Made by a program: the position numbers and the translations under genes
Part shown: positions 1 through 59,248 of the stretch, one piece after another
Layout: each line of letters opens with the position of its first letter
How positions within the stretch are numbered: the stretch's first letter is position 1
NCBI GenBank assembly: GCA_030529235.1
Contig: JAUMXF010000002.1
Location: 1 to 59,248 of the forward strand
Source of the DNA: Pseudomonadota bacterium
GTDB taxonomy: Bacteria; Desulfobacterota; Desulfovibrionia; Desulfovibrionales; Desulfomicrobiaceae
Length of the DNA stretch: 59,248 nucleotides
Direction: 5' to 3'
The notes under the pieces: generated by a model
Database searches by the model: none
What the model saw: only the letters and a program-made list of their open reading frames with translations
Told to the model about the DNA's origin: nothing

Positions 1-68
1 TTTTGTCGCGGTTTGTCATACTCAGGCCGATTGTGCGGCCCGCATTGCGGATCGCTGTGGGGAGAGTG

Positions 69-102
69 AAAATAAAAGGAGCCGCCGGTATTCAGCGGCA
101 CC
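69..102 (-). terminator. Probable intrinsic terminator after the hys operon
   Basis: Minus strand reads GG-T-GCCGC (9-nt loop) GCGGC-T-CC followed by TTTTATTTT, about 30 nt after the protease stop. A second hairpin CCGGAGC/GCTCCGG lies at 101-119. Confidence 0.5.
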
Positions 103-130
103 GGAGCGGATGGCTCCGGCCGGGGCCGCG

Positions 131-595
131 TCAGAGCAGGGTTCTGATTTCCCGGCGCACGGCTTCGAGGAAAAGGGGGTAGGCCGCCCGCACCGGTTCC
201 GACAGTTCCATGGACCAGTCGCTGATGCTCAGCGGTTCCATGCCCATGACCAGAAGTTCGGGTTTGTTGCCCAGAAGTTCGGCCATGCTCAGGGAATCCA
301 GCAGGTCGATATCGTGCAGGGACAGGCGCTGGGCCTTGTTGTCCCGCAATTCGGCCTCGGTGAAGCGGTATGCCGTTCCCGGAGCCCGTCCGGCCTTGAT
401 GGCGTCGAGCACGAGTACCCGCTCGTATTCCTGGAATATGTGGAAGATATCCTGAGTGAAGGTCGCCCCGTCCAGAAAAGTCACCGGCAGGCCGGACCAT
501 TCGTCTTCCTTCGCCAGATCCTGCACGGCGTGTATGCCCACTCCGTCGTCCGTCAGCAGCAGGTTGCCCACTCCGAGCACCAGCAAGCGTTTCAT
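131..595 (-). CDS. hysD: Hydrogenase maturation endopeptidase (HyaD/HybD family)
   Basis: N-terminal LVLGVGNLLLTDDGVG, LDGAT, and SLHDIDL motifs. Lies directly downstream of the large subunit. ATG at 595 follows GGGGG-AAAAC. Confidence 0.9.
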   Translation of the reverse strand: MKRLLVLGVGNLLLTDDGVGIHAVQDLAKEDEWSGLPVTFLDGATFTQDIFHIFQEYERVLVLDAIKAGRAPGTAYRFTEAELRDNKAQRLSLHDIDLLDSLSMAELLGNKPELLVMGMEPLSISDWSMELSEPVRAAYPLFLEAVRREIRTLL

Positions 596-615
596 GTTTT
601 CCCCCGTCACACGAA

Positions 616-638
616 GAGGGGCGCCCGAAGCGCCCCTC
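616..638 (-). promoter_or_regulatory. Intercistronic stem-loop (mRNA stabiliser or partial terminator) between hysA and hysD
   Basis: Perfect 9-bp stem GAGGGGCGC-TTCGG-GCGCCCCTC with only a weak U tail (TTCGTG). Confidence 0.55.
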
Positions 639-661
639 CCGATTTACGCCGGATTCTCCGG

Positions 662-2209
662 TCAGCCCAGATTGATGACGTGTTCTTCGCCCGTTTCAGC
701 GTGCAGCACGTGCACGGCACAGCCCAGTCACGGGTCGTAGGCGCGCACCAGACGGCCTACGTTGACGGGGTTTTTCACATCCGGGACAGGCACGCCGATG
801 AGAGCCTGTTCCACCGGCCCGCGCTGGTTCATGTCGTCCATGGGGCTGCAATTCCACAGTGTGGCCGAAACCACCTGATAGTTTTCGATCTTCTGATTCT
901 TGATCTTCAGGTAGTGCAGGAGGGAGCCGCGCGGGGCCTCGGTAAATCCCGTACCTTCGCCCGCATCGGGGACTTCGGCCTTCACGTAGGTTTCGGCTCC
1001 GGGGCGGACTTCCTTCAGCCATCTTTCAATGGCCACACCGGTCAGCCAGGTTTCCTCGGCACGGGCCACATGCCGGCCCATGATGGAGAAGGCCCTGTCG
1101 CCCAGATCGCGGAAAACCTTGGCCTCGATGCCATACAGCTCTTTCAGGAGCTTCTGGCCCACGGGGCTTAAGGTCGGATTGGCCACCCACATGCGGGCCA
1201 AGGCGCCGACCTCGCACGGTTTGTCGCGGTATCTCGGCGATTTGACGAAACTGTACGCGCCGGACTTGTCCGGGTCGGGGTTGGTTTCGCCCTCGCTGTA
1301 ATGCAGACCGCCGGATTTGGACTGGTTGAAGAAGGAGTGACCGACATATTCCTTGATGAGCTTCGGATCGAACTCTTCGTCCTTGCCGTCGATGTAGACG
1401 CCGGGCCGGAACAGGAATTCGGTGTAGTCGTCGTTTTCGGGGAAGGCTCCGAAGGCGATGACGTTTTTCCAGCCGATGCCGGTCTCGAAGAGGTCCGGGT
1501 AGGCCGAGCCCACCAGATAGATGAGGGGCAGATATTCGTCCGACACGAACTTCTGCACTTCCTTGAACCGGGAGGCGTATTCCGCCAGTTTTTCCACTGT
1601 GGGAATCTCGCTGGCGCCGCCGGCGACAATGCCCTGCACATGGGGCATGCGGCCGCCGAACAGAGCCACCATCTCATGACAGATACGGCGCATTTCCAGA
1701 GCCTTCAGGTACTGGTTCAGACCGTAGGCGTTGACGGCATCGGCCTTGGCCGGATCTTTGAGACGGTTCACGAGCAGGTCGGGATTTTCGTACCTGGGCA
1801 CGAAGGGCGCCACGTCGGGCCCCTTCACATAATCAAGGGCCGCCAGATGGTAGAAATGCAGGATATGTGACTGGAGATAGTTGGCCCCCAGAATCAGGTT
1901 GCGGGTGATGCGGCCGTTGGTCGTGACTTTCACGCCGAAAGCCTCGTCCTGGGCCATGACCGAGGCCGTACAGTGCGCAGTGGGGCAGACGCCGCAGATG
2001 CGCTGCACGATCTGGGAGGAGTCCCTGGGGTCGCGGCCGCGCAGTATCTGCTCGAAGCCGCGGAACATGCCGCCATAGCATTTGGCATCCACCACCTTGC
2101 CGTCCCTGACTTCCACTTCGATCTTGAGGTGTCCCTCGACCCTGGTCAGCGGATCGATGGCGATTTTTATTTTCCGCCCCTCGGCTGCGGGAGTAGCTGT
2201 TTGTGACAC
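662..2209 (-). CDS. hysA: [NiFeSe] hydrogenase large subunit (selenoprotein, about 515 aa, Sec codon TGA at 728-730)
   Basis: L1 motif RICGVC and RVEGH. The ORF track stops at RAYDP, but reading through the TGA gives DP-U-LGCAVH-VLHAETGEEHVINLG-stop (662-664), which is the L2 motif plus the cleavable C-terminal tail. GTG start follows GGAGG. Confidence 0.96.
700..727 (-). promoter_or_regulatory. Putative bacterial SECIS element of hysA
   Basis: Exactly 11 nt after the UGA there is a 6-bp stem CGUGCA/UGCACG with a 5-nt loop CGUGC that has G at loop position 2. This fits the spacing and loop-G rules of bacterial SECIS. Confidence 0.7.
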
Positions 2210-2225
2210 GTCTGTCCTCCTAAGA

Positions 2226-3173
2226 TTATTCCGCTACATAGAAAGGAGATTTGCCATCCGGGAAGTCCGGTTCCACACAGCCGATGCACACGGCGTTTTC
2301 GACGCACCAGTTAACGCTGTTGTTCCAGCGGCGCTTGGGACAGTCGGCCATGGTGGACGGCCCCTTGCAGCCGAGTTCGGCCTTGCAGCCCGGAGTGGTG
2401 AAGGTTTCCGAGAAATCGGAGTTGTCGTACATTTCGAGGTAGGGACAGTTCTCGTGAACGTTATCCCCGAAGAAGAGCATGGGGCGGCCGTCGTCATCGA
2501 GCTCGGGCAGCGGATGCTCCTCGGGATTCAGCACATGACTCCATGCGGCCACGAGAGTTCCCACCATCCAGTCCGGATGCGGAGGACAGCCCGGCACGTT
2601 GACCAGCAGCTTGTCGATTTTTTCTTCCGCGAAGAAGTCGCGCAGACCCTTGGCTTCGGTGACATTGCCCGCGGCGGCCGGAATGCCTCCGTATGCGGCA
2701 CAGGTGCCCAGTCCCACCGTGGCCAGGGATTTGGGAGCCAGATCGCGGATCAGGTCCGCCATGGTGATTTCCCGGTGATGCCCGCCGCTGTCCGGTATCT
2801 CGCCCACAATGCAGTAGCGCCCTTCCTTGGCCGTGGGGATGGCCCCTTCCACCAGAAGAAAGAAATTGCCGTTGAATTTTTCAGCAACCTCGTACATGTG
2901 TTCCAGCGCCCGTTCGCCTTCGCTGGCCATGACGGTGGGATGATACTCCAGACTGATGACATCGAGAAGCACTTCCTTGATTCCCGGATGCACGGTGTTG
3001 AGCAGGGAAACGGAGCATCCGGTACAGCCCTGCCCCTGCACCCAGATCACCGGAGCTTTTTTGGCCCCTTCGGTCATGGCGCGCACAATGCCGGGGTGGT
3101 AGATCTGGGAAATACCCAGGCCGGCCACGCCCGCCGTGCACAGTTTGACAAATTCCCGTCTGCTGAGACTCAT
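2226..3173 (-). CDS. hysB: [NiFeSe] hydrogenase small subunit with Tat signal peptide
   Basis: SRREFVK twin-arginine motif, CTGCS, GCPP, HENC and CIGC Fe-S ligands. ATG at 3173 follows AAGGAGG. Confidence 0.95.
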   Translation of the reverse strand: MSLSRREFVKLCTAGVAGLGISQIYHPGIVRAMTEGAKKAPVIWVQGQGCTGCSVSLLNTVHPGIKEVLLDVISLEYHPTVMASEGERALEHMYEVAEKFNGNFFLLVEGAIPTAKEGRYCIVGEIPDSGGHHREITMADLIRDLAPKSLATVGLGTCAAYGGIPAAAGNVTEAKGLRDFFAEEKIDKLLVNVPGCPPHPDWMVGTLVAAWSHVLNPEEHPLPELDDDGRPMLFFGDNVHENCPYLEMYDNSDFSETFTTPGCKAELGCKGPSTMADCPKRRWNNSVNWCVENAVCIGCVEPDFPDGKSPFYVAE

Positions 3174-3228
3174 ACCTTCCTCCTTTAAGAAAGGGACTGC
3201 GGAGAACCCGACCATTTTTTTGCAGAAA

Positions 3229-3258
3229 AACATATGGTTGATTTCAAGATTGTGTCAA
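3229..3258 (-). promoter_or_regulatory. Sigma70-type promoter for hysBAD
   Basis: TTGACA-N18-TATGTT on the minus strand, about 55 nt before the hysB start. The spacer contains the palindrome TTGAttTCAA. Confidence 0.6.
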
Positions 3259-3476
3259 TGCCCGCCTCGCCGGAGCTCTTGTGTAGAGCCAGAATTGTAC
3301 GCTTTTTGGATATATTTATTTATTTTTGATAGCACGAAAAAATGCTGTTTTTTTATCAAGTGTTCTTGCCGTATGCGGATATATCCTTTTTCGAGTTGCA
3401 AGTGGGATGAAGCGAAGACATTGCCAAGAATTATCGGGAACAGGAAAAATTGTATCTCAATGGGGCAGGAGGGATG

Positions 3477-3929
3477 ATGCCGGGTTATAAAGGACACTTG
3501 GCCGGGGGAGCGGTTGCGGGGGCCGCGGTTTTGGGAGGAGCGGTATGGAGCGGCCTGTATGCGCCGTCCTTCACCCAGATGGCCGTGCTGGGAGGACTGG
3601 CGCTTCTGGGAGCCCTTTTTCCCGATGTGGATACGGACTCCAAGGGCCAGCATCTGTTTTATCTCATGCTGGTGGTTCTGGATCTGGCGCTGCTCTGGAA
3701 GGGATACTTCAAGTGGGCGGCCATTCTGGGGCTTGCGGCCATGTTTCCGGCTCTGGGTTCGCACCGGGGCTGGACGCACACCTGGTGGGCCATGCTGCTT
3801 GTGCCGCTCCCGCTCGTTCTTCTGCCTGTCTGGCTGTACGGAGTTGAACCGGAAAGCGTTCTGCCCCTTTATCTGGCGGTGGTGACAGGCTATGCGTCGC
3901 ACCTGCTGCTGGACCGCCGGTGGCGTTGA
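3477..3929 (+). CDS. Membrane-bound metal-dependent hydrolase (YdjM/DUF457-like)
   Basis: N-terminal GH, LFPDVD, HRGWTH and SHLLLD motifs with several hydrophobic segments. GGAGG precedes the ATG. Confidence 0.8.
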   Translation: MPGYKGHLAGGAVAGAAVLGGAVWSGLYAPSFTQMAVLGGLALLGALFPDVDTDSKGQHLFYLMLVVLDLALLWKGYFKWAAILGLAAMFPALGSHRGWTHTWWAMLLVPLPLVLLPVWLYGVEPESVLPLYLAVVTGYASHLLLDRRWR

Positions 3930-3949
3930 TTGCTGCGTGCCGGGCCGCG

Positions 3950-6900
3950 TCAGCGCCTGAATGGCCCCCGTTTTCTGCCCAGCGTTTCCATGGTCCGCAG
4001 ATATTCGTCCGAGCGGTCGAGATAGAAAGCCAGGGCCCTGGAAAAATTCTTGCCCACCAGCCCGTCCACGAACAGCTGGCTGATCTCCTTGTACCGCCGC
4101 AGGACATACTGCGAGCGCAGGAAGATGAGCCACTCCTCCTTGGTCATGTTCTGAACGGCCGTTTCCAGCGCCTTGGAGGCCCGGGGCTGATACCACCAGA
4201 AATACATGAGATCCAGAGCGTTCACGATGAGTACCTTCTCCAGATCCCGGGCCTCGTAGTTGATGGTGGCCATGAAGGTCTTCGGCGACTCCAGCATGTC
4301 GAGCACGTCTTCTTCGGGGAAGATGACGTCCAGCCGGGAGAACACGTCGTACATGGAAACGAGCTTGGCCCTGTAGTCGGCCAGGCGGATGTGCACGTTC
4401 TTGTGCCGGTCGGCTAGTCCTTCGATGACGCCGGCCACGCAGTCCGAAGCCAGCTTGGAGACGATGGCCGCCCATTTCTGGAGGGTTTCCTCCACGTTGG
4501 GAATCATGGCCATGTGCATGCCGGTGGACAGTCCCGCGTTGAAGACGATGGCCAGGGGAATGGACAGCACGCTGCGGAAGAAGTTGCCTACCACCACGCT
4601 GCGGGGCAATCCCCGGAAAATATTGTGGCTTGAGATGTAGATGCCGTTGGCCAGGGCCATGACCGCGAAGAGCATGACCGGGTTGGTCGCGGTGGTGATG
4701 CCCAGACCCCGGTCCAGAATCAGGGTTTTGACCACCAGATCCAGAAGGGGCACGGAAAAACCCGTGTACAGCAAGGAGTCGGAGATGCGGCTCCAGCTGA
4801 CCAGAGAATTCCACTGCACCAGAGGCGAGCGCTTGAATCCGCCTCCGCCGAGCACAGCCTGAATGATATTCCGGGCGCCGGTGATGCCAAACCAGATGAA
4901 GCCCCCCAAGTAAGCCAACACCCACCAGTCCTTGGTCAGGGCGAAGGTCAGAAAGGCGGGTATGAATCCGATCAGAATTTTCAGGACATTTTTGACGGCT
5001 GTATTCAGGTATCTGGTGGACAGCGGCACCCGCTCCTTCTTCTTCCTTTCCTGCTCGCTGATGATGCGCAAACCGTTGTCCTGTGAAAGCTGGACACCGC
5101 CCAGAGCGACCATGTTGCCCGGCTTTCCGGGGTGGATATCGACGCAGTCCAGACTCCATTCCGTGGTGGTGGCACACCCGGCCAGCTCCAGGCCGGGGAT
5201 TTTTCTGATCCGACGCAGCAAAGGAGACGTGTTCCTGTGGCAGGAGGTGCGGGTACAGCAGCTCATCAGGGCCGTCAGGGGCAGCAGCTGTTTGTGTTCC
5301 GCCTTTGCCTGGTGCAGGACGATGTTCCGGGCCCGTTTGGGCAGAGTTTCCAGGACCGCCACGCCCATGCCATACTGATGTCTGGATTGTCCGGTGGAAC
5401 CGCTGCCGATGCGGAACGCCAGGGAGCGTTTTTTGTAGTACTTATGGAATGTTTCGATGTGGAAGAGAATATCCAGCAGCTTGCTTTTGCGCTGGTCGGC
5501 CGAGGCGAGCTCCTTTTCGATTTCCAGAGCCAAGGAAATATCTTCTCTGGCCCTGGCCTTGGCCAGATCGTTGGCCAGAGCCAGCCGTTCCTCTTCAAAA
5601 GCCCAGATGACATCACGGATGGCCCGTTTCAGGACGATGACATTGTCCTCGTTCAGGGCCCTGCGCAAGGCCGAGATCTGGGCGCTGGTCCGCTCCGGAT
5701 TGACCATATCGACCACATCTCCCGTGCAGCCCCGGAGCAGGGCGGGAGACAGGGACCATTTTCCGCGGGATACGTCCTTCAGATTGTACAGCTCGACGTT
5801 GGTGATGCAGCCTTGGCAGTCATAGAGGATCTCCAGCGTATCGACCACCGACAGGTTGCTCAGATTCAGGGTGAAGCGTGAACTGGAGTAAAACCGGGCG
5901 AGCCGGGGGACCAGCTCCCCCGGCGTGAGGCGCAGCATCGGAGGAATCTGCGGGTCGTCCTGAGGAACGGTAGGGTCGTGAAGCTCCGGGTTGCGACAGG
6001 GTTGCAGGTAACGCGTGATGATGAGTTCCGAGTCGATGGCATTCAGATTGTCGAGACGGGTCTGCAATTCCTTGCGCCGGGCCGCGTCGGCGGTTTCATA
6101 TTCCAGGCTTATTGCCCGGGCCGCCTGCTTCAGTTTGGGCTGCATGCCGGTCTGGATGTGTTTGGCCAGGTGCAGCAGCGAGGGCTGTCCCTCTCCCACG
6201 AAGCGTCTGAACTCCTTTTCGTCGAGGGGATCGAGATCCAGCCCGTACTCCGCGTTCACGGCTTGACGGTGTATGGCGTTATAGGCCGCCAGAGCTTTGA
6301 ACACATATTGCTGCTGGTAGGCCGAGACCTCCCGGCCTTCCTTCATGACGGCCTGGACCGGCTTTTCCGCCATGAAGGCGCGGAAGGATTTGGGGTCCGT
6401 GTATCCCTGAGGCTCCCAGATGCAACGGACGTATTTTCCCCGGAACCGCGAGGAAACCTCGATGCCGATGCGGATCTGCATGTCCATGATGCTGGCGGCC
6501 TCGAGCAGTTCGTCGGCCACCTCGGGATCGACGTAGTTGTAGTAGACCACCGTCAGGAAGCGGATGCCCTTGATCCAGGCGTCCATGACCAGATGCGTCG
6601 GGGATTTGCGGCCCTTGGTGTTGGCGTCGTGGACGTGGTCGTCGAAGGCCAGCTGGTTCCAGGCCTCGGGCATCTCCAGAAGATGGTATTTTTCCAGTTC
6701 GGCCCGCACGACGCGAGGCTTGCCGGAGGAGACCATGCGGAAATCGTGGGCCAGCCGCAGCTGGGTGTCCTCGTCTTCCCGGTGCCGGATGAGTTCCTTC
6801 ATGATCTGGAGCTGCACCCGGGCCGTGTTTTTCTGCAGGTAGGAGGTTGAGGCGAGAATGACCTCGTCCTTCAGCGATCTGAGAGAAGCCAGGCGGTTCG

Positions 6901-7117
6901 CTGAATTGCCGCCTTCCAGAGAGCCGAGCAGATTGGCGATGGCATAGGCGATGCGCAGCACCTGCGGCACCGCCATTTCCTTGATGCCGTGCGGGTGCAT
7001 GTAGGGCGCAAGCAGGGTACGGATGTTCTGGCTTTGGGGGGAGCGGGCCAGAACATCGTTGACGATCCGCAGCAGCGTGAAATCGTTGGTGTCGAAAAAC
7101 AGCCGGGGATGGGCCAT
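3950..7117 (-). CDS. Large uncharacterised membrane protein with a degenerate PHP-like domain (1055 aa)
   Basis: Long ORF with typical codon usage, 25 nt downstream of a response regulator. Contains DDHVH..KGRKSP..A..KGI..GIEV and a block of hydrophobic helices at about aa 710-880. Confidence 0.8.
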   Translation of the reverse strand: MAHPRLFFDTNDFTLLRIVNDVLARSPQSQNIRTLLAPYMHPHGIKEMAVPQVLRIAYAIANLLGSLEGGNSANRLASLRSLKDEVILASTSYLQKNTARVQLQIMKELIRHREDEDTQLRLAHDFRMVSSGKPRVVRAELEKYHLLEMPEAWNQLAFDDHVHDANTKGRKSPTHLVMDAWIKGIRFLTVVYYNYVDPEVADELLEAASIMDMQIRIGIEVSSRFRGKYVRCIWEPQGYTDPKSFRAFMAEKPVQAVMKEGREVSAYQQQYVFKALAAYNAIHRQAVNAEYGLDLDPLDEKEFRRFVGEGQPSLLHLAKHIQTGMQPKLKQAARAISLEYETADAARRKELQTRLDNLNAIDSELIITRYLQPCRNPELHDPTVPQDDPQIPPMLRLTPGELVPRLARFYSSSRFTLNLSNLSVVDTLEILYDCQGCITNVELYNLKDVSRGKWSLSPALLRGCTGDVVDMVNPERTSAQISALRRALNEDNVIVLKRAIRDVIWAFEEERLALANDLAKARAREDISLALEIEKELASADQRKSKLLDILFHIETFHKYYKKRSLAFRIGSGSTGQSRHQYGMGVAVLETLPKRARNIVLHQAKAEHKQLLPLTALMSCCTRTSCHRNTSPLLRRIRKIPGLELAGCATTTEWSLDCVDIHPGKPGNMVALGGVQLSQDNGLRIISEQERKKKERVPLSTRYLNTAVKNVLKILIGFIPAFLTFALTKDWWVLAYLGGFIWFGITGARNIIQAVLGGGGFKRSPLVQWNSLVSWSRISDSLLYTGFSVPLLDLVVKTLILDRGLGITTATNPVMLFAVMALANGIYISSHNIFRGLPRSVVVGNFFRSVLSIPLAIVFNAGLSTGMHMAMIPNVEETLQKWAAIVSKLASDCVAGVIEGLADRHKNVHIRLADYRAKLVSMYDVFSRLDVIFPEEDVLDMLESPKTFMATINYEARDLEKVLIVNALDLMYFWWYQPRASKALETAVQNMTKEEWLIFLRSQYVLRRYKEISQLFVDGLVGKNFSRALAFYLDRSDEYLRTMETLGRKRGPFRR

Positions 7118-7142
7118 GGACGCTTCCGTATCAGGCAGTGAT

Positions 7143-7547
7143 TCAGGCCCGGCCGCCGCTTGCCTGCTGTTCGGCCAGTGTTTTTTTTCGGTAGGCGTCT
7201 TCCAGCTTGTAGAGAAGATCCTCCAGATCGGCCGGCTTCATCAGATAGTCGAAAGCGCCGTGGTCCATGCCTTCCATTGCCGCGTCCACGCTGGCGTGGC
7301 CGGTGAGCATGATCACTTCCGTGGTCGGCCACTGGGCCTTGATGTGTTTGAGTACTTCAAGACCGCCCATGCCCGGCATTTTGACATCCAGCACAACCAC
7401 ATCTCGCGGTTCTTCGGCCAAAAGAGTCAGGGCCTCCTCGCCCCTGGACACGCCCTGGGCCGCGATGCCGCGTTTGAGCAGCCGTTTGACGATGGTACGT
7501 AAAAAATATTCTTCGTCATCGACGAGCAGTACGGAAAGGTTTTCCAT
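7143..7547 (-). CDS. Single-domain response regulator (REC)
   Basis: LLVDDE, LDVKMP, MLTGH and YLMKP motifs. ATG at 7547 follows AAGGAG. Confidence 0.9.
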   Translation of the reverse strand: MENLSVLLVDDEEYFLRTIVKRLLKRGIAAQGVSRGEEALTLLAEEPRDVVVLDVKMPGMGGLEVLKHIKAQWPTTEVIMLTGHASVDAAMEGMDHGAFDYLMKPADLEDLLYKLEDAYRKKTLAEQQASGGRA

Positions 7548-7875
7548 TTCAGCTCCTTGATTCAATCTGCCGGTTGACCGCCGGGACACATGTTCCAAGT
7601 GTCACATAGACCGGGAGCCTCTCAGGAGGCAATGCTCTTCTTGGCCCCGCGCGCCATCTTTTTCGATGTTTCCGGGTGAAAGGGGAAATGTCGTCTGGGC
7701 GTGCGGGCCGGTCCGGGCGGGAGAATTGTCAGGCGCCGAGCCAGAGAAGGCTGGCAGGAGCGAAGGCAGTCCGTGTTTAAGCCGCGTCGTCAATAAATTT
7801 TGTTCAGATGGAGATGTACTTAACTGCAACAAGTACACTCAGGCCTGTGAGGAGCTTGTGTCCCGACAGCCGGAT

Positions 7876-8340
7876 TCAGGCTGTGAGGGCGGCGAACGTG
7901 CCGTTTGTCAGGCGGGCCAGATCTTCCGGGGAAAGTTCGATTTCGAGGCCGCGCCGTCCCGCGCTGACAAAGATGGCAGGATGATTTTGGGCGGAAGCGT
8001 CGATGAATGTCCTCAGCCGCTTTTTCTGCCCCAGCGGGCTGATGCCGCCCAGCACGTAGCCCGTGGCCCGTTCGGCCTGGTGGGTGTCGGCCATGGCCGC
8101 TTTTTTGGCTCCGGCGGCTTTGGCCATGTGCTTCAGGCCGAGCATGGACTCCACCGGCACGATGCCTACGACCAGCTCCGCGCCCGCATCGACGATCAGA
8201 GTCTTGAAGATGCGTTCCGGGGCGGCGCCGAGTTTTTCGGCCGCTTCCAGACCGTAGGACGGTGCGGACGGATCATGCTCGTATTCGTGCACGGTGAAGG
8301 CAATGCCGGCTTTTTTGGCGGACAGGATGGCGGGCGTCAT
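7876..8340 (-). CDS. ybaK: Cys-tRNA(Pro) deacylase
   Basis: MTPA start, IFKTL, GYVLGGISPLGQKK and SAGRRGLEIEL motifs. Confidence 0.92.
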   Translation of the reverse strand: MTPAILSAKKAGIAFTVHEYEHDPSAPSYGLEAAEKLGAAPERIFKTLIVDAGAELVVGIVPVESMLGLKHMAKAAGAKKAAMADTHQAERATGYVLGGISPLGQKKRLRTFIDASAQNHPAIFVSAGRRGLEIELSPEDLARLTNGTFAALTA

Positions 8341-8384
8341 GGGTTTCGCCCGTAGTCTCCTGATCCGGAAATGTCCATGTGCCG

Positions 8385-8413
8385 AAAAAAACGGGAGCCT
8401 GTGCAGACTCCCG
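8385..8413 (-). terminator. Intrinsic terminator after ribB
   Basis: Minus strand CGGGAGTCTG-CA-CAGGCTCCCG followed by T7, 7 nt after the ribB stop. Confidence 0.75.
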
Positions 8414-8420
8414 GCGGGCT

Positions 8421-9068
8421 TCAAATCGTGGTGGATGCGTTGCCTCCGAGGCAGATCTTGAGGTCTTCGACGCTGACCACCGGAATGTCGTGCTTTCCGG
8501 AGAATTCCAGGATTTCAGGCATACGGGCCATGGTGCCGTCCGGATTGGTCAGTTCGCAGAGCACTCCATAGGGTTTGAGGCCAGCCATGCGCATCAGGTC
8601 CACGGTGGCTTCGGTGTGTCCTTCGCGCTCCAGTACGCCGCCGGACCGGGCCTGGAGGGGAAAAACATGGCCGGGGCGGTTCAAATCGGAAGGCACGGCA
8701 TTGTCGGCGATGGCCGCCTGGACCGTGCGCAGGCGATCAGCGGCGGACACTCCGGTCGTGACCCCGCGAGCGGCTTCAATGCTTACGGTGAAGGCGGTCT
8801 GGTAGCGGCTGGAATTTTTTGCGGCCATGGGGGGCAGGTCCAGAGCGCGGACTTTTTCTTCCGGCAGGCACAGACAGACGATGCCGCTGCATTCCCGGAT
8901 GAGCATCGCCATCTGGGCCGTAGTCAGGTTCTGGGCGGAGAAAACGAGGTCTCCCTCATTTTCACGATCCTCGCTGTCTGTAACCAGAACGCCGTGCCCC
9001 CGGCGCAGGGAGTCCAGCGCGCGTCTTACGCGGGTGTGAGGGGAGGCAGTGGAGTGGGGCTGATTCAC
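8421..9068 (-). CDS. ribB: 3,4-dihydroxy-2-butanone-4-phosphate synthase
   Basis: [30 protein letters not shown] and REGHTEA motifs. GTG start at 9068 follows AAGGAG. Confidence 0.95.
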
Positions 9069-9142
9069 GTGTGTTCTCCTTGGAAACGGGGCGTGAATCA
9101 GGGCGCGGCCGAAACCGTTCACCCCGAGTGAACGGCGGCTGT

Positions 9143-9286
9143 TTTCTCTTCCATCCGGACTGTGACCGTCGGCTCCGGTTTCTCACCGGATCTGCTGACC
9201 TCCCGAAATTACGGGAGCGCTCGCGGGCTTTCCGTCCGTGGACGGATTACCGCCGGTGGGGACTTCCACCCCGCCCTGAGAAAGGG
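9143..9286 (-). ncRNA. FMN riboswitch (RFN element)
   Basis: Minus strand contains CTCAGGGCGGGGTGGAAGTCCCCACCGGCGGT..AGCCCGCGAGC..CAGCAGATCCGGTGAGAAACCGGAGCCGACGGT.ACAGTCCGGATGGAAGAGA, the canonical RFN blocks, directly upstream of ribB. Confidence 0.97.
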
Positions 9287-9288
9287 AA

Positions 9289-9318
9289 ACGATGCTCCCC
9301 ATTCAAATGTGTTGTCAA
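9289..9318 (-). promoter_or_regulatory. Possible sigma70 promoter for the FMN riboswitch-ribB transcript
   Basis: TTGACA-N18-CATCGT places the start site at about the 5' end of the RFN element. The -10 is weak. Confidence 0.4.
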
Positions 9319-9506
9319 TGCATCCGTACATTCATGCCGGACAATCGCAGTCTGCCGGCAAGTCCCGGTGGCAGTGTCCCTTCTGGGGTGTATTTTCGTA
9401 CCCAGTCCGCCATTGCCTTCCACCGTCCATGGGCGTAACAGCCCGCTTTCCGCCACAGGGGCTTTTCCTTGTGGCTTTTTTTTCCACTCGTTACGAAGGA
9501 TGTGCC

Positions 9507-9953
9507 ATGATTCAGATACAGGCCGGAAGCTCTGTGGAGTCGCAATGCGGCAAATGCAAGACCGTCACGGATCATCATGTGGTGGCCATGGACGGGGATC
9601 AGGTGGCCAAGGTGGAATGCAAGGTCTGCGGCGCACGCCACGCCTACAAGCCGCCCAAATCCGCCGCGTCCGTTTCGGCCGCGCCGAAGGTGCGCTCTTC
9701 GCGGGCCGCTTCGCCCAAGGCCACGCCGTCCAAAGCACCCGTACCCCGGCGCACGCCGTCCGCGCTCTGGGAACAGTCAGTGGCCGGAGCGGCTTCGGTT
9801 CCTTATGACATGGCCGGAGTCTTTCAGGCCGGGGATGTCATCGAACATGCCGTCTTCGGGCTGGGCGCGGTCCAGAAGTTCATGCGCCCCAACACCATAG
9901 AAGTCCTGTTCGCCGACGGAGTGCGCAATCTGCGCTGCGGCGGGGGCCGCTAA
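9507..9953 (+). CDS. Hypothetical protein: Zn-ribbon, low-complexity linker and SH3/Tudor-like C-terminus
   Basis: CGKC..HH and CKVC..H motifs, an Ala/Pro/Ser/Lys-rich linker, then GDVIEHAVFGLGAV. AAGGA precedes the ATG. Ends 30 nt before typA. Confidence 0.75.
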   Translation: MIQIQAGSSVESQCGKCKTVTDHHVVAMDGDQVAKVECKVCGARHAYKPPKSAASVSAAPKVRSSRAASPKATPSKAPVPRRTPSALWEQSVAGAASVPYDMAGVFQAGDVIEHAVFGLGAVQKFMRPNTIEVLFADGVRNLRCGGGR

Positions 9954-9983
9954 AGACACTGCCGTTTTTTTGAAGGAGACACG

Positions 9984-11825
9984 ATGCAGCACAACGAAAA
10001 GACCAGAAATATAGCCATCATCGCCCACGTCGACCACGGAAAGACCACGCTGGTGGACGCCATGTTTCGCCAGTCCGGCGTGTTCAGGGAAAATCAGGCC
10101 GTGGACGACCGGGTCATGGATTCCATGGATCTGGAACGCGAGCGCGGCATCACCATCGCGGCCAAGAACTGTTCCGTGCGGTGGCGGGACGTGAAGATCA
10201 ACATCGTGGACACTCCGGGCCACTCCGATTTCGGCGGCGAGGTGGAGCGCGCCATGTCCATGGTGGACGGCGCGGTGCTGCTGGTGGACTCTTCCGAAGG
10301 CCCTCTGCCCCAGACCCGCTTCGTGCTGAAGAAAGCTCTGGACGCGGGGCTGCCCATCCTGGTGGTGGTGAACAAGATCGACCGCGCCGATGCCCGTCCC
10401 GGAGAAGTGCTGAACGAGGTCTACGACCTGTTCATCGACCTCGGTGCCGACGAGGACCAGCTGGAGTTTCCGGTTTTGTACGCCGTGGGCCGCGACGGCG
10501 TGGCCTCGCCGACGCTGGAGGAGCGCGGGGAGAACCTGCACTGCCTGTTCGATCTGATCGTGGACCGCATCCCCGGCCCGCTCTTCGATCCGGCCGCGCC
10601 CTTTCAGATGCTGGTCTCGGATCTGGGCTACTCGGACTATCTGGGACGCCTGATCATCGGCAAGATCAAGGCCGGGCGTCTGCAGGACAAGGCCGACCTG
10701 CTGTGCATGGGCGAGGGCGGGACCCAGACGCCCTTCCGGCCCACCAGAATCCAGGCCTACGAGGGGTTGCAGCTCGCGGATCAGCAGGAGGTGGAAATGG
10801 GCGACATTGTGGTCCTGGCCGGGCTGGATAAGGTATGCATCGGGGACACCATCTGCCTGAAGGAAAGCCCGGTGGTCCTGCCGCGCATCGATGTGGACGA
10901 GCCCACGGTGGCCATGCGTTTCACCATCAACACCTCGCCTTTTGCCGGACGCGAGGGCAAGATCGTGCAGTCGCGCAAGATCAAGGAGCGCCTGGAGAAG
11001 GAAGCCCTGACCAACGTGGCCATCCAGGTGGAGGAGAGTGAAGACAAGGACTTCATGATCGTCAAGGGCCGGGGGGAATTCCAGCTGGCCATCATCATCG
11101 AGACCATGCGCCGGGAAGGCTTCGAGCTGGGCGTGGGACGGCCCGAAGTCATCTACAGGAAGGAGGACGGCAGGCTGCTGGAACCCCTGGAGCGCGTCTA
11201 TGTGGACTGCGACGAGGCGTTCATGGGCGTGGTCACGGAAAAATTGTCCATCCGCCGGGGCAAGCTGGTCAACCTGTCCAACAACGGCGGCGGCCGGGCA
11301 AGGATGGAGTTTTCCGCGCCGTCGCGGGCCCTCATCGGCTACCGGGACGAATTTCTGACGGACACCAAGGGGACGGGAATCATGAATTCGCTGTTTGACG
11401 GCTACGGCGAGTACCGCGGCGACTTTCCGACCCGTTTTTCGGGCTCCCTCGTTTCGGACCGGCAGGGGCAGGCCGTGCCTTACGCCATCTTCAATCTGGA
11501 GCCGCGCGGACGGATGTTCGTGCAGCCCGGGGACGCCGTGTACGAGGGCATGATCATCGGCGAGCACAACCGGGATAACGATATCGATGTCAACCCCACC
11601 AAGGAAAAGAAGCTGACCAACCTCCGCGCCTCGGGCAAGGACGAGGCCATAATCCTGACGCCGGTCCTGCCCATGACCCTGGAAAAGGCGCTCAACTTCA
11701 TCCGCGACGATGAAATGGTGGAAGTTACGCCCCTCAATATCCGGCTGCGCAAGGTCGAACTTTCGGCACAAAAACGCCACACCATGTCGGCGCGGAAGAA
11801 AAAAGCGGATGGAAAACAAGGATAA
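9984..11825 (+). CDS. typA: Translational GTPase TypA/BipA
   Basis: RNIAIIAHVDHGKTTL, ERGITI, DTPGH, NKID and KKLTNLRASG motifs. Confidence 0.97.
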   Translation: MQHNEKTRNIAIIAHVDHGKTTLVDAMFRQSGVFRENQAVDDRVMDSMDLERERGITIAAKNCSVRWRDVKINIVDTPGHSDFGGEVERAMSMVDGAVLLVDSSEGPLPQTRFVLKKALDAGLPILVVVNKIDRADARPGEVLNEVYDLFIDLGADEDQLEFPVLYAVGRDGVASPTLEERGENLHCLFDLIVDRIPGPLFDPAAPFQMLVSDLGYSDYLGRLIIGKIKAGRLQDKADLLCMGEGGTQTPFRPTRIQAYEGLQLADQQEVEMGDIVVLAGLDKVCIGDTICLKESPVVLPRIDVDEPTVAMRFTINTSPFAGREGKIVQSRKIKERLEKEALTNVAIQVEESEDKDFMIVKGRGEFQLAIIIETMRREGFELGVGRPEVIYRKEDGRLLEPLERVYVDCDEAFMGVVTEKLSIRRGKLVNLSNNGGGRARMEFSAPSRALIGYRDEFLTDTKGTGIMNSLFDGYGEYRGDFPTRFSGSLVSDRQGQAVPYAIFNLEPRGRMFVQPGDAVYEGMIIGEHNRDNDIDVNPTKEKKLTNLRASGKDEAIILTPVLPMTLEKALNFIRDDEMVEVTPLNIRLRKVELSAQKRHTMSARKKKADGKQG

Positions 11826-11843
11826 ACGTTTTTTTCAAACAGC

Positions 11844-11859
11844 TGGCATGCCCTCTGCA
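11844..11859 (+). promoter_or_regulatory. Putative sigma54 (-24/-12) promoter
   Basis: TGGCATGCCCTCTGCA gives GG-N10-GC with TGGCAYG and TGCA flanks, intergenic 18 nt after the typA stop. Confidence 0.55.
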
Positions 11860-12059
11860 TATCTTTCTTGGCCGCGCCATTTCTGCCGGAATCAATTCCG
11901 CGGAAAGGGCACGGTCTGTTGCGGGGTGGCTTTTGCGGCGGTTTTCCGGACTCAACCCGGGCGGATGGCGGGTCCAGAGGGCCGAATTCCGGCCTGAGGC
12001 GAAGCCTCGGGTTTCGCGCAGCCCGCGTCCGCTCCAGCCAATTACCCGCGGGTGCGATC

Positions 12060-13451
12060 ATGAAGCGAAATCACGATGTCATCATTGTCGGCGGAGGACC
12101 GGCCGGGCTGTTCGCGGCCTTTCATCTGGCGGAACATTCGGATCTGAAGGTTCTTCTGCTTGAAAAGGGACGCGGAACCGGAACCCGCAACTGTCCCCTG
12201 ACCGGCGATCAGGACTGCGTACGCTGCAAGCCGTGTAACATTCTCTCCGGCATGGGCGGGGCCGGACTTTTCTCCGACGGCAAGCTCAATTTCATTCACA
12301 AGCTGGGCAAGACCGATCTGACCCAGTTCATGAGCGCCGGCCAGGCCATGGCCCTGATCGACGAAACCGAGGCCGTTTTCAATCGCTTCGGCATGGACGG
12401 GCAGGTCTACCCCACAGACATGGAAGCGGCCAGGGCCATCCGCAAGGACGCCCGCAAGTTCGGCATCGACCTGCTGGTCATCAGACAGAAGCATCTGGGC
12501 AGCGATAACCTGCCCGGCCACATCGCCGGCATGGTGGAGCATATCCGGTCCAGGGGCGTGACTGTGACCACGGGCGAGGAAGCTCTGGATATTCTGACTG
12601 AGAACGGCCGCGCGGCCGGGGTGGTCACAACCAGAGGCGAATACCGGGCGGACCGCGTCATCCTCGCTCCCGGCCGGGTGGGCGCGGAATGGATGGGGCA
12701 GCTGGCCCGCCGTCACGGTCTGGCCGTGACCCAGCGCGGCATCGAGGTGGGCGTGCGGGTGGAAGTGCACAACGAGATCATGCAGGATCTGTGTTCCATC
12801 ATCTACGACCCGACCTTTTTCATCCGCACCGGCAAGTACGACGATCTGACGCGGACGTTCTGCACCAATTACGGCGGTTTCATCGCCCAGGAAAACTATC
12901 AGGATTTCGTCTGCGTGAACGGCCACGCCTACATGGACACGAAATCCATGAACACCAACTTCGCCTTTCTGTCCAAGGTGGTGCTGAACGATCCGGTCAC
13001 GGACAACCAGTCTTACGGCGAATCCATCGGACGTCTGGCCACTCTCATCGGCGGGGGCAAGCCCATCCTGCAACGCTTCGGGGATCTGAAGCGCGGCCGC
13101 CGCTCCACCTGGAACCGCATCCGCAACAGCTACATCGAACCCACTCTCACAAAGGTGACCTGTGGAGACATCGCCATGGCTCTGCCGGAACGCATTCTGA
13201 CCAATCTGGTGGACGGGCTGGAGAAGCTCAATCTGGTGGTGCCGGGCGTGGCCAATGATGAAACACTTTTGTACGCGCCGGAGATCAAATTTTTCGCCAC
13301 CCAGGTGGAATGCGGGGAAAATCTGGAAACGGCCATCAGGGGGCTGTATGTGGCCGGAGACGGGCCGGGAGTTGCCGGAAACATTGTTTCGGCCGCCGCC
13401 ACGGGGCTTATTCCGGCCAAAAGCATCGCGGCTGAGGTACGACCTGCTTAG
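12060..13451 (+). CDS. FAD-dependent oxidoreductase (COG2509-like)
   Basis: IVGGGPAG Rossmann motif, GGAGLFSDGKL, GVRVE, RTFC, VNGH and YVAGDG. Confidence 0.88.
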   Translation: MKRNHDVIIVGGGPAGLFAAFHLAEHSDLKVLLLEKGRGTGTRNCPLTGDQDCVRCKPCNILSGMGGAGLFSDGKLNFIHKLGKTDLTQFMSAGQAMALIDETEAVFNRFGMDGQVYPTDMEAARAIRKDARKFGIDLLVIRQKHLGSDNLPGHIAGMVEHIRSRGVTVTTGEEALDILTENGRAAGVVTTRGEYRADRVILAPGRVGAEWMGQLARRHGLAVTQRGIEVGVRVEVHNEIMQDLCSIIYDPTFFIRTGKYDDLTRTFCTNYGGFIAQENYQDFVCVNGHAYMDTKSMNTNFAFLSKVVLNDPVTDNQSYGESIGRLATLIGGGKPILQRFGDLKRGRRSTWNRIRNSYIEPTLTKVTCGDIAMALPERILTNLVDGLEKLNLVVPGVANDETLLYAPEIKFFATQVECGENLETAIRGLYVAGDGPGVAGNIVSAAATGLIPAKSIAAEVRPA

Positions 13452-13666
13452 CGCCTCATTTTGATGTTTCGGTATCGCGGTATTGACAAATGCCGCGGCA
13501 AGTCTTTGTGTGTGCCATACACAGTATGTAGGACTGATTCAGGGCCGCTTGAAAAGCGGCGCTGCTCCACCCGCACGGCGGAAAAGAGCGGCATTTTTAC
13601 GGACCGGGGGCCGATGCCCGTAACGGTGCACATCGGCGGAAGACCGGTCATAGAAGGGAGTTCCCA

Positions 13667-16600
13667 ATGATGATGGATGACGAAACCCTCCAGATGTATG
13701 TGGAGGAAGCCTCCGAGCACCTCGGGGATATCGAGAACGATCTGCTGGCCATCGAGCAGGCCGGCCGGGACATAGACGAAGAACTGGTCAACAAGGTCTT
13801 CCGGGCCGCGCATTCCATCAAGGGCGGCGCGGGTTTTCTGGGTCTGACCAGGATCAAGGATCTCGGGCACAAGATAGAGAACGTTCTGGACATGATCAGG
13901 AACCGGGAACTGGCCCCTGATCCGGAAGTGGTCAACGTGGTGCTGCTGGCCTTCGACAAGCTCAGGGACATGATCCAGAACGTGGCCGAAAGCAATGACG
14001 CGGACATCGGCGAACACCTGGCGGCTCTGACCGCCGCCGCCGAAGGCTCCGTCGTGCGAGCGTCCGCCGCACCTGAGCAAAAAACCGCCTCGCCGTCTTC
14101 GCCGCCGCCCGCACCGTCCGCTTCCGGCGAAATGCTGGAAATCAGAAACCGGGCCGGAGAGGTGGCGCTGTCCGTGGACAGGACGGAGCTGGAACAGACC
14201 CGCAAGGGCGGCAAGACCGTTTATCTGCTGGAACTCGACGAGGAACGTGATGTGCGCGGCAAGGGCAAGACTTTGGCCGGCATCCGTGATTCCCTCGACT
14301 CCACGGGCACGATTCTGGCCGCGAGCGTCGATCTTTCCGCGCCGCTGTCTCCGGGTCAGAATTTTTACCTGCTTTTCGTTTCCATCATCGAGGACGATAT
14401 TCTGCCCGCGCTGCTGGATTTGCGCGCCGAGGCGGTCCTGACCATTCCGGCTCCTTCCGCCGCGCCAGCGGCTCCTGCGCCTTCCATTGTTCCGGAAGCC
14501 GCCGTAGCTCCCCCTGCGGTCTCCATGCCGGACGAATCCTCCGCGCCTGCAGCGGAAATGGCTGCGCCGCCCGCGCCGGAGCCTGCCGCCGTCAAGCCCG
14601 CGCCTGCCGCCCGGACAGAGGACGATGCCCGCGCCAAATCCACGCGTTCCGGCTCCCAGACAGAATCTTTGCGCGTGCATGTCAGTCTGCTCGAAGACCT
14701 CATGAATCTGGCGGGCGAGCTTGTCCTCAGCCGCAATCAGCTCATGCAGGCTATTTCCTCGAACGCTCCGCACCAGATCGAGGTCGCCGGGCAGCGTATC
14801 GATCTGGTCACTTCCGAGCTTCAGGAAACCATCATGCTCACGCGCATGCAGACCGTGGGCACCATCTTCAACAAGTTTCCGCGCGTGGTCCGCGATCTGG
14901 CCCGCAGTCTGGGCAAGGAGATCGACCTTCAGCTCGAAGGCACCGAGGTGGAACTGGACAAGACCATCATCGAAGGTCTTGGGGACCCGCTGACTCACCT
15001 GGTACGCAATTCCGCCGATCACGGCATCGAGCCGCCGGCCGAGCGCGCCGCGGCGGGCAAGCCGGCCACGGGCACCATTACGCTCAAGGCCTATCATGCG
15101 GCCGGGCAGGTCAACATTGAGATCGCCGATGACGGCCGCGGCCTGAATACCGAAAAAATACTGAACAAGGCCATGGAAAAGGGTCTGGTCACGCCGGAGC
15201 AGGCCAAATCCATGTCCGAGAAGGAAAAGGCCCAGCTCATTTTTCTGCCGGGCCTGTCCACGGCCGAGAAAGTGACCGACGTGTCCGGGCGCGGCGTGGG
15301 CATGGACGTGGTCAAGTCCAATCTGGACCAGCTCGGCGGACAGGTGGATATCGAGACCAGCCTGGGCATGGGCACCATCATCCGCATCAAACTGCCCCTG
15401 ACCCTGGCCATCATTCCGAGCCTGCTCGTGTCGGTGGGCGAGGAGCGCTTCGCCATCCCTCAGGTCAATGTGGACGAGCTGCTGTCCGTACCCGCGGCCC
15501 AGATCGGCGAGCGCATCGAGATGGTCGGCGACGCCGAAGTGCTGCTGCTGCGCGGTGAGCTCATCCCGCTGCTTTATCTGTCCACGGTGCTCGATCTGAA
15601 TACGGACGCCTGCCAAGCCGCCAAGGCGGTTCCGCGGCTGTTGGGCGGGAGTCCCGACAGCGGGGAAGAAGGCGCGGTGGAATGCCCGATGCGGGACATC
15701 AACCTTGTGGTGGTTTCGGCCGGACAGTTCCGGTACGGACTTGTGGTGGATCAGCTGCACGATTCCGTGGAGATCGTGGTCAAGCCTCTGGGCCGTCATT
15801 TCAAGGACTGCCAGGGCTACGCCGGTGCGACCATCATGGGCGACGGCCATGTGGCCCTGATTCTGGACGTGGCCGGACTGGGCCGGCTCGGAGAGCTGAA
15901 CCTGAGCCTTGAGCGGACGGTGCAGACCAAGGAGGAGGAAGCCAGGGACGACCAGGAAAAGATTTCCCTTTTCACCTTCCGCAACGCGCCCCAGGAATAC
16001 TGCGCCGTGCCGCTTGATCTGGTGGCGCGGGTGGAGCTCATCGACGCCTCGGAAATCGAGGAAGTGGGCGGCCGCCGCGTGATCAAGTACCGGGGCGGAA
16101 CCCTGCCGGTCTTTTCTCTGGATCAGGCTACCAACGTGAGCATGCTGGGGCAGAGCGGCGAACTTGTGGTCATCGTTTTTCTCATGGCCGGACACGAAAT
16201 CGGTCTTCTGGCCAAGGCTCCTGTGGACGCGGTGGAGGCCAGGGTGACCGTGGACACCTTCACCCTGAAACAGCCCGGCATCAGCGGTTCGGCCATCATC
16301 GGCGGGCATACGACCCTCATTGTGGACATTCACGAGTTGATCCAGACGGTCCAGCCGGACTGGTTCGCCGTGCGGGGCAGCATCGAAATCCCGGACGACG
16401 CCGGAGAGGTGGGCGTGCCGCATCTGCTGCTGGTGGAGGATTCGGACTTTTTCCGCAACCAGGTGAAAAAATTCATCGAGGATGACGGCTACACGGTGGA
16501 AACGGCGGCGGACGGCGCCATCGCCTGGTCCATGCTGACGGCCGAGCCGGAGAAATACGATCTGGTGGTCACGGACATCGAGATGCCGAATATGGACGGA

Positions 16601-16792
16601 TTCGAACTGACCCGCCTCATCCGGGCCGACGAACGCTTTTCCATGATGCCCGTCATGGCTCTGACTTCCCTTGCCGGGGAAGAGGACGTGGCCCGGGGCA
16701 AGGCCCTCGGCGTGGACGACTATCTGGTCAAGCTGGACAAGGAGCGTCTGTTGCAGGCCATTTATGACTGCCTGAAGCGGTACGCCTCGTAA
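13667..16792 (+). CDS. cheA: Hybrid chemotaxis histidine kinase (Hpt-P2-dimerisation-HATPase-2xCheW-REC)
   Basis: FRAAHSIKG, HLVRNSADHG, DDGRG and VSGRGVGMDVV motifs, two CheW-like segments, and a C-terminal receiver (LLVEDS, TDIEMP). Confidence 0.95.
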   Translation: MMMDDETLQMYVEEASEHLGDIENDLLAIEQAGRDIDEELVNKVFRAAHSIKGGAGFLGLTRIKDLGHKIENVLDMIRNRELAPDPEVVNVVLLAFDKLRDMIQNVAESNDADIGEHLAALTAAAEGSVVRASAAPEQKTASPSSPPPAPSASGEMLEIRNRAGEVALSVDRTELEQTRKGGKTVYLLELDEERDVRGKGKTLAGIRDSLDSTGTILAASVDLSAPLSPGQNFYLLFVSIIEDDILPALLDLRAEAVLTIPAPSAAPAAPAPSIVPEAAVAPPAVSMPDESSAPAAEMAAPPAPEPAAVKPAPAARTEDDARAKSTRSGSQTESLRVHVSLLEDLMNLAGELVLSRNQLMQAISSNAPHQIEVAGQRIDLVTSELQETIMLTRMQTVGTIFNKFPRVVRDLARSLGKEIDLQLEGTEVELDKTIIEGLGDPLTHLVRNSADHGIEPPAERAAAGKPATGTITLKAYHAAGQVNIEIADDGRGLNTEKILNKAMEKGLVTPEQAKSMSEKEKAQLIFLPGLSTAEKVTDVSGRGVGMDVVKSNLDQLGGQVDIETSLGMGTIIRIKLPLTLAIIPSLLVSVGEERFAIPQVNVDELLSVPAAQIGERIEMVGDAEVLLLRGELIPLLYLSTVLDLNTDACQAAKAVPRLLGGSPDSGEEGAVECPMRDINLVVVSAGQFRYGLVVDQLHDSVEIVVKPLGRHFKDCQGYAGATIMGDGHVALILDVAGLGRLGELNLSLERTVQTKEEEARDDQEKISLFTFRNAPQEYCAVPLDLVARVELIDASEIEEVGGRRVIKYRGGTLPVFSLDQATNVSMLGQSGELVVIVFLMAGHEIGLLAKAPVDAVEARVTVDTFTLKQPGISGSAIIGGHTTLIVDIHELIQTVQPDWFAVRGSIEIPDDAGEVGVPHLLLVEDSDFFRNQVKKFIEDDGYTVETAADGAIAWSMLTAEPEKYDLVVTDIEMPNMDGFELTRLIRADERFSMMPVMALTSLAGEEDVARGKALGVDDYLVKLDKERLLQAIYDCLKRYAS

Positions 16793-16934
16793 TTTTTAGG
16801 TCTCCCGCAGGCGCCACGGCAAAAGATATGTGCGTGCATTTTTTTGCATATTCAAAAATGTACGGAATCGGCTGCGTCATATGGAACAGTCTGATGAAGT
16901 GCCGCTAAACATTTCCAGGAAATGGAGAATGGAC

Positions 16935-18983
16935 ATGTCAATTCGGATGAAGATTGTTTTATTCTTTCTTGCTGTCGTTATTTTTTCTGTTGTCGGACTT
17001 TTTATTCTCTTTTTCAATCAGCAGGAGATGTATTCAAAATATGTCGATGAATTGAAGAACGATATTCTTCATCAGATTGAAGGCAATGCGGAGAAGATAA
17101 ATACATATTTTTCGTACAGTGAGAAGATAACTCTGGATCTGGCTTCTTCCGGAGAGCAGTTTCTGCGTGTAAATAAAAAATACAATGTCTCGGAAGAGGA
17201 AATCCAGAACTTCCTTGTCACTCTTGTCGGACGCCATCCTTCCATATCTGGAGGAGGCATATGGTTCGAACCATATGCTTTTTCTCCTGACAGAAAATAT
17301 TACAGTGTCTTCTCCTATTGGGAAAATGGAAAGGTCAAGACGACTCTGGAGTACAATCTGCCCGAATTCGACTACCAGAATCAGGACTGGTATCTCACCG
17401 GCCTGCCGAAGAACTGGGACAGAAGCGTCAAACGGGAAAAGAACATTTACTGGTCCGCGCCATACAAGGACCCGGTCAGTGATGTTTCCATGTTTTCTTT
17501 CATCGGCATCATGACCGGTGATGACCAGAAGATCATCGGCGTCTCCACGGTGGATGTCAGCCTGCAATATCTCGGCGATATTGTATCGAAGATCACTCCC
17601 ACGCCTTCCTCGAAGTCTTTTTCCGTGGACAGCGAGGGACATATTCTGGCCTATCCGGCGGAGCCGAAGCGCGTTCTGGGGCCGGTCCGGGATGTGGCCG
17701 GACTGGAAAGAGTCATGGATGTTGCGCCCGGAGAGTCCCGGATTTTTGAGGTAACGGAAAATGGCAGGGAATGGCTGATGTTTTATTCCCGTTCTGAAAA
17801 TGGAGTGGGGCTTGGCGTCAGCGTGCCCTCGGACGAGCTGCTGGCGAGCGCCAGGAAAATGGAGAAGGCGAGTATCTGGGTTATGGCTGGACTGACCTCA
17901 GCTCTTCTTATTTTGTCCTTCATTGTTTTTTATATGCAGGAGAGGGTGGTCATCCGTCCGCTGAACAGGCTGGCCCATGCCGCCGCACAGGTGGCCGCGG
18001 GCCGTCTGGATATGCGGCTTACCGATTTCCAGCGCGATGAAATCGGAATGGTGGCCAAAGCCATCGATGACATGACCGTCAGTCTGAAGAGCATGATTAC
18101 CGAAATCAGAACTGATGTGGAGCGGTTGACTTCTTCCTCGGAATCTCTGGCCGAAATCTCGGCGCAGGTGAGCAGCGGGGTCACGGTTGCTGCGGAGCGC
18201 ACCGGTCAGGTGGCCGTCGCCTCCGAGAACATGAGTGCCGATCAGGCTTCCGTGGCGGCGGCCATGGAGGAGGCGTCCATCAATATGAATACTGTGGCCG
18301 CGGCTACCGAGGAAATGAGTGCCACCATCGGGGAGATTGCGGCCAATTCCAGCAAGGCCCGTGAAATTACGAGACATGCCGTGGATCAGGCCAGAAGTTC
18401 TTCGGTCCGGGTGCACGAGCTGGGCGTGGCGGCCAACGAAATCAACAAGGTCACCGAGGCCATCACGGCCATATCATCGCAGACCAACCTGCTGGCCTTG
18501 AACGCCACCATCGAGGCCGCCCGTGCCGGAGAGGCAGGACGCGGGTTCGCCGTGGTGGCCAACGAAATCAAGGAGCTGGCTCAGCAGACGGCCCGGTCCA
18601 CGGAGGAAATCCAGAGCAAGATTCAGGATATCCAGCAGGCCACTCAGCTGGCCGTGGGTGAAATCGACCAGATTTCGGGCATTGTGACCGAAGTGGACGG
18701 CATTGTATCGACCATTGCCGCAGCGGTGGAGGAGCAGAGCGTGACCACGCGGGATATAGCGGGGAACGTGGGGCAGGCTTCTCTGGGACTGACCGAAGTC
18801 AATACCAATGTCAGCAGGAGTTCAGCCGCCGCCCGCGAAATCGCCGCTGATGTGGCCGATATCTCTGTGAAAGGTAACGAAATCCTCACGTCCAGCGAAC
18901 AGGTGAAGCTGAGTGCCGAGGATCTGGCAGATACCGCCGAAAATCTTAAAGTTCTGGTCGCCCGGTTCAGGCTGGAAGCGTGA
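16935..18983 (+). CDS. Methyl-accepting chemotaxis protein (dCache-HAMP-MCP signal)
   Basis: Two TM segments, Cache-type WY..WSAPY.D motifs, a HAMP segment (RPL..DEIG), and [27 protein letters not shown]. Confidence 0.93.
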
Positions 18984-19032
18984 TCCGGCAGATTGCGGAT
19001 TCTCGTGAATTCCGGAAGATAAAGGAGATTCC

Positions 19033-19485
19033 ATGACACAGCACGTTCAGGAGCGCAGCGGTTCGTTTCAGCTGGCCTGTTTTTATGTGGGGTCGGCCCT
19101 GTGCGGCATCGACATCAACGTGATTCAGGAAATGAACAGACAGATGGCCATGACCAGAGTGCCCCAGGCCGCACAGCATGTGCTGGGCATCATGAACCTG
19201 CGCGGCCGTATCGTGACCATCATCGATCTTGGCCGCAAGCTGGGCCTGGCCTCGTCAAAGCGGACGGACACAAGCCGGATCATCATCGTCAATTCCCGCG
19301 AGGAAAACATCGGTTTCCTGGTGGACCGCATCAGCGACGTGGTCACGGCCAAATGGGAGGAAGTGGAGCCCACGCCGTCCAACATCAAGGGCGTGAGGGG
19401 CGCGTATTTCCGGGGTGTGTGCAAGGCAGGCAAGGAACTGGTCGCGATCCTGGACGTGGAAAAGGTGCTGGCCGAGGAGGCATGA
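19033..19485 (+). CDS. cheW: Chemotaxis coupling protein CheW
   Basis: TRVP..VLGIMNLRGRIVTIIDL and GFLVD motifs. AAGGAG precedes the start. Confidence 0.93.
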   Translation: MTQHVQERSGSFQLACFYVGSALCGIDINVIQEMNRQMAMTRVPQAAQHVLGIMNLRGRIVTIIDLGRKLGLASSKRTDTSRIIIVNSREENIGFLVDRISDVVTAKWEEVEPTPSNIKGVRGAYFRGVCKAGKELVAILDVEKVLAEEA

Positions 19486-19527
19486 GCGCCAGGGAAGTCG
19501 CCGTATGATGAATATGAGGATGGGGGC

Positions 19528-20601
19528 ATGAATCTGCGGGTTCTGGTTGTGGACGATACCATCATGTATCGCAAGGTGGTGGGGGACATTCTGGCGGAAA
19601 TCCCCGGTGTGGAGGTCGTGGGCACGGCCAACAACGGCAAGGTGGCCTTGAGCCGCATCGCGGCTCTGGAGCCGGATCTCATCACCCTGGATGTGGAAAT
19701 GCCTGTCATGGACGGCCTGGAGACGCTGCGGGAAATAGAGAAGAGCCATCCCGATCTGGGTGTGATCATGCTGTCCACCCTGACCAAGCGCGGCAGCGAG
19801 ATCACCATGAAAGCCCTGGAGCTGGGCGCTTTCGACTTCATTGCCAAGCCCGACGCCGAGGCCCGCCAGGAAAACGTCCAGACGCTGAAAAACGCTCTGA
19901 TACCGCGGGTGGCCGCCTTTGCCAGACGCCGGGAGCTTAAGGCTCTCCTGAAACAGAAACTGCGCCGGGGCGGAAGCGTTCCGCCTCCTCCATCGCCTGT
20001 CCCGGGTCCGGGTGCGCCCCGGCGCGTGGGCAAATCCAGGGCTGTGGCCATAGGCATTTCCACGGGTGGCCCCAACGCGCTGGCCCGCATGCTGCCCAAG
20101 TTGCCCAAACTCGGAGTGCCCATCTTTCTGGTGCAGCACATGCCTCCGCTTTTCACCAAATCTCTGGCCGAGAGTCTGGACAGCAAGTGCCAGTATGAGG
20201 TGCGTGAAGCCTCGGACAACGAGACGGTGCGTCCCGACGTGGTCTATATCGCGCCGGGCGGAAAGCAGATGCGGGTGGCCGCCGGACCGGGGGGAACCAA
20301 GATCATCCAGATCACCGACGATCCGCCTGAAAACAACTGCAAGCCGTCCGTGGACTACCTGTTTCGTTCCGTGGCCAAGGAATACGGGGCGCAGACCACC
20401 GGGGTGATCATGACCGGCATGGGCGGCGACGGCACTCTTGGACTCAAGGCCCTGAAGGGTTTTGGCGCGGTGACGGTGGGACAGGACGCGGAATCCTGCG
20501 TGGTTTACGGCATGCCCAAAACCGCCTTCGAAGCGGGGGTGGTGGATGTGGTGGCGCCTTTGGACGGGATTGCCCAGGAGATCGTCCGCACGGTGAAATA
20601 G
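19528..20601 (+). CDS. cheB: Chemotaxis response regulator/methylesterase CheB
   Basis: REC domain plus GISTGGP, VQHMP, KPSVD and MTGMGGDG. Confidence 0.95.
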   Translation: MNLRVLVVDDTIMYRKVVGDILAEIPGVEVVGTANNGKVALSRIAALEPDLITLDVEMPVMDGLETLREIEKSHPDLGVIMLSTLTKRGSEITMKALELGAFDFIAKPDAEARQENVQTLKNALIPRVAAFARRRELKALLKQKLRRGGSVPPPPSPVPGPGAPRRVGKSRAVAIGISTGGPNALARMLPKLPKLGVPIFLVQHMPPLFTKSLAESLDSKCQYEVREASDNETVRPDVVYIAPGGKQMRVAAGPGGTKIIQITDDPPENNCKPSVDYLFRSVAKEYGAQTTGVIMTGMGGDGTLGLKALKGFGAVTVGQDAESCVVYGMPKTAFEAGVVDVVAPLDGIAQEIVRTVK

Positions 20602-20659
20602 CCATGCGGATTTCAAGGCGGCGGTTTTTGTTGACGGAACCAGGTGGACTGAAGCGTCT

Positions 20660-21841
20660 ATGAGTATCACAGCGGACGAATTGCGGGCTCTGACCCACTA
20701 TATCTATTCCATTTCCGGAGTGGCCCTGGACGCGAGCAAGGCCTATCTGGTCGAGACGCGCCTCAAGCCCATGATGCAGCAGTACGCCTGCGCGTCGTAC
20801 ATGGATCTCTACACCAGAGCCAAGGCTGACCGCAGCGGCGCCATGGAAAAGGAAATCATAAGCGCCATCACCACCAACGAGACCCTGTTTTTCCGTGACG
20901 CCTCGCCCTTTGAGGTATTCAAGCACAAAATCATCCCCGATCTGGTGGACGCGCGTTCAAAGAAAGGAGTGCGGCGCGTTCCCATCCGCATCTGGAGCGC
21001 GGCCTGTTCCACCGGCCAGGAAATCTACAGCATCGCCATCGCCCTGCGGGAAACGCTGGGGAATCTGGATAACTTCGACATTTCCCTGCTGGGCACGGAC
21101 ATTTCCGACGATGCCCTGGCCAAGGCCAGCCTCGGCCATTACAACAAGTTCGAGATCGAGCGCGGCCTGCCCCCGCAGACCCTGCACCGTTATTTCATCC
21201 CGCTGGAAAACGGATGGAAGATCCGTGATGAGATCAGGGGCATGGCCACGTTCAAAAAGTTCAATCTGATGAAGCCCTTTGCCGGATTGGGCAGGTTCGA
21301 CGTGATTTTCTGCCGCAACGTGGCCATATACTTCACTCCGGCAGACAAGAAGGCCGTCTTTGAAAAAATCGCCGGAGCGCTGGAGCCGGACGGCGCGCTC
21401 ATCATCGGGTCCACGGAATCCCTGACAGGCGTGACCGCCATGTACGAGCCCAGGCGCTATCTGCGTTCCGTATTCTATCAGCCTGCGGCCGGAGCCGTTT
21501 CCGCCGCGCCGACCAGGTCCGCTTCTGTCCCGCCCGCCCCGCCCGTTCAGCGGCCTGTTTCTCTGACGTCTCGTCCGGTCAGTGCCGCTTCCGCCCCGTC
21601 TCCGCGCCCATCTGCCGCTTCCGCTCCGCCTTTGCCCTCGCGTCCGGAGCCGCCCCTTCCGGCGGATACCCCGTCCATACCGCAACCTGCGGAACCCGCA
21701 GTGGAACATCCCGCTGTGGAGTCTCCCGTTTCGCCCCCTCCACCCCCGCGCCCCATCTTGCGCGCCGCTCCCCGTGTCGTGGGAGACAAATCCGCGCTGA
21801 AGCGGATGCTGCTGGAAAAAAAGCAGCGCCTGGGCAAGTAG
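20660..21841 (+). CDS. cheR: Chemotaxis methyltransferase CheR with a Pro-rich C-terminal tail
   Basis: TTNETLFFRD, IWSAACSTGQE, GTDIS and FCRNV motifs, then about 100 aa of Pro/Ala/Ser-rich tail. Confidence 0.93.
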   Translation: MSITADELRALTHYIYSISGVALDASKAYLVETRLKPMMQQYACASYMDLYTRAKADRSGAMEKEIISAITTNETLFFRDASPFEVFKHKIIPDLVDARSKKGVRRVPIRIWSAACSTGQEIYSIAIALRETLGNLDNFDISLLGTDISDDALAKASLGHYNKFEIERGLPPQTLHRYFIPLENGWKIRDEIRGMATFKKFNLMKPFAGLGRFDVIFCRNVAIYFTPADKKAVFEKIAGALEPDGALIIGSTESLTGVTAMYEPRRYLRSVFYQPAAGAVSAAPTRSASVPPAPPVQRPVSLTSRPVSAASAPSPRPSAASAPPLPSRPEPPLPADTPSIPQPAEPAVEHPAVESPVSPPPPPRPILRAAPRVVGDKSALKRMLLEKKQRLGK

Positions 21842-22029
21842 CCCTCCCTGTCTCCATCTGATGGAATCTGCATCCGTGCGGATTCTTCCGGGCTCATATT
21901 GCACGTTGCCGAAAGGGCCGCGCGGGTTTTATTGCGTCCCCTGCGGTGCCTGGCCGTGAAAGAAATGGCCGGACGCCGCTATTCGCGTGCATCCGCATGC
22001 CTCAATTCCCATTTCTGCTGGAGCTTCTC

Positions 22030-22863
22030 ATGCCGTTATTCTGGGTTCCCGCCATTTCCGGCCTGACGGAAGAGTTTTCGCCGGAATGTCTCGGCGCATC
22101 CGTTCTGCTGGGCACGGAGGACGGCTTTGGCGATGCTTCCTTCACGCACAACCTCCACCTGTGCGGCCCGTGTCCGTCGGTGCTGGACGTGGCCATGCAT
22201 CTGGCCCGAAACGGACGTCTCGCTGTCTGGGATTCCGTATTGGCGGTATCGCAATGGGCCGGGCGCGGGCAGTTGCGGCGGTCCTGGATTTCCGAGCCGG
22301 GCAATCTTTTCGCGGCCTGGCGTCTGCCCGTACCTCCTCCGGCATGGGGAGGGCTTTTGTCCGTGCTTGCGGGCTGGGTTCTGTGCGCGGCCCTGCGGGA
22401 AGGGGGCGTGGCGGCGCAGGTCAAATGGCCCAACGATATTCTGGTGGCGGGCCGCAAGGTGGGCGGCATCCTTCTGGAAGAGCGGGAAGACATTCTGCTG
22501 GCCGGGGTGGGGCTGAATCTGGTTTCGCATCCGGAAGAGCGGGACCTGCGGAAAGACCGGGCCTGCCCGGCCGGGGCGCTGACGGATCTCTGGCCCGGAG
22601 AGCCGCTTTTCCGGCGTTGGTTGCGGCTTGTGAACTCCGCTCAACTTCGTTACCGTGCCGCACTTTCAGAATCGGCTCCCGCGGAATTTTCCCGCTCGAT
22701 CGGGCCCATGCTGGCCTACCTCGGCACGGCGGTCCATGTCGGGGACCACCGGTCGCTGGTGCGCGGGCTGTACGCGGGCCTGAGTCCGGACGGAGGAATT
22801 GTTCTGCGCACGGACGAGGGTGAACGGGTGCTGCACTCCGGCTCCCTTGGCCCGGAGGAGTGA
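22030..22863 (+). CDS. birA: Biotin-protein ligase (no HTH domain; start uncertain)
   Basis: QWAGRGQLRRSW and KWPNDI..GRKVGGIL motifs, directly upstream of pyc. Confidence 0.88.
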   Translation: MPLFWVPAISGLTEEFSPECLGASVLLGTEDGFGDASFTHNLHLCGPCPSVLDVAMHLARNGRLAVWDSVLAVSQWAGRGQLRRSWISEPGNLFAAWRLPVPPPAWGGLLSVLAGWVLCAALREGGVAAQVKWPNDILVAGRKVGGILLEEREDILLAGVGLNLVSHPEERDLRKDRACPAGALTDLWPGEPLFRRWLRLVNSAQLRYRAALSESAPAEFSRSIGPMLAYLGTAVHVGDHRSLVRGLYAGLSPDGGIVLRTDEGERVLHSGSLGPEE

Positions 22864-23039
22864 CCGGGTGCGGCGGGCTGCTGAAAACAACTTTTTTCGG
22901 AGGCTGCTTAGAGGATCATACTGGCCGGGACGGAAAAATTCAGAACCGATGCGTGACCAGGAGGATGCGGGATGCTGGATTTTTCCGAACAGTACGGCCG
23001 GGAGATCCGAGCAAGCCTCATAACGTCCAGGAGAGACAC

Positions 23040-26000
23040 ATGTCGCTTGTTCCCCGCAGTTTCGAGGAAGTGGCCCGGGAAATCCGGGGCAGGAAAATTC
23101 TTGTGGCCAACCGGGGCATTCCCGCCAGGCGCATCGTCCGTTCCATCAAGGAGGTTTTTCAGGCTATCCCCCTGATCACGGCCACGGACGTGGACAAGAC
23201 CGCTCCTTTCACCTCCGGCGCTCAGGAGCTGCTGCACCTCGGGGAAAATCCGCGGGCCTATCTGGATATCGACAAGATCATCTCCATGGCCAAGTCCCGG
23301 GGTGTGGCGGCCATCCATCCCGGCTGGGGCTTCGCCTCCGAGGACGACAGTTTTCCGTCCAAATGCGCCGAAGCGGGCATACTTTTCATCGGGCCGACAT
23401 CCGAGGCCATGCGCCTTCTGGGCAACAAGGTGCAGGTCCGGGCCCTGGCCCAGAAGCTGGGCATCCCCGTGGTGCCGGGCTCCGAAGGGGCGGTTTCCGT
23501 GGAGGAGGCCAAAAAGGTGGCCCGGGAAATCGGCCTGCCGGTCATGCTCAAGGCCGAAGGCGGCGGGGGCGGCCGCGGCATCTACGAGGTATTCAGCGAG
23601 GACCAGCTGGCCGACGCCTTTGTGAAGGCTTCCACTCTGGCCCAGGCTTCCTTCGGCAATCCGCGTCTCTATGTGGAACGCCTGCTGACTTCGGTCCGGC
23701 ACATCGAAATCCAGGTCATCACGGACAAGTACGGCAATGTCTTCGCCTTTGACGAGCGGGACTGCACGGTACAGCGCAACCACCAGAAGCTGGTGGAGAT
23801 AACGCCTTCGCCGTGGCTGGGCATGACGGAAGAGTTGCGCGAGCGCCTGAAGGGCTACGCCCGGCAGCTGGTCAGCGCCGTGAACTACTATTCCCTGTGC
23901 ACGGTGGAGTTTCTGGTGGACGGTCAGGGCCGGCCGTATCTGATCGAGGTCAACACCAGGTTACAGGTGGAGCACGGCATCACCGAATGCCGCTACGGCA
24001 TCGACCTGGTGGAAGAGCAGATCGCCGTGGCCTTCGGAGCGAAGCTGCGTCTGTGCGAGGAAAATTGCGGGCCCCAGCGGCACGCCCTGCAGGTGCGCAT
24101 CAACTGCGAGGACCCGCAGCACGGTTTCGCGCCCAACGCGGGCCGCATCACCCGGTACATGTCTCCGGGCGGTCCGGGCGTGCGCGTGGACTCCTGTGTG
24201 TGCGGCGGCTACGAATTTCCGCCCCAGTACGATTCGGCGGCTTCCCTGCTCATCGCTTACGGCACGCAGTGGGACAAGGTGCTCGGCATCATGGACCGGG
24301 CCCTTGGCGAATACATTGTCGGCGGCATCAAGACCACCATTCCCTTCCATCGCCAGATCATCCGGCATCCGCGTTTCCGCTCGGGTGACTACGACACCAA
24401 GTTCGTGGCCAACACGCCCGAGCTGCTGGTGTACATGGACAAGGAGTCCGAGGCCGTGCGCCTGTCCCGGCTGGTGGCCGAGATTTCCGCCCACGGGTAC
24501 AACCCCTATATTAAACTTGGGGAATACCGGACCAGGGAAGGCAAGCGCATGGACCCCTTCAGGCCGTCGCTGCCCTCCATCGAGCCGGAATATTACGACT
24601 ACCCCTATCCGCGCGGCGACCGGGACGCCATTTTGGATTTTGTCCGCGATTCGGGGACCGTGCATTTCTCCGACACCACCACCCGTGACATCACGCAGTC
24701 CAACTCCGGCAACCGCTTCCGCCTGGCCGAGGACCGGATCATCGGCCCCTATCTGGACAACTGCGGCTTCTTCTCTCTGGAAAACGGCGGCGGCGCGCAC
24801 TTCCACGTGGCCATGCTGGCCAACATGACCTACCCCTTTTCCGAGGCGCGGGAATGGAACGAATTCGCGCCCAAGACGTTGAAGCAGCTGCTTATCCGCT
24901 CCACCAACGTGCTGGGCTACAAGCCCGTGCCGGGGAATGTCATGCGCCGCACGGGAGAGATGATCTGCGAGCATTACGACGTCATCCGCTGCTTCGATTT
25001 CCTGAACCACATCGAAAACATGCGCCCCTTCGCCGAAGTGGCTCTGAATTCCCGCAGAAACATCTGGGAACCGGCCATCTCCCTGTCCTGGGCAGACGGA
25101 TTCACGGTGGAGCACTATCTGGGCGTGGTGCAGGAGATCGTGGACATGAACGCCCGGATTCTGGGCTGTTCCGCAAAGGAAGCGGAGAAAAAGTTCATCC
25201 TCGGTCTGAAGGATATGGCCGGAGTCTGCCCGCCGGTCTTCATGACGGAGCTGATTTCCGCCATCCGCAAGGCCCATCCCGGTCTGGTTCTGCATTACCA
25301 CCGCCATTACACCGACGGCCTTTTCGTGCCGGCCGTGGCCGCCGCGGCCAAAGCCGGAGCGCACATCCTCGACACAGCCATCGGCGCGTCCGTGCGCTGG
25401 TACGGTCAGGGCGAGGTGCTGTCCACGGCGGCGTACATCGAGGAACTGGGCCTTAAAACCAGTCTCAACAAGGAAATGATCCGCAGCGCGGGCTTCGTCC
25501 TGAAGCAGATCATGCCCTATTATGACCGCTATACGGCCCCGTATTTTCAGGGCATCGACTACGACGCCATCGAGCACGGCATGCCCGGGGGGGCCACTTC
25601 TTCCTCCCAGGAAGGCGCCCTGAAACAGGGGTACATCCATCTTCTGCCCTACATGCTCAAGTTTCTGGCGGGCATCCGCAAGATCGTGCGTTACCACGAC
25701 GTCACGCCGGGCTCCCAGATTACCTGGAACACGGCTTTTCTGGCCATCACCGGGGCGTACAAGCGGGGCGGCCGCAGGGGTGTGCGCAGGCTTCTGGCCG
25801 TGCTGGAACAGGTCATATCGAAGCCCGAAGAAGCGCTCAGCGCCGCCGTCAGGACCGAGCGGCTCAAAATCTATCAGGACGCCAACGACGCGTTCCGCGA
25901 TCTGCTGCTGGGCAAGTTCGGCCGCCTGCCCTTGGGTTTTCCGCCGGACTGGGTGTACGAGTCGGCTTTCGGTCCGGATTATGAGGAGGCCATTGCCCGG

Positions 26001-26729
26001 CGGACGGAGGAATCGCCTCTCGCGCAGCTTCAGGACGTCGATGTGGACAAGGAGCTGGCGGATCTGGAGGAGCATATCGGCCGGACTCCCACGGAAGAGG
26101 AACTGCTCATGTATCTGAGCCAGCCCGGCGATGCCCTGAACACCATCCGCTTCGTGGGCAGATACGGAGACTGCAACCGCCTGCCGCTGCACGTCTGGTT
26201 CGAGGGGCTGAAGAGCGGCGACGAGATCATGTTCAAGGACAGCCAGGGCCGGCACCATGTGCTTTCCGTCAAGCATGTGTCCCGTCCGGACGATCACGGC
26301 ATGAGCCTTGTCTCCTATACGCTCGATTCGGAGTCCTTTTCCATCCAGGTCAAGGTGGCCGAGGCTCTGGGCCGGGACGACGCCGGAACGGAAATGGCCG
26401 ATCCGGGGAATCCCTATCAGGTGGGTTCGCCTTCCGGCGGCGACCTGTGGGTCATGCACGTCAAGCCCGGGGACATGGTCCGAAAGGGCGAGGAGCTCTT
26501 CAACATTTCCATCATGAAGCAGGAAAAGTCCGTCGTGTCCCCGGTGGAGGGCATGGTCGAGCGGGTGCTCAAGTTCGCGGACTATCAGGAAGACAGGAAG
26601 ATGGTTCCGGTCAAGGAAGGGGAACTGCTGGTTCAGCTTATGCCCGCGCCCCGGAAATGTCCGACCTGCCAGACTCCGGTCACCCGGGAAGAATACAGGT
26701 TCTGCCCGGCCTGCGGCCAGAAAGTGTAG
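23040..26729 (+). CDS. pyc: Pyruvate carboxylase (single chain) with a C-terminal Zn-ribbon
   Basis: Biotin carboxylase motifs (ANRG, GGGGRG, RDCTVQRNHQK, NTRLQVEH), carboxyltransferase motifs (TTRD, LKDMAG), and biotin carrier IMKQE. ATG at 23040 follows AGGAG. Confidence 0.93.
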   Translation: MSLVPRSFEEVAREIRGRKILVANRGIPARRIVRSIKEVFQAIPLITATDVDKTAPFTSGAQELLHLGENPRAYLDIDKIISMAKSRGVAAIHPGWGFASEDDSFPSKCAEAGILFIGPTSEAMRLLGNKVQVRALAQKLGIPVVPGSEGAVSVEEAKKVAREIGLPVMLKAEGGGGGRGIYEVFSEDQLADAFVKASTLAQASFGNPRLYVERLLTSVRHIEIQVITDKYGNVFAFDERDCTVQRNHQKLVEITPSPWLGMTEELRERLKGYARQLVSAVNYYSLCTVEFLVDGQGRPYLIEVNTRLQVEHGITECRYGIDLVEEQIAVAFGAKLRLCEENCGPQRHALQVRINCEDPQHGFAPNAGRITRYMSPGGPGVRVDSCVCGGYEFPPQYDSAASLLIAYGTQWDKVLGIMDRALGEYIVGGIKTTIPFHRQIIRHPRFRSGDYDTKFVANTPELLVYMDKESEAVRLSRLVAEISAHGYNPYIKLGEYRTREGKRMDPFRPSLPSIEPEYYDYPYPRGDRDAILDFVRDSGTVHFSDTTTRDITQSNSGNRFRLAEDRIIGPYLDNCGFFSLENGGGAHFHVAMLANMTYPFSEAREWNEFAPKTLKQLLIRSTNVLGYKPVPGNVMRRTGEMICEHYDVIRCFDFLNHIENMRPFAEVALNSRRNIWEPAISLSWADGFTVEHYLGVVQEIVDMNARILGCSAKEAEKKFILGLKDMAGVCPPVFMTELISAIRKAHPGLVLHYHRHYTDGLFVPAVAAAAKAGAHILDTAIGASVRWYGQGEVLSTAAYIEELGLKTSLNKEMIRSAGFVLKQIMPYYDRYTAPYFQGIDYDAIEHGMPGGATSSSQEGALKQGYIHLLPYMLKFLAGIRKIVRYHDVTPGSQITWNTAFLAITGAYKRGGRRGVRRLLAVLEQVISKPEEALSAAVRTERLKIYQDANDAFRDLLLGKFGRLPLGFPPDWVYESAFGPDYEEAIARRTEESPLAQLQDVDVDKELADLEEHIGRTPTEEELLMYLSQPGDALNTIRFVGRYGDCNRLPLHVWFEGLKSGDEIMFKDSQGRHHVLSVKHVSRPDDHGMSLVSYTLDSESFSIQVKVAEALGRDDAGTEMADPGNPYQVGSPSGGDLWVMHVKPGDMVRKGEELFNISIMKQEKSVVSPVEGMVERVLKFADYQEDRKMVPVKEGELLVQLMPAPRKCPTCQTPVTREEYRFCPACGQKV

Positions 26730-26878
26730 GAGGCGGTTTCGGTTTTCGTGTTGTCAACCATTGTGGCCCGGCACTTTTTCGTGTCATAAGAGAAACGCGA
26801 TGTTGATTGGGAGATCGCGTCCGATTTCCCGGAATGATCCATCTGGATTCCGATATGCGCACGACAGAGGAGGAAAAA

Positions 26879-29800
26879 ATGTCCGAAAGCGACAAGAAGA
26901 GTTCCAGAAAGAAGTCCGAAAAAACGGCGGAAGCTCCCGCGACTCCCGAGCGGATCGAGGAAATCCAGAAACAGCTCGTGCTGACGGGCAAGGATATCGT
27001 GACCATCGGGGAGGACGCGGAACTGCTGGTGGGCGGAAAGAACTACAACACGGCCATCATCAGCACCATAGAGGGCGTGCGCGCTCCGCAGTTCAGAGCC
27101 GTCTCCTCCATCGCCTTCCACAAGCTTCTGGACGAGACCAGAGTCAATGCCGCCCTGGTCCGCTCCACGGTGGACAAAGCCTACGACTCCACGGACTGGG
27201 CCGACCCGGAAATCAACAAGGATTCGGAGTTCCTGCAGAAATTCGTGCGCAAGATCGCTCAGGACGTGAAGGACCTGGCGCGCAAGCAGGAAGGCACGCT
27301 CATTCGTCTGCGCACCTTCATCAACAACGTGGTGGAGGGTTTCGCCGTTTCTCCCGAAGGCATCGACCAGCTGCGCAAGCGTTCCGTTCTGGTGCAGGCG
27401 GCCATTTTGTCCGTGGATCTGCCCAGGGATGTGGCCGACGCCGTGCGCGGGGCATACCTGGAAATCTGCAAGGAAGCCGGCCTGGAAAACGAACCCGTGG
27501 CCGTGCGGTCCTCGGCCGCCGGCGAGGACAGCCGCAAGAAGGCCTTCGCCGGGCTTCAGGACACCTATCTGAATATCGTGGGCGAGAACTACGTGGTGCA
27601 GGCCTATCACTGGGACTGCGCCTCGGCCTATAACCTGCGGTCCATGACTTACCGCCGCGAGGCCATTCTCGACGCCGTGGCCAAGGCCGAGCAGACCGGC
27701 GACGACGAGATCGCCGTGAGGGCCAAGCAGGAATGGGCCATCGAAAACACGTCGCTGTCCGTGTGCATCATGCGTATGATCAATCCGGTCATCTCCGGTA
27801 CGGCCTTCTCCGCCGACACCTCCACGGGCTGCCGGGGCACGGTGCGTAAGGATCTGGTCTCCATCGACGCCAGCTACGGCCTGGGTGAGGCGGTGGTCAG
27901 CGGCCTGGTCACACCGGACAAATTCTACGTGTTCCAGCGCGAGGACGGCCAGGAAGTGGTCATCCGCTACATGGGCTGCAAGGACAAGCGTATCGTCTAC
28001 AAGGAATCCGGGCGCGGCACCAAGGTCGAGACTGTGGAAGACGAGATGGCGTACCGCTGGTCCCTGTCGCTGGCCCAGGCCGAATCCGTGGCCAGGGGAG
28101 TGCGGCTCATCAGCAAGGGCTACGGCGGCATGATCATGGACTCGGAGTTCTGCATCGACCAGTGGGACCGCCTGTGGTTCGTGCAGGCCCGGCCCGAGAC
28201 CCGCTGGAACGAGGAGCTGGAAACGCATCCGCACACCATTTTCATGCGCCGCAAGGAAGTGGTGGAGAGCGCGGCCAAGGAAGCCGAGGTGCTGCTGGAG
28301 GGCAATGGCGCTTCCCGCGGCGCGGGGCAGGGGCAGGTGCGCTACCTGCGTTCGGCTCTGGAACTGAACAAAATCAGCAAGGGGCACGTGCTGGCCGCCG
28401 AACGCACGGACCCGGACATGGTGCCGGGCATGCGTATCGCCTCGGCCATCATGGCCGATGCCGGCGGAGACACCAGCCACGCGGCCATCACTTCGCGTGA
28501 ACTGGGCATTCCGGCGGTCATCGGCATCAAGCGTCTGGAGAAACTGCGCACCCTGGACGGCCAGGATGTGACCGTGGACGGCTCCAGAGGCAAGGTCTAC
28601 CGCGGCCTGCTGCCTCTGGTGGAGGTGGGCGGCGAGATCGACGTCAGCCAGCTGCCCGCGACCAAGACCAAGATCGGTCTTATTCTGGCCGACGTGGGGC
28701 AGTCCCTGTTTCTGTCCCGCCTGCGCGATGTGCCGGATTTCGAGGTGGGACTTCTGCGCGCCGAGTTCATGCTGGGCAATATCGGCGTTCACCCGCTGGC
28801 TCTGGAAGCCTACGATCTGGGCGGGCTCGACGCCGTGGTCAGCGCCAAGCTGACCGCGCTGGAAGACGATCTGACCAAGATCGTATCCGAGCAGATGGCG
28901 GCGGGCACCATCAGCCTGGACATCAAACTGCGCAGCTATGTGGGCATCATCACGGGGCTGGCCCGCAAGATGGAGGAGCTGACAGAGCGCGAGGGCGCCA
29001 AGGGCACCGACGAGGTCCTGGCCATCCACCGCCAGCTGCGGGAACTGGACAAGAAACTGGACGAGCATCTGGAATTCGCCACCCAGCGCTTCGAAGTACT
29101 GAAGACTTCGCATTCCCTGAAGGACCACGTGGCCGTGGTCATGGGATACGCCGACGAGCTGGAGACTCTGGGCAACGATCCCCAGTCCCAGCGCCGCCGG
29201 CTGGAAATCCAGGATGCCATTGCCCGGGACGTGGCCCGTATCGAACGGGACCCGGTCATTGTCGAGACGCTGGAGAAGATTTCCGCCCTGCGCGAGGATG
29301 TGGCCAAGAAGGTCGGCCTGCAGCACGAAATGGACACGGTGCGGACCCTGCCCCAGCGCATTCAGGACATACTGAAGTCCAGGGGCTACCGCAGCGGAAA
29401 GGAACTCTACATTCAGAGTCTGGCTCAGGGGCTGGCGCTTTTTTCCATGGCTTTTCACGGCAAGACCGTGGTCTACCGCACCACGGACTATAAAACCAAC
29501 GAATACCGGAATCTGCTGGGCGGACTTCTGTTCGAGGGACATGAAGACAATCCCATGCTGGGTTACCGGGGCGTGTCCCGGAACATCCACGACTGGGAGC
29601 TGGAAGCTTTCAAGCTGGCCCGCGGCGCGTTCGGCGGCGTCAATCTGCATCTGATGCTGCCCTTCGTGCGGACGCTGGAGGAAGCCCGGTCCATGAAGCG
29701 CTATCTGGAGCAGGTGCATCACATCCATTCCGGCGACAACGGGCTGAAGATCATCCTCATGTCCGAAATTCCGAGCAACGCCGTGCTGGCCAAGGAGTTT

Positions 29801-30472
29801 CTGCGCGAGTTCGACGGCTTCTCCATCGGCTCCAACGACATGACCCAGCTGGTGCTGGGCACGGACCGCGACAACGCGAGATTGCGCCGCATCTACGACG
29901 AAGAGGATCCGGCCGTGGTCTGGGCCATTTTGACGACCATATTCACCGGTCAGAAGTTCGGCAAAAAGGTCGGATTCTGCGGCCAGGGCGTGTCCAACTC
30001 CCGGGTCATCCGCGGTCTGGTGTGCATCGCCGGCATTGTTTCGGCGTCCGTTGTGCCGGATACTTACCAGCAGACCAAGCTGGACATGGCCGAAGTGGAG
30101 GCCGAGAATATCTCCGTGTCGGGTCTGGGCGCATGGCTTTCGGAACAGCATCTGGAGCGGCTGCATATGCTCATGGCTGAAAACCGCTACGAGCATATCC
30201 TGAAGAAGAGCACTTCGGGGCCCGATCTGCTGGAATGGTACGAAGGCGAGCTGGCCAGACTGCACGAACAGCTTCAGAGCAATCTGGGCAGTATGAAGGA
30301 AGAGTTCTACCGTCAGGAACTGGCCTCCTTCCGGGATATCTTCCACAAGCAGGTCATCTACGCCACCTGGGACTGGGAAACCACGGTTCTGGACGCCCTG
30401 CATCAGGGGGGCTTCGCCACGTTCGAGGAACAGGCCCAGGCTCTGGAGGCCCAGCGGGCCAAAACCTGGTAG
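26879..30472 (+). CDS. ppsA: Phosphoenolpyruvate synthase (long form, 1197 aa)
   Basis: VGGK, AVRSSA..ED, FAGLQDTYL, QARPET, GGDTSHAAI (phospho-His), NPMLGYRG and FSIGSNDMTQL motifs. Confidence 0.93.
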   Translation: MSESDKKSSRKKSEKTAEAPATPERIEEIQKQLVLTGKDIVTIGEDAELLVGGKNYNTAIISTIEGVRAPQFRAVSSIAFHKLLDETRVNAALVRSTVDKAYDSTDWADPEINKDSEFLQKFVRKIAQDVKDLARKQEGTLIRLRTFINNVVEGFAVSPEGIDQLRKRSVLVQAAILSVDLPRDVADAVRGAYLEICKEAGLENEPVAVRSSAAGEDSRKKAFAGLQDTYLNIVGENYVVQAYHWDCASAYNLRSMTYRREAILDAVAKAEQTGDDEIAVRAKQEWAIENTSLSVCIMRMINPVISGTAFSADTSTGCRGTVRKDLVSIDASYGLGEAVVSGLVTPDKFYVFQREDGQEVVIRYMGCKDKRIVYKESGRGTKVETVEDEMAYRWSLSLAQAESVARGVRLISKGYGGMIMDSEFCIDQWDRLWFVQARPETRWNEELETHPHTIFMRRKEVVESAAKEAEVLLEGNGASRGAGQGQVRYLRSALELNKISKGHVLAAERTDPDMVPGMRIASAIMADAGGDTSHAAITSRELGIPAVIGIKRLEKLRTLDGQDVTVDGSRGKVYRGLLPLVEVGGEIDVSQLPATKTKIGLILADVGQSLFLSRLRDVPDFEVGLLRAEFMLGNIGVHPLALEAYDLGGLDAVVSAKLTALEDDLTKIVSEQMAAGTISLDIKLRSYVGIITGLARKMEELTEREGAKGTDEVLAIHRQLRELDKKLDEHLEFATQRFEVLKTSHSLKDHVAVVMGYADELETLGNDPQSQRRRLEIQDAIARDVARIERDPVIVETLEKISALREDVAKKVGLQHEMDTVRTLPQRIQDILKSRGYRSGKELYIQSLAQGLALFSMAFHGKTVVYRTTDYKTNEYRNLLGGLLFEGHEDNPMLGYRGVSRNIHDWELEAFKLARGAFGGVNLHLMLPFVRTLEEARSMKRYLEQVHHIHSGDNGLKIILMSEIPSNAVLAKEFLREFDGFSIGSNDMTQLVLGTDRDNARLRRIYDEEDPAVVWAILTTIFTGQKFGKKVGFCGQGVSNSRVIRGLVCIAGIVSASVVPDTYQQTKLDMAEVEAENISVSGLGAWLSEQHLERLHMLMAENRYEHILKKSTSGPDLLEWYEGELARLHEQLQSNLGSMKEEFYRQELASFRDIFHKQVIYATWDWETTVLDALHQGGFATFEEQAQALEAQRAKTW

Positions 30473-30526
30473 AAACGGTGCTGTGCGCGGGAATGGACAT
30501 GTTCCGCCCGCGCCGTATTTCTTTTC

Positions 30527-30548
30527 AGGCGGCTTCGGCCGCCTTTTT
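30527..30548 (+). terminator. Intrinsic terminator after ppsA
   Basis: AGGCGGC-TTCG-GCCGCCT followed by TTTT, with a cUUCGg tetraloop. Confidence 0.8.
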
Positions 30549-30551
30549 GGT

Positions 30552-31256
30552 ATGCTTTACTGGAAAGATCTCCCTGTCACTGTCGTCCGGAATCCGCGGG
30601 CACGCAGAGTCTGGCTGAAAATGCGCTCCTGCCGGGGGCTCGAAGTGGTGCTGCCCTTTGACGTATCATTAAGAGACCTTCCGGCCATTCTGGACCGTCA
30701 TGCCGGATGGATCGAGAAACGGCGGGCCGTCCTGGAATCCCGGGGCGAAGGCCCGGGCCAGCCGTTTTTGCCGGACTCCGTGCGGCTGGTCTTTGTGGGG
30801 CGCGACTATGCCGTGAACTACGTCCATGGTCCCAGAGCCGGACTGACGGCGCGGAAAGAGGAGCTGGCCGTGACCTGTCCGCCGGGCCGGGAGATTCTGG
30901 CCGCGAGGCTGCTGCAACGCTTTCTGGTACAGGAGGGCAAGCGCCATCTTGTTCCGGCCTGCCGTGGGCTGGCGGATGCCTGCGGCGTCACCGTGAGTGC
31001 CGTTTCCGTGCGCAACCAGAAAACCCTGTGGGGGAGCTGTTCCGCGCGGGGCGGAATCAGTCTGAACGCCCGGCTTCTGTTGCTGCCGCAGGAACTGGCG
31101 CGCCATGTCATGCTGCACGAGTTCTGCCATGTGTTTCACCGCAATCACGGGTGTGGCTTTCGGGAACGGCTGCGCGCCCTTGACCCCATGACTTCTGTGC
31201 ACGAAAAAGCCTTGCGCCGCGCCTGGGAAGAGCTTCCGGCGTGGACCAAACAATGA
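30552..31256 (+). CDS. YgjP/DUF45 (M48-like) metal-dependent hydrolase
   Basis: RNQKTLWGSCS..ISLN..L and HEFCH..HRNH motifs. Confidence 0.85.
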   Translation: MLYWKDLPVTVVRNPRARRVWLKMRSCRGLEVVLPFDVSLRDLPAILDRHAGWIEKRRAVLESRGEGPGQPFLPDSVRLVFVGRDYAVNYVHGPRAGLTARKEELAVTCPPGREILAARLLQRFLVQEGKRHLVPACRGLADACGVTVSAVSVRNQKTLWGSCSARGGISLNARLLLLPQELARHVMLHEFCHVFHRNHGCGFRERLRALDPMTSVHEKALRRAWEELPAWTKQ

Positions 31257-31284
31257 GTGGGCTTGCCGCCCGCAAGGAGGATTT

Positions 31285-31611
31285 ATGCGTTATGTGATGG
31301 CATTCTTGGCCGTGGCCATGCTGTGCGGATGCACGCAGGAAGCCCAGAATCAGCTGGGCCGGAAAATCCAGAACTGGACCGGGACCGACGGTGTGATGGA
31401 AATTTATGCCGGGGAGCAACTGGTACGGCGTTTCATCAAGGTGGACAAGTTGTCCACGGCCTATGGCACCTCCGACAGCCAGGCCAGAGGATACCGTTTC
31501 GGGTACGGCGTGCTGGACGTGAATCTGAATGGGCAGGTCGATAAGGGCGAAAAGAAAATTTACTTCGAGGTTTCGGAATTCTCCACCTATGTGTTTTACG
31601 AGCAGCCCTGA
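31285..31611 (+). CDS. Hypothetical lipoprotein
   Basis: Strong RBS AAGGAGG, a signal peptide ending in the lipobox LCG-C, and an EF-hand-like loop DVNLNGQVDKGE. Confidence 0.8.
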   Translation: MRYVMAFLAVAMLCGCTQEAQNQLGRKIQNWTGTDGVMEIYAGEQLVRRFIKVDKLSTAYGTSDSQARGYRFGYGVLDVNLNGQVDKGEKKIYFEVSEFSTYVFYEQP

Positions 31612-31748
31612 CCTGTAAGGAAGCTGCTCCGCGCCTGGCTTCTCCCGGGTCGAAAGCCGGGCCGGACATTGTCATTTCTTTTTGATGCCGGTATGTTTCG
31701 ACGCGTTTCCACCATGCCAACCCATCACGCACGACGCGAGGAGGCCAT

Positions 31749-32930
31749 ATGAAATTTCTCGATGAACTGGCTCTGGACGGAAAAAGAGTACTGATCCGGG
31801 TCGACTACAATGTGCCTCTGAAGGGAGAAACCATTGTGGACGACAACCGCATCAGGCAGAGCCTGCCCACTCTGCAGCTGGCGCTGGATCGGGGCGCGTC
31901 TTTGGTGGTGTGTTCGCATCTGGGCCGTCCCAAGGGTTCGCCCATGCCCGAATTTTCCCTGAAACCCGTGGCGCGTCGTCTGTCAGAACTTTTGGGCCGG
32001 GACGTGCTCATGGCTCCGGACTGCATCGGGCCGGAGGTCCGGTCCATGGCCGGATCCCTGAAACCGGGACAGGTGCTGCTGCTGGAAAATCTGCGCTTCC
32101 ATCCCGGCGAAACCAAGAACGATCCGGAATTCAGCAAGGAACTGGCCGCCTTGGGGCAGGTCTATGTCAACGACGCATTTGGCGCGTCTCACCGGGCGCA
32201 CGCTTCGGTGGTGGGTGTGACGGAGTTCATGGACGAGTGCTGCGGCGGTCTGCTGCTGAAAAAGGAATGGCAGTATCTGGGTGAGGCCCTGAAAGATCCC
32301 GCGCGTCCGTTCGTGGCCATCATCGGCGGCGCCAAGGTTTCCTCCAAGCTGGGCATTCTGAAAGCCCTGATGGAGAAGGTCGATTCCATGATCGTGGGCG
32401 GGGCCATGGCCAACACTTTCCGCAAGGCTCAGGGCCTGGAAGTGGGAACCTCGCTGGTGGAGGACGACCTGCTCGAAGAGGCCGTGGGCATCATGGTCGC
32501 GGCGCGGGAAAAGGGCGTCAAATTCTATCTGCCCGTGGATTTCATTCTGGGTACGTCGCCCACCGGTCCTGTGGGCGCGGGCGTGCGCACTTATCAGGAC
32601 ATTCCGGCCGACGCCATGATTCTGGACACGGGGCCGGCCTCGCACACGCTTTTCTCCGAGGTCATCAAGGACGCCAAAACCGTGATCTGGAACGGCCCCA
32701 TGGGTGCGTTCGAGAATCCGGCCTTTGCCCAGGGCTCCATCAACCTGTGCCGGGCGGTGGCGGCTGTGTCGGGCATGACCATACTTGGCGGCGGCGACAC
32801 CAACGTCATTGTGGAACAGACCGGCCTCACGGACAAGTTTTCCTTTATTTCAACGGGCGGCGGTTCTTTTCTGGAATTTCTGGAAGGCAGGGAACTGCCG
32901 GCGTTCACCGCTCTGGAGAAGAAATCATGA
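31749..32930 (+). CDS. pgk: Phosphoglycerate kinase
   Basis: RVDYNVP, SHLGRP, LENLRF, NDAFG, GGAKVS and STGGG motifs. Confidence 0.97.
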   Translation: MKFLDELALDGKRVLIRVDYNVPLKGETIVDDNRIRQSLPTLQLALDRGASLVVCSHLGRPKGSPMPEFSLKPVARRLSELLGRDVLMAPDCIGPEVRSMAGSLKPGQVLLLENLRFHPGETKNDPEFSKELAALGQVYVNDAFGASHRAHASVVGVTEFMDECCGGLLLKKEWQYLGEALKDPARPFVAIIGGAKVSSKLGILKALMEKVDSMIVGGAMANTFRKAQGLEVGTSLVEDDLLEEAVGIMVAAREKGVKFYLPVDFILGTSPTGPVGAGVRTYQDIPADAMILDTGPASHTLFSEVIKDAKTVIWNGPMGAFENPAFAQGSINLCRAVAAVSGMTILGGGDTNVIVEQTGLTDKFSFISTGGGSFLEFLEGRELPAFTALEKKS

Positions 32931-33682
32931 AAAAACTCATGGCCGCCAACTGGAAGATGTACAAGACGGTGGAGGAAGGTGCGGCCACGGCTGCGGAGTT
33001 GTGCAAACTGCTCGGCGGCCTGCCCGCCGACCGGGAGGTGCTTGTCTGTCCGCCTTTCACCATGCTTGGCGAGGTGGGCCGGGCTCTTGAGACCACGCCG
33101 GGCTGCTTTCTGGGCGCGCAGAATTTCTATCCGGCAAGACAGGGTGCCTTTACCGGAGAAATCGCCCCGGAACAGCTGCTGGCTCTGGGATGCACCTACG
33201 CTCTGGCCGGGCATTCCGAACGGCGGCATGTGCTCGGGGAAACGGACGAGTTTGTCGGCCGCAAGGTGGCCGCCGGGCTGTCCGCTGGACTGACCATGAT
33301 TCTGTGCGTCGGGGAAACCATCGAGGAGCGCCGGGAGGGCCGGGTGAGCGAGGTGCTGGCCCGCCAGCTGCGCACGGGGCTGGAGACGGCGCGGTGCGCG
33401 GCTTCGGCCGATCGCCTGTGTGTGGCCTATGAGCCGGTATGGGCCATCGGCACCGGTGAGGTGGCCGGACCCGAAGAAATTGTCGAGGCTCATGCCGTTG
33501 TCCGCGAGACGCTCATGTCCCTGCTGCCGGAAACAGGAACCGAAGTCCGCATTCTTTACGGCGGGTCCGTCAAACCCGAGAATGCCGCCGGTATTCTCCG
33601 CCTTGACAATGTGAATGGCGTGCTGGTAGGGGGCGCGAGCTTGAAAGCTGACAGTTTCAGCCGGATCGTTCTGGCTCAATGA
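32927..33682 (+). CDS. tpiA: Triosephosphate isomerase
   Basis: ANWKM, GHSERR, AYEPVWAIGTG, YGGSV and LVGGASL motifs. ATGA overlap with the pgk stop. Confidence 0.97.
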   Translation: MKKLMAANWKMYKTVEEGAATAAELCKLLGGLPADREVLVCPPFTMLGEVGRALETTPGCFLGAQNFYPARQGAFTGEIAPEQLLALGCTYALAGHSERRHVLGETDEFVGRKVAAGLSAGLTMILCVGETIEERREGRVSEVLARQLRTGLETARCAASADRLCVAYEPVWAIGTGEVAGPEEIVEAHAVVRETLMSLLPETGTEVRILYGGSVKPENAAGILRLDNVNGVLVGGASLKADSFSRIVLAQ

Positions 33683-33694
33683 GGAGGTAGCGTC

Positions 33695-34033
33695 TTGGAT
33701 TCCCTGATTATAACCATTCACATCATTGCCTGCGTCACCCTTGTGGTGCTGGTGCTGTTGCAGTCCGGCAAAGAAGGAATGGGCGTCATTTTCGGCGGCG
33801 GCGGCGGGAGTCTGTTCGGCTCCACCGGGGCGGGCGGCCTGCTCAGCAAGCTGACCGCTGGCGCGGCCACCATATTTTTCATTACTTCCATGGTGTTCAC
33901 CTACAGGAGCACTCAGCAGCACACCATCCCCAGGGAGTCCATTGTGCTCGACATGCCTGCCCCCGTGACCCCGGAAATCCCGGTTGTTCCCACGGAGCCG
34001 GCGGTTCCTCAGCCCGAACAGCCGCAGCAATAA
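33695..34033 (+). CDS. secG: Preprotein translocase subunit SecG
   Basis: VLLQSGK.GMG..FGGG..LFG..G with two TM segments. TTG start follows GGAGG. tpiA-secG-tRNA-Leu order. Confidence 0.92.
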   Translation: MDSLIITIHIIACVTLVVLVLLQSGKEGMGVIFGGGGGSLFGSTGAGGLLSKLTAGAATIFFITSMVFTYRSTQQHTIPRESIVLDMPAPVTPEIPVVPTEPAVPQPEQPQQ

Positions 34034-34116
34034 AAGACTGGACAAAGACCGGAGGCCCGCCTAAATAATGGACCGCATTCCGGATGGCGGAAAAATATCT
34101 GGAAAATTGATACCTT

Positions 34117-34201
34117 GTCGAAGTGGTGGAACTGGTAGACACGCTATCTTGAGGGGGTAGTGGGGTATCCCGTGGGGGTTCGAGTCCCCCCTTCGACACC
34201 A
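34117..34201 (+). tRNA. tRNA-Leu (anticodon GAG)
   Basis: Acceptor stem GTCGAAG/CTTCGAC, anticodon arm CTATC-TTGAGGG-GGTAG, long variable arm, T arm GGGGG-TTCGAGT-CCCCC, and encoded ACCA. Confidence 0.97.
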
Positions 34202-34209
34202 GCTGATTC

Positions 34210-34243
34210 AGGCGTTGCGGTTTCTCAGGCGCAACGCCTTTTT
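34210..34243 (+). terminator. Intrinsic terminator after tRNA-Leu
   Basis: AGGCGTTGCG-N10-CGCAACGCCT followed by TTTTATTT. Confidence 0.85.
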
Positions 34244-34415
34244 ATTTGCCTTCATGCATTCCCTTCTTATTATATCCCATCAGGGAAAAAGACATCCCCG
34301 GTTCATCCCTGAAGCAGACTTGAGAGTTGCACAGACCAGATGCGGAAGAATATTTGGTCCCAGCCGGAAAGCAGGTGCGGGACCAAAGCTGCATCGAATT
34401 TTTCAAGGAGGCTTT

Positions 34416-35354
34416 ATGTTTCGTTATTCCATATTCATTTCCATGATATTCATTTTCTGCGCCATTCTGATTTCCTGCGGTGGCGCGGCCCAGAAAGAAT
34501 CCAAAGGGGGAGCCATGCGCACTCTGACCGAACAGGAAGCCCGTGTCATCGTACATAAAGGCACCGAGGCTCCATTCACCGGCGAGTATCTGCACAACAA
34601 GCGGCAGGGGACATATGTCTGCCGTCAGTGTGGAACGCCGCTTTACCGTTCCTCGGACAAGTTCGACTCCGGCTGCGGATGGCCGAGCTTTGACGACGCC
34701 CTGCCCGGAGCCGTACGCCGCTCTCCGGATCCTGATGGGCACCGGGTGGAGATCACATGCGAGAACTGCGGCGGACATCTGGGACATGTCTTCGAAGGTG
34801 AACAGTTTACGGCCAAGAACACGCGCCACTGCGTCAATTCCATCTCCATGATTTTCGTCCCGGAAGAGAAAGCCTATTTCGCCGGAGGCTGCTTCTGGGG
34901 CGTGGAAGACGCTTTCAGCCATGTGGAGGGAGTGCTGGATGTCGCTTCCGGCTATATGGGCGGGCACACGGAGAACCCCACTTACGAGCAGGTTTCCAGA
35001 GGGCACACGGGGCATGCCGAGACCGTGTGCGTGACTTACAACCCGGAAGTAGTCGATTTTAAGACGCTGGCCCGGCTTTTTTTTGAAATCCACGATCCCA
35101 CGCAAAAAGACCGTCAGGGGCCCGATGTGGGCACGCAGTACCGCAGCGCCGTCTTCTACGGCAGCGAGGAACAGAAAACCGTGACCAAAGCCTTGGTGGA
35201 GGAACTGCGTGGCAAGGGCTGGGATGTGGTCACCCAGATTGCTCCGGCCGGAACATTCACCATGGCCGAGGACTATCATCAGGATTTCACCCGGCGTACG
35301 GGCCGGGGCGCATGCCACATTCGTGTTCCCCGCTTCGACCAGGGGCCACGCTGA
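34416..35354 (+). CDS. msrAB: Bifunctional methionine sulfoxide reductase MsrB-MsrA with a lipoprotein signal
   Basis: MsrB motifs GTEAPF, GCGWPSF, HLGHVF, RHCVNS. MsrA motifs FAGGCFWG, GHAE, DVGTQYRS, AEDYHQ. N-terminal hydrophobic stretch ends in LIS-C. Confidence 0.92.
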   Translation: MFRYSIFISMIFIFCAILISCGGAAQKESKGGAMRTLTEQEARVIVHKGTEAPFTGEYLHNKRQGTYVCRQCGTPLYRSSDKFDSGCGWPSFDDALPGAVRRSPDPDGHRVEITCENCGGHLGHVFEGEQFTAKNTRHCVNSISMIFVPEEKAYFAGGCFWGVEDAFSHVEGVLDVASGYMGGHTENPTYEQVSRGHTGHAETVCVTYNPEVVDFKTLARLFFEIHDPTQKDRQGPDVGTQYRSAVFYGSEEQKTVTKALVEELRGKGWDVVTQIAPAGTFTMAEDYHQDFTRRTGRGACHIRVPRFDQGPR

Positions 35355-35368
35355 AAAAAGAGGTGCAT

Positions 35369-36301
35369 ATGTCTGTCGCCGATTCCATGCTGGAACTGGT
35401 GGGCAATACGCCCCTGGTTCGTCTGAGCCGTCTGGGGCGGGACTGCCCGGCGGAGGTGGTGGTCAAGCTTGAATCCGCCAATCCGCTGTCCTCCATCAAG
35501 GACCGTATCGCCCTGAACATGATCCTCGAGGCCGAAAGCTCCGGGAGGCTGAAGCCGGGCATGACCGTGGTGGAGCCCACCAGCGGCAATACCGGAATAG
35601 GTCTGGCCTTTGTCTGCGCCGTACGCGGCTACCGGCTTGTCCTGACCATGCCGGAATCCATGAGCGTGGAGCGGCGTACCCTGCTCGCGGCTCTGGGCGC
35701 GGAACTGGTGCTCACTCCGGCTGCCGCCGGAATGGCCGGAGCCGTGGCCGAGGCGGAGAAAATTCTGGCGGCCACGTCTTCGGCTTTTATGCCGGACCAG
35801 TTCGCCAATCCGGACAATCCGGCCATGCATGAGAAAACCACGGCCCAGGAATTGTGGCGGGATGCGGAAGGACGCCTGGATGCCTTTGTGGCGGGCGTGG
35901 GCACGGGCGGCACCCTGACCGGCGTAACCCGGGCCCTGAAGAAATATAATCCCGATCTGTTGGCGGTGGCCGTGGAGCCCGCCGCCTCACCTCTTTTGAG
36001 CGGCGGGGCGGCCGGGCCGCACAAGATTCAGGGTATCGGGGCCAATTTCATTCCCAAAACCCTGGACCTCACTCTGGTGGACCGGATCATCCCCGTGGAT
36101 GCCGAAGAGGCCATGCGCACGGCCCGTCTTTTGGCCAGGGAAGAGGGCATTTTGTGTGGTATCTCGTCCGGAGCCAACGTATGGGCGGCCCTCAGCCTGG
36201 CCAAGGAGCCGGAAATGCACGGCAGGCGCATTGCCACGATTATCTGCGACACAGGCGAGCGTTATCTGTCCACTGAACTTTTCACCCCGGAACCAAGATG
36301 A
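35369..36301 (+). CDS. cysK: Cysteine synthase A
   Basis: SIKDR (PLP lysine), EPTSGNTG, GTGGT, HKIQGIG and GERYLST motifs. Confidence 0.96.
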   Translation: MSVADSMLELVGNTPLVRLSRLGRDCPAEVVVKLESANPLSSIKDRIALNMILEAESSGRLKPGMTVVEPTSGNTGIGLAFVCAVRGYRLVLTMPESMSVERRTLLAALGAELVLTPAAAGMAGAVAEAEKILAATSSAFMPDQFANPDNPAMHEKTTAQELWRDAEGRLDAFVAGVGTGGTLTGVTRALKKYNPDLLAVAVEPAASPLLSGGAAGPHKIQGIGANFIPKTLDLTLVDRIIPVDAEEAMRTARLLAREEGILCGISSGANVWAALSLAKEPEMHGRRIATIICDTGERYLSTELFTPEPR

Positions 36302-37188
36302 AAAATTCCCAGAGCGACATCATTCTGAACGATGTGGTAGAGCACCTGTGTCGGCCCGAATCTTACGCTGGCGTGTATCACCTGCCGTCTCTGGGCTCTC
36401 CCATGCCTTCGGCCGAAGCCCTGTCGGAAATGGTGGAAAGGCTGCGATCCGTGCTGTTTCCCGGTTTTTTTCAGGAATCTTACGTCACCCCCCAGAACAT
36501 GGCCTATTTTACGGGCTCCAAACTGGAGCAGGTGCGGCGTGAGCTGATCCGGCAGGTGGAACGCGGCTTCTGCTTCTTCTGCACCAAGGATGAGGACGCC
36601 TGTTCCCGGGAGTGTACGGAGCGGGCCGAGCGCATTGCCGGGGAATTCCTGAAGACCCTGCCGCACATCCGACACATGCTGGCCACGGACGTACAGGCGG
36701 CCTTCGCCGGGGACCCGGCGGCCAAGAATCCCGGAGAAACCATCTTCTGTTACCCGTCCATTCGGGCCGTGACCAACTACCGCATCGCCCATGAACTGCA
36801 TCTGCTCGGGGTGCAGCTCATTCCACGCATCATCACCGAACTGGCCCATTCGGCCACGGGTATCGATATCCATCCCGGCGCGACCATCGGCGAATCGTTT
36901 TTCATCGATCACGGCACGGGTACGGTCATCGGCGAAACGTGCATCATTGGCCGGAACGTACGCCTGTACCAAGGTGTGACCCTGGGAGCCAAAAGTTTCC
37001 CGGCGGAGGAAAACGGCCATCTGGTCAAGGGCATCGCCCGGCACCCCATCGTCGAGGATAATGTGATCATCTACTCCGGGGCCACGATTCTGGGCCGGAT
37101 CACCATTGGCGCAGGGGCCGTCATTGGCGGCAACATGTGGGTGGTGGAGGATGTGCCTCCGGGAAAGAAGCTGTATCGCGGCAATTGA
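36298..37188 (+). CDS. cysE: Serine O-acetyltransferase (EpsC-type)
   Basis: GDPAA, TGIDIHPGATIG, FIDHGTG, YQGVTLG and RHP motifs. ATGA overlap with cysK. Confidence 0.93.
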   Translation: MKNSQSDIILNDVVEHLCRPESYAGVYHLPSLGSPMPSAEALSEMVERLRSVLFPGFFQESYVTPQNMAYFTGSKLEQVRRELIRQVERGFCFFCTKDEDACSRECTERAERIAGEFLKTLPHIRHMLATDVQAAFAGDPAAKNPGETIFCYPSIRAVTNYRIAHELHLLGVQLIPRIITELAHSATGIDIHPGATIGESFFIDHGTGTVIGETCIIGRNVRLYQGVTLGAKSFPAEENGHLVKGIARHPIVEDNVIIYSGATILGRITIGAGAVIGGNMWVVEDVPPGKKLYRGN

Positions 37189-37539
37189 AAATACTGTCCG
37201 GTCCGTTGATTAAAGTCGTGCTTTTGGAAATCTTCCGTTAGATTGTAATTTTTGCATCTTCTCACCGCATATTTTCGGACAATATGGGCAATATGGTACT
37301 GAAGCAATCTGTACCCATCTTGATACGATGGATGCCTTTCCAGAGAGTCCTTTCATGAACTGACTTCTGGTTTGAGGCGATATTGCCTCCGTAGCTCCAG
37401 CCCCCCGGTGAATTGGGGCCGATGTTGACAGCATGGGCCGCTTGTTCAAGGATTCGGACATTGCCGGAGTCCATGGGCCGGTCAATATGCGCGGGACGCT
37501 TTCTCGTTCCGGTTCCTTCAATGGGAGTGCGGAATTCCG

Positions 37540-39204
37540 ATGTACGAATACGGAGACATTTTTCTCAGCGGCTATGCGGTGCTGTGGACGCTGTTTCTCA
37601 TCCTCATGCTGGCGGTGAACATTCATCTGCGGCAGAAAGCGGAGGAACGCCTGGCTCTGGCCATCGCCGGCACCAACGAGGGCGTTTGGGACTGGAACAG
37701 AGTCACGGACAAGGTTTTTTATTCCCCCCGGTGGAAGGAAATCATCGGATATCGGGACGAGGAACTGCCCAACAAGCTGGAAGAATGGAAAAAGCGCATC
37801 CACCCCGACGATCTGGGACGTGTCCTTGGAGTCAACGACCTCATGTACAGCGATCTGGAGGCGGTTCACTTCGAGGTCGAATACCGGCTTCTCCACAAGG
37901 ATGGCTCCTATCGCTGGATTCTCGGCCGGGGCACCTGCCTGCGGGACAAGGACGGGAAGCCTTACCGCATGGTCGGAGCCCACGCGGACATCACCGAACG
38001 AAAGCTCATGGAAGAAGAGCTGATCATGGCCCGCGACGAGGCCCTTGGCGCAAGCACGGCCAAAAGCGAGTTTCTGGCCAACATGAGCCATGAAATCCGC
38101 ACACCTCTCAATGGCATGCTGGGCATGCTGCAACTTCTGGAAGCTTCGAGGCTGACGGAGGAACAGATCTCCTATGTGCGTATGGCGGCGGATTCGGGCC
38201 GCAGGCTGACCGGCCTGTTGACGGACATCCTGGAACTGTCCCGGCTCGAGGCGGGCAAGCTGGACAAGGAAGAACGGGTTTTCGGCCTTGCGGAAGTCCG
38301 CGAAGCCACGCTGGGACTTTTTTCCAGAGATGTCCGGAACAAGGGGCTGGAGCTGGAATTCATGCTCGATCCGGCATTGCCTGGGAATCTGCTGGGAAAC
38401 GAGTCCCGGTTGCGGCAGATCCTGTTCAATCTGGTGGGTAATGCCGTCAAGTTCACGACTGAAGGCGGCGTGCGGGTCAGCGCCCGGCTGCTGACCAGCG
38501 GTGGTCAGGCCCTGCGGGTGCTTTTCAGCGTGGAGGACGACGGCCCGGGAATTCCCGACGATCTGCTCGGCCGGATTTTCGAGCCCTTCGTGCAGGGGGA
38601 AACATCCTATGTCCGCAATCATCAGGGTGCCGGACTTGGTTTGCCCATCGTCAAGCGGCTGGTGCGGATGATGGGCGGCACTCTGGCCGTCGACAATGGC
38701 GGACGGGGGCTGAGCGTGTGTTTCATGCTGCCTTTCCGGCGAGTGGAGGTCGTGGGCCCGGAGCGGGAGGAGGGAACATGTCCTTGTCTGACCGGGCTGC
38801 GGATTCTGCTGGCCGAGGACGATCCGGTGAGTATGCTGGCCGTAAGCCGCATGCTGGAGAGGGCCGGGCACTGCATCCATACAGCGGTGGACGGGTTGCG
38901 GGCTCTGGAGCGTGCCCGGGCGGAAGAATTCGACGTGGTGCTCATGGATGTGCAGATGCCGGTCATGGACGGCATGGAAGCCACCCGGCGTCTGCGGGCG
39001 GACGAGGCATTGGCGGGCCGGATCAGGGTCCCCGTCATCGCCATGACGGCTTATGCCATGGAAGGTGACCGGGAGCGGATTCTGGCCGCGGGAATGACCG
39101 ATTATGTACCCAAGCCCGTGAACTGGAAAGCGCTTAACGCGGCTATCGTGCGATGCGTGCAGGGCTCCGGCAAGGGGCGTGAAAACGGCAGCGCGGGCGC
39201 ATGA
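37540..39204 (+). CDS. Hybrid sensor kinase (TM-PAS-HisKA-HATPase-REC)
   Basis: [21 protein letters not shown] motifs, [24 protein letters not shown] and LMDVQMP. The start is uncertain. Confidence 0.9.
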
Positions 39205-40124
39205 ACGGCTGTGATCCGTCCGGGGACGCGGCGCTGCGGCAGGAGCTGGAGCATCTGCGCGCCCGGCTTCAGGTTCTGGTGGACGGCTCGCCCCTGGGAA
39301 TTTTCTTCGATGACGCGGAAGACCGCTGCGTCTACGTGAACCGGACCTTTTGCGGCATGATGGAACTGACCTTTCAAGAAGCTCTGGGAGACGGCTGGGC
39401 CCGGACCGTACACCCGGACGATCTGCCCGGGCTCATGCGCGAGCGTGCTTTGGCCGTGCGGGGTCGGGCCGAGGTGTTCCGGGCCGAATACCGCTATGTC
39501 TGTTCCGGCGGACGGACCGGCTGGGTTGAGGAGCAGACCCGCCCTGTTCTCGGCCCGGCCGGGGAACTTCTGGGATACGCGGGCACTCTGGCGGAAATTA
39601 CCTGGCGCAAGGAAGCGCAGCGGGAGCAGGAGCGGCGTACGGAAGAGCTGGAGGGCCGTGTGCGGGAGCGCACGGCGGAACTGCGGGAACAGACGGAACG
39701 CCTGTCTGAAATGAATGCAGCCCTGAAGGTGCTGCTGCGCCAGCGGGAGGAGGATCGGGCGGAACTGGAGCGGACCGTGCTGGCCAATGTGCGGAGCAGA
39801 ATCAAGCCTGCTCTGGATCTGCTGGCCGCACTGGGCGGAGAACCGCGCGCTCTCGATCTGCTGGAGGAGGTGCGCCGGGGGCTCGGGGAATTGACCGAGC
39901 CCTTCTGCCGTCGTCTTTCCGCCGCCAGCGGGCATCTGACGCCCTCAGAAATCCGGGTGGCGGACCTGATCCGGCAGGGCCTGACCTCCAAGGAAATCGC
40001 CCGCCGTCTGGGAGTGGGCGTTTCCACTGTGGATTCCCACCGCAATCATATCAGGGCCAAGCTGGGTCTGCATGGCAGACGGCCCGGCCTGCGAGCGTAT
40101 CTTCTGTCTCTGCAAGAAGATTGA
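39201..40124 (+). CDS. PAS-domain LuxR-family transcriptional regulator
   Basis: PAS motif GWARTVHPDD, a coiled coil, and a C-terminal HTH LTPSE..G.TSKEIA..L..TV..HR..IRAKLG. Confidence 0.9.
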   Translation: MNGCDPSGDAALRQELEHLRARLQVLVDGSPLGIFFDDAEDRCVYVNRTFCGMMELTFQEALGDGWARTVHPDDLPGLMRERALAVRGRAEVFRAEYRYVCSGGRTGWVEEQTRPVLGPAGELLGYAGTLAEITWRKEAQREQERRTEELEGRVRERTAELREQTERLSEMNAALKVLLRQREEDRAELERTVLANVRSRIKPALDLLAALGGEPRALDLLEEVRRGLGELTEPFCRRLSAASGHLTPSEIRVADLIRQGLTSKEIARRLGVGVSTVDSHRNHIRAKLGLHGRRPGLRAYLLSLQED

Positions 40125-40247
40125 GATCTTATCGTAATAAAATAAATAGGTTGGCTCGGGATTTGTCCGGAGTGCGGAACTGAAACGTTTTTTGTGAGCC
40201 TGCGTGCAGCTTATGCGGCGCGATGGAAGAGATTTGCGGAGGAACAC

Positions 40248-40574
40248 ATGGAGTGCATGCTGGCATATGTGACGGTCCCGGACATGGAAACAGCCCGCCG
40301 AATCGGACGTGCCGTGGTGGAGCGGCGTCTGGCCGCGTGCGTGAACATTCTGCCTGGCATGGAATCCATGTACTGGTGGAACGCGGAGGTGCAAAGCGGC
40401 AGCGAAGTGGTTCTCCTGGCCAAGACCACGCGGGCGTCTTTCGCGGCATTGACGGAATGCGTGGCCGGACTGCACCCGTACGAGGTGCCGTGCGTTGTGG
40501 GCGTGCCTCTTGTGGACGGACATGAACCGTTTCTGCGCTGGATCCGCGAGGAAACGTCGCCGGAAAAAAGTTGA
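40248..40574 (+). CDS. cutA: Divalent-cation tolerance protein CutA
   Basis: RLAACVN, SMYWW and HPYEVP motifs. GGAGG RBS. Confidence 0.92.
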   Translation: MECMLAYVTVPDMETARRIGRAVVERRLAACVNILPGMESMYWWNAEVQSGSEVVLLAKTTRASFAALTECVAGLHPYEVPCVVGVPLVDGHEPFLRWIREETSPEKS

Positions 40575-40699
40575 CGGCGCGGAACAAAGATTCATAGCAG
40601 AGGCGCGGGTGCCCGCCGCTCGTGATGGCTTTCGGGAGCCGCCGGGCCGTGGGGCAGAGGAGCTCTTCCCGCGAATATCAGACCGGAGACCTGCTGGAC

Positions 40700-42034
40700 G
40701 TGCGCTTTCATGTATTGACTTTCGGGTGCCAGATGAATGTTGCGGACTCGGACTGGCTGACCCGTTCCCTGGTGGCCCGCGGATGGACGCCGGCCGCCGA
40801 GGAAGAGGCGCAGGTTTTCGTGGTGACCACATGCAGCGTCCGTGAAAAGCCCGAGCAGAAAGTGTACTCCCTGCTTGGGCGACTCAAGGAGTACGCGGAC
40901 AGGAACCCGGAAGTCTTCGCGGCCGTGGGCGGCTGTGTGGCCCAGCAAGTGGGCGAGGAATTCTGGCGGCGGTTTCCCTTCGTACGACTGATCTTCGGCA
41001 CCGACGGCACGGGCATGGTGCCCCAGACTCTGGAGCGTCTGGCGCTGGACGCCGGATTGCGGGTCAGCCTGCTGGACTTTCTGGATCACTATCCGGAGCG
41101 GGAGCCGGCCGGGTCCGGAAATGTCGGTGCTCAGGCTTTCGTGAACATCATGCAGGGGTGCGACAATTTCTGCGCCTACTGCATTGTGCCGTTTACCCGC
41201 GGACGGCAGAAATCCCGCGCCGCCGATGCCGTGGTGGCCGAATGTGAGTCCCTGGTGCACCGGGGAGCCCGCGAACTGACCCTGCTCGGCCAGAACGTGA
41301 ACAGCTACGGTCAGGACCGGCGCGGCGACGGCACCACCTTTGCCGGACTGCTCCATCGCGTTGCGGCTGTTCCCGGCCTGCTGCGCCTGAAGTTCACCAC
41401 GTCGCATCCCAAAGATATCGCTCCGGAAGTGATCGAGGCGTTCCGCACCCTGCCCAACCTGAGCCCGCAGCTGCATCTGCCCGCACAGTCCGGCGCCGAC
41501 TCCGTACTGGCGGCCATGGGCCGCAAATATACCCGCGAGCGCTACATGGGTATTGTACGGGATTTGCGCGCGGCCTGTCCGCATATTGCGCTCAGCACAG
41601 ATATCATCGTGGGCTTTCCCGGCGAGACCGTACGGGATTTCGAGGAAACCCTGTCGCTGCTGGAGGAAGTGCGTTTCGTCTCGGCCTTTTCCTTCAAATA
41701 TTCGGATCGGCCGGGTGTGCGCGCCGAAAAGATGGATTTCAAGGTGCCGGAAGAAGAAAAGGCCAGACGTCTGGAAGTGCTCCAGGAGGTGCAAAACCGC
41801 ATCACGGCGGAAGATCTGCTGGCCCAGGTGGGCCGCCGGGCGCTGGTGCTGGTGGAAGGTCCGAGCAGAATGCAGGATGGCCGCGGCACGTTCTGGCGCG
41901 GCCGGGACGAGGGCGGACGGATCGTCAATTTTCCGCACCCGGGAACCGGGCTGACCGGGAAAATGGCTGAAGTGGCCATTCTGGAGGCGAAGAAACACTC
42001 GCTGACGGGCGAGATGCGAGGTGCCGCATGGTAG
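40700..42034 (+). CDS. miaB: tRNA-2-methylthio-N6-dimethylallyladenosine synthase
   Basis: TFGCQMN, TCSVRE, GCVAQ, radical-SAM CDNFCAYC, DIIVGFPGET and a C-terminal TRAM domain. GTG start inferred. Confidence 0.94.
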   Translation: MRFHVLTFGCQMNVADSDWLTRSLVARGWTPAAEEEAQVFVVTTCSVREKPEQKVYSLLGRLKEYADRNPEVFAAVGGCVAQQVGEEFWRRFPFVRLIFGTDGTGMVPQTLERLALDAGLRVSLLDFLDHYPEREPAGSGNVGAQAFVNIMQGCDNFCAYCIVPFTRGRQKSRAADAVVAECESLVHRGARELTLLGQNVNSYGQDRRGDGTTFAGLLHRVAAVPGLLRLKFTTSHPKDIAPEVIEAFRTLPNLSPQLHLPAQSGADSVLAAMGRKYTRERYMGIVRDLRAACPHIALSTDIIVGFPGETVRDFEETLSLLEEVRFVSAFSFKYSDRPGVRAEKMDFKVPEEEKARRLEVLQEVQNRITAEDLLAQVGRRALVLVEGPSRMQDGRGTFWRGRDEGGRIVNFPHPGTGLTGKMAEVAILEAKKHSLTGEMRGAAW

Positions 42035-42522
42035 AGATGATTGTTTTCGGGCTGGCCCTGGACGAGGACTCCCAGATGCCCATTCTCATCCTCAAGGACA
42101 AGGCGGAGGATGTGATTTTTCCCATCTGGATCGGCGCGCTGGAGGCCATGTCCATTTCCATAACCCTGAACAAGGTCGCCGTGCCCAGGCCCATGACTCA
42201 CGACCTGATGCTCAACGTCCTGGAGAAACTGTCCGCCAGGCTGGAGGCGGTGGAGATCGTGTCCATCCACGAAGGCACCTACTATGCGGAACTGGTGCTC
42301 TCTGTCGGCGGGGAAGAGCGTCGGGTGGACTGCCGCCCTTCGGATTCCATCGCCCTGGCCCTGCGTGCGGAAGCCCCCATCCGGGTGGCGGAGGAGGTCA
42401 TCGCCCTGAACAAAACCCTGCAAAAGGGCGGATTCCAGGAGGAACTGAAGGGCGAGGACAGTGAAAAATGGACGGAAATTCTGTCCCGGTACAGTCTCGA
42501 CGACATCAAATATAAAATGTGA
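42028..42522 (+). CDS. Bifunctional nuclease family protein (DUF151)
   Basis: PIWIG..EA, RPMTHDL and D.RPSDSIALA motifs. Confidence 0.88.
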   Translation: MVEMIVFGLALDEDSQMPILILKDKAEDVIFPIWIGALEAMSISITLNKVAVPRPMTHDLMLNVLEKLSARLEAVEIVSIHEGTYYAELVLSVGGEERRVDCRPSDSIALALRAEAPIRVAEEVIALNKTLQKGGFQEELKGEDSEKWTEILSRYSLDDIKYKM

Positions 42523-43175
42523 TGATTGACCTGCACACGCATACCATATTCAGCGACGGCGAACTGCTTCCGGCGGAGCTGGCCCGGCGGGCCAAGGTCG
42601 CCGGGTATCGGGCCATCGCCATTACCGACCACGCGGACGCTTCCAATCTGGAGCTGATAATGCCGAGGATATCCGCCATGGCGCGCGAGTACTCGGCGTA
42701 CATGGATCTGACCATCATCGCCGGAGTGGAACTGACCCACGTGCCGCCGGGCCTTGTGGAACAGGAGACGCGCCGGGCCAGGGAGCTTGGTGCGCAGGTC
42801 GTGGTCGTCCACGGGGAAACCATTGTGGAACCGGTGGAACGCGGCACGAATCTGGCGGCCATCGAGGCCGGGGTGGACGTGCTGGCCCATCCGGGTCTGA
42901 TCACGGAAGAGGAAGTCCGTCTGGCGGCGGAAAAAAACGTCCTGCTCGAAATCACCACCCGTTCCGGGCACGGCTACACCAACGGCCATGTGCTGACTCT
43001 GGCCCGCAGGCATGGGGCGGCCTTGGTGGTCAATAACGACGCTCACGCTCCCCGCGACCTGACGGACAGGGATTTGCGGCGCAAAATCGCTCTGGGATGC
43101 GGCATGACTCCCGAAGAGTACCGCATGGCGGACGAGCGCGCCTGGAATCTTGTGTCCCGCTGTCTTTCCCTGTAG
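42522..43175 (+). CDS. PHP-domain phosphoesterase (histidinol phosphatase-like)
   Basis: Complete PHP motifs DLHTH, SDG, ITDH, GVE, AHP and NDAH. TGATG coupling to the upstream gene. Confidence 0.88.
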   Translation: MIDLHTHTIFSDGELLPAELARRAKVAGYRAIAITDHADASNLELIMPRISAMAREYSAYMDLTIIAGVELTHVPPGLVEQETRRARELGAQVVVVHGETIVEPVERGTNLAAIEAGVDVLAHPGLITEEEVRLAAEKNVLLEITTRSGHGYTNGHVLTLARRHGAALVVNNDAHAPRDLTDRDLRRKIALGCGMTPEEYRMADERAWNLVSRCLSL

Positions 43176-43223
43176 GGGTGCGATCTCCATTTCCCATCAA
43201 ATCAAGCGGAAGGTGAATATATC

Positions 43224-44012
43224 ATGGAAACAGTGCCACAGATCGGCGATGTGCAGCAGATGAATCTTACGCAGCCCGATGTCGCCCAACAGCTCGGCGC
43301 GGGGACACAACTGGGCGGAATGCAGTCCCTGGGCCTCTGGGATATGATCTCCAACGCCACGCTGGTCGTACAGGGCGTGATGGGGCTTTTGCTGCTCATG
43401 TCGCTCATCAGCTGGTCCATCATTTTCTTCAAGATTGCCCAGATTCATTTCGGACGCCGGAAGGCCATTCACGAACGGACTCTTTTCCGGAACGCGACCA
43501 ATCTGGCCGATGGTGTGCAGATCCTGCGGGAAGAAAGATCGTCCATCCTGTACCCCGTGGCCAAGAAAGGGCTGACGGAATTCCGCCGTCTGGAGCAGTC
43601 CGTCATCCATCCCAACCTCAAATTCCGTGTGGCCGGAGACAATTTGCGGCGGGTGCTGGAAGAGGGTGTGCGCGAAAGTCTGGGCAGCATGTCCGCGTCT
43701 CTCGCCTTTCTGGCTACCTGCGCCAATTCCGCACCGTTCATCGGCCTGTTCGGGACGGTGTGGGGTATCATGAACTCCTTTCACGCCATCGGGCAGATGA
43801 AGACGGCCGCACTGGCCGCCGTGGCGCCGGGAATTTCCGAGGCTCTGGTGGCCACCGCCATCGGTCTGGCCGTGGCCATTCCGGCCACCATAGCCTACAA
43901 CACCTTTCTGGGCATGATCAACACGGTGCAGACGGAGATGGAATGCTTTGCCAGCGAATTTTTGAATCGCGCCCAGCTCGAGCTGCCGTGGATGAACAAG
44001 CGGGGTGAATAA
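43224..44012 (+). CDS. tolQ: Tol-Pal system protein TolQ
   Basis: APFIGLFGTVWGIM and APGISEALVATAIGL motifs. An alternative start exists at 43320. Confidence 0.92.
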   Translation: METVPQIGDVQQMNLTQPDVAQQLGAGTQLGGMQSLGLWDMISNATLVVQGVMGLLLLMSLISWSIIFFKIAQIHFGRRKAIHERTLFRNATNLADGVQILREERSSILYPVAKKGLTEFRRLEQSVIHPNLKFRVAGDNLRRVLEEGVRESLGSMSASLAFLATCANSAPFIGLFGTVWGIMNSFHAIGQMKTAALAAVAPGISEALVATAIGLAVAIPATIAYNTFLGMINTVQTEMECFASEFLNRAQLELPWMNKRGE

Positions 44013-44014
44013 CC

Positions 44015-44419
44015 ATGCAGCTGAACGGAAAGGGTTTTTTGGCGGAAATCAACGTCACGCCTTTCGTGGACGTGATGCTGGTGCTGCTTATCATCTTCAT
44101 GGTCACCGCTCCCATGCTGACTCAGGGCGTGGAAGTGGACCTGCCGGAAACCAAGACGGTGGAAACACTCCCGGAAGACAGTGAGACCGTGGTGCTGAAG
44201 ATTCTGAAGGACGGCACCATCAAGCTGGACAAATACGAGGTCAAACTGGATGAGCTGGGCAATTATCTGAAGCGGATGGAGCTGGAGAAAGGCAATCTGC
44301 TCTATCTCCAGGCCGACAAGGACGTGGCCTACGGAACCGTGGTCAAGGTCATGGCGGAGGTCCGGGCCGCCGGTGTGCAGAAGCTGGGAGTGGTGGCGGA
44401 ACCCGAGGACGAAAAATAG
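44015..44419 (+). CDS. tolR: Tol-Pal system protein TolR
   Basis: EINVTPFVDVMLVLLIIFMV and ADK.V.YG motifs. Confidence 0.93.
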   Translation: MQLNGKGFLAEINVTPFVDVMLVLLIIFMVTAPMLTQGVEVDLPETKTVETLPEDSETVVLKILKDGTIKLDKYEVKLDELGNYLKRMELEKGNLLYLQADKDVAYGTVVKVMAEVRAAGVQKLGVVAEPEDEK

Positions 44420-44563
44420 CGTCTGGCCTGCGCGGGCGGCGTTCTTTTTTCACTGCGAGTCCGGTCAACGCCGGTTCCGCGTTCCGCTGAATTTACCCTA
44501 ACATCGAACTGTCCGCGCAACGCCAGACGGCGTGCGGCGGATGGCTTTCGCGATAAAGGCAAG

Positions 44564-45514
44564 ATGTCGAGTCCGTTGCGTCATGTAAGCTGGGTTCTTT
44601 CCCTTGTGTTCCACATCCTGGTGATTGTGGGGGGGGCGTATTTTGCCGCCGGAACCCATGTGAAGATCAATCTGGACAGGAAAATGTACGAGGTCAGTCT
44701 GGTCGGGGCGCCGAACAAGGGCAAGCCCGGAGCCAAAAGCGCGCTCCGGCCCTCGGCACGGCAGGCGGACGCGCGCAAGAAACCTCCGTCCAAGGCCGCT
44801 CCTGAAGCCAAACCTCTGCCTGAACAGAAAAAACCCGAGAAGAAGACTGCGCCTCCCGATACGGCCAAGGCCATCCCGCAGGAAACGGTGAATGCGACCA
44901 AGACGGCCGAGGTCAAAGAAAAAGAAAAGACCGAAACAAAAAAGGAAGACCCGAAAGCCGCCGAGGCCAAAAAGGACGCCGCCGCGAAGAATGCCACAGC
45001 CAAGAAGACGGAAAAACCGCAGAGCAAGGAAGATATTCTGGCCCAGGCTTTGAGCGAGGCCAGCAAAACGGCGAAGAGCACCAAGGGAAAATCCGGCGGG
45101 CCAGCCAAAAGCTCCAAGGGCGGTTCCAAGGACGCCCTGAAAGACGCGCTGGCCGATCTGGGCAAGGAAGTGGCCGGACGGGGACGCCAAGGTGACGGAA
45201 CCGCCGAGGACGGAGACGGAACGGGCGAATCCTCCGGCACCATCGAGGAATGGTACGCAACGCAGGTGGTCCGGGCCGTCCGGCAGAACTGGCGTTTTCC
45301 CCGGCTTTCCAACGTGGTGCTGGCCACCAGACTGGAGCTGCGCCTGAACAGGGCCGGAGAAATTCTGTCCTACCGCCAGCTCAGCGGGTCGGGCCGGGCG
45401 GATTTCGATTCTTCGGTGCAACGCGCCGTGGAAGACACCAAACGGCTGCCCCGGGTGCCCGAAAGCGTGGGCACGACCATCGTCATAACTTTCTATAACA
45501 CGGACAACGAGTAG
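44564..45514 (+). CDS. tolA: Tol-Pal system protein TolA
   Basis: TM anchor with S..FH motif, a Lys/Ala/Glu/Pro-rich stalk, and a TonB-C-like end (SG..FD.S..RA). Lies between tolR and tolB. Confidence 0.85.
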   Translation: MSSPLRHVSWVLSLVFHILVIVGGAYFAAGTHVKINLDRKMYEVSLVGAPNKGKPGAKSALRPSARQADARKKPPSKAAPEAKPLPEQKKPEKKTAPPDTAKAIPQETVNATKTAEVKEKEKTETKKEDPKAAEAKKDAAAKNATAKKTEKPQSKEDILAQALSEASKTAKSTKGKSGGPAKSSKGGSKDALKDALADLGKEVAGRGRQGDGTAEDGDGTGESSGTIEEWYATQVVRAVRQNWRFPRLSNVVLATRLELRLNRAGEILSYRQLSGSGRADFDSSVQRAVEDTKRLPRVPESVGTTIVITFYNTDNE

Positions 45515-45523
45515 GAGGCTGTT

Positions 45524-46840
45524 TTGATCAGAACCGTTCTCGTTTTTATTGCGCTGTGCGCTTCCATTGTTTCCGCTTCGATTGCGGGAGCGCTGAATAT
45601 CGATATTTACGGCCCGGGTCAGTCCAGGGTCAATCTGTTCATCGCGGAGGCTCTTTCCAAGGATGGTGCCGGGGCCCTGAGCGCCATACCGGGCAACGCG
45701 CCGGCGGACCTGCAGCAGCGCATTCACGCGAATTGCGCATTTCTGCCTTTCTTCACCATGCTTTCCGGCCGTGATATTGTCGGCGGTCCCAATCCCGGCG
45801 GATATGCCGGGCAGAACATCGACTTCAACAAGTTCAAGCTTTCCCGTGCGGATGTGCTGGTCACTGCGGCCTGGGCTCCGCGCCCCGGCGGGGTGGGCGA
45901 AGTGGAACTGCGCGCGTACGAGGTATACACTGGGCGGCTTATCGTGGGCAAAGGCTACAGCGTGGACACGAGCCAGCAGGTGCCCGAAGCGGCCGCCAGA
46001 TTCTGCGCGGACCTGATGGAAGCTCTCACCGGCAACGGCGATTTCTTCCGGTCCAATCTGGCATTTGTCAAAAAGGAGGGCAACCGCAAGCAGATCTACA
46101 TGTGCACGGCCCAGGGGCTCAATTTGCAGAAAGTGACCAACCTCGACGGCATCTGTGTCAGTCCGGCCTGGTCTCATGACGGCCAGAAGCTGGCCTTTGT
46201 TTTTCTGGACAACAAGTTTCACAACCTCTGCATCTGGGACAGAAGAGCCAGATCGCTGCAGAAGGTCCGGCTGCCGGGAAATACCCTGATCGCTCCGGCG
46301 TTCACCAATGCGGGAACAGTGGCCATCAGCCTCGATATGCGCGGTAATCCGGACATTTACGAGCTCAGGCCGCAGCTTTCCGTGGGACGTGTCCTGGAAG
46401 AGAACTGGGGCATAGATATCGGCGCGGATTTTGACCGTTCCGGGCAGAAAATGGTGTTCGTCTCCAACAGGCTTGGAAATCCCCACATCTTTCTGAAAAA
46501 TCTCGCGTCCGGCGAAGTCCGGCGTGTGTCCATGAACGGAAAATACAACACCGGGCCAAGCATCAGCCCGGATGGCTCCCAGGTTGTTTTCGCCCGGATG
46601 GTCAACGGACATCACAAGCTTTTTCTGGTGGATATCGCCTCCGGGCGGGAACGCCAGTTGACTTTCGGGCCGAATAGTGATGAGGACCCCACATGGTCTC
46701 CTGACGGCTATTTCATAGCTTTTTCGTCCAACAGATCAGGGAAGAAACAGTTGTATCTGACCACGAAGCATGGAGACGAACCAATTCTGATTCCAACCGG
46801 TCCCGGAGATGCGGAGGCGCCGGCCTGGGGGAAACTGTAA
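45524..46840 (+). CDS. tolB: Tol-Pal system protein TolB
   Basis: Signal peptide and PD40 repeats (PAWSHDG, PSISPDG, PTWSPDG). Confidence 0.9.
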   Translation: MIRTVLVFIALCASIVSASIAGALNIDIYGPGQSRVNLFIAEALSKDGAGALSAIPGNAPADLQQRIHANCAFLPFFTMLSGRDIVGGPNPGGYAGQNIDFNKFKLSRADVLVTAAWAPRPGGVGEVELRAYEVYTGRLIVGKGYSVDTSQQVPEAAARFCADLMEALTGNGDFFRSNLAFVKKEGNRKQIYMCTAQGLNLQKVTNLDGICVSPAWSHDGQKLAFVFLDNKFHNLCIWDRRARSLQKVRLPGNTLIAPAFTNAGTVAISLDMRGNPDIYELRPQLSVGRVLEENWGIDIGADFDRSGQKMVFVSNRLGNPHIFLKNLASGEVRRVSMNGKYNTGPSISPDGSQVVFARMVNGHHKLFLVDIASGRERQLTFGPNSDEDPTWSPDGYFIAFSSNRSGKKQLYLTTKHGDEPILIPTGPGDAEAPAWGKL

Positions 46841-46881
46841 TAGTGGCAAGGATTTGAATTTTTGCGTTAACGGAGGAAGTT

Positions 46882-47418
46882 ATGAGGAAGTTGAATGTTT
46901 TCGGATTGATTGTGTTGGTGTTCTGCCTGGCTCTGGCCGGAGGCTGCTCCAAGAAAGTAAGCTCCACTCCTGCGGGCGGCATGGGTGCCGGTTCCGATTC
47001 CATGTCCGGGCAGGGCGGCATGGGTGCCGGGGATATGGAATCACAGCGCCTCATGGAAATGCAGCGTCAGGCCATTGAAAAAATCAGCGCGAACAGAATT
47101 TATTTCGCCTTCGACTCCAACGAGCTGAGTCAGGAAGCCCGCCAGATTCTGACCGAGAAGGTTGAGCTACTGAAGGCCAATCCGTCTTTGAATCTGCTCA
47201 TTGAGGGCCACTGCGACGAGCGCGGCACCAACGAGTACAACTTGGCCCTGGGTGAACGCAGAGCTCGCGCGGCCTACGAATTTCTGGTGCTGATGGGCAT
47301 CAGTTCCTCCAGACTGTCCATCATCAGCTACGGTGAAGAGTATCCCGCCGTTCAGGGTGGTAACGAAGCCGCCTGGGCCAAGAACAGACGTGACGAGTTC
47401 AAGGCCAGCGCCAACTAA
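46882..47418 (+). CDS. pal: Peptidoglycan-associated lipoprotein
   Basis: Lipobox AGG-C, IEGHCDERGTNEYNLALGERRA, SYGEE and KNRR motifs. Confidence 0.96.
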   Translation: MRKLNVFGLIVLVFCLALAGGCSKKVSSTPAGGMGAGSDSMSGQGGMGAGDMESQRLMEMQRQAIEKISANRIYFAFDSNELSQEARQILTEKVELLKANPSLNLLIEGHCDERGTNEYNLALGERRARAAYEFLVLMGISSSRLSIISYGEEYPAVQGGNEAAWAKNRRDEFKASAN

Positions 47419-47461
47419 AAGCCACTTGGACGAACATCCTGAATCCCAATGGGGATGGAAG

Positions 47462-47488
47462 AAACCCTGCCTTTCGGCGGGGTTTTTT
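47462..47488 (+). terminator. Intrinsic terminator after pal
   Basis: AAACCCTGCC-TTTC-GGCGGGGTTT followed by further T residues. Confidence 0.82.
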
Positions 47489-47649
47489 CATGGCGTATCG
47501 CCAGAAACGGGAGAATCGCCGGGCACCGCGCCTTGTCGTCTGATCTTGTGACCCGGAGAACTCCCGTTTCTGTATCCTGTCCTCGCGGCTTCGCCTCCGG
47601 GGATACGATGAGGATATTTCTGTGCATGCTTTTTGCTTTGAGGTTCACC

Positions 47650-48093
47650 ATGTCCCGCCCATTTCATTTTTCTCTGGAAAAGGTTCTCGAATACCGCAAG
47701 CAGGTCGAAGATCAGGCCCGTCTGGCCTTTAGCCGGGCGCAGGCCTCGGAGCGGGAGCAACGCCGGATGTTGGAGCGCTTGCAGGAGGATCTCGAAAAAT
47801 GTCTGGAGGAAATGCCCCGGTCCGGGCGGACGAATCCGCAGGAGTTGTGGCTGTGGGCGGAATGGCGGCGGCATCTGGAAGTGGATACGAAAGAGGCCAA
47901 GGCGGAGCTTGGCAGGCGGGAGGAGCTGCTCGATTCCTGCCGCCGGGAACTGGTGGCGCGGGCCACGGAACGCAGACTTCTGGAGAAACTCCGTCACAGA
48001 CAGGCGCACAGACATGCCCTGAAAGAACAGCAGAGGGAACAGAATGAATTCGACGAATCCGCAACGCTGCGTTTCGGCCGTGCGTCCAGCTAG
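47650..48093 (+). CDS. fliJ: Flagellar export protein FliJ
   Basis: F.FSLEKVLEYR N-terminus, coiled coil, LEKLR..EQ.E.DE C-terminus, 147 aa. Confidence 0.85.
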   Translation: MSRPFHFSLEKVLEYRKQVEDQARLAFSRAQASEREQRRMLERLQEDLEKCLEEMPRSGRTNPQELWLWAEWRRHLEVDTKEAKAELGRREELLDSCRRELVARATERRLLEKLRHRQAHRHALKEQQREQNEFDESATLRFGRASS

Positions 48094-48655
48094 ATTGGCG
48101 CAGGCCGTGATGGCTCTGACCCTGGTCAAGCTGGCTGCGGTGATTTTCCTGTGGATGCCCGGACAAAAGACCCAGGATATGGTTTTGCCTTCCATTGTGC
48201 CCCAGGCCCTGGCCGCAAGTCCGGCTCCGGATGGAAACAGTTCCACGCAGACACCGGAAAAACCCGAGGTTTCATCTGCCCCTGCGGCTTCTACGAGGGA
48301 TATTTCAGCCAGAGAGCTGGAAGTGCGCAAGCGTGAGGCGGAGTTGAAAACCATGGAGGCGGAGCTGGAGGCTAAGCTCGAAAATTTGCGAGCCATGGAA
48401 GTGAAGATGCAGAATCTAATCAAATCCGCCGGAGATATGCAGGATGAAAAGATGCAGCATCTGGTGGATGTCTATTCCAACATGAAGCCCAAGCAGGCCG
48501 CCCAGGTGCTGGAAAATCTGGAGGAATCCATTGCCGTCAAAATTCTGGCTGGTATGAGCGGGCGAAAGGCCGGAGAGGTTCTGTCTTCGGTCCGGGCTGA
48601 CCGCGCGGCCAAGCTTTCGGAGGCCCTGACCCGCTTGCAGACCGGCGGCAACTGA
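48044..48655 (+). CDS. MotE/MgtE-N-terminal-like flagellar-associated protein
   Basis: Signal/TM segment, coiled coil, and LVDVYSNMKPKQAAQVL..AVKIL..M..KAG.VL. Follows fliJ. Confidence 0.78.
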   Translation: MNSTNPQRCVSAVRPARLAQAVMALTLVKLAAVIFLWMPGQKTQDMVLPSIVPQALAASPAPDGNSSTQTPEKPEVSSAPAASTRDISARELEVRKREAELKTMEAELEAKLENLRAMEVKMQNLIKSAGDMQDEKMQHLVDVYSNMKPKQAAQVLENLEESIAVKILAGMSGRKAGEVLSSVRADRAAKLSEALTRLQTGGN

Positions 48656-48657
48656 GC

Positions 48658-49410
48658 ATGGCGCGCATTCGTCTGACTGTGGCCTATGTGGGCACCCGCT
48701 ACCACGGCTGGCAGATTCAGAAAAACGGTCCGAGTATTCAGGAAGCATTGGAGACGCGGATTTCACGCATCTGCGGCGTGCCCGTACGCGTGCACGGATC
48801 CGGCCGGACCGACGCCGGGGTCCACGCCACGGGGCAGGTGGCGCACTTCGACGCCCCGGATGGCACTGCCATCCCTTGGCAAAAGGCGCTCAATTCCATG
48901 CTTCCCGAAGATATCGCCATTGTCGATGCGCGGGCTGCCGGGGCTGAGTTCCACGCCCGGTTTTCCGCAGTATCCAAACGCTACGCCTACACACTGTGGA
49001 CCGACTCCCGGTTCGTCCTGCCCCAGCGGGCCCCTTTCATCTGGTCTGTGCGCGGCCTGAATCTGGAAGCGATGGATCGTGCCGCCGCGCTTCTGGCCGG
49101 AACGCACGACTTTGCCTCCTTTCAGAACGCGGGAACGGAACTTAAGACCACCATCCGCACGTTGGAACCGATCATTCGTGTCCCGGGCCTCTGTTCGGGA
49201 GAATGGGTGCTGCGTTTTCAGGCTGACGGTTTTTTGAAGCAGATGGTCCGGAATCTGACCGCATTTCTGGTGGAGGTAGGACGTGGCAGGCTCTGCCCTG
49301 AAGACGGACCACGCCTTCTTCAGACCCGCGACCGCAGGCTGGCTCCGGCCACGGCTCCGCCGCAGGGGCTGTGTCTGGAGGAAGTTTTTTACGGAGAGCA
49401 GCCAGTCTGA
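48658..49410 (+). CDS. truA: tRNA pseudouridine(38-40) synthase
   Basis: GWQ.Q, SGRTDAGVHA, FHARF, GTHDF and FLKQMVR motifs. Confidence 0.95.
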   Translation: MARIRLTVAYVGTRYHGWQIQKNGPSIQEALETRISRICGVPVRVHGSGRTDAGVHATGQVAHFDAPDGTAIPWQKALNSMLPEDIAIVDARAAGAEFHARFSAVSKRYAYTLWTDSRFVLPQRAPFIWSVRGLNLEAMDRAAALLAGTHDFASFQNAGTELKTTIRTLEPIIRVPGLCSGEWVLRFQADGFLKQMVRNLTAFLVEVGRGRLCPEDGPRLLQTRDRRLAPATAPPQGLCLEEVFYGEQPV

Positions 49411-49518
49411 CCACACTGGAAAAGGTCGCTGGGGAATATTACGGCAGGAGAACTGAATACCCGCGCCAGTAAACTCCTTCCATGGCCGGGCATCCCGGTA
49501 TGGAAGCGTTCCGGGTGG

Positions 49519-49544
49519 CCGGGCGGGGCTTTCGCCCCGTCCGG
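49519..49544. terminator. Hairpin between convergent truA and the ThiY-like gene (possible terminator)
   Basis: CCGGGCGGGGC-TTTC-GCCCCGTCCGG, with a GAAA loop on the minus strand and only a weak U tail. Confidence 0.5.
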
Positions 49545-49555
49545 ATTTTCCGGGA

Positions 49556-50488
49556 TCAGGGCAGTTCCACCGCCCACGTGTCCAAAGGTGGGACACTCTT
49601 TACGATGCCTTCCTTCTTCAGGAATTCGGCGAAGCGGGTGTAGCGGTTTTTGTCCAGCGCTCCGGGGCGCAGGGCGAAGCGCGGCAGAGTGTCCTTCCAG
49701 GCCCGGCGGTTCAGCTCGTCATCCAGGTTTTCCCGGCCGTTACTCACGAAAAGCTTCCATGACTCTTCCGGGTGATTAACCAGATACTGCACGCCTTCTT
49801 CCAGAGCATCCACAAATTTGCGCAGCTTTGGGTCCCTCATCTTTTGGGAGCTGGCCACCAGAATCAGCTCGTCATAGGCCGGAACGCCGTGCTCCTCCAC
49901 GAAAAAGGCCCTCCCCGGCCGCTTCTCGATATCCATCTGATTCAGCTCGAAATTGCGGAATGCGCCGATGACCGCATTCGTCTGGCCGGTGAAAAGGGAC
50001 GGCGACAGAGAAAAATTGACGTTGACCAGTTTCACGTCATCCAGCCCGAGCCCTTCCTGGGCCAGCATCACCTTGAGCAGAGCGGTTTCAAAGCCGCCCA
50101 CAGAGTAGCCGATGGTCTTGCCCTTCAGGTCGGCGATGGATTTGACCGGGCCATCCGCCAGCACCACCAGAGAGTTGAGCGGTGTGGCTATCAGCGTGGC
50201 GATGCGGGTCAGGGGAAGCCCCTCGGCCACCTGCATCTGATGCTGATGCTGGTAGGATACGGCCAGATCGGCCTTGCCTGCGGCCACAAGCTTCGGCGGG
50301 TCGTTGGGATTGGAAGGGGCGACAAACTCCACGTCCAGTCCTCTGGCCTTGAAGAAGCCTTTTTCCTGGGCCACAAAAAGGGGGGCATGGTCCGGGTTGA
50401 TGAACCAGTCCAGAAGAACGGTCATTTTTTCGGCTTGGGCCGAGGAGGAGAAAAAAATCAGAGCGGACAAAAGCAGAAATTTTTTCAT
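49556..50488 (-). CDS. NMT1/THI5-family ABC transporter substrate-binding protein (ThiY-like, thiamine-precursor uptake)
   Basis: Signal peptide, LDWFINPDHAP, A.EKG.F..GLDV, GAFRNFE and GVPAYDEL motifs. Confidence 0.85.
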   Translation of the reverse strand: MKKFLLLSALIFFSSSAQAEKMTVLLDWFINPDHAPLFVAQEKGFFKARGLDVEFVAPSNPNDPPKLVAAGKADLAVSYQHQHQMQVAEGLPLTRIATLIATPLNSLVVLADGPVKSIADLKGKTIGYSVGGFETALLKVMLAQEGLGLDDVKLVNVNFSLSPSLFTGQTNAVIGAFRNFELNQMDIEKRPGRAFFVEEHGVPAYDELILVASSQKMRDPKLRKFVDALEEGVQYLVNHPEESWKLFVSNGRENLDDELNRRAWKDTLPRFALRPGALDKNRYTRFAEFLKKEGIVKSVPPLDTWAVELP

Positions 50489-50588
50489 GAAAGCCTCGTC
50501 GGTTGGGTGATAAAAAAGGTTACAGTCTGAAAATGTTCCGGCAGCATTTGTTGTTTCCCCAGAGTCAGGAGGTTTCCTCGATCGGAGT

Positions 50589-51041
50589 TTACCCGAGCGT
50601 GTTCCTGTTGATGACGCGCAGATAGCCGATGCGCTGGACAAAGAAGCGGAGTTTCGCGGCAAGTCCCATATTGATGTACATGGTGCCACCCTCTCCGAAA
50701 CCGCTTTGCACGCGGTCACAGAAGGATTCCACAAATTTGAGCCATGCACGCTGGTCCTTGAGCAGCAGTTCCGCCAGGTGCGGGTCTCTGTTTTTCAGGT
50801 TGCGCATGGTTTCCCTGTAGGCCGCGTTCAGGAGCACATCGATCTCGGCCAGGCCATTTTCCAGCACCTCCATTGCGCCCACGCGTCCCATGGATATTTT
50901 GGCTTCTTCGCTGGCTTTGAAAGTGTCTTCCATGAGGGCGACGGCTTTTTTCTCCATTTCGGAAAGAGAATGGCGTTCTTCAGCAAAAGCCGTGGATGAA
51001 AAGAGCAGCAGTAAAAGCAACACGGTGGGATGCACGCGCAT
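50589..51041 (-). CDS. Secreted LprI/DUF1311-family protein
   Basis: Signal peptide ending AFA, and D..LN.AY..L...QRAWLKF...C motif. AAGGAG RBS. Confidence 0.75.
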   Translation of the reverse strand: MRVHPTVLLLLLLFSSTAFAEERHSLSEMEKKAVALMEDTFKASEEAKISMGRVGAMEVLENGLAEIDVLLNAAYRETMRNLKNRDPHLAELLLKDQRAWLKFVESFCDRVQSGFGEGGTMYINMGLAAKLRFFVQRIGYLRVINRNTLG

Positions 51042-51189
51042 AATGACTCTCCTTGACGGCCTGTGCGGTGGAAGCTGACGGCTCGAATCGGGGCTGCCTG
51101 AGGCAGGATACTTAGCGGCGGCTACACTGAAAATCCAGGTCAATTTTAGGCTGCCTGTGTCCCGGCCATTGACAGGATCGGCAAAGTAA

Positions 51190-51295
51190 GATTAGTCAAA
51201 GTTTAATTATTAGCTTTGGCTAACTATTTTTCTAAAAATCATCCTATAATTTTCTATTGTTATATAATTTTATTGAAAATAATCATAAAATTGAA
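51190..51295 (+). promoter_or_regulatory. AT-rich promoter/operator region with DtxR/MntR-like and Fur-like palindromes
   Basis: TTAG-CTTTGG-CTAA at 51210-51223 with an inverted partial copy TTAGTCAAAG at 51192-51201. TGAAAAT-A-ATCATAA at 51274-51288 sits inside AATTTTAT-N11-ATAAAATT. Two TATAAT boxes (51245, 51263) and TTGACA at 51169. Confidence 0.55.
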
Positions 51296-51312
51296 AGTTT
51301 CTGGAGGTAGCC

Positions 51313-51567
51313 ATGTTTAAACTGGATAACGGGTCTGAGCTGTTTTCGTCACAGGTCATGCAGCGGTTGCGCAAGGCGGCCGGTGGAGTCATGGGTTCTC
51401 GTCCGTGGGTGGAAGGTTCCGGTGGCGAGGCAGCCCATGCTTCGGGCTGTTCCGGGGACGGAGCGTGTTCCTGTAAGGTCAAATGCGCCCGCTGCCGTTG
51501 CGCCATGCGGGCCGCCGGAAAGAATGAGGAGGCCGGGGAGGTGACGCATGGATCGTCCGGGGAATGA
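51313..51567 (+). CDS. Small Cys-rich hypothetical protein (84 aa)
   Basis: RBS GGAGGT with 4 nt to the ATG. Six Cys clustered in CSGDGACSCKVKCARCRC. Confidence 0.6.
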   Translation: MFKLDNGSELFSSQVMQRLRKAAGGVMGSRPWVEGSGGEAAHASGCSGDGACSCKVKCARCRCAMRAAGKNEEAGEVTHGSSGE

Positions 51568-51760
51568 ATCCCTGCGGATTGAGCTCTCCGCCGCGACCCT
51601 GACCCGGCTTCTGGCCGCCGGGCATCTGGGCGCGGCCGAGTTGCGCTGCCTGGACTGCGCATCGAAAGCGTGTCTGCGCCGGTTGTGTCTGGCCAGTTGC
51701 GTCCGGCCGTTTTCCGGATGCACGGGGTGCCCGTACAGCGCCGGAAAGAAGGACGCGTAG
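51548..51760 (+). CDS. Small Cys-rich hypothetical protein (70 aa)
   Basis: RBS GGAGGTG before the ATG. IELS..L.RLL..G.L.AA..RCLDC.SK.CL..LC..C pattern with 7 Cys. Followed by a terminator. Confidence 0.7.
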   Translation: MDRPGNESLRIELSAATLTRLLAAGHLGAAELRCLDCASKACLRRLCLASCVRPFSGCTGCPYSAGKKDA

Positions 51761-51781
51761 CGCGCGGGCGGTTTCATGCGG

Positions 51782-51824
51782 CGGGCCGTATCTCCCAAAG
51801 AGGAGGTGCGGCCCGTTTGATTTT
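51782..51824 (+). terminator. Intrinsic terminator of the Cys-rich mini-operon
   Basis: 14-bp stem CGGGCCGTATCTCC/GGAGGTGCGGCCCG with two G-U pairs that form only on the + strand RNA, followed by TTTGATTTT. Confidence 0.72.
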
Positions 51825-52615
51825 CAATACAGATAGGGACTGGCTGGCGGGTCCACGTTTGTCATCCGGGTCACCCGGATCAGCGGAACGGTCTTGTCTT
51901 CATGGGGCAGCAGTTCAAAGGTGCCTTCGACCCGCACCCACTGTTCCGGCGGCAGCTCCGGAGTTTCCTTCATATCCAGAGCCACGGTCAGGGGCATGGC
52001 GTCCGCCGCGCAGCAGGTGATCAGAAAGCGGTACAGAGCCACGGTGCGGCCGGTCCCGAAATAGCGTTCCAGATCGGGATTGCGGTACAACAGGCCGAGC
52101 AGGGTCACTTCCTTGCCCGCGTATTCCCCCGGTGAACGCAGCAGGTCGAGGGCCGTAAGCGGTTCATCCGGATTGGGGAGCGGCTCCAGACCCGCATTGG
52201 CGAAGGCTTCGCTGATGGCCCGGTCCGATACCGCATCGGGCGTGTGCGTGGAAGAATCCGGGAAGGATTGTCCGCTGAAGCCTTCCTCCGTGCCGACATC
52301 CACACCCAGAAACCGGTTGGCGAAGACATCTTCTCCCAGAATGGAATCCGTCACGGCCATGTGCAGCAGGGGCAGCAGCAGAATCATGGCGCGCAGAAAG
52401 GGCACGGGCGCGGGACGTCTGATGCCGGTGAACATGAAGGCCAGGGCGATGGCCGCTCCCATGCCCAGCAGCCAGGAGAATTCGGGGCGCAGAAACAGCC
52501 GGATGCGGCTTGTGCCAAGAATCATGACCAGGGCCACACTCCAGGCTGTGAAGACAAAACCGGCCGTGAGTCTTCCGCTTATGCATGCGTTTTTGAGTCG
52601 TGCAAGGGGCGTCAC
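51824..52615 (-). CDS. TIGR03943/DUF1980 (YcgQ-like) permease-associated protein
   Basis: Three N-terminal TM segments, RFLITCCAADA, WV.VEG and P..PYLY C-terminus. GTGA overlap with the upstream permease. Confidence 0.85.
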   Translation of the reverse strand: MTPLARLKNACISGRLTAGFVFTAWSVALVMILGTSRIRLFLRPEFSWLLGMGAAIALAFMFTGIRRPAPVPFLRAMILLLPLLHMAVTDSILGEDVFANRFLGVDVGTEEGFSGQSFPDSSTHTPDAVSDRAISEAFANAGLEPLPNPDEPLTALDLLRSPGEYAGKEVTLLGLLYRNPDLERYFGTGRTVALYRFLITCCAADAMPLTVALDMKETPELPPEQWVRVEGTFELLPHEDKTVPLIRVTRMTNVDPPASPYLY

Positions 52616-53682
52616 GACCAGCCCTCCAGCATCAGAAGGCTCATGGACGCGCCCACCGTCAGCAGAAGAACCAGTCCCGCCAGGGCCACAATGACCCGTC
52701 TGCGGAAAACAGCCTGATACATGAGCAGCAGCTTCAGGTCGAACATGGGGCCCGTGAGCATGAAGGCCATTTGCGCGGCCAAAGGCATGAGTCCGGAAAA
52801 GGACGCGGCGATGAAGGCGTCGGATTCAGAGCAAAGATTCAGGGCCACGGCCAGCGCCGTCATGGCCAGAATGGACAGGGCGGGCAGGGACGCCAGCCCG
52901 AGCAGCAGGGATCTGTCCACAAAGGTCTGGGCCACGGCGGCCACGAATGCGCCGACGATCAGGTATTGAGCCACGCCCAGAAAGTCGGCGGCACCGTGGC
53001 GCAGCGCCTGTCCCAGCCGGGAGGTGAAGGACGGCCGGACCACGGCGTTCGTGACCTGCGGGAAGTGCGGCAAGGGGACCTCGCATCCGCAGGAGCAGGG
53101 CTGGGGCGCGATGTGCTCCAGTCCGCCGTGCAGAGCACTTTTGTCCGGAAACAGGCGATTCAGCACAAGAGCCGCGGTCACGGCGACGGCATAGCCCAGA
53201 CCCAGGCGTATCGCCATGACTTTCCATTCAAAACCGTAAGCCAGAGCCGTGGATGCGGCGACGATGGGGTTCACGATGGGGCCGGCCAGCAGATAGGCGA
53301 TGCCGGCCCCGAAGGGTAGTCCTTTGCCGAGAAGCCTGCGTACGACCGGCACCACTGCGCATTCGCAGACCGGAAAGACGACACCGAGCCCGGCGGCGAC
53401 GCAGATGGCGGTCAGCCCCCGTCTGGGCAGCAGGGCGGCCATGCGTTCCCGGCTGACGAAGGCTTCGATGAGCCCCCCCGCCAGAGCGCCGAGCAGCATG
53501 AAGGGCAGGGCCTCCAGCACGATGCTGGTGAACATGATGGACAGGGTGCGGTATGGCCCGGAGGCCGCTCCCACGGGCAGGACCAGAAGCCCGGCAAAGA
53601 TGAAGATCACTGCGGCCACGGCGCGGAAAGTGCCGCCAGCCGGGGTGCCCGCATGAGATATTGTCGAAGTGGCATGTGACAT
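52612..53682 (-). CDS. DUF318 (YcgR/ArsP-like) permease, probable metal uptake
   Basis: EALPF, FPVCEC..VP, P..NP, LCSESDAF and GPMFDLK motifs, with a central CSCGC loop. The start is uncertain. Confidence 0.87.
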   Translation of the reverse strand: MSHATSTISHAGTPAGGTFRAVAAVIFIFAGLLVLPVGAASGPYRTLSIMFTSIVLEALPFMLLGALAGGLIEAFVSRERMAALLPRRGLTAICVAAGLGVVFPVCECAVVPVVRRLLGKGLPFGAGIAYLLAGPIVNPIVAASTALAYGFEWKVMAIRLGLGYAVAVTAALVLNRLFPDKSALHGGLEHIAPQPCSCGCEVPLPHFPQVTNAVVRPSFTSRLGQALRHGAADFLGVAQYLIVGAFVAAVAQTFVDRSLLLGLASLPALSILAMTALAVALNLCSESDAFIAASFSGLMPLAAQMAFMLTGPMFDLKLLLMYQAVFRRRVIVALAGLVLLLTVGASMSLLMLEGWS

Positions 53683-53842
53683 GGGCGGCTGCTTGGCACG
53701 CCCGTTTCCGGGGGTCAAGCCGGAGGCGGGCCGCTTTGAAGCCTTTGGGGCGGAAAAAACTTTTCTTGGCGGGCAAGATGGTCTAAAGAAATGCGGATTT
53801 TGCGGTGCCGCGAAGCCCTCTCACCACAGACAAGGATTACGC

Positions 53843-55516
53843 ATGGTTAACATCCTCATCCAGACTCTCGGCGGCCTCGGTCTTTTTGTGCTGGGCATGA
53901 AACTCATGACCGAAGGCTTGCAGATGGCCGCGGGCAACCGCATCCGCAACATTCTGAAAGCCGTCTCCGACAACCGTCTGGTGGGGTTCGCCACGGGCGC
54001 GGCGGTCACGGCCATGGTCCAGTCCTCCTCGGCCACCACGGTCATGCTGATCAGCTTTGTCAGCGCCGGGCTCATGACCCTGACCCAGGCCGTCGGCGTC
54101 ATTCTGGGGTGCAACGTGGGCACGACCATGACGGCCCAGCTCATCGCCTTCAAACTTTCTGATCTGGCCCTGCCGGCCATCGCCATCGGGGTGCCGCTCA
54201 ATTATTTCGGCACGCGCAAGAAATATCGCTACCTTGGTGAAATCATTCTCGGATTCGGTCTGCTTTTCTTCGGAATGACCGTCATGGGCGACGGCCTCAA
54301 GCCCCTGCGCTCCGATCCGGCCTTCATCTCGTTCTTCACCAGATTCGATGCCTCCACTGTGGGCGGCCTGCTGCTGTGTGTGGCCACGGGCGCCGGCCTG
54401 ACCATCGTGGTGCAGTCGTCTTCGGCCACCATCGGCCTGACCATGGCCTTCGCCACCCAGGGGCTGATAGGATTCCCGGCGGCCATGGCCCTCATCCTGG
54501 GAGAAAACATCGGCACCACCATCACCGCCGAGCTTGCCACCATCGGTTCCGCCAATATCAGCGCCTACCGTGCGGCCAGGGCGCACACCATGTTCAACGT
54601 GTTCGGCGTGTGCATGATGCTGCTCATTTTTCCATGGTTCCTGCGGAGCATCGAGTGGGTCACCCTCATGATGACCGGAGGACATGCCTGGGATGTGCAG
54701 GCCGGTGGGGAGTATCCGTACATAGCCCGCTATCTGGCCAACGGGCATACGCTGTTCAACCTTGTGAACGCCCTGATTTTCCTTGTTTTTCTCCCCTTTC
54801 TGATCAGGGTCGCGATTCTTTTGTCTCCCAGAGACAGAAACGAGGGAGATGAGCTGTTCCGCCTGCCGGTTTTCGAGCCCAATGCGGAGGACAACAGCGT
54901 GGCGGCCCTGGCCCGGACCAGGGGCGAGCTGCAACGCATGTCCCGGATTGTGCACGAGGCTTATCTGAATGCTCTGGAATGTCTGGAAAAGCGCGATCAG
55001 CAGACCATCCGCAGACGGCAGCGTTTTGAAAATCATATCGACGAGATGCATAAGCTCATCACCACTTTTCTGGCCAAAATCATGCAGACCGGGCTCAATG
55101 AAGAGGATTCGGCGGAAATCTCGGCGCAGATGCGGCTGGCCAATACTCTGGAGCGCATCGGCGACGCGGTGGAGGTGCTGGGCCTCCTGTGCGAGGAGAT
55201 TGTGGAGAAGGAGCTCAATTTTTCAGAAGATGCCTGGATCGATTTTTACAATATTTCGGCCAGGGTGGATGAATTTCTGAAAATGACCATGGACGGCCTC
55301 GAGAATGAACCCGAGAATCTGCTGGAAGAGGCGGGCAAGGCCGAGGAGGTCATCGACGCCATGCGGGAGAGAATGCGCGACGCGCATATCGAACGGCTCA
55401 AGGTCGGCAAATGCGGCATCGAGGGCGGGCTTGCCTTCATCAATCTGCTGGCCCGGCTGGAGAAGATCGGCGACCATTGCTACACCATCGCCAGAACCGT
55501 GACCAGAAACCGCTGA
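53843..55516 (+). CDS. Na+/phosphate cotransporter family protein with PhoU-like C-terminal domains
   Basis: GGLGLF..GM, two QSSS repeats, G.N.GTT, and LERIGD/LEKIGDH. AAGGA RBS. Confidence 0.92.
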   Translation: MVNILIQTLGGLGLFVLGMKLMTEGLQMAAGNRIRNILKAVSDNRLVGFATGAAVTAMVQSSSATTVMLISFVSAGLMTLTQAVGVILGCNVGTTMTAQLIAFKLSDLALPAIAIGVPLNYFGTRKKYRYLGEIILGFGLLFFGMTVMGDGLKPLRSDPAFISFFTRFDASTVGGLLLCVATGAGLTIVVQSSSATIGLTMAFATQGLIGFPAAMALILGENIGTTITAELATIGSANISAYRAARAHTMFNVFGVCMMLLIFPWFLRSIEWVTLMMTGGHAWDVQAGGEYPYIARYLANGHTLFNLVNALIFLVFLPFLIRVAILLSPRDRNEGDELFRLPVFEPNAEDNSVAALARTRGELQRMSRIVHEAYLNALECLEKRDQQTIRRRQRFENHIDEMHKLITTFLAKIMQTGLNEEDSAEISAQMRLANTLERIGDAVEVLGLLCEEIVEKELNFSEDAWIDFYNISARVDEFLKMTMDGLENEPENLLEEAGKAEEVIDAMRERMRDAHIERLKVGKCGIEGGLAFINLLARLEKIGDHCYTIARTVTRNR

Positions 55517-55538
55517 GGTACAGGCCGCGCGGCATATC

Positions 55539-55574
55539 GCCCCACCCCGGCATATTCCGGGGCGGGGCTTTTTT
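55539..55574 (+). terminator. Intrinsic terminator after the Na/Pi cotransporter
   Basis: GCCCCACCCCGG-CATATT-CCGGGGCGGGGC followed by T6. Confidence 0.8.
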
Positions 55575-55769
55575 GCGCCGTTTTCCGGGTGAGCCCGATC
55601 CCGCGGGCGGCGCGGCACTGTGCCGGAGTCTTTGAGCCAAGGCCCTTGCATCCGCGCGGCAGGACGGGTATTTTCCTTCGGAACCTCTCCCTGACTTCAG
55701 TTTCATGGCCGGGTTGTGTTTCTCCATATTTACGGCCGGGAAGCCATCCGAACCGGAGAGGGAGGGCTT

Positions 55770-57755
55770 GTGATTCTGCCGTTTTTTTCCTCCATCCGCC
55801 GCAATCTGGCCCTGCTGGTCCTCGTGTCCATGGCGCCGGCTCTGGTCATTGTGCTTTTCACCGGACGCGCTCTGCATGAGGCCATGGTCCGCAGCGCCGA
55901 AAACGCCGCTCTGCGCCAGATCCAGGCCATGTCCGCACACCACGAGCATGTGGTGGACAGCGCCCGGCTGCTGCTGGCCACCCTGGCCAAATCACGGGAG
56001 GTGCGGCTGGGCTCCCCGCGTGAAGCGCAGCAGCTGCTCGAAGAAATACTTGCCCGCAACGGGGCCTACTGCGCTCTGGCTCTGGCCGACGCCGCGGGCC
56101 GTATCGTGGCCGTCTCGCCGCCGGGCTCTCTCTCCAGCATCGAAAATGAAGGCTATTTTCAGGAATCCGTGGCCGGAATGCGTTTTACCATGGGCGCGTA
56201 TCATCTGGCTCCCGGTCCTTCCCGCCGCGTGGTCATCGAATTCGCACAGCCCGTGTCCGCTCCGGATGGTTCTGTGCACGGCGTGCTCGTGGCTTCTTTT
56301 GATCTGAATTATTTCGGCCGTGTTTTCGCCGACGCACATCTGCCGGAAGGTTCGGTTTTCACTCTGACCGATGCAGCGGGTATGCGTCTGACCCGCTTTC
56401 CGGAAACGGAAAAATACACTTGGGTGCCGGATTTGCCGCAGATGATCGAGCGCATGTCCGGAGAGCGGGCCGAAGGGGTTTTTCTGGAAACCGGCGTGGA
56501 CGGCGTGCGCAGGCTTTACAGCTTCAAGCGCATGTATTTCATGGACACGCCTTCGCGGCATCTGATGATCCGTCTCGGACAGCCGGAGGACCTGGCCCTG
56601 GCCAAGGCCCGGAGCGCCGTTTACCGGAATGCCGTGCTGCTCGCTCTGGCTGCCGTGCTGGCCGCGATCGGGGCCTGGTTCGTGGGGGAATTCATCATCA
56701 TGCGCCGGGTGAACCGCCTGATGGCGGCTGCCGACCGTCTGGGTTCCGGAGATCTGGGCACGCGCACCGGCCTCGAGCGCGAAGGCGGAGAGATGGGGCG
56801 GCTGGCTGCGGCCTTCAACCGCATGGCCGAAAGTCTGGAGGATCAGGACCGGGAGCGCCGCCGCGCCGAGGAGGAACTCTGCATTCTGAATACGGAGCTG
56901 GAGGACCGCGTGTCCCGGCGTACGGGCGAACTGGCCAGGGCCAACGCGGAACTGCAGGCCGCTCTGGACGATCTGAGGCAGGCCCAGAGCCAGCTGGTCA
57001 TGGCCGAGAAGCTGGCGGCTCTGGGCGGGCTGGTGGCCGGTGTGGCTCACGAGATCAATACGCCTGTGGGCGTGGCGCTTTCGGCCTCTTCCACCCTGGC
57101 CGAGAAGACCCGGAACATCCGCGAGCTGTTCGAGACCGGCGGGATGAGGCGTTCGGATCTGACGGCGTATCTGGATTCCGCCCGGGAGGGGGTGGAGATG
57201 GGCGTTTTGAATCTGCACCGGGCCTCGGAGCTGATCCGCAGCTTCAAGATGGTGGCGGCGGATCAGGTTTCGGAGGTCCGGCGGCGGTTCATGGTGCGGG
57301 AATATGTGGAGGAAATCCTGCTCAGTCTGCGCCCCAAGCTCAAGAAGACCGCTCTCCGGGTGGAGGTGGAATGCGACGCGGAGCTGTGCATCGACAGCTA
57401 TCCCGGAGCGTTCTCGCAGATTCTGACCAATTTCGTGATCAATTCCCTGACCCACGCCTTTGACGAGGGACAGGCCGGGGTGATCCGCATTGCCGTGAGG
57501 ATGGACGGGGCCGCGCTGGTCCTCAGCTATTCCGATGACGGGCGGGGCATTCCGCCCGAGGCGCAGGACAAGATTTTCGATCCCTTCTATACATCGGCCC
57601 GGTCCAGAGGCTCCACCGGACTGGGGCTGCATATCGTGTTCAACGTCGTCACCCGCACCCTGAACGGCTCCGTGACCTGCTGCAGCGAGCCCGGCCGTGG
57701 AACCACGTTTGTGGTGCGTTTCCCCTGCGAAGAGGCCGGTCATGACGGACAGTGA
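55770..57755 (+). CDS. Sensor histidine kinase (dCache-HAMP-HisKA-HATPase)
   Basis: Two TM segments, HAMP, EKLAALGGLVAGVAHEINTP, NS..HAF, DDGRGI and GLGL. GTG start follows GGAGG. Confidence 0.92.
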   Translation: MILPFFSSIRRNLALLVLVSMAPALVIVLFTGRALHEAMVRSAENAALRQIQAMSAHHEHVVDSARLLLATLAKSREVRLGSPREAQQLLEEILARNGAYCALALADAAGRIVAVSPPGSLSSIENEGYFQESVAGMRFTMGAYHLAPGPSRRVVIEFAQPVSAPDGSVHGVLVASFDLNYFGRVFADAHLPEGSVFTLTDAAGMRLTRFPETEKYTWVPDLPQMIERMSGERAEGVFLETGVDGVRRLYSFKRMYFMDTPSRHLMIRLGQPEDLALAKARSAVYRNAVLLALAAVLAAIGAWFVGEFIIMRRVNRLMAAADRLGSGDLGTRTGLEREGGEMGRLAAAFNRMAESLEDQDRERRRAEEELCILNTELEDRVSRRTGELARANAELQAALDDLRQAQSQLVMAEKLAALGGLVAGVAHEINTPVGVALSASSTLAEKTRNIRELFETGGMRRSDLTAYLDSAREGVEMGVLNLHRASELIRSFKMVAADQVSEVRRRFMVREYVEEILLSLRPKLKKTALRVEVECDAELCIDSYPGAFSQILTNFVINSLTHAFDEGQAGVIRIAVRMDGAALVLSYSDDGRGIPPEAQDKIFDPFYTSARSRGSTGLGLHIVFNVVTRTLNGSVTCCSEPGRGTTFVVRFPCEEAGHDGQ

Positions 57756-59248
57756 AGAAATTCTGTTCATGGACGAAGAGCCTTCCAGCCTTGTCGCGGC
57801 GGAAGAGAGTCCGTGGAAAATTCTGATCGTGGACGACGAGGCCGATGTGCACGGTGTGACCGCATACATGCTGTCGGGGCGGACATACGAGGGCCGCGCG
57901 TTTCATTTTCTGCACGCCTATTCCGGGGCGGAGGCCAGGGAAGTGCTGGCCGCCCATCCAGACACGGCCATCGTGCTGCTGGATGTGGTCATGGAGACGG
58001 ACGACAGCGGGCTGCGGCTGGTCCGGTACATCCGCGAGGAGTTGAAAAACCGCGCCGTGAGGATCATCCTGCGCACGGGCCAGCCGGGAAAGGCTCCGGC
58101 CACCCAAGTCATTCTCGATTACGACATCGACGACTACAAGGAAAAGACCGAGCTGACCCTGGAAAAGATGCTGGTGGTCGTTGTCTCGGCTTTGCGCTGC
58201 TTCGCCCTCATCAATGCCATGGAGGAGCACCGGCGCGGATTGCGGTGCATCATCGAGGCATCTTCCAACATTTTCGGCCGCCAGTCCCTGCAGAAACTGG
58301 GGATGGGCGTATTGGCCCAGCTGACCTCACTTCTCGGCCTCGGAAAGGACCGTATGTACTCTCACACTTCCGGGCTGGCCGCCTCAGGTATTCAGGGAGT
58401 GCGGACGGTGCTGGCCGCCACGGGGGAGTTTTCCCGGTATGTGGACCGGCCCATGCGGCAGGTGAGCGAAGATACCGTGCACAGCGCTCTGGACAGGGCC
58501 AGGGCGGAGCCGCATGGACTGTATTGCGAGCAGGGCGTCTGCGCCTGGTATTTTCAAGGCAGGACGGGGTCGGAGAATTTTCTGTATTTTGAAACGTCCA
58601 GGAATCTGGATGAAAAAGACCGGGATCTGCTGGCCCTTTTTTTCACCAACGCTTCGCTGGCCTTCGACAACCTGTTTCTGAACAAAGGCATCGAGGACAC
58701 GCAGAAGGAAATCATCTACCACATGGCGGAGACCGTGGAATGCCGGTCCGCCGAGACGGGCGGCCATGTGCGCCGGGTGGCGGAGCTGGCCCGCCTGCTG
58801 GCCCTGAAATACGGCCTGGGAGAGGAAGAGGCCGAGATGCTCAAACTCGCCTCCACCGTGCATGACCTGGGCAAGATAGGCATCCCCGACGCGGTGCTGA
58901 ACAAGGCCGGAGAGCTGAGCGCGGAAGAGTTTGAAGTCATCAAGAGTCATGTGTGGCGCGGGTATGAGATGTTGTCCCATGCCCGGAGCCCTGTCATGCG
59001 CGCGGCGGCCCGGATCGTTCTCACGCATCACGAACGCTGGGACGGCGAAGGCTATCCGCAGGGCCTCATCGGAGAGGACATTCCGATTCACGGGCGAATC
59101 GTGGCCGTGGCCGACGTGTTTGACGCCCTGGCCAGCAGCCGGGTTTACCATCAGGCCTGGCCCTGGAAGGACATATTCGACTATTTTCTGGAGCAGAGCG
59201 GCCGGCATTTCGATCCGTGCCTGGTGGAGTCGCTCTTGCAGCACCGCG
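57742..59248 (+). CDS. Response regulator REC-DUF3369-HD-GYP (putative c-di-GMP phosphodiesterase), 3'-truncated by the window edge
   Basis: Absent from the ORF track because it has no stop in the window. The frame from ATG 57742 reads WKILIVDDE..LLDVVME..IILRTGQPG..ETGGHVRRV..HDLGKIG (58861)..HHERWDGEGYP..VAVADVFDAL. Confidence 0.92.
   Translation, partial: MTDSEEILFMDEEPSSLVAAEESPWKILIVDDEADVHGVTAYMLSGRTYEGRAFHFLHAYSGAEAREVLAAHPDTAIVLLDVVMETDDSGLRLVRYIREELKNRAVRIILRTGQPGKAPATQVILDYDIDDYKEKTELTLEKMLVVVVSALRCFALINAMEEHRRGLRCIIEASSNIFGRQSLQKLGMGVLAQLTSLLGLGKDRMYSHTSGLAASGIQGVRTVLAATGEFSRYVDRPMRQVSEDTVHSALDRARAEPHGLYCEQGVCAWYFQGRTGSENFLYFETSRNLDEKDRDLLALFFTNASLAFDNLFLNKGIEDTQKEIIYHMAETVECRSAETGGHVRRVAELARLLALKYGLGEEEAEMLKLASTVHDLGKIGIPDAVLNKAGELSAEEFEVIKSHVWRGYEMLSHARSPVMRAAARIVLTHHERWDGEGYPQGLIGEDIPIHGRIVAVADVFDALASSRVYHQAWPWKDIFDYFLEQSGRHFDPCLVESLLQHR

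Follow-up and report, generated by a model that had tools for sequence, protein, structure and literature searches.

Two overlapping genes for cysteine-rich small proteins follow an AT-rich tract

The window analysed here is a stretch of 59,248 nucleotides from contig JAUMXF010000002.1 (assembly GCA_030529235.1, family Desulfomicrobiaceae). On its plus strand, ORF1 (51313..51567) encodes 84 amino acids with cysteines at positions 46, 52, 54, 58, 61 and 63, and ORF2 (51548..51760), which overlaps it by 20 nt, encodes 70 amino acids with cysteines at positions 34, 37, 42, 47, 51, 58 and 61. Both have a GGAGGT ribosome-binding site on the same strand, that of ORF1 at 51303..51308, 4 nt before the ATG, and that of ORF2 at 51537..51542, inside ORF1 and 5 nt before its own ATG. 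By eye, neither product has a hydrophobic stretch at its N-terminus. The tract ahead of the pair (51185-51305) has a GC content of 19.8%, compared with 60.5% for the whole window. Overlapping frames, ribosome-binding sites, 6 and 7 cysteines and the AT-rich tract are all present as the initial annotation of this locus had described them.

That annotation also proposed a promoter region and a strand-specific terminator of 14 bp, and both proposals hold in part. A putative -35 hexamer, TTGACA, lies at 51169..51174 (plus strand), upstream of the first operator described below, and by eye it is kept in 8/8 stand-alone orthologous promoters; no -10 partner for it was identified in the host genome, and no plus-strand sigma-70 promoter in this region of the window passed a consensus scan. 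Downstream of ORF2, an intrinsic-terminator-like hairpin with a U-rich tail spans 51780..51825 on the plus strand. The hairpin itself (51780-51817) has 16 pairs including G-U pairs, rather than 14 bp, and its strand specificity stands: the fold reaches -31 kcal/mol on the plus strand (z -6.3) compared with -21.5 on the minus strand, and the U-rich tail is found on the plus strand only. The resulting 3' UTR is 63 nt long and contains one GGA, and no Rfam match was found within 49000-56000. Four runs of a single feline metatranscriptome study contain five RNA contigs that fall inside 51306-51770, one of them spanning both ORFs; these runs were chosen with this stretch, are strandless and may contain DNA. 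Two further runs, DNA-like in look, cover the whole region in the same arrangement. These contigs give a weak hint of a single mRNA carrying both ORFs to the terminator. An inverted repeat at 51192-51223 was considered as an RNA terminator or attenuator and rejected: it folds here, but the genus genome G017 has lost the pairing and kept the operator.

On the minus strand at 49556-51143, genes for an LprI-like secreted protein and an NMT1/THI5 binding protein are transcribed away from the operator, and Rfam revealed no riboswitch near them. On the other side of the pair, a convergent DUF1980 (YcgQ-like) and ArsP_1 permease pair (51824..53718, minus strand) lies outside the module. Profile matches to DUF1980_C/TIGR03943 and ArsP_1 bear out its earlier identification as a YcgQ-like/permease pair. 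The further proposal, that it forms a metal-homeostasis islet with ORF1 and ORF2, is not supported: the permease adjoins ORF2 in 3/12 ORF2-bearing genus genomes (the host genome G000, G017 and G007), is found in 4/25 genus genomes, and has no operator-like site upstream, the best match having 3 mismatches. The permease is a local neighbour only.

Both genes are under purifying selection and belong to the accessory genome

Across 45 pairs from 10 genomes, mean pN/pS was 0.19 for the ORF1 core (32 codons) and 0.31 for the ORF2 core (42 codons), values that are uncorrected proportions among related genomes. Between the host genome and G017, pN/pS was 0.24 for ORF1 and 0.05 for ORF2. By this measure, which answers the dN/dS-type check suggested with the initial annotation, both ORFs are real genes under purifying selection in Desulfomicrobium.

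ORF2 is present in 16/61 related genomes (11/24 genus relatives) and in 5/301 genomes of the phylum, and ORF1 lies directly upstream of it in 12/12 ORF2-bearing genus genomes. ORF1 occurs without ORF2 in G002, G011 and G015 and as three paralogues, and ORF2 occurs without ORF1 outside the genus. Because of this patchy distribution, we consider both genes accessory.

ORF2 belongs to an unnamed family related to PA4570

Neither ORF1 nor ORF2 has a Pfam match. A 16-sequence ORF2 profile retrieved at least 759 clusters at 50% identity, in which 'hypothetical protein' was the sole name met, and our genome scan yielded 59 ORF2 loci, 7 of them Desulfomicrobium-like, 18 from other Desulfobacterota or unassigned, 14 from Shewanella and 20 from other Gammaproteobacteria, by our own assignment based on the titles and content of the records. 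Judged from these sequences, ORF2 represents an unnamed family of Desulfobacterota and Gammaproteobacteria. Pfam searches of the 59 relatives gave scattered weak matches and nothing more.

Its predicted structure consists of three helices (residues 15-24, 29-33 and 37-52; pLDDT 70.7, pTM 0.40), with C47 and C51 one helical turn apart. The core (residues 10-51) holds the conserved cysteines and is followed by a variable tail. Conservation across 111 non-redundant relatives is 98% for C34, 92% for C51, 80% for C47, 62% for C42 and 51% for C37; position 28, a glycine here, is cysteine in 80%, and the tail contains 0-1 cysteines in 72/111. A PDB sequence search returned nothing, Foldseek gave nothing at E<=0.001 with the ORF2 model (best VIA Z 3.4), and the ESM Atlas offered, as a lead, unnamed clusters at 0.80-0.85. 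These null fold searches indicate neither a new nor a different fold.

A relationship emerged at the profile level. When the ORF2 family was compared with an alignment of PA4570-like proteins, built from the 13 best matches from 250 genomes, one of which passes the family cut-off, hhalign gave a probability of 94.6% (E 6.8e-8, 59 columns, from residue 22 on). ORF2 itself scores 16.3 bits (E 0.009) against the PA4570 family model NF050178, whose cut-off is 100 bits; the model is matched by 41/59 ORF2 relatives (best E 4.4e-6), and in searches of two whole genomes its sole match was the ORF2 homologue. ORF2 aligns from position 22-28 of the model on, the N-terminal segment (model 1-22) being absent, and PA4570-family members keep only some of its cysteines. 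Since the C-terminal core matches and the score nevertheless stays below the cut-off, we regard ORF2 as a relative of NF050178 rather than a member, with ORF2 predicted by hhalign (94.6%) to correspond to the C-terminal two-thirds of PA4570. A PA4570-like subgroup (L127-L130, L132, L135, L136, L139) does not have the middle helix, mostly carries a CxxCxxC tail and in some cases has Fur-type boxes.

According to the accessible part of a preprint, pa4570 carries a Fur box and is repressed by iron, and its protein has been detected (bioRxiv 10.64898/2026.09.03.749296), and its mRNA gives rise to the small RNA RsmW (bioRxiv 10.64898/2026.09.03.749296; PMC4950607, in part). By analogy with the proposal for pa4570-rsmW, the transcript described here could matter more as RNA, either by yielding a 3' small RNA or by encoding an RNA-binding protein, and the origin of RsmW and the Arg-rich composition of ORF2 are consistent with such a role. 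The short 3' UTR with its one GGA, the missing Rfam match and the strong selection at the protein level speak against it, as does the fact that ORF2 has no counterpart of the PA4570 N-terminus, on which the comparison with Rsm proteins was based; in the accessible text of PMC4950607, moreover, PA4570 did not complement rsmA. We consider an RNA role a far-fetched explanation.

ORF1 combines a conserved N-terminal motif with a dispensable cysteine tail

Searches with ORF1 gave 82 matches, of which the few named ones are from Desulfomicrobium apart from one Geoalkalibacter label, and its 90% cluster includes a protein named D. orale; this name and the Desulfomicrobium labels of the closest ORF2 loci place the host itself in Desulfomicrobium. 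From these sequences, ORF1 appears to be found almost only in Desulfomicrobium. All near-invariant residues fall within positions 1-32, a cysteine-free N-terminal motif predicted to form a hairpin and a helix (13-26), which is followed by a flexible linker and an optional CxCxxxCxxCxC tail. The structure model has a pLDDT of 64 and a pTM of 0.28, rising to a pLDDT of about 77 over the short hairpin and helix of residues 1-32.

These features bear on the earlier view that the two proteins are metallothionein-like buffers that make up an islet together with the convergent permease. In favour of this view are 6 and 7 cysteines in such short proteins, a tail retained in 44/78 of the ORF1 homologues scored, and a permease adjacent in three genomes. 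The tail, however, is absent from the other 34/78, conservation concentrates in cysteine-free or hydrophobic core residues, no metallothionein Pfam model matches, the permease is rare in the genus, and an operator common to uptake genes (see below) implies shortage. On this evidence the buffer hypothesis is very improbable.

ORF1 paralogues sit after a flavodoxin or short DUF2325 gene and before GGDEF or HD genes, and ORF1 copies directly precede GGDEF/HD genes also at loci whose ORF2 has degenerated or disappeared. At one locus (L184:2336-2557), the ORF2 copy that separates ORF1 from a GGDEF gene is degenerate. In eight sequences from three clusters, the ORF1 motif is fused to the ORF2 core with neither cysteine tail retained. 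A 523-kb contig (L180) carries the fusion in frame, within an operon that reads operator-flavodoxin-ORF1-HD/GGDEF-fusion-GGDEF; the fusion sequences are 86-95% identical and represent a single lineage, and the joining could be an accidental in-frame deletion.

Outside the genus, the ORF1 position is held by a protein of 122-127 amino acids with a STAS-like predicted fold (Atlas TM 0.65) and a similar cysteine tail. The 25-column cysteine tail is the one part that aligns with ORF1 (probability 13%), so that the two may share a common descent. We rejected the idea that ORF1 is itself a STAS domain of ~100 residues, given a conserved part of 32 residues and an alignment confined to the tail. Likewise discarded were ORF1 as the missing N-terminal half of PA4570 (probability 0.2-0.4%) and ORF1 as a duplicate of the start of ORF2, a likeness seen by eye and with MAFFT that 42% of shuffles scored equally well.

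A conserved palindrome predicts a DtxR-type iron regulon

Within the AT-rich tract, the palindrome TTAG-N6-CTAA with AT-rich flanks occupies 51208..51225 and is a predicted DtxR-family repressor site. At 18.5 bits it is the second-best PWM site in the host genome, whose 2.3 Mb contain 7 exact core matches including this one. A degenerate first operator adjoins it at 51190..51207, with the left half (TTAG) intact and the right half decayed, and scores below the PWM threshold. Eight orthologous promoters contain 16 exact sites, two each, compared with a shuffled mean of 0.05 (maximum 2, 2000 shuffles), and the PWM detected 27 sites in 17/28 other Desulfobacterota loci, compared with a shuffled mean of 3.65 (maximum 7). 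No enrichment was seen in 27 gammaproteobacterial loci (7 vs 5.5).

A Fur box of the delta-type consensus WTGAAAATNATTTTCAW was rejected as the main operator. Its weak match at 51273..51289 has 3 mismatches and is not conserved, sites with <=3 mismatches number 47 in the host genome, and the best match in the orthologous promoters of other species has at least 4 mismatches in 8/8 cases.

Of the nine PWM sites of at least 11 bits in the host genome, eight precede recognisable genes and one precedes nothing recognisable. The targets are DUF2325, ORF1, an AraC/P1B-ATPase cluster beside flavodoxin, feoAB, two methyltransferase and TonB-receptor operons, a tetrapyrrole methylase and a DUF1858-hemerythrin gene; neither MntH nor MntABC is among the nine, and the second feoAB of this genome has a 2-mismatch site only. 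Site counts show no enrichment: the host genome has 9 PWM sites, compared with 6-24 after local shuffling, and in five genomes a reversed control is commoner than the exact pattern (8-17 vs 1-6). Several exact sites also precede unrelated genes, and the case for a regulon rests on conservation and target identity. The target classes have a counterpart in Desulfovibrio, for which the accessible part of PMC545781 gives a predicted Fur regulon of feoAB, fld, gdp, hdd, foxR and genYZ, with GGDEF and HD genes among its members. In several loci of the genus (L030:1267-1713, L033, L034, L148, L150, L163), a DUF2325 gene in either a short (about 150 aa) or a long (about 410 aa) form lies behind the operator, and DUF2325 may be the genY(C) of PMC545781. 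A further cluster in the host genome (L105, G000:C114:32-6705) comprises flavodoxin, an AraC regulator, two small genes, a P1B-type ATPase, a 140-aa gene and a long DUF2325 gene with two operators. This cluster may resemble a ferrosome (fez) cluster.

The host genome encodes two DtxR-family and three Fur-family proteins. A DtxR-family gene is present in 23/24 genus relatives and in 16/16 ORF2-bearing genomes, and lies in the same locus in 10/18 Desulfobacterota loci from outside Desulfomicrobium. The genus-wide orthologue, C36 (G000:C36), matches MntR models with a better score than it does actinobacterial DtxR and, as placed by motif, has Asp at the Met10 and Cys at the Cys102 position. In C36 (L036) and its orthologues (L140-L147), a conserved CPRTG...CxxCxxCxxxC C-tail replaces the SH3/FeoA domain and is a possible extra metal or Fe-S sensor. 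The second DtxR-family gene (L110, G000:C148) lies near DUF1858-hemerythrin/PAS, ChuX/HutX and flavodoxin genes. The accessible text of PMC10317159 presents Met10 and Cys102 as the ligands of the IdeR-type iron selectivity rule and describes DtxR proteins of Gram-negative hosts as mostly limited to Mn.

Because of the MntR-like score and the Asp at the Met10 position, Mn as the signal metal stays in play. A regulon of the same anatomy that answers to manganese or zinc would also suit the ZnuA and NicO genes that occur in some ORF2 loci. On the other hand, the targets comprise feoAB, flavodoxin, TonB receptors and hemerythrin, no Mn transporter lies behind any of the top sites, homologues in Gammaproteobacteria lie behind Fur-type boxes, and PA4570 is iron-repressed in the preprint cited above, all of which makes a manganese or zinc signal improbable. 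In Shewanella, a search with a partly assumed core found a Fur-type box no more than 100 nt away from 14/14 homologues (shuffled mean 0.04), and a Fur-type core lies within 1.7 kb in 7/20 other gammaproteobacterial loci. From its position, SO_4819 is likely the S. oneidensis ORF2 homologue; in the accessible part of PMC12442407 it shares the top Fur weight of 14.1 with SO_2366. Taken together, membership of ORF1-ORF2 in an iron-type regulon is well supported, and an operator common to uptake genes points to expression in shortage rather than in excess.

Neighbouring genes suggest links of ORF2 to iron uptake and of ORF1 to GGDEF/HD enzymes

We scanned 104 neighbours from 187 called ORFs, with additional tblastn searches, across loci that are related, so that the following counts are not independent. 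The 18 other Desulfobacterota/unassigned loci hold feoA/feoB in 10, a DtxR-family gene in 10, a STAS-like gene in 14 and DUF2325 or Feo in 16, while the 20 non-Shewanella gammaproteobacterial loci hold ferritin, a TonB receptor, an LbtU porin or imelysin in 11 and a long DUF2325 gene in 9; a few ORF2 loci, some of them at contig ends, are without an iron gene. The resemblance of ORF2 to small proteins ahead of iron-uptake genes, which the initial annotation had put forward, is borne out by these Feo counts, and its view of a genuine two-gene unit connected with metal homeostasis is likewise supported. Ten Desulfobacterota loci (L026:4060-7300, L027, L055-L059, L067, L073, L074) share a cassette of DtxR, a 97-aa protein, long DUF2325, a STAS-like protein with cysteine tail and the ORF2 homologue, often with feoAB; neither its 97-aa nor its STAS-like family matches Pfam or NCBIfam. 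In Shewanella (L089-L104), the ORF2 homologue is flanked on one side by a divergent REC-DUF3369-HD regulator gene and on the other, in conserved synteny, by a 430-aa tyrosine-recombinase-like gene.

With feoA/feoB often just downstream in the distant Desulfobacterota loci and with conserved cysteines, ORF2 could be an accessory subunit of Feo-type import that does a FeoC-like job, protecting or tuning FeoB via an Fe-S cluster, without FeoC homology. A FeoC-like identity had been among the initial suggestions and is not supported, since PF09012 misses both ORFs and all 59 ORF2 relatives and one locus (L029) has a true FeoC beside its ORF2 homologue; searches with the three-helix ORF2 model returned no clear fold match against which to weigh the winged helix of FeoC. 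The scanned gammaproteobacterial loci with ferritin/TonB neighbours gave no feoB match and the genus genes are not beside feoB, so that a Feo subunit without such homology is also unlikely.

The neighbours of ORF1 point elsewhere. A GGDEF gene lies downstream of ORF2 in 9/12 genus genomes, ORF1 copies precede GGDEF/HD genes, the Shewanella homologues are divergent from an HD-domain regulator, and GGDEF/HD genes belong to the predicted Desulfovibrio regulon (PMC545781, in part). The pair, and ORF1 above all, might accordingly regulate c-di-GMP enzymes and link iron shortage to biofilm formation or motility, the copy described here being a remnant after loss of its GGDEF/HD gene. But the host genome has no close GGDEF/HD orthologue (best matches 37-42%) and selection relative to G017 holds nonetheless, and most distant loci are without GGDEF/HD genes. 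We judge control of these enzymes as the main function to be distinctly unlikely.

A working model for the ORF1-ORF2 unit

We favour a reading in which ORF1 and ORF2 form a two-gene unit behind a DtxR-type palindrome, expressed under iron shortage, with ORF2 as a cysteine-liganded metal-sensing adaptor and ORF1 as its genus-specific docking partner, and we rate its chances as even. It starts from the palindrome, which is conserved in the sequence and precedes feoAB, DUF2325, flavodoxin, AraC-gene and TonB-receptor operons. C36 with bound metal would quite probably bind this palindrome and release it when iron falls, taking the role that Fur has in Desulfovibrio; from predicted binding by a DtxR-family protein, expression under iron shortage is likely. 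One mRNA would then span both ORFs to the terminator, as the RNA contigs faintly suggest. The three-helix core of ORF2, probably in a dimer or alongside a partner, may bind Fe(II), Zn or an Fe-S cluster via C34, C47 and C51 and tune an iron-response protein, a step to which we give slightly less than an even chance. More tentatively, the N-terminal motif of ORF1 could act jointly with ORF2 and the GGDEF/HD enzymes encoded downstream in most relatives; the cysteine tail of ORF1 would be an optional metal site common to the STAS-fold protein of distant relatives.

On the strength of the sequence, we thus predict that the two miniproteins are an iron-starvation pair belonging to a DtxR-type iron regulon in Gram-negative sulfate reducers. 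A bolder version, which we find rather doubtful, holds that ORF2 and PA4570 belong to an unrecognised superfamily of iron-starvation metallo-adaptors that stayed in the iron response through a switch of master regulator (Fur in Gammaproteobacteria, DtxR-type in sulfate reducers) and that, in Desulfomicrobium, ORF2 forms with ORF1 a two-part Fe or Fe-S sensor that reports iron status either to c-di-GMP enzymes or to proteins for uptake and storage.

The initial annotation did not contain the PA4570 relationship, the DtxR-type operator and regulon or the natural fusion, and in the literature covered, which lay outside subscription journals and regulon databases such as RegPrecise, we found neither the ORF1/ORF2 proteins nor a Desulfomicrobium iron regulon of the DtxR type described. 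The work gives a widespread unannotated small-protein family a testable identity and a link to PA4570. If SO_4819 is a homologue, the family includes a gene with the top-scoring Fur motif of S. oneidensis and becomes accessible in a tractable host. A further prediction is that in Desulfomicrobium and several other Desulfobacterota the iron regulon is governed by a DtxR-family repressor, a task generally ascribed to Fur in Gram-negative bacteria.

Comparison with known systems

The PA4570 family (NF050178) shares with ORF2 a strand-helix-Gly-helix core, small size, an iron-repressor box upstream and the lack of an assigned function; ORF2 differs in being without the N-terminal 20 residues, in having more conserved cysteines and no RsmW-like 3' RNA, and in lying, in Desulfobacterota, behind a DtxR-type rather than a Fur box. 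Like FeoC (PF09012), ORF2 is small, contains cysteines and lies near feoAB in some loci, but it has no profile match, coexists with FeoC and is often far from feoB. STAS-fold proteins (PF01740/PF13466) are comparable in that the gene at the ORF1 position in distant relatives is STAS-like and ends in CxCxxxCxxCxC, whereas ORF1 has no STAS domain and aligns through the tail alone. Bacterial metallothioneins of the SmtA/BmtA type are likewise short proteins with clustered cysteines; the ORF1 cluster, in contrast, is dispensable, ORF2 has a folded hydrophobic core, and regulation points to shortage.

At the level of regulation, the Desulfovibrio Fur regulon (PMC545781, in its accessible part) has the same target classes, namely Feo, flavodoxin, GGDEF, HD-domain, AraC regulator and small hypothetical proteins, and tandem boxes, but the conserved site here is TTAG-N6-CTAA and not WTGAAAATNATTTTCAW. 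The IdeR consensus TTAGGTTAGSCTAACCTAA, described in the accessible text of PMC10317159 as bound by two dimers, contains TTAG-N6-CTAA twice, at positions 1-14 and 6-19. TTAG-N6-CTAA thus equals one dimer site of the 19-bp box, and a repressor of the family is present, often adjacent; the sites here, however, are single-dimer sites about 110-130 nt apart instead of an overlapped 19-bp box. Compared with DtxR, IdeR and MntR, the system also differs in its Gram-negative host and in a repressor with Asp and Cys at the Met10 and Cys102 positions and a Cys-rich C-tail.
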